Part shown: piece by piece, positions 1 to 10,501 of the stretch
Position numbering within the stretch: the stretch's first letter is position 1
How the letters are laid out: each line of letters begins with the position of its first letter
From: a candidate division WOR-3 bacterium
GTDB lineage: Bacteria; Hydrothermota; Hydrothermia; B15-G9; WFZT01
Assembly (NCBI GenBank): GCA_027053075.1
Contig: JALUEE010000077.1
Coordinates: forward strand, 1-10,501
Length of the DNA stretch: 10,501 bases
Direction of reading: 5' to 3'
Program-made: the position numbers and the translations under genes
The notes under the pieces: generated by a model
Told to the model about the DNA's origin: nothing
What the model saw: the letters and a program-made list of their open reading frames with translations, nothing else
Database searches by the model: none

Positions 1-28
1 CCCAACTCGTGTGTATCCCTGAATCAAG

Positions 29-117
29 CTCTTGATGAAAAGAAAAATTTCAAGCGGAAAGCCCCCTCCCTTTGATTCCTCCCCTGCACAAGGCGCAGGG
101 GAGGGAAAAATTTTTGT
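29..117 (+). repeat. Subfamily A-like repeat with hairpin
   Basis: TTTCAAGCGGAAAGCCCCC followed by the stem CCTCCCCTGC (78-87)/GCAGGGGAGG (95-104) and GAA...TTTTTG; similar to 416-479. Confidence 0.6.
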
Positions 118-269
118 GTTGATTTTTAACTCTCGCTTCGCGAGTAATGGTCACCTTTTCTGGACACAAACAATTGTCCAAAATTCCATGCCCATAAAAG
201 TTAACCTTAACGAGGACTGCAGCGAATTTTTGGAATTCAGAGATTTATCCTGCCACTGATAAAAATCTT

Positions 270-320
270 CCTCTCCCCGCATAAATTTTTTGCGGGGAGA
301 GGCAAGGTGGGGGGTCACAT
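270..320 (+). repeat. REP-like hairpin, subfamily D
   Basis: 12-bp stem CCTCTCCCCGCA (270-281)/TGCGGGGAGAGG (291-302) with a G-rich tail. Related to the reverse complement of 5139-5186 and to 9458-9492. Confidence 0.65.
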
Positions 321-396
321 CTAAGAATTCTTTCAAATACAAATACATCAATCTCCCATACACACCTTCTGGGAAAGGACAGGGGATGAGAACTTA

Positions 397-503
397 CATC
401 TTGAATTTTTAAAGACTTTAAGCAGAAAGCCCCCCCTTGGTCCTTCCCGCGCGAAGCGCGGGGGAGGGAAGTGTTTTTGAGGTTGCGGGGAGAGGAGCCA
501 CTT
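397..503 (+). repeat. Subfamily A-like repeat with GCGAAGC-capped hairpin
   Basis: CATCTTGAATTTTTAA..TTTAAGCAGAAAGCCCCC, hairpin CCCGCGC-GAA-GCGCGGG (446-462), then GCGGGG...GGAGCCAC as in the 4597-4743 copy. Confidence 0.6.
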
Positions 504-540
504 TTTATTTTTAAAATTCCAATCAATAGTACATCTTTCT

Positions 541-579
541 GTGGCGGGGGCCACTTGCGAAGCAAGTGGGCCCCGCCAC
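541..579. repeat. GC-rich 18-bp hairpin with GAA loop (possible terminator or RNA-stabilising hairpin)
   Basis: GTGGCGGGGGCCACTTGC-GAA-GCAAGTGGGCCCCGCCAC pairs at 17/18 positions and shares its core with 4661-4681. Lies ~105 bp past the operon stop, but has no U-tract on the minus strand. Confidence 0.6.
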
Positions 580-683
580 TCTTTCTCACCACCAAACCCC
601 TAAAAGGTAAAACCGACTTGATGGACACCCCTCACTACCCACCCTCCATACGCTAAATTTTAAAAACCTCGTCTAACCCATCA

Positions 684-1493
684 TCAAAACACTGTCCCGG
701 CAAATCTCTCCTCTACTTCCCTGAGCTTACTGTATGGGAACACGGGGCCATCGATACATACATAGTAGGGCCCTATTCTACAATGACCACATTTTCCAAC
801 AGCACATTTCATATGATGCTCAAGCGAAAGGTAAATATTCTCTTCCCTGAACCCAAGCTCTAAGAGCCTTTTCACAGTGTAATACATCATGATTCCCGGA
901 CCGCACATTAAAGCAACTGAGTTGTAGGGATGTACCCGCTCAGGCCTCAGGAGATTGGTAACAACACCCACTTCTCCGCCCCAACTTCCATCTCCCACAT
1001 CCACCGTTAGATAAATGTCGATTTTATCCTTGAGCTCATTGAGAAGTTGCTTATATACAATATCCGCTGGAGTCCTTGCTCCGTAGAAGAGGCTGATTTT
1101 GTTCTTGCCCAGTACCTCGAGGATCACCGACATAAGCGGTGGCAGTCCTATTCCACCACCAACAAATACAAGATTTTTCTCACCAAACTCTTGAAGTGGG
1201 AATCCGTTGCCGAAAGGCCCCCTCAGTCCAATAGTGTCACCCACCTTTTTCTCAAAAAGAGCAGAAGTAACCGTGCCCACTTTCTTTACTGTAAAAACAA
1301 GCTCGTCACTTTTCGAAGGTGAAGCTATTGAAATGGGAATTTCGCCAACTCCCGGCACCCAGAGCTCAGCAAATTGTCCCGGTGTGTGACCTGCCCAGCC
1401 GTCTTTATCGAAGTAAAATGACCTCGTATCAGGAGTCTCCTCGACAATCTTTTTAATCTCCTCCAAAACCGGTTTGAATAGCGCGTGTCTCAT
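684..1493 (-). CDS. FAD/NAD(P)-binding oxidoreductase, AsrB / sulfhydrogenase gamma (HydG) / PyrK-like subunit
   Basis: 269 aa with an FAD-binding barrel (PGQF..W..GVGEIPISIAS, GLRGPFGNGF), an NAD-binding GGGIGLPP motif, MCGPGIMM and the C-terminal [2Fe-2S] motif MKCAVGKCGHC..YVCIDGPVF. Start overlaps the upstream stop (ATGA, 1490-1493). Confidence 0.9.
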   Translation of the reverse strand: MRHALFKPVLEEIKKIVEETPDTRSFYFDKDGWAGHTPGQFAELWVPGVGEIPISIASPSKSDELVFTVKKVGTVTSALFEKKVGDTIGLRGPFGNGFPLQEFGEKNLVFVGGGIGLPPLMSVILEVLGKNKISLFYGARTPADIVYKQLLNELKDKIDIYLTVDVGDGSWGGEVGVVTNLLRPERVHPYNSVALMCGPGIMMYYTVKRLLELGFREENIYLSLEHHMKCAVGKCGHCRIGPYYVCIDGPVFPYSKLREVEERFAGTVF

Positions 1494-2503
1494 AAGCCCT
1501 CCTCCCTGTCCATAAGAATGAGAAGTGATTCCATGTGGGCATCACCAATGCATGTCTGAATACATCTGCCGCAGCCTGTGCACGAAATCCTGCCATAAGG
1601 CTTGTTGATCTCCGGTGAGAGCTTGCATTCAAATCTAAACTGCATCCGGGAAGCTGCATCAGGCTTGGGATTTGACCCTGCCATTCGGTGGTATCCCTCA
1701 AGCAAACAGGAATCCCATTCCCTCCTCTGCTCTATATGGTCCTCAAACTGAAGGTCGAAGGTGTTAAAGCAGGAACAGGTTGGACACAGGTAATTGCACC
1801 CGCCGCATTTAAGGCAGAACTTGCCGAGCTCGCGCCAGATTTTTGAATCCTTGGAAACCTTAAAGTTGTAAAGATGCTTTTCTGCCCATGGACGCGGTGT
1901 GAATTTTTTAAGCGTTTCTCCTATCCTTTGCATGAGTTTTTCAATGAGCTCCTCTTCTGCATCCGGGAAGGAGCTGAGATAATCTTTGCCGGCCTTACTT
2001 CCGTGCTCTGCAAGGTAAATACCGTTCCCCACATCATTCACCTGAATATCAAAGCCGCTCTTTGCCACAGGGCCAGCCCCTGCCTCTTTGCAAAAACAGG
2101 TGGGAAGTGGGTCAAAACACGAAAATGTAACAAGAAGCGTATTCTCTCTCCTCGCCTTGTAATACGGGTCAGGGATATTGCCAAGATAGAATTTGTCTAA
2201 TATCAAAAGCCCCTCAAGGTCACAGGGACGAATTCCAAAAATCACCTTCTTCTTTGAAACTTCCTCGCTTTCCAGTTTTTCCCTGTATAACTTCAGCGTG
2301 GTCGCTTCCTGCGGGAAAAAGAAATCTTTTGGCGGCTTAAGCGTATTCACAAAACCGTCAAAGTCGCATTCACTGAAGGTTTCAACAGGGTTGAAAAAGA
2401 AATCGCCGCCATAGGGGGCACGTTTGGGGCCATAAATCTCATACCCCTCGTTTTTCCAGATTTCAAAAAGTTTTTCAAAATCCTGAGCAGTTAGCTTTTT
2501 CAT
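1490..2503 (-). CDS. 4Fe-4S dicluster protein, AsrA / sulfhydrogenase beta (HydB)-like subunit
   Basis: 337 aa with family motifs PPKDFFFP, FGIRPCDL, PDPYY..RRENT, C..P.PTCFC, CLKCGGCNYLCPTCSCF, R.WDSC and CTGCGRCIQTC. ATGA overlap with the FDH stop (2500-2503). Confidence 0.9.
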   Translation of the reverse strand: MKKLTAQDFEKLFEIWKNEGYEIYGPKRAPYGGDFFFNPVETFSECDFDGFVNTLKPPKDFFFPQEATTLKLYREKLESEEVSKKKVIFGIRPCDLEGLLILDKFYLGNIPDPYYKARRENTLLVTFSCFDPLPTCFCKEAGAGPVAKSGFDIQVNDVGNGIYLAEHGSKAGKDYLSSFPDAEEELIEKLMQRIGETLKKFTPRPWAEKHLYNFKVSKDSKIWRELGKFCLKCGGCNYLCPTCSCFNTFDLQFEDHIEQRREWDSCLLEGYHRMAGSNPKPDAASRMQFRFECKLSPEINKPYGRISCTGCGRCIQTCIGDAHMESLLILMDREEGL

Positions 2504-4536
2504 GATTCCTCCAGTTCAATTTTTACGGCCGCGACCTTTAAATCTGGCATTTTGGAATATGGATCAAGCGTGTTAGGCATCAGCAGGTTTACAGGTTCCT
2601 CAGGGAAATGCATGGGCATGAATGCCGTGTGTTTGCTCAACGAACCAAATTTCACGATGGCATGAATCCTGCCGCGTCGGGATTCGATTCTCACCCTCAT
2701 TCCTTCCCTTATACCCAATTCCTGCGCTTCGGATTTGTTCATAACAATATAGGGTTTCGGATATTCCCTCGAAAGTTCCGGGCTCTTGCCGGTCATGCTC
2801 CCAACATGCCAGTGGAAACCATGCCTGCCGGTAACAAGATAAAATGGATACTCGTCGTTTCTTTCATCAGAAGGTGGTCTGTAATGGACGAGGTGGAATT
2901 TCCCCTTACCTCTCGCAAAATTACCATCTTTGTGAAGATAAGGAGTACCCAGATGGTCCTTTGACCTTACAGGCCACTGGAGTCCCCATCTATATTCGAG
3001 TCTATCATAAGAAACCCCAGCGTAGATGGGCACGAGTGTTGCAATCTCATCCATAATTTCGGATGGATGGCTGTAATTCCAGTCGAATCCCATCTTTCTT
3101 GCAATCATGGACATTATTTCCCAGTCGGGCTTTGCCTCTCCTGGTGGGTCAACTGCCTTGCGAATCCTCTGGATTCTCCTTTCGGTATTGGTAAAAGTGC
3201 CGTCTTTTTCCGCCCATAGAGCGGCAGGGAGAATAATATCCGCCAGCTCCGCTGTTTTTGTCATAAAAATGTCCTGAACCACGAGAAATTCAAGGGATTT
3301 GAGTGCCTTCTGCACACGGGAGGCATCCGGGTCTGTCAGCACCGGGTCCTCTCCTGTTATGTACATGGCTTTTATCTTCCCCTCTAAAATCGCATCTGGA
3401 TACTCGCCGATGGTTAGTCCAGGGGTTGTCGGGATTTTTACACCCCATACCTTTTCAAATTTCTCTACCGTTTCGGGGTCAGTGTATCTCTGATAACCGG
3501 GGAGGAATTCAGCAAGAACTGCCATATCCGAGGCACCCTGAACGTTGTTCTGTCCGCGAAGTGGATTTACACCTGTGGACGGTTTCCCTATATTTCCGGT
3601 CAGGAGGGCAAGGTTTGCAAGGGAAAGCACGTTCTCGGTTCCCGTAAGATGCTCTGTAACACCGAGGCAGTAAATGATGGAAGCGGGCTCAATGGTCGCA
3701 TACATACGCGCAACCTTCTCAACAAGGTCAAGAGAAATTCCTGTGATTCCGGGAACACTTGAGAGGTCAAAGTCCTTGAGGAATTTCAAATACTCGTCAA
3801 ATCCCTCTGTGTGCTCTCTGATGAATTGCTCGTTGTGAAGCCCGTTCTCGACAATGATTTTTGCCATTGCTGTAAAAAGGATTATGTCAGAATTGGGCTG
3901 CAATGGAAGATGAATATCAGAAATTTCAGCAAGGTCGGTGCTACGCGGGTCAACCACCACAAGCTTTGCCCCTTTCCGGATAGCTCTGATAATTCTACGA
4001 GCAATCAGAGGATGTGCCTCAGTGGTATTTGCACCTACAACGAGCAGCATCTTTGCGTCTTCGATTTCGGCAATGGAGTTTGTCATGGCACCTGAGCCAA
4101 ATGCCATGGAGAGTCCGGTTACAGTGGGGGAATGGCAAATTCTTGCGCAATGGTCAACGTTATTTGTTCCAAGCACGGCACGTGCAAATTTCTGGATAAG
4201 GAAGTTTTCTTCGTTGGTGTATCTCGCGGAGCCGATGACTGCAAAGGCATCCGGGCCGTATTTGTCCTTAATCTCCTGGAATTTTTCTGCAACGATGGAG
4301 ATTGCCTCGTCCCACGAGATGCGCTTGAATTGTGAGCCTTCCTTTTTGAGCGGGAACTTCAACCTGTCCGGGTGGTGGATGGTTTGATACGCATGCCACC
4401 CCTTAATGCAGAGTCCACCCTCATTTATTGGGTGATTTAAAGATGGGGTGAGGCCAACCACCCGGCCATCTGATACCTCCAGATAGAAGTTACACCCTAC
4501 GGCACAGTAGGGACAAACTGTTAGGACCTGTTTCAT
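2500..4536 (-). CDS. fdhF: Formate dehydrogenase catalytic alpha subunit (FdhF/FdhA type, Mo/W-bis-PGD, Cys ligand)
   Basis: N-terminal CPYCAVGC..GLCIKG [4Fe-4S] motif, active-site NVDHCARICH, LRGQNNVQGA, EKDGTFTNTERR and a C-terminal molybdopterin-binding domain. Start placed at ATG 4536 (MKQVLTVC) because an AAGGAG RBS precedes it. No Tat signal, so likely cytoplasmic. Confidence 0.93.
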   Translation of the reverse strand: MKQVLTVCPYCAVGCNFYLEVSDGRVVGLTPSLNHPINEGGLCIKGWHAYQTIHHPDRLKFPLKKEGSQFKRISWDEAISIVAEKFQEIKDKYGPDAFAVIGSARYTNEENFLIQKFARAVLGTNNVDHCARICHSPTVTGLSMAFGSGAMTNSIAEIEDAKMLLVVGANTTEAHPLIARRIIRAIRKGAKLVVVDPRSTDLAEISDIHLPLQPNSDIILFTAMAKIIVENGLHNEQFIREHTEGFDEYLKFLKDFDLSSVPGITGISLDLVEKVARMYATIEPASIIYCLGVTEHLTGTENVLSLANLALLTGNIGKPSTGVNPLRGQNNVQGASDMAVLAEFLPGYQRYTDPETVEKFEKVWGVKIPTTPGLTIGEYPDAILEGKIKAMYITGEDPVLTDPDASRVQKALKSLEFLVVQDIFMTKTAELADIILPAALWAEKDGTFTNTERRIQRIRKAVDPPGEAKPDWEIMSMIARKMGFDWNYSHPSEIMDEIATLVPIYAGVSYDRLEYRWGLQWPVRSKDHLGTPYLHKDGNFARGKGKFHLVHYRPPSDERNDEYPFYLVTGRHGFHWHVGSMTGKSPELSREYPKPYIVMNKSEAQELGIREGMRVRIESRRGRIHAIVKFGSLSKHTAFMPMHFPEEPVNLLMPNTLDPYSKMPDLKVAAVKIELEES

Positions 4537-4556
4537 AAAAGAGCTCCTTTTGAGTG

Positions 4557-4586
4557 ATTTTATGACAACCAATCAAAACCTGTCAA
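4557..4586 (-). promoter_or_regulatory. Sigma70-type promoter of the fdh operon
   Basis: TTGACA (4586-4581)-N18-TAAAAT (4562-4557), directly upstream of the RBS. Confidence 0.65.
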
Positions 4587-4596
4587 GTGAAGGCAA

Positions 4597-4743
4597 GCCT
4601 GTTTGAAAATTCACTTTCTGTAATCTACATTCTCGGAACAACTGGCTCCACGACCCCGCTCCCACTCGCTTTGCAAGTGGGAGCGGGGTCGTGGGCGGGA
4701 AGGGGCATTGCGCTTGAAAATTAAAAATTCAAGATGAAGATCA
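4597..4743 (-). repeat. Hairpin-bearing repeat element, subfamily A
   Basis: End motif GCCTGTTTGAAAA at 4597-4609 and a 22-bp stem hairpin at 4648-4694 with one mismatch. 4721-4736 is the exact reverse complement of 397-412. Flanks are homologous to 9421-9548. Confidence 0.7.
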
Positions 4744-4784
4744 CCTGCCACTGGTTTTATCTTTCAATTTATCCAGGAAATTCA

Positions 4785-5128
4785 GCCTGTTCGAAAATGT
4801 TCCTCTGGTTATTTTGTAGCTACGAGTGAATAGATTTACTAAAAAGTGAGGTTAAACAAGTTTCTACAAGCATTGTAAGTAGAGAACTCCCTCCCTTCCT
4901 CCGGAAGGGAGGGTTGGGGTGGAATGGATAAATGTGATATCAATGTATGTTCAGGAATATAGCTCCATTAGACATTCCAAATCCAAGAATTGTTAATTTT
5001 ACCCCATTCTCCCCTGCCCCTCCTTCCCCGGGGAAGGAGGGAGAATTTTCGATGGGTCTGCTACAATTAATGGGATTATGAGAGTCTTTTAAAAAGATGC
5101 AACTTAAATTTAGGTATTTCTAACAGGG
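4785..5128 (-). mobile_element. MITE-like element, subfamily B copy 1 (344 bp), with imperfect TIRs and two inverted GC-rich hairpin units
   Basis: Ends are GCCTGTTCGAAAA (4785-4797) and ATTTCTAACAGGG (5116-5128). Its reverse complement is colinear with 9553-9916 along the whole length. Hairpin units at ~4887-4927 and ~5001-5045 face each other. Confidence 0.8.
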
Positions 5129-5138
5129 TCCAGGAAAT

Positions 5139-5186
5139 ATGTGGCCCCTTCTTTATCCTCTCCCCATGAGTATTTATGTGGGGGGC
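5139..5186 (-). repeat. REP-like hairpin, subfamily D (degenerate)
   Basis: Minus strand reads GCCCCCCACATAAATACTCATGGGGAGAGGATAAAGAAGGGGCCACAT, colinear with 274-320. Confidence 0.6.
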
Positions 5187-5247
5187 TTTTGGAAATGGAC
5201 ATACTCAAAGAGGGTTATACAGCCTCAGAACCATCAACCTCGCCCGA

Positions 5248-5364
5248 GCTAGTTCAAAAATTCCCCCCTATCCTCCCCCACGCACAAAGTGCGTGGGGGG
5301 AGGAATAAGGTGGGGGGCAAATTTTTCATTAAAAATCAAAGGTTTTGCAATTTTTCGAACAGGC
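5248..5364. mobile_element. Mini MITE-like element, subfamily C (117 bp)
   Basis: Ends are GCTAGTTCAAAAA (5248-5260) and TTTTCGAACAGGC (5352-5364). Central hairpin TCCTCCCCCACGCAC-AAA-GTGCGTGGGGGGAGGA at 5271-5304. Confidence 0.7.
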
Positions 5365-5398
5365 TCACCCCGCCCCATAGCAAAGCTCTGGTGATTGA

Positions 5399-6691
5399 TC
5401 AGGATGATTTCTGGTTGTCAGATTTGTCGATGTCTCTAACTATTTCATCAAAGTACTTTATAAAGATGTCCACAACATGGGGATCAAATTTCTTTCCACT
5501 CTGTTCTTTGAGGTATTCAAGGGCTTTCTCTTTCGGCCACGCCTTCCTGTAAGGACGGTCGGTCGTAAGGGCATCCCAGTTGTCAGCCACGGCAAAAATT
5601 CTGGCTGGTAATGGAATCTCCTCACCCTTCAATCCCTCGGGATAACCCGTGCCGTCCCAGTTTTCATGATGATAAAGTGGAATTGCAAGTGCAGGTCTGA
5701 GGGGTTCAAGGTCCTTCAGCATTTCATAAGCATAAATAGGGTGTCTATTCATAATGGCCCTTTCCTCTGGTGTGAGGGGACCGGGTTTGAACAAAATATC
5801 ATCTGGAATGGCTATTTTGCCAATATCGTGGAGCAATGCCCCATAGTGCACATACCTAATTTCTTCCTCATTAAGGCCCAATTTCCTGGCAAGATTAACA
5901 GAAATATTTGTCACTCTGCGACTGTGTCCTTCAGTCTCTCTATCTCTTAGTTCCAGCATTCGGGCCCAGCCCTCGAGCGTTGCCTGATATGCTTTTTCAG
6001 CCTCAGATCGCATATAATTTATTGCTTCAACCACGCTGGTTAGCTCGTCATTTTTCGTATATTTGTTAACGGGGCGATTTAAAGTTAAAGGAGGCTGATA
6101 CTTTCCCAATTTGAGATTCCTTGTATATTCCTTGATCGTTATCAAATGCCTGGAAACGAGACGCCAGAACAGATGTATGATCCCAACAGTGATAATAAAC
6201 ATCAGCAATACACTCTGAAGGAAGAAGGTCAGAAAGGAGGACACAGTTTCCCTGAGAGCCGCCTCTTTTGAGGCGACAACAGTAAGCTTGCCGAGATAAA
6301 CTTTTTTATCCCCGTCCTGATAATATAGAGGTATTGTCTTTTCTATGTCATTGTGATGACCACGAGGCGGTTTCCCGGCACTGACAATTGTATTCCCGTG
6401 TTCGTCAGTAATCTGAACAAACACAATATTATCATTGAGCAAAAATCCCTTTACTATGAGGGCAAGCTCCCGGGTATCATATATCCATAAGCTTTGTTCA
6501 ATGGATGATTCACTGGTTTTAACGATATTATCAACTGTATTCTCGATAATGGACACTTTGCTTCGGTAGTACCGATAAGACAAAACGAACGAAAGCACTA
6601 TTGCGGTTATCATCCCCAGGGAGACCACATATAGTGCGAAACGCTTTCCTATTTCACTTTTTAATTCTTCCAGCTTTGGCATCAATCTCAC
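5399..6691 (-). CDS. Membrane-anchored HD-GYP c-di-GMP phosphodiesterase (2 TM, extracytoplasmic sensor, HAMP-like linker)
   Basis: Two hydrophobic helices flanking a ~110 aa domain, a HAMP-like segment (NDEL..V..AIN.M), then ETEGHSRRV, LLHDIGK, HHENWDGTGYPEGL and DALTTDRPY. GTG 6691 overlaps the upstream stop (GTGA); ATG 6682 is an alternative start. Confidence 0.92.
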   Translation of the reverse strand: MRLMPKLEELKSEIGKRFALYVVSLGMITAIVLSFVLSYRYYRSKVSIIENTVDNIVKTSESSIEQSLWIYDTRELALIVKGFLLNDNIVFVQITDEHGNTIVSAGKPPRGHHNDIEKTIPLYYQDGDKKVYLGKLTVVASKEAALRETVSSFLTFFLQSVLLMFIITVGIIHLFWRLVSRHLITIKEYTRNLKLGKYQPPLTLNRPVNKYTKNDELTSVVEAINYMRSEAEKAYQATLEGWARMLELRDRETEGHSRRVTNISVNLARKLGLNEEEIRYVHYGALLHDIGKIAIPDDILFKPGPLTPEERAIMNRHPIYAYEMLKDLEPLRPALAIPLYHHENWDGTGYPEGLKGEEIPLPARIFAVADNWDALTTDRPYRKAWPKEKALEYLKEQSGKKFDPHVVDIFIKYFDEIVRDIDKSDNQKSS

Positions 6692-7629
6692 TTCTTGTTA
6701 TAAACATCTGGGCTCGGTAACCCGGCGTTTTCGATAATATGCTGAATAGTTCCATCCAACTGCATCTGATGAATGGTTTTATTGAAATCATCGATTATCT
6801 TTACATACGGCGAACCTTTTCTAATTAGAAGCCTGAAAGCGATGGTGCTCAAAGGGTATGGATTTACAATGATCTGTTTGTATCCTTCCGACAGTGAATC
6901 TCCAATTCTTATTTTCTTTCTGATGAAGTATGCCCCAGTAAACCCGTTGGCAATATAAACATCTGCGCGACCTTTAATGAGCATAAAAAATGCATTATCC
7001 ATGTCTGGCACCCAGATTATTTTGGCCCCCTGCAGGTTTTCTTCCGTCCATCCAGAGCCAATCGTTTCAACTACCCTAAATGACCGGAGTTGTTTTAGAG
7101 ATCTGATAGCCATGATTTCATCTATACGAGGGTCATTCCTATTTGCGAATATCTCTTCAGAGGCGAGAAGAATGGGGTCGGAGGCTACAAAATACCGCTT
7201 TCGTTTTTTTGTGAGGGCTGTAACCAGCCCATCGGCGTCACCTTCAATTACGATTTTCTGGGCTCGGGGCCATGGGTAAAGTCTTACTTTATGAGGAATT
7301 CCCATACGCTGGAATGCTTCATTTACTATTTCATAAAAAATGCCGGCAGGCTTTCCGTCCGGTCCACGATAGATAAGTGGTGGATAATTTTCATCATCCA
7401 CCCAGCAAAACGGCCTTTTCCCCCTCACTGAAGGAGCTGGTGGAACTGACTTAGAAATGGTTGTGGACGACGCAGATGTTTCTGCCTGCTCAGGAGTGGG
7501 ATTGACCAAAACGAGTGTATCGGCTTTGGATAAAGGGGTAGGCTGGGGTTTATGTTGCCTGCAAACTGAGAGTAAGACAACTAAATCAACGATAATGACT
7601 AAAACAACATATAGAATAAACCTTTTCAT
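6688..7629 (-). CDS. Extracytoplasmic solute-binding protein (SBP family 3-like) with N-terminal membrane anchor and Pro/Ser/Thr-rich linker
   Basis: Hydrophobic N-terminus and a PST-rich linker, then NYPPLIY..DGKPAGIFYEI, YPWPRA....EGDADG, ML.KGRADV and DFNKTI.QM..DGTIQ.I, typical of SBP_bac_3. Strong AGGAGGTG RBS upstream. Confidence 0.85.
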   Translation of the reverse strand: MKRFILYVVLVIIVDLVVLLSVCRQHKPQPTPLSKADTLVLVNPTPEQAETSASSTTISKSVPPAPSVRGKRPFCWVDDENYPPLIYRGPDGKPAGIFYEIVNEAFQRMGIPHKVRLYPWPRAQKIVIEGDADGLVTALTKKRKRYFVASDPILLASEEIFANRNDPRIDEIMAIRSLKQLRSFRVVETIGSGWTEENLQGAKIIWVPDMDNAFFMLIKGRADVYIANGFTGAYFIRKKIRIGDSLSEGYKQIIVNPYPLSTIAFRLLIRKGSPYVKIIDDFNKTIHQMQLDGTIQHIIENAGLPSPDVYNKK

Positions 7630-7839
7630 TCTATCACCTCCTGCTACGGAAGGGAATGGATCTATGCCCTGCCCCTTCCACTATTAACTTAATTTCAAGA
7701 TAGCGCACTCAGCAACCTCTTATTGCTGGCTGATAAATGCGATTTTTCTCTGTTAAAATCATATTCATCTCAGGGATGTCAGATTTTAAAAAGGGCCTGC
7801 AACTACTGTCATTCATTAGAATTAGCGTAAATTGGTCTT

Positions 7840-7869
7840 TTTATAAAGTTATTTAACTTTATATGTCAA
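7840..7869 (-). promoter_or_regulatory. Putative sigma70 promoter of the SBP/HD-GYP operon
   Basis: TTGACA (7869-7864)-N18-TATAAA (7845-7840); implies a leader of about 200 nt. Confidence 0.5.
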
Positions 7870-7879
7870 GAAGGGATCA

Positions 7880-7950
7880 GCTTGTTCGAAAATGTAGCCT
7901 CCGCCCCCACGCACTTCGTGCGTGGGGGCGGAGGCAGGTGTGAGGATGGG
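7880..7950. repeat. Subfamily C-related repeat: end motif plus perfect 18-bp hairpin
   Basis: 7877-7895 matches 4782-4800 at 18/19 positions. Stem 7897-7914/7918-7935 with loop TTC shares the CCCCCACGCAC/GTGCGTGGGGG core with 5275-5299. No clear second end. Confidence 0.7.
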
Positions 7951-7962
7951 AAAAGCTATGGA

Positions 7963-7992
7963 TTGACCGGACCGTTGTTCAAGTATTAGAAT
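7963..7992 (+). promoter_or_regulatory. Putative sigma70 promoter of cfa
   Basis: TTGACC (7963-7968)-N18-TAGAAT (7987-7992). Confidence 0.5.
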
Positions 7993-8026
7993 TTGATTGA
8001 AAGGTTATTTAAAAAGGAGGATGAAA

Positions 8027-9319
8027 ATGAGTGAAAAAGCTGTTTCAGAAGTTTTAAACGTTGTAAATGACCTTTTTAAAGGGGTGAAGAAAAACTTTAA
8101 AGTGGTTCTATGGGATGGCACAGAGGTGCCGGCAGACACGGAGCCGGCATTTACCCTGAAAATTAACTATCCGTGCGCCCTGTGGCATGCACTCGTCCCA
8201 CCTACTGACCTGTCAATGGGTGAAGCATATCTTTACAACTTGATTGATATTGAAGGAGATATTTATCAGATCTTTCCACTGGCCGAAAAAATCAAGGAAA
8301 ACTTTAAAAATCCTGTTGTTGCGGCAAAGCTGGGGGTTCATCTTTTAAAGCTTAAGAAGTACAACGACGAGTGTAAAAAGGCTATCAAAGAAAAGAGGGA
8401 GGCAAGGTTAAAGGGGAAGAAACATTCAATAGAAAGGGATCGAGAGGCAATTTCCTACCATTATGATGTTTCAAACGAATTTTACAAACTTTTTCTGGAT
8501 AAAAACCTCGTCTATTCCTGTGCCTATTTTCCCACAGGCACTGAGGACCTGGATACGGCACAGGAGCTCAAGCTTGATTACATCTGCCGCAAACTTCAGC
8601 TAAAACCCGGAGAAAAACTCCTGGACATCGGCTGTGGATGGGGAGCCCTTGTCATCCACGCAGCGAAACACTATGGAGTTGAAGCACTGGGTATAACCCT
8701 GAGTAAGAACCAGTACGAATACGCCAACGAATGGATCAAGAGGGAGGGGCTCGAGGGCAGGGTAAGAGTTGAGTACCTTGATTACCGTGAGGTCAAGCCT
8801 CCTGAGGGTGGGTTTGATAAGCTTGTGAGCGTTGGGATGTTTGAGCATGTAGGCGAGGAAATGCTTGAGAAATACTTTAAAAAGGCGTGGGAGATACTTA
8901 AGCCAGGCGGGATTTTCCTGAACCATGGCATTGCGTGCAGATGGAAAGACTGCGGATTTCATGAAAACTCATTCACAAACAAATATGTCTTCCCAGATGG
9001 TGAGTTGCTTGCCATAAGCACCACTCTCCATTATGCGGAGAAAACTGGATTCGAAGTGAGAGATGTGGAGTCTCTGAGAGAGCATTACGCGAGAACTCTG
9101 AAATTCTGGGTAGAAAGGCTTGAAAAGCATCACGATGAGGCGTTGAAATACGTGGACGAGGTAACCTACCGCATCTGGCGCCTTTTCATGTCCGGCTCTT
9201 CCTATGGATTTGATACAGGAAGACATAATCTGTATCAGACAATCCTTGTAAAGCCGGATAATGGAAAGAGTGGAATGCCCTGGAGCCGAAACTATCTCTA
9301 TAAGGATGGGAAATTTTAG
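8027..9319 (+). CDS. cfa: Cyclopropane-fatty-acyl-phospholipid synthase family SAM methyltransferase
   Basis: ISYHYDVSNEFY, YSCAYF, AQ..KLD.ICRKL.LKPGE.LLDIGCGWG, SVGMFEHVG, KYVFPDGEL and HYARTL..W. AAGGAGG RBS at 8014-8020 supports ATG 8027. Confidence 0.9.
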   Translation: MSEKAVSEVLNVVNDLFKGVKKNFKVVLWDGTEVPADTEPAFTLKINYPCALWHALVPPTDLSMGEAYLYNLIDIEGDIYQIFPLAEKIKENFKNPVVAAKLGVHLLKLKKYNDECKKAIKEKREARLKGKKHSIERDREAISYHYDVSNEFYKLFLDKNLVYSCAYFPTGTEDLDTAQELKLDYICRKLQLKPGEKLLDIGCGWGALVIHAAKHYGVEALGITLSKNQYEYANEWIKREGLEGRVRVEYLDYREVKPPEGGFDKLVSVGMFEHVGEEMLEKYFKKAWEILKPGGIFLNHGIACRWKDCGFHENSFTNKYVFPDGELLAISTTLHYAEKTGFEVRDVESLREHYARTLKFWVERLEKHHDEALKYVDEVTYRIWRLFMSGSSYGFDTGRHNLYQTILVKPDNGKSGMPWSRNYLYKDGKF

Positions 9320-9420
9320 ATTTTGCTGAGACTCTCTGGATGCTGGTCAATGTAACTAATCCCAAGTTGCAAAAGTGCATGTGTTTAGAGTCAAAATTCC
9401 TACATTTCGGACAGATACTC

Positions 9421-9548
9421 TGAGTTTAACTTGAATATTTCCAAACGCAAATGATTTCTCTCCCCCCGCATAAATTCCTTGCAGGGGAAAGGACATAAAT
9501 ACAGTTGTTCTGAAAATACAGATATGTAGACCGAATTTTCAAACACAT
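9421..9548 (+). repeat. Hairpin-bearing repeat element, subfamily A flanks with a D-type hairpin
   Basis: 9502-9548 (CAGTTGTTCTGAAAAT..GAATTTTCAAACA) matches the reverse complement of 4597-4644, and 9421-9453 matches the reverse complement of ~4705-4743. Central degenerate hairpin at 9458-9492. Confidence 0.65.
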
Positions 9549-9552
9549 TTAA

Positions 9553-9916
9553 GCTTGTTCGAAAAATCCTGAATTTTAGTTACCACTTTTACCAATGGAT
9601 CCCCGTAATCTCACTCACAATCGCAGACCAGTCTGTAAATGCCCCTACTTCCTTGCGGAAGGAGAGGCCAAGGGAGAATGGGGAAATATTGACACTCAGA
9701 ATGCCTGATGGGCCAATATTTATGACCATGTCCGGATAGTTTTTTAACTAAAAATTTTTTCATTTTACCACAGCCCTCCCTTCCTTAGTAAGGAAGGGAA
9801 ATCCCATGCCTGTTATGAGCTAATTGGAGAATCCCGAATCACTTAATTTTTACGAATCCATCACTTTTCTCCTAACTCTATTCACCTTGATGAGAGGATA
9901 ATGTTTCCGGACACTC
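9553..9916 (+). mobile_element. MITE-like element, subfamily B copy 2 (364 bp)
   Basis: Ends are GCTTGTTCGAAAA (9553-9565) and TTTCCGGACACTC (9904-9916). Colinear with the reverse complement of 4785-5128 (shared blocks GCAGACC, GGAAGGAG.GG.CA.GGGAGAATGGGG, GAATG.CT.ATGG, CCCTCCCTTCC, TCACTTTT, TCTATTCAC, AGAGGA). Confidence 0.8.
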
Positions 9917-9926
9917 TCGAAAGTTG

Positions 9927-9955
9927 TTGACATTGAGTGGGGGTGAGTGTATGCT
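9927..9955 (+). promoter_or_regulatory. Sigma70 promoter of csp
   Basis: TTGACA (9927-9932)-N17-TATGCT (9950-9955). Confidence 0.7.
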
Positions 9956-10032
9956 TGTCTTTCAACGAGGGAATTTAACCTACCTTGGTCAGGTTCCCCA
10001 AAAGTAAAAAGAAGTTAAGGAGGAAGTATAAA

Positions 10033-10248
10033 ATGGCAGAAGTAAAGTATGGTAGAGTCAAATGGTTTGACTCTCGTAAAGGATATGGATTCATAGAGCT
10101 GGAAGACGGCTCTGGAGACGTGTTTGTCCATTTCACTGACATTCAGGGAATGGGCTACAGGACGCTGGAAGAAGGTCAGAAGGTCAAATTTGAAATCATA
10201 CAGACAGACAAAGGACCAAAAGCAGCAAATGTAGAAGCAGTTGAATAA
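10033..10248 (+). CDS. csp: Cold-shock protein (CspA family), 71 aa
   Basis: [15 protein letters not shown] (RNP1), DVFVHF (RNP2), L.EGQKV.F and KGP.AANV. AAGGAGG RBS at 10017-10023. Confidence 0.96.
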
Positions 10249-10265
10249 GAGACTGTGAAAACGAT

Positions 10266-10310
10266 TTGAGGGGTGGCGCGCGCAAAGCGCGCGCCACCCC
10301 TCAATTTTTT
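10266..10310 (+). terminator. Intrinsic terminator of csp
   Basis: Perfect 18-bp stem (10266-10283/10287-10304) with loop AAA, followed by T6, 17 nt after the stop codon. Confidence 0.8.
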
Positions 10311-10324
10311 CTCCCCCCCACTGA

Positions 10325-10417
10325 TACTGTTAGAAAAAACTCAAATCCATTAATTTTTGTTGAAAAAAATTGCCCCCACCTATTTCCCTGACCTCACCCA
10401 CGAATTTTGAAAAAATT
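10325..10417 (+). repeat. Subfamily C degenerate copy lacking the central hairpin
   Basis: 10325-10367 matches the reverse complement of 5322-5364 at 32/43 ungapped positions, continues through TTGCCCCCACC.ATT.CC and ends in GAATTTTGAA. Confidence 0.6.
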
Positions 10418-10429
10418 ATGTATTACTAC

Positions 10430-10458
10430 TTGACAGTCCTCATAAAATGTGTAACAAT
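10430..10458 (+). promoter_or_regulatory. Putative promoter for a gene beyond the window
   Basis: TTGACA (10430-10435)-N17-AACAAT (10453-10458). Confidence 0.4.
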
Positions 10459-10501
10459 ATAGACATGCATGACTATTCATTCTTCTCAAAATATATTCAT
10501 A

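Follow-up and report, generated by a model that had tools for sequence, protein, structure and literature searches.

The window, that is, the whole 10,501-nucleotide stretch of DNA analyzed here, contains two diverged repeats that are gene-less, non-autonomous MITEs bounded by a 15-bp TIR. The most specific feature of these elements, missing from an earlier sequence-only reading of the stretch, is their insertion against the -35 box. We hold it to be highly probable that they are MITEs of an ISAae1-like IS5-type IS, likely moved in trans and likely placed at sigma70 -35 boxes, and that the doublet of hairpins they enclose is likely cargo.

Two diverged copies of one MITE family

The sequence-only reading had proposed two colinear elements, at 4785-5128 (minus strand) and 9553-9916 (plus strand), that align end to end despite their divergence. 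This is borne out by an alignment with 228 identities in 334 aligned columns, which scores 262 as against 63 ± 13 for 300 dinucleotide shuffles, none of which reached 262 (z = 14.8). The internal ungapped block of 23 matches in 32 that had also been noted was found in this alignment, counted by eye. Two refutation checks were run. Similarity beyond the hairpins is significant in both the left (z = 8.8) and the right flank (z = 4.4), the spacer stripped of the purine tails having no significance alone (z = 0.8, a score reached by 64 of 300 shuffles), and the source genome (G000) holds 24 full-length copies of this doublet family, 291-377 bp long, among 176 nhmmer matches. The true bounds lie 2 bp further out at each end, as listed here with the other relevant features of the window.

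4783..5130, minus strand: MITE copy A of the doublet family, 348 bp, TIRs at 4783-4797 and 5116-5130
4774..4782, plus strand: left TSD of A, 9 bp with 1 mismatch, right copy at 5131-5139
9551..9918, plus strand: MITE copy B, 368 bp, TIRs at 9551-9565 and 9904-9918 (degenerate)
4595..4782, plus strand: left portion of a TIR-bounded element that is older and belongs to another class (TIR match, likeness to a MITE class)
4557..4586, minus strand: molybdopterin-oxidoreductase operon promoter (TTGACA-18-TAAAAT), its -35 box at offset 8 relative to the TIR at 4595
5246..5366, minus strand: 121-bp MITE with the same TIR, a 9-bp TSD and a different hairpin
7864..7940, plus strand: decayed MITE end, TIR at 7878
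9433..9550, plus strand: terminus of a decayed, older element that adjoins B
9927..9955, plus strand: sigma70-type promoter of cspA, TTGACA-17-TATGCT, -35 box beginning 8 nt past the end of B
10033-10248: cold-shock domain gene cspA
10327..10458, plus strand: remnant of a MITE class of about 124 bp, then TTGACA-17-AACAAT at 10430

Neither A nor B contains an ORF of at least 60 aa, and mismatches in their 15-bp TIRs number 1 and 3 for A, 2 and 4 for B. A was inserted into the older element at 4595..4782, a junction spanned without A in 8 of 72 BLAST matches; its paralogous empty sites show a single target copy followed by TTGATA, and an orthologue 97% identical to A is present in the sister genome (G004). 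B has no TSD and adjoins, on its left, the end of an older element. It is missing at the orthologous site of the sister genome, where the counterpart of 9433..9550 is followed immediately by the cspA target and TTGACA, and one contig of run X9 also passes over it. Since B has no TSD, its absence from the sister genome could correspond to a deletion between direct-repeat TIRs.

Among 45 elements with the common 15-bp TIR and a TSD, the latter is 9 bp long in 35 and 10 bp in 10. TSD mismatches over 238 TIR pairs are bimodal, with 35 pairs at 0-1 mismatch and a main peak at 6-7; within the doublet family, where some ends were mis-set by indels when flanks and TSDs of the 24 copies were scored, 12 of 24 have a TSD with at most one mismatch. 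Six of 16 tested elements of the sister genome face a source-genome site with one target copy, none of these six clean empty sites coming from the doublet family. Conversely, the 121-bp MITE at 5246..5366 is absent from the sister genome, where its target stands as one copy. Six TIR pairs lie back to back, 9-12 nt apart. The following hallmarks of MITEs were thus found: TIRs, a TSD, short non-coding multicopy elements, an autonomous partner with shared ends, and filled/empty polymorphism.

An ISAae1-like IS shares the ends of the MITEs

That an IS5-type DDE transposase is the mover, as had been suggested, now appears likely, since an intact IS with identical TIRs exists in the sister genome (G004:C168:4933-5993). 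This 1061-bp IS has TIRs with no mismatch to the MITE TIR and a perfect 10-bp TSD, and encodes a 309-aa DDE_Tnp_1 protein (PF01609 above cut-off) that is 40% identical to the transposase of ISAae1 (WP_010880899.1), the nearest named one. In the source genome we found decayed copies (contigs C33 and C75) and no intact transposase. The IS5 family is recognized by a DDE triad with a Y-x2-R-x3-E-x6-K motif around the catalytic E, and the sister-genome transposase carries both; in an alignment of 14 sequences, D112 is invariant, and D188, Y239, R242, E246 and K253 are conserved in at least 90%. The curated IS5 HMM was not passed (best NF033579, 104.4 bits, cut-off 140), and we therefore label the enzyme IS5-like, ISAae1 clade. 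Foldseek gave the best E-values to ISCth4 and the best TM-score to Tn5. With this IS the MITEs have in common only the ends; its transposase likely moved them in trans.

Insertion is preferentially next to the -35 box

At 65 of 273 TIR flanks, the last base of the TSD coincides with the first T of a sigma70 TTGACA box. When these flanks were scored for TTGACA at 5/6 or better, offset 8 gave 42 matches and offset 9 gave 23, with at most 6 at any other of 40 offsets. A -10 box (TAnnnT, spacer 16-18) follows at 50 of the 65 targeted sites, compared with 369 of 3476 non-coding TTGACA-like controls (77% vs 10.6%), the offset peak and the -10 excess having p values of about 1e-61 and 4e-37. The offset follows TSD length, TSDs of 9, 10 and 11 bp placing the -35 at offset 8, 9 and 10, respectively; 15 cases fall at 9 bp and offset 8, 8 at 10 bp and offset 9, and 3 elsewhere. 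Consequently, one of the two junctions keeps a fixed position relative to the promoter, and the other varies by 1-2 bp. Insertion spares the promoter core and leaves genes unbroken, and repeat insertions are stacked at the same site. In the window, the decayed end at 7864..7940 lies upstream of a solute-binding-protein gene and has, at offset 8, a minus-strand TTGACA (7869-7864).

The targeting is preferential rather than strict. One of the 65 flank matches is a neighboring TIR instead of a promoter (C77:9551), and only 9 of the 24 doublet-family copies reach 5/6 for the -35 box, 5 on the beta and 4 on the alpha side (as the two hairpin motifs are called below), that is, with no orientation bias. 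Copy A itself has today no -35 at offset 8 or 9, and its fit depends on the paralogous empty sites reading TTGATA.

The same geometry extends to related IS in six phyla, where 10 of 17 loci read by eye are -35-adjacent. Among full-length related IS with a perfect TSD, 9 of 18 score at least 5/6 and 5 of 18 at most 3/6. The geometry fits 4 of 9 TSD-bearing copies in genome G206, 3 of 14 flanks in G204 and 1 of 8 in G202, and the plasmid copy of ISAae1 (NC_001880.1) reads TTTACA at offset 8.

How would such placement come about? In the explanation we favor, the IS transposase, acting in trans, would place the MITE so that the last TSD base becomes the first T of the -35 box. Within it, it is somewhat better than an even bet that promoter-bound RNA polymerase guides the transpososome, probably through sigma70 region 4, the holder of the -35 box; recognition of TTGACA directly by the transposase is a weaker, still sizeable, possibility. 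Stated as a full rival with the same MITE and enzyme, direct reading of TTGACA-like DNA would leave the -10 excess to the purging of coding-region insertions, which we regard as possible but doubtful. A sequence-specific contact would give precisely the constant register of the last TSD base on the first T, 15 of the 65 fitting sites have weak -10 boxes, and A went into TTGATA inside another repeat. However, the -10 excess persists against non-coding controls, so purging from genes alone is insufficient, and several sites with only 4/6 at the -35 own a correctly spaced -10.

It is improbable that insertion was random and -35 adjacency arose by later selection, for example for a UP-like tract or an insulating terminator in the MITE end. 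The TIR does carry an A/T tract, which precedes the start of the -35 box by about 20-25 nt, and one hairpin scores as terminator-like, but selection of this kind is hard to square with single-base precision tied to TSD length, the lack of orientation bias, stacking at one site, and the recurrence of the geometry in full-length IS of six phyla with unrelated interiors.

The hairpin doublet is a separate repeat class

The sequence-only reading had described two CCCTCCYTTCC-type hairpins per element. Both elements indeed have two, with purine tails pointing inward; the consensus is loose for B, because both its hairpins are degenerate. Each hairpin with its tail forms a putative triplex motif.

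5001..5042, minus strand: alpha (type-A-like) motif of A, hairpin 5018-5042, mirror purine tail 5001-5017, mirror score 10/11
4889..4932, plus strand: beta (type-B-like) motif of A, hairpin 4889-4913, mirror purine tail 4914-4932, mirror score 10/11
9643..9684, plus strand: alpha motif of B, degenerate, mirror score 8/11
9755..9798, minus strand: beta motif of B, degenerate, mirror score 6/11

Genome-wide, the mirror tail scores at least 9/11 in 87 of 113 hairpin units, the opposite side never exceeding 8; all 43 inverted doublets pair alpha with beta, and the second loop of alpha is TTA in 38 of 70. By these features of sequence the hairpins are putative BoxC/PIT-type triplex motifs and probably not GTAG/CGTC REPs; no tetranucleotide foot of that kind was seen by eye in the hairpin alignments. 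Of the 113 units, 57 have no TIR within 330 nt, a count that speaks against a mobilization needing both parts; a TIR lies on one or both sides of 23 of 29 tails-in doublets. Hairpins and tails are better conserved (0.81-0.94) than the flanks (0.58-0.69), and hairpins better than TIRs. This may reflect selection on structure, as had been hinted at, but the stems are invariant and do not covary. The doublet is a distinct class of repeat, spread genome-wide and with the geometry of a DUF559 cassette that lacks its gene, and the picture of a TIR-bounded MITE holding a captured inverted doublet of REP-like hairpins is supported.

Mobilization as a REPIN by an HUH RAYT, or in a mode requiring both TIRs and hairpins, had been suggested, and both now look very improbable. 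The inverted geometry would suit them, as would the stem of at least 10 bp that 37 of 44 TIR elements carry. Yet no Y1/RAYT (PF01797) gene was found in the 95%-complete source genome, the control being positive in 6 of 14 genomes, and the 9-10-bp TSDs stand at the TIRs and not at the hairpins. A hairpin of the doublet type is missing from the autonomous IS (best stem 9 bp), the hairpins of other MITE classes with the same TIR differ, and two copies (C40:15321-15560 and C109) have lost the doublet by apex-to-apex collapse to one tail-less hairpin with intact MITE flanks. The doublet is therefore likely captured cargo, dispensable for movement.

A structured non-coding RNA family is the least credible reading of all. 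Hairpin conservation and RNA folding of A (z = -2.7) would speak for it; folding of B reaches only z = -1.6, Rfam gave no match at gathering level, and the covariation check that had been proposed came back negative, with invariant stems and no alternative Watson-Crick pair at 21 stem positions in 19 copies. Nor are purine-motif triplexes expected in RNA, in which passages of PMC4666352 state that they do not form.

A more open alternative, which we consider unlikely though well short of negligible, is a two-tier element in which the doublet is a mobile gene-less BoxC/DUF559 cassette that inserts at the hairpin apex and has landed in, or cycles through, the MITE. The two collapsed copies would fit it, as would the higher conservation of hairpins than of TIRs. 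A link between the hairpin class and DUF559 had been anticipated, and the source-genome DUF559 gene does lie between tails-in motifs, those of G032 and G034 being bracketed by hairpin-tail repeats. Against this, slippage between two similar palindromes could yield the same collapse, the doublet occupies one fixed position in all full-length copies, and no DUF559 was found in the sister genome (89% complete) despite its 42 exact hairpins. In the explanation we favor, the alpha and beta doublet would simply have been captured as a passenger by the MITE.

Implications and comparison with known systems

The enzyme would be a compact DDE transposase, 309 aa long, whose target is anchored to promoters with single-base precision, its family and spacing differing from those of the promoter-targeting IS in the literature found. 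It would represent a second, independent promoter-homing route for bacterial transposons. Docking of a transposase on the RNA polymerase initiation complex could then be tested in a small system, and a natural promoter-mapping or safe-harbor tool might come of it. Upstream DNA has been displaced at dozens of promoters in the lineage (65 flanks), including that of cspA. A broader proposal, speculative and on balance unlikely, is a nested two-enzyme mobile system: an IS5-like clade in at least six phyla would dock on sigma70 holoenzyme, docking having evolved independently with one strand-transfer site locked to the first base of the -35, and its MITEs would deliver BoxC/triplex cassettes that are gene-less DUF559 module ends with their own apex-to-apex gain and loss. 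If this were true, the upstream regulatory DNA of many promoters would have been rewritten with the core untouched.

The nearest relative is ISAae1 of Aquifex aeolicus, an IS5-like element of about 1 kb with a near-identical TIR and a 9-bp TSD; the window elements differ in encoding no protein and share only its ends. A full-text literature search returned no paper on ISAae1, and hence no described target preference.

In the literature found, -35 targeting is described only for Mutator-type IS. p-MULT3 (ISLre2/TnGBS) and the ISKra4-group Mutator-like elements generate 8-9-bp direct repeats and land at a constant distance upstream of sigmaA -35 boxes, in both orientations when their IRs are symmetric; a contact with the RNA polymerase initiation complex has been proposed for them (PMC3942029). 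Fixed-distance insertion upstream of housekeeping-sigma promoters is common to both systems. Their distance to the -35 is 13-17 bp with a peak at 16 (PMC3942029), as in one ISLre2 site that we read by eye, whereas here it is 8-10 and the TSD overlaps the box; offsets 13-17 each account for at most 5 of our 273 TIR flanks. The enzymes differ too, D188 and E246 being 58 aa apart as opposed to the 99-138-aa insert of the Mutator type, whose C/D(2)H motif 11-19 aa after D2 is absent here. No ISLre2, ISKra4 or IS256 model appears in the NCBIfam match list of our transposase.

Coxiella QMITE2 is a MITE with TIRs, 7-9-bp direct repeats and a GTAG REP palindrome targeted by an IS110-family element, and passages of PMC10969869 on it describe no -35 targeting. 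Here, too, an IS110 is located inside a MITE, of the 124-bp class (contig C14 of the source genome).

As passages of PMC4666352 describe them, BoxC/PIT/TMECO repeats are pyrimidine-purine hairpins with a 3-nt second loop and a mirror purine tail, TMECO being intergenic, with two types (TTA and CCG-like loops), A always with B in inverted doublets. Our motifs share the hairpin and mirror tail, the two loop types, the A and B inverted pairing and the intergenic location. They differ in stem sequence, and exact TMECO matches number none in the window and six elsewhere in the source genome, so we file them as a TM-like variant. MITE carriage would offer a spreading route for these unexplained repeats, notable because the same passages report the E. 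coli motif without association to transposons, phages or plasmids. Here, most tails-in doublets adjoin a TIR.

REPINs, finally, are inverted hairpin doublets with a spacer that resemble the ends of an enzyme-bearing cassette. The 43 inverted doublets of palindromes found here are alike in this, whereas the TIRs and TSDs bear the signature of a DDE-type enzyme, and the gene bracketed by the motif class encodes DUF559.

A and B belong to one MITE family

The sequence-only reading had proposed that two elements of the window align from end to end despite their divergence, and this is borne out: A and B are identical at 228 of 334 aligned columns (z = 14.8 when compared with 300 dinucleotide-shuffled sequences), and the left (z = 8.8) and right (z = 4.4) flanks are both significantly similar without the hairpins. 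The A/B similarity is a real feature; in the same shuffle test, the spacer between the purine tails is not significant (z = 0.8). The true ends of the two copies are as follows.

4783-5130, minus strand: MITE copy A
9551-9918, plus strand: MITE copy B

Collecting all genomic copies, as that reading had advised, yielded 24 full-length copies among 176 matches to a profile built from 10 copies in the genome of the window (G000; 2.44 Mb in 114 contigs, 95% complete, the window being contig C77), with a mean pairwise identity of 73% among the 19 best-scoring copies. They belong to a larger set of 45 elements, 93-1868 bp long, with a common 15-bp TIR and a TSD of 9 bp (35 elements) or 10 bp (10 elements), TSD mismatch being bimodal over 238 TIR pairs. 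At least five further members or remnants of this set lie inside the window. The neighbouring genes (684-4572 and 5399-9319) are ordinary: an operon of molybdopterin oxidoreductase, 4Fe-4S and NAD-binding proteins, a CHASE5/HD-domain protein with a solute-binding protein, and a cyclopropane fatty-acid synthase. Downstream of the operon, GC-rich hairpin repeats of other types form an array (40-600). The sequencing run that best covers the window is labeled hydrothermal vent metagenome.

An IS5-like insertion sequence has the ends of the MITEs

The sister congener G004 carries a 1061-bp insertion sequence (C168:4933-5993) whose two TIRs match the MITE consensus at every base. It is flanked by a perfect 10-bp TSD and contains an ORF of 309 aa. 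The encoded transposase matches PF01609 above and NF033579 (IS5) below the cut-off, is 40% identical to that of ISAae1, and displays the residues D112/D188/E246 together with a Y-x2-R-x3-E-x6-K motif. Its predicted structure (pLDDT 86.8) resembles DDE transposases, with the best E-values for ISCth4 and the best TM-score, 0.54, for Tn5. A profile search for the clade gives 865 matches at E ≤ 0.001, and a metagenome scan with the single protein as query returned one truncated locus. In G000, this partner IS survives as decayed copies only. Since MITEs and IS have just 17-25 nt of end in common, the MITE interiors are best seen as captured DNA. Genome G206 holds 15 related IS copies (L161-L175) with TSDs of 9 to 11 bp; the six without a TSD suggest recombination between copies.

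Other candidates fared less well. No RAYT gene was found in the 95%-complete G000, which speaks against the RAYT-type mobilization envisaged from the hairpins, and the IS1182/DDE_Tnp_1_6 gene on contig C46, a family also put forward in that reading, has ends unrelated to the MITE. The same is true of the IS256 gene on C46 (L005 524-1720), which contains one internal stop and is nested among other IS fragments. An ISLre2/ISKra4 element was rejected by model searches, in two of which the controls matched nowhere and in another of which the ISLre2 model exceeded its cut-off in 5/151 genomes. An 1868-bp TIR element (C14:7052-8919; L004 553-2420) proved to be a MITE of the small, ~124-bp class with an IS110 inside; this IS110 looks intact (431 aa, NF033542 above cut-off) and adjoins the MITE hairpin, so that MITE cargo appears to have served as its landing site. 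A match on a Thermus plasmid has no clear element ends. Five G000 loci (C11:4138, C54:42886, C68:3209, C73:31022 and C76:2877) carry a repeated end motif, similar to the TIR but distinct, that possibly marks another IS or MITE family.

Filled and empty sites

The MITE DNA family is present, among 41 genomes, in G000 and G004 only (two further matches span just 21-30 nt), and the exact TIR pattern is abundant in these two only among 201 genomes searched; six other genomes of the phylum have single pattern matches (seven loci), inside genes and with no partner TIR. For 6 of the 16 G004 elements tested, the partner IS included, G000 has an empty site with one target copy. B and a 121-bp MITE of the window are missing in G004, and one contig of run X9 skips B. 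A is common to both genomes and is inserted in an older element that has paralogues free of A: 8/72 matches cross the junction without A, and none of the contigs aligned to A gives a clean joint skipping it. At 4540-4600, the gene preceding the element that begins at 4595 is not the one found in G004 (L007), which marks a rearrangement breakpoint at the TIR.

Elements often insert next to the -35 box of promoters

We define the offset as the distance from the outer end of a TIR to the start of a TTGACA box. The 45 elements with a confirmed TSD provide 90 outward flanks; in these, TTGACA (≥5/6 bases) occurs at offset 8 in 15 and at offset 9 in 8, with at most 3 at any other offset and a background of 0.65% per position. 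Likewise, among 273 PWM-defined TIRs (31 in the reversed genome), TTGACA lies at offset 8 in 42 and offset 9 in 23, with at most 6 elsewhere. TSD length and offset are paired as (9,8) 15 times, (10,9) 8 times and otherwise 3 times, with (11,10) in another genome. As the offset follows TSD length, the duplication ends on the first T of the -35 box. Examples in the window are as follows.

9551-9918, plus strand: B, ending 8 nt before TTGACA-17-TATGCT of the cspA promoter
4595 and 7878: TIRs with TTGACA 8 nt away

A does not fit the rule today; two paralogous empty sites have TTGATA at that position. The stretch 9881-10301 gives a sub-threshold Rfam match to the cspA thermoregulator (43.7 bits, gathering 78), and B lies directly upstream of the cspA promoter; all other Rfam matches in the window are chance ones. 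As read by eye, a third congener, G002 (L110), has at the same cspA promoter an independent, diverged TIR element with a hairpin array of another kind, whose end lies 9 nt upstream of TTGACA; G001 and G003 have no intact element at this promoter. Six back-to-back TIR pairs were found.

The fit is lower in the doublet family of A and B (9/24 copies) and varies elsewhere (G206, 4/9; G204, 3/14; G202, 1/8; G203, 5/11); related genomes are not independent, though their insertion sites differ. The rule was read by eye in 10 of 17 loci of related IS, whose record titles name Aquificaceae/Aquificales, Kaiserbacteria, Armatimonadetes, Thermodesulfobacteriaceae, Thermotogaceae and Dehalococcoidia. A set of 18 full-length IS copies, each with a perfect TSD (17 chosen for having a TSD, 6/15 G206 copies without one being dropped, plus the partner IS), gives 9 matches at ≥5/6, 4 at 4/6 and 5 at ≤3/6. 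In the ISAae1 copy of NC_001880.1, TTTACA starts at offset 8; this copy has the same flanks as one of the 18 and so adds no further case.

Targeted sites are also rich in -10 boxes: TAnnnT follows at a spacer of 16-18 in 50/65 fitting TIR flanks, compared to 369/3476 non-coding and 1041/28309 coding TTGACA-like sites. Because of this excess, we favor guidance of insertion by promoter-bound sigma70 holoenzyme over a pure sequence readout of the target by the transposase.

Hairpin units and doublets

Each unit is a pyrimidine/purine hairpin with a 3-nt loop and a tail mirroring the purine arm by G*G, A*A or T*A triplets only, that is, a triplex motif of the BoxC/PIT-like class. The mirror-tail score is 10/11 for both A units, 8 and 6 for the B units, and at least 9/11 in 87/113 genome units. 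There are 70 alpha units (loop TTA in 38) and 67 beta units (loop almost always with a final G), and inverted doublets pair alpha with beta in 43/43, as types A (TTA) and B (CCG) are arranged in E. coli TMECO according to section 18 of PMC4666352. Tails-in doublets have a TIR in 23/29 cases and tails-out doublets in 1/14; 57/113 units have no TIR nearby, and in two copies the doublet has collapsed apex to apex. The hairpin retention from which selection on structure had been suggested is genuine, in that hairpins and tails are conserved better than flanks and TIRs, and no compensatory change accompanies it. Such a pattern is expected from selection, from gene conversion among the >100 units and from enzyme-driven renewal alike.

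DUF559 genes flanked by such hairpins, suspected in the same reading, do occur: that of G000 (C26; L001 1000-2100) has tails-in BoxC-like motifs on both sides, including exact TMECO-type units, and those of G032 and G034 are bracketed by related repeats, with similar bracketing in L181 and L182. PF04480 matches in 4/41 genomes (one match left uninspected) and not in G004, and a search on DUF559 with repeats returned nothing pertinent. In G204, from another phylum (L077-L106; 173 exact TIR-pattern matches), MITE interiors again hold REP-like and BoxC-like palindromes.

Proposed mechanism and relation to known systems

Seen as a MITE with triplex-motif cargo, the proposed hybrid of TIRs and hairpins is largely accounted for: the MITE holding a hairpin doublet stands, and the second mobilization mode is not supported. 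The MITEs would be mobilized in trans by the partner enzyme, with promoter-bound holoenzyme guiding insertion, and the hairpins would be cargo, probably acquired because the intergenic DNA in which the MITEs lie is also filled with REP-like arrays. Such insertion would leave the core promoter intact, displace upstream elements and stack elements with one target copy between them, as the back-to-back TIR pairs might illustrate.

MITEs bearing REP palindromes are already known, as PMC10969869 reports for QMITE2. An exact-phrase search of the open-access literature, with ISfinder/TnPedia and subscription journals outside its scope, returned no paper that describes IS5-type elements inserting directly against the -35 box. 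The finding that merits further work is the base-precise targeting of promoters by this IS5-like clade. Promoter targeting is alike in p-MULT3/ISKra4 (PMC3942029), but both the enzyme and the distance differ here (the ISLre2 offset of 16 being one site read by eye, and Table S2 of that paper possibly bearing on its convention for measuring distance), and the likeness therefore looks like convergence.
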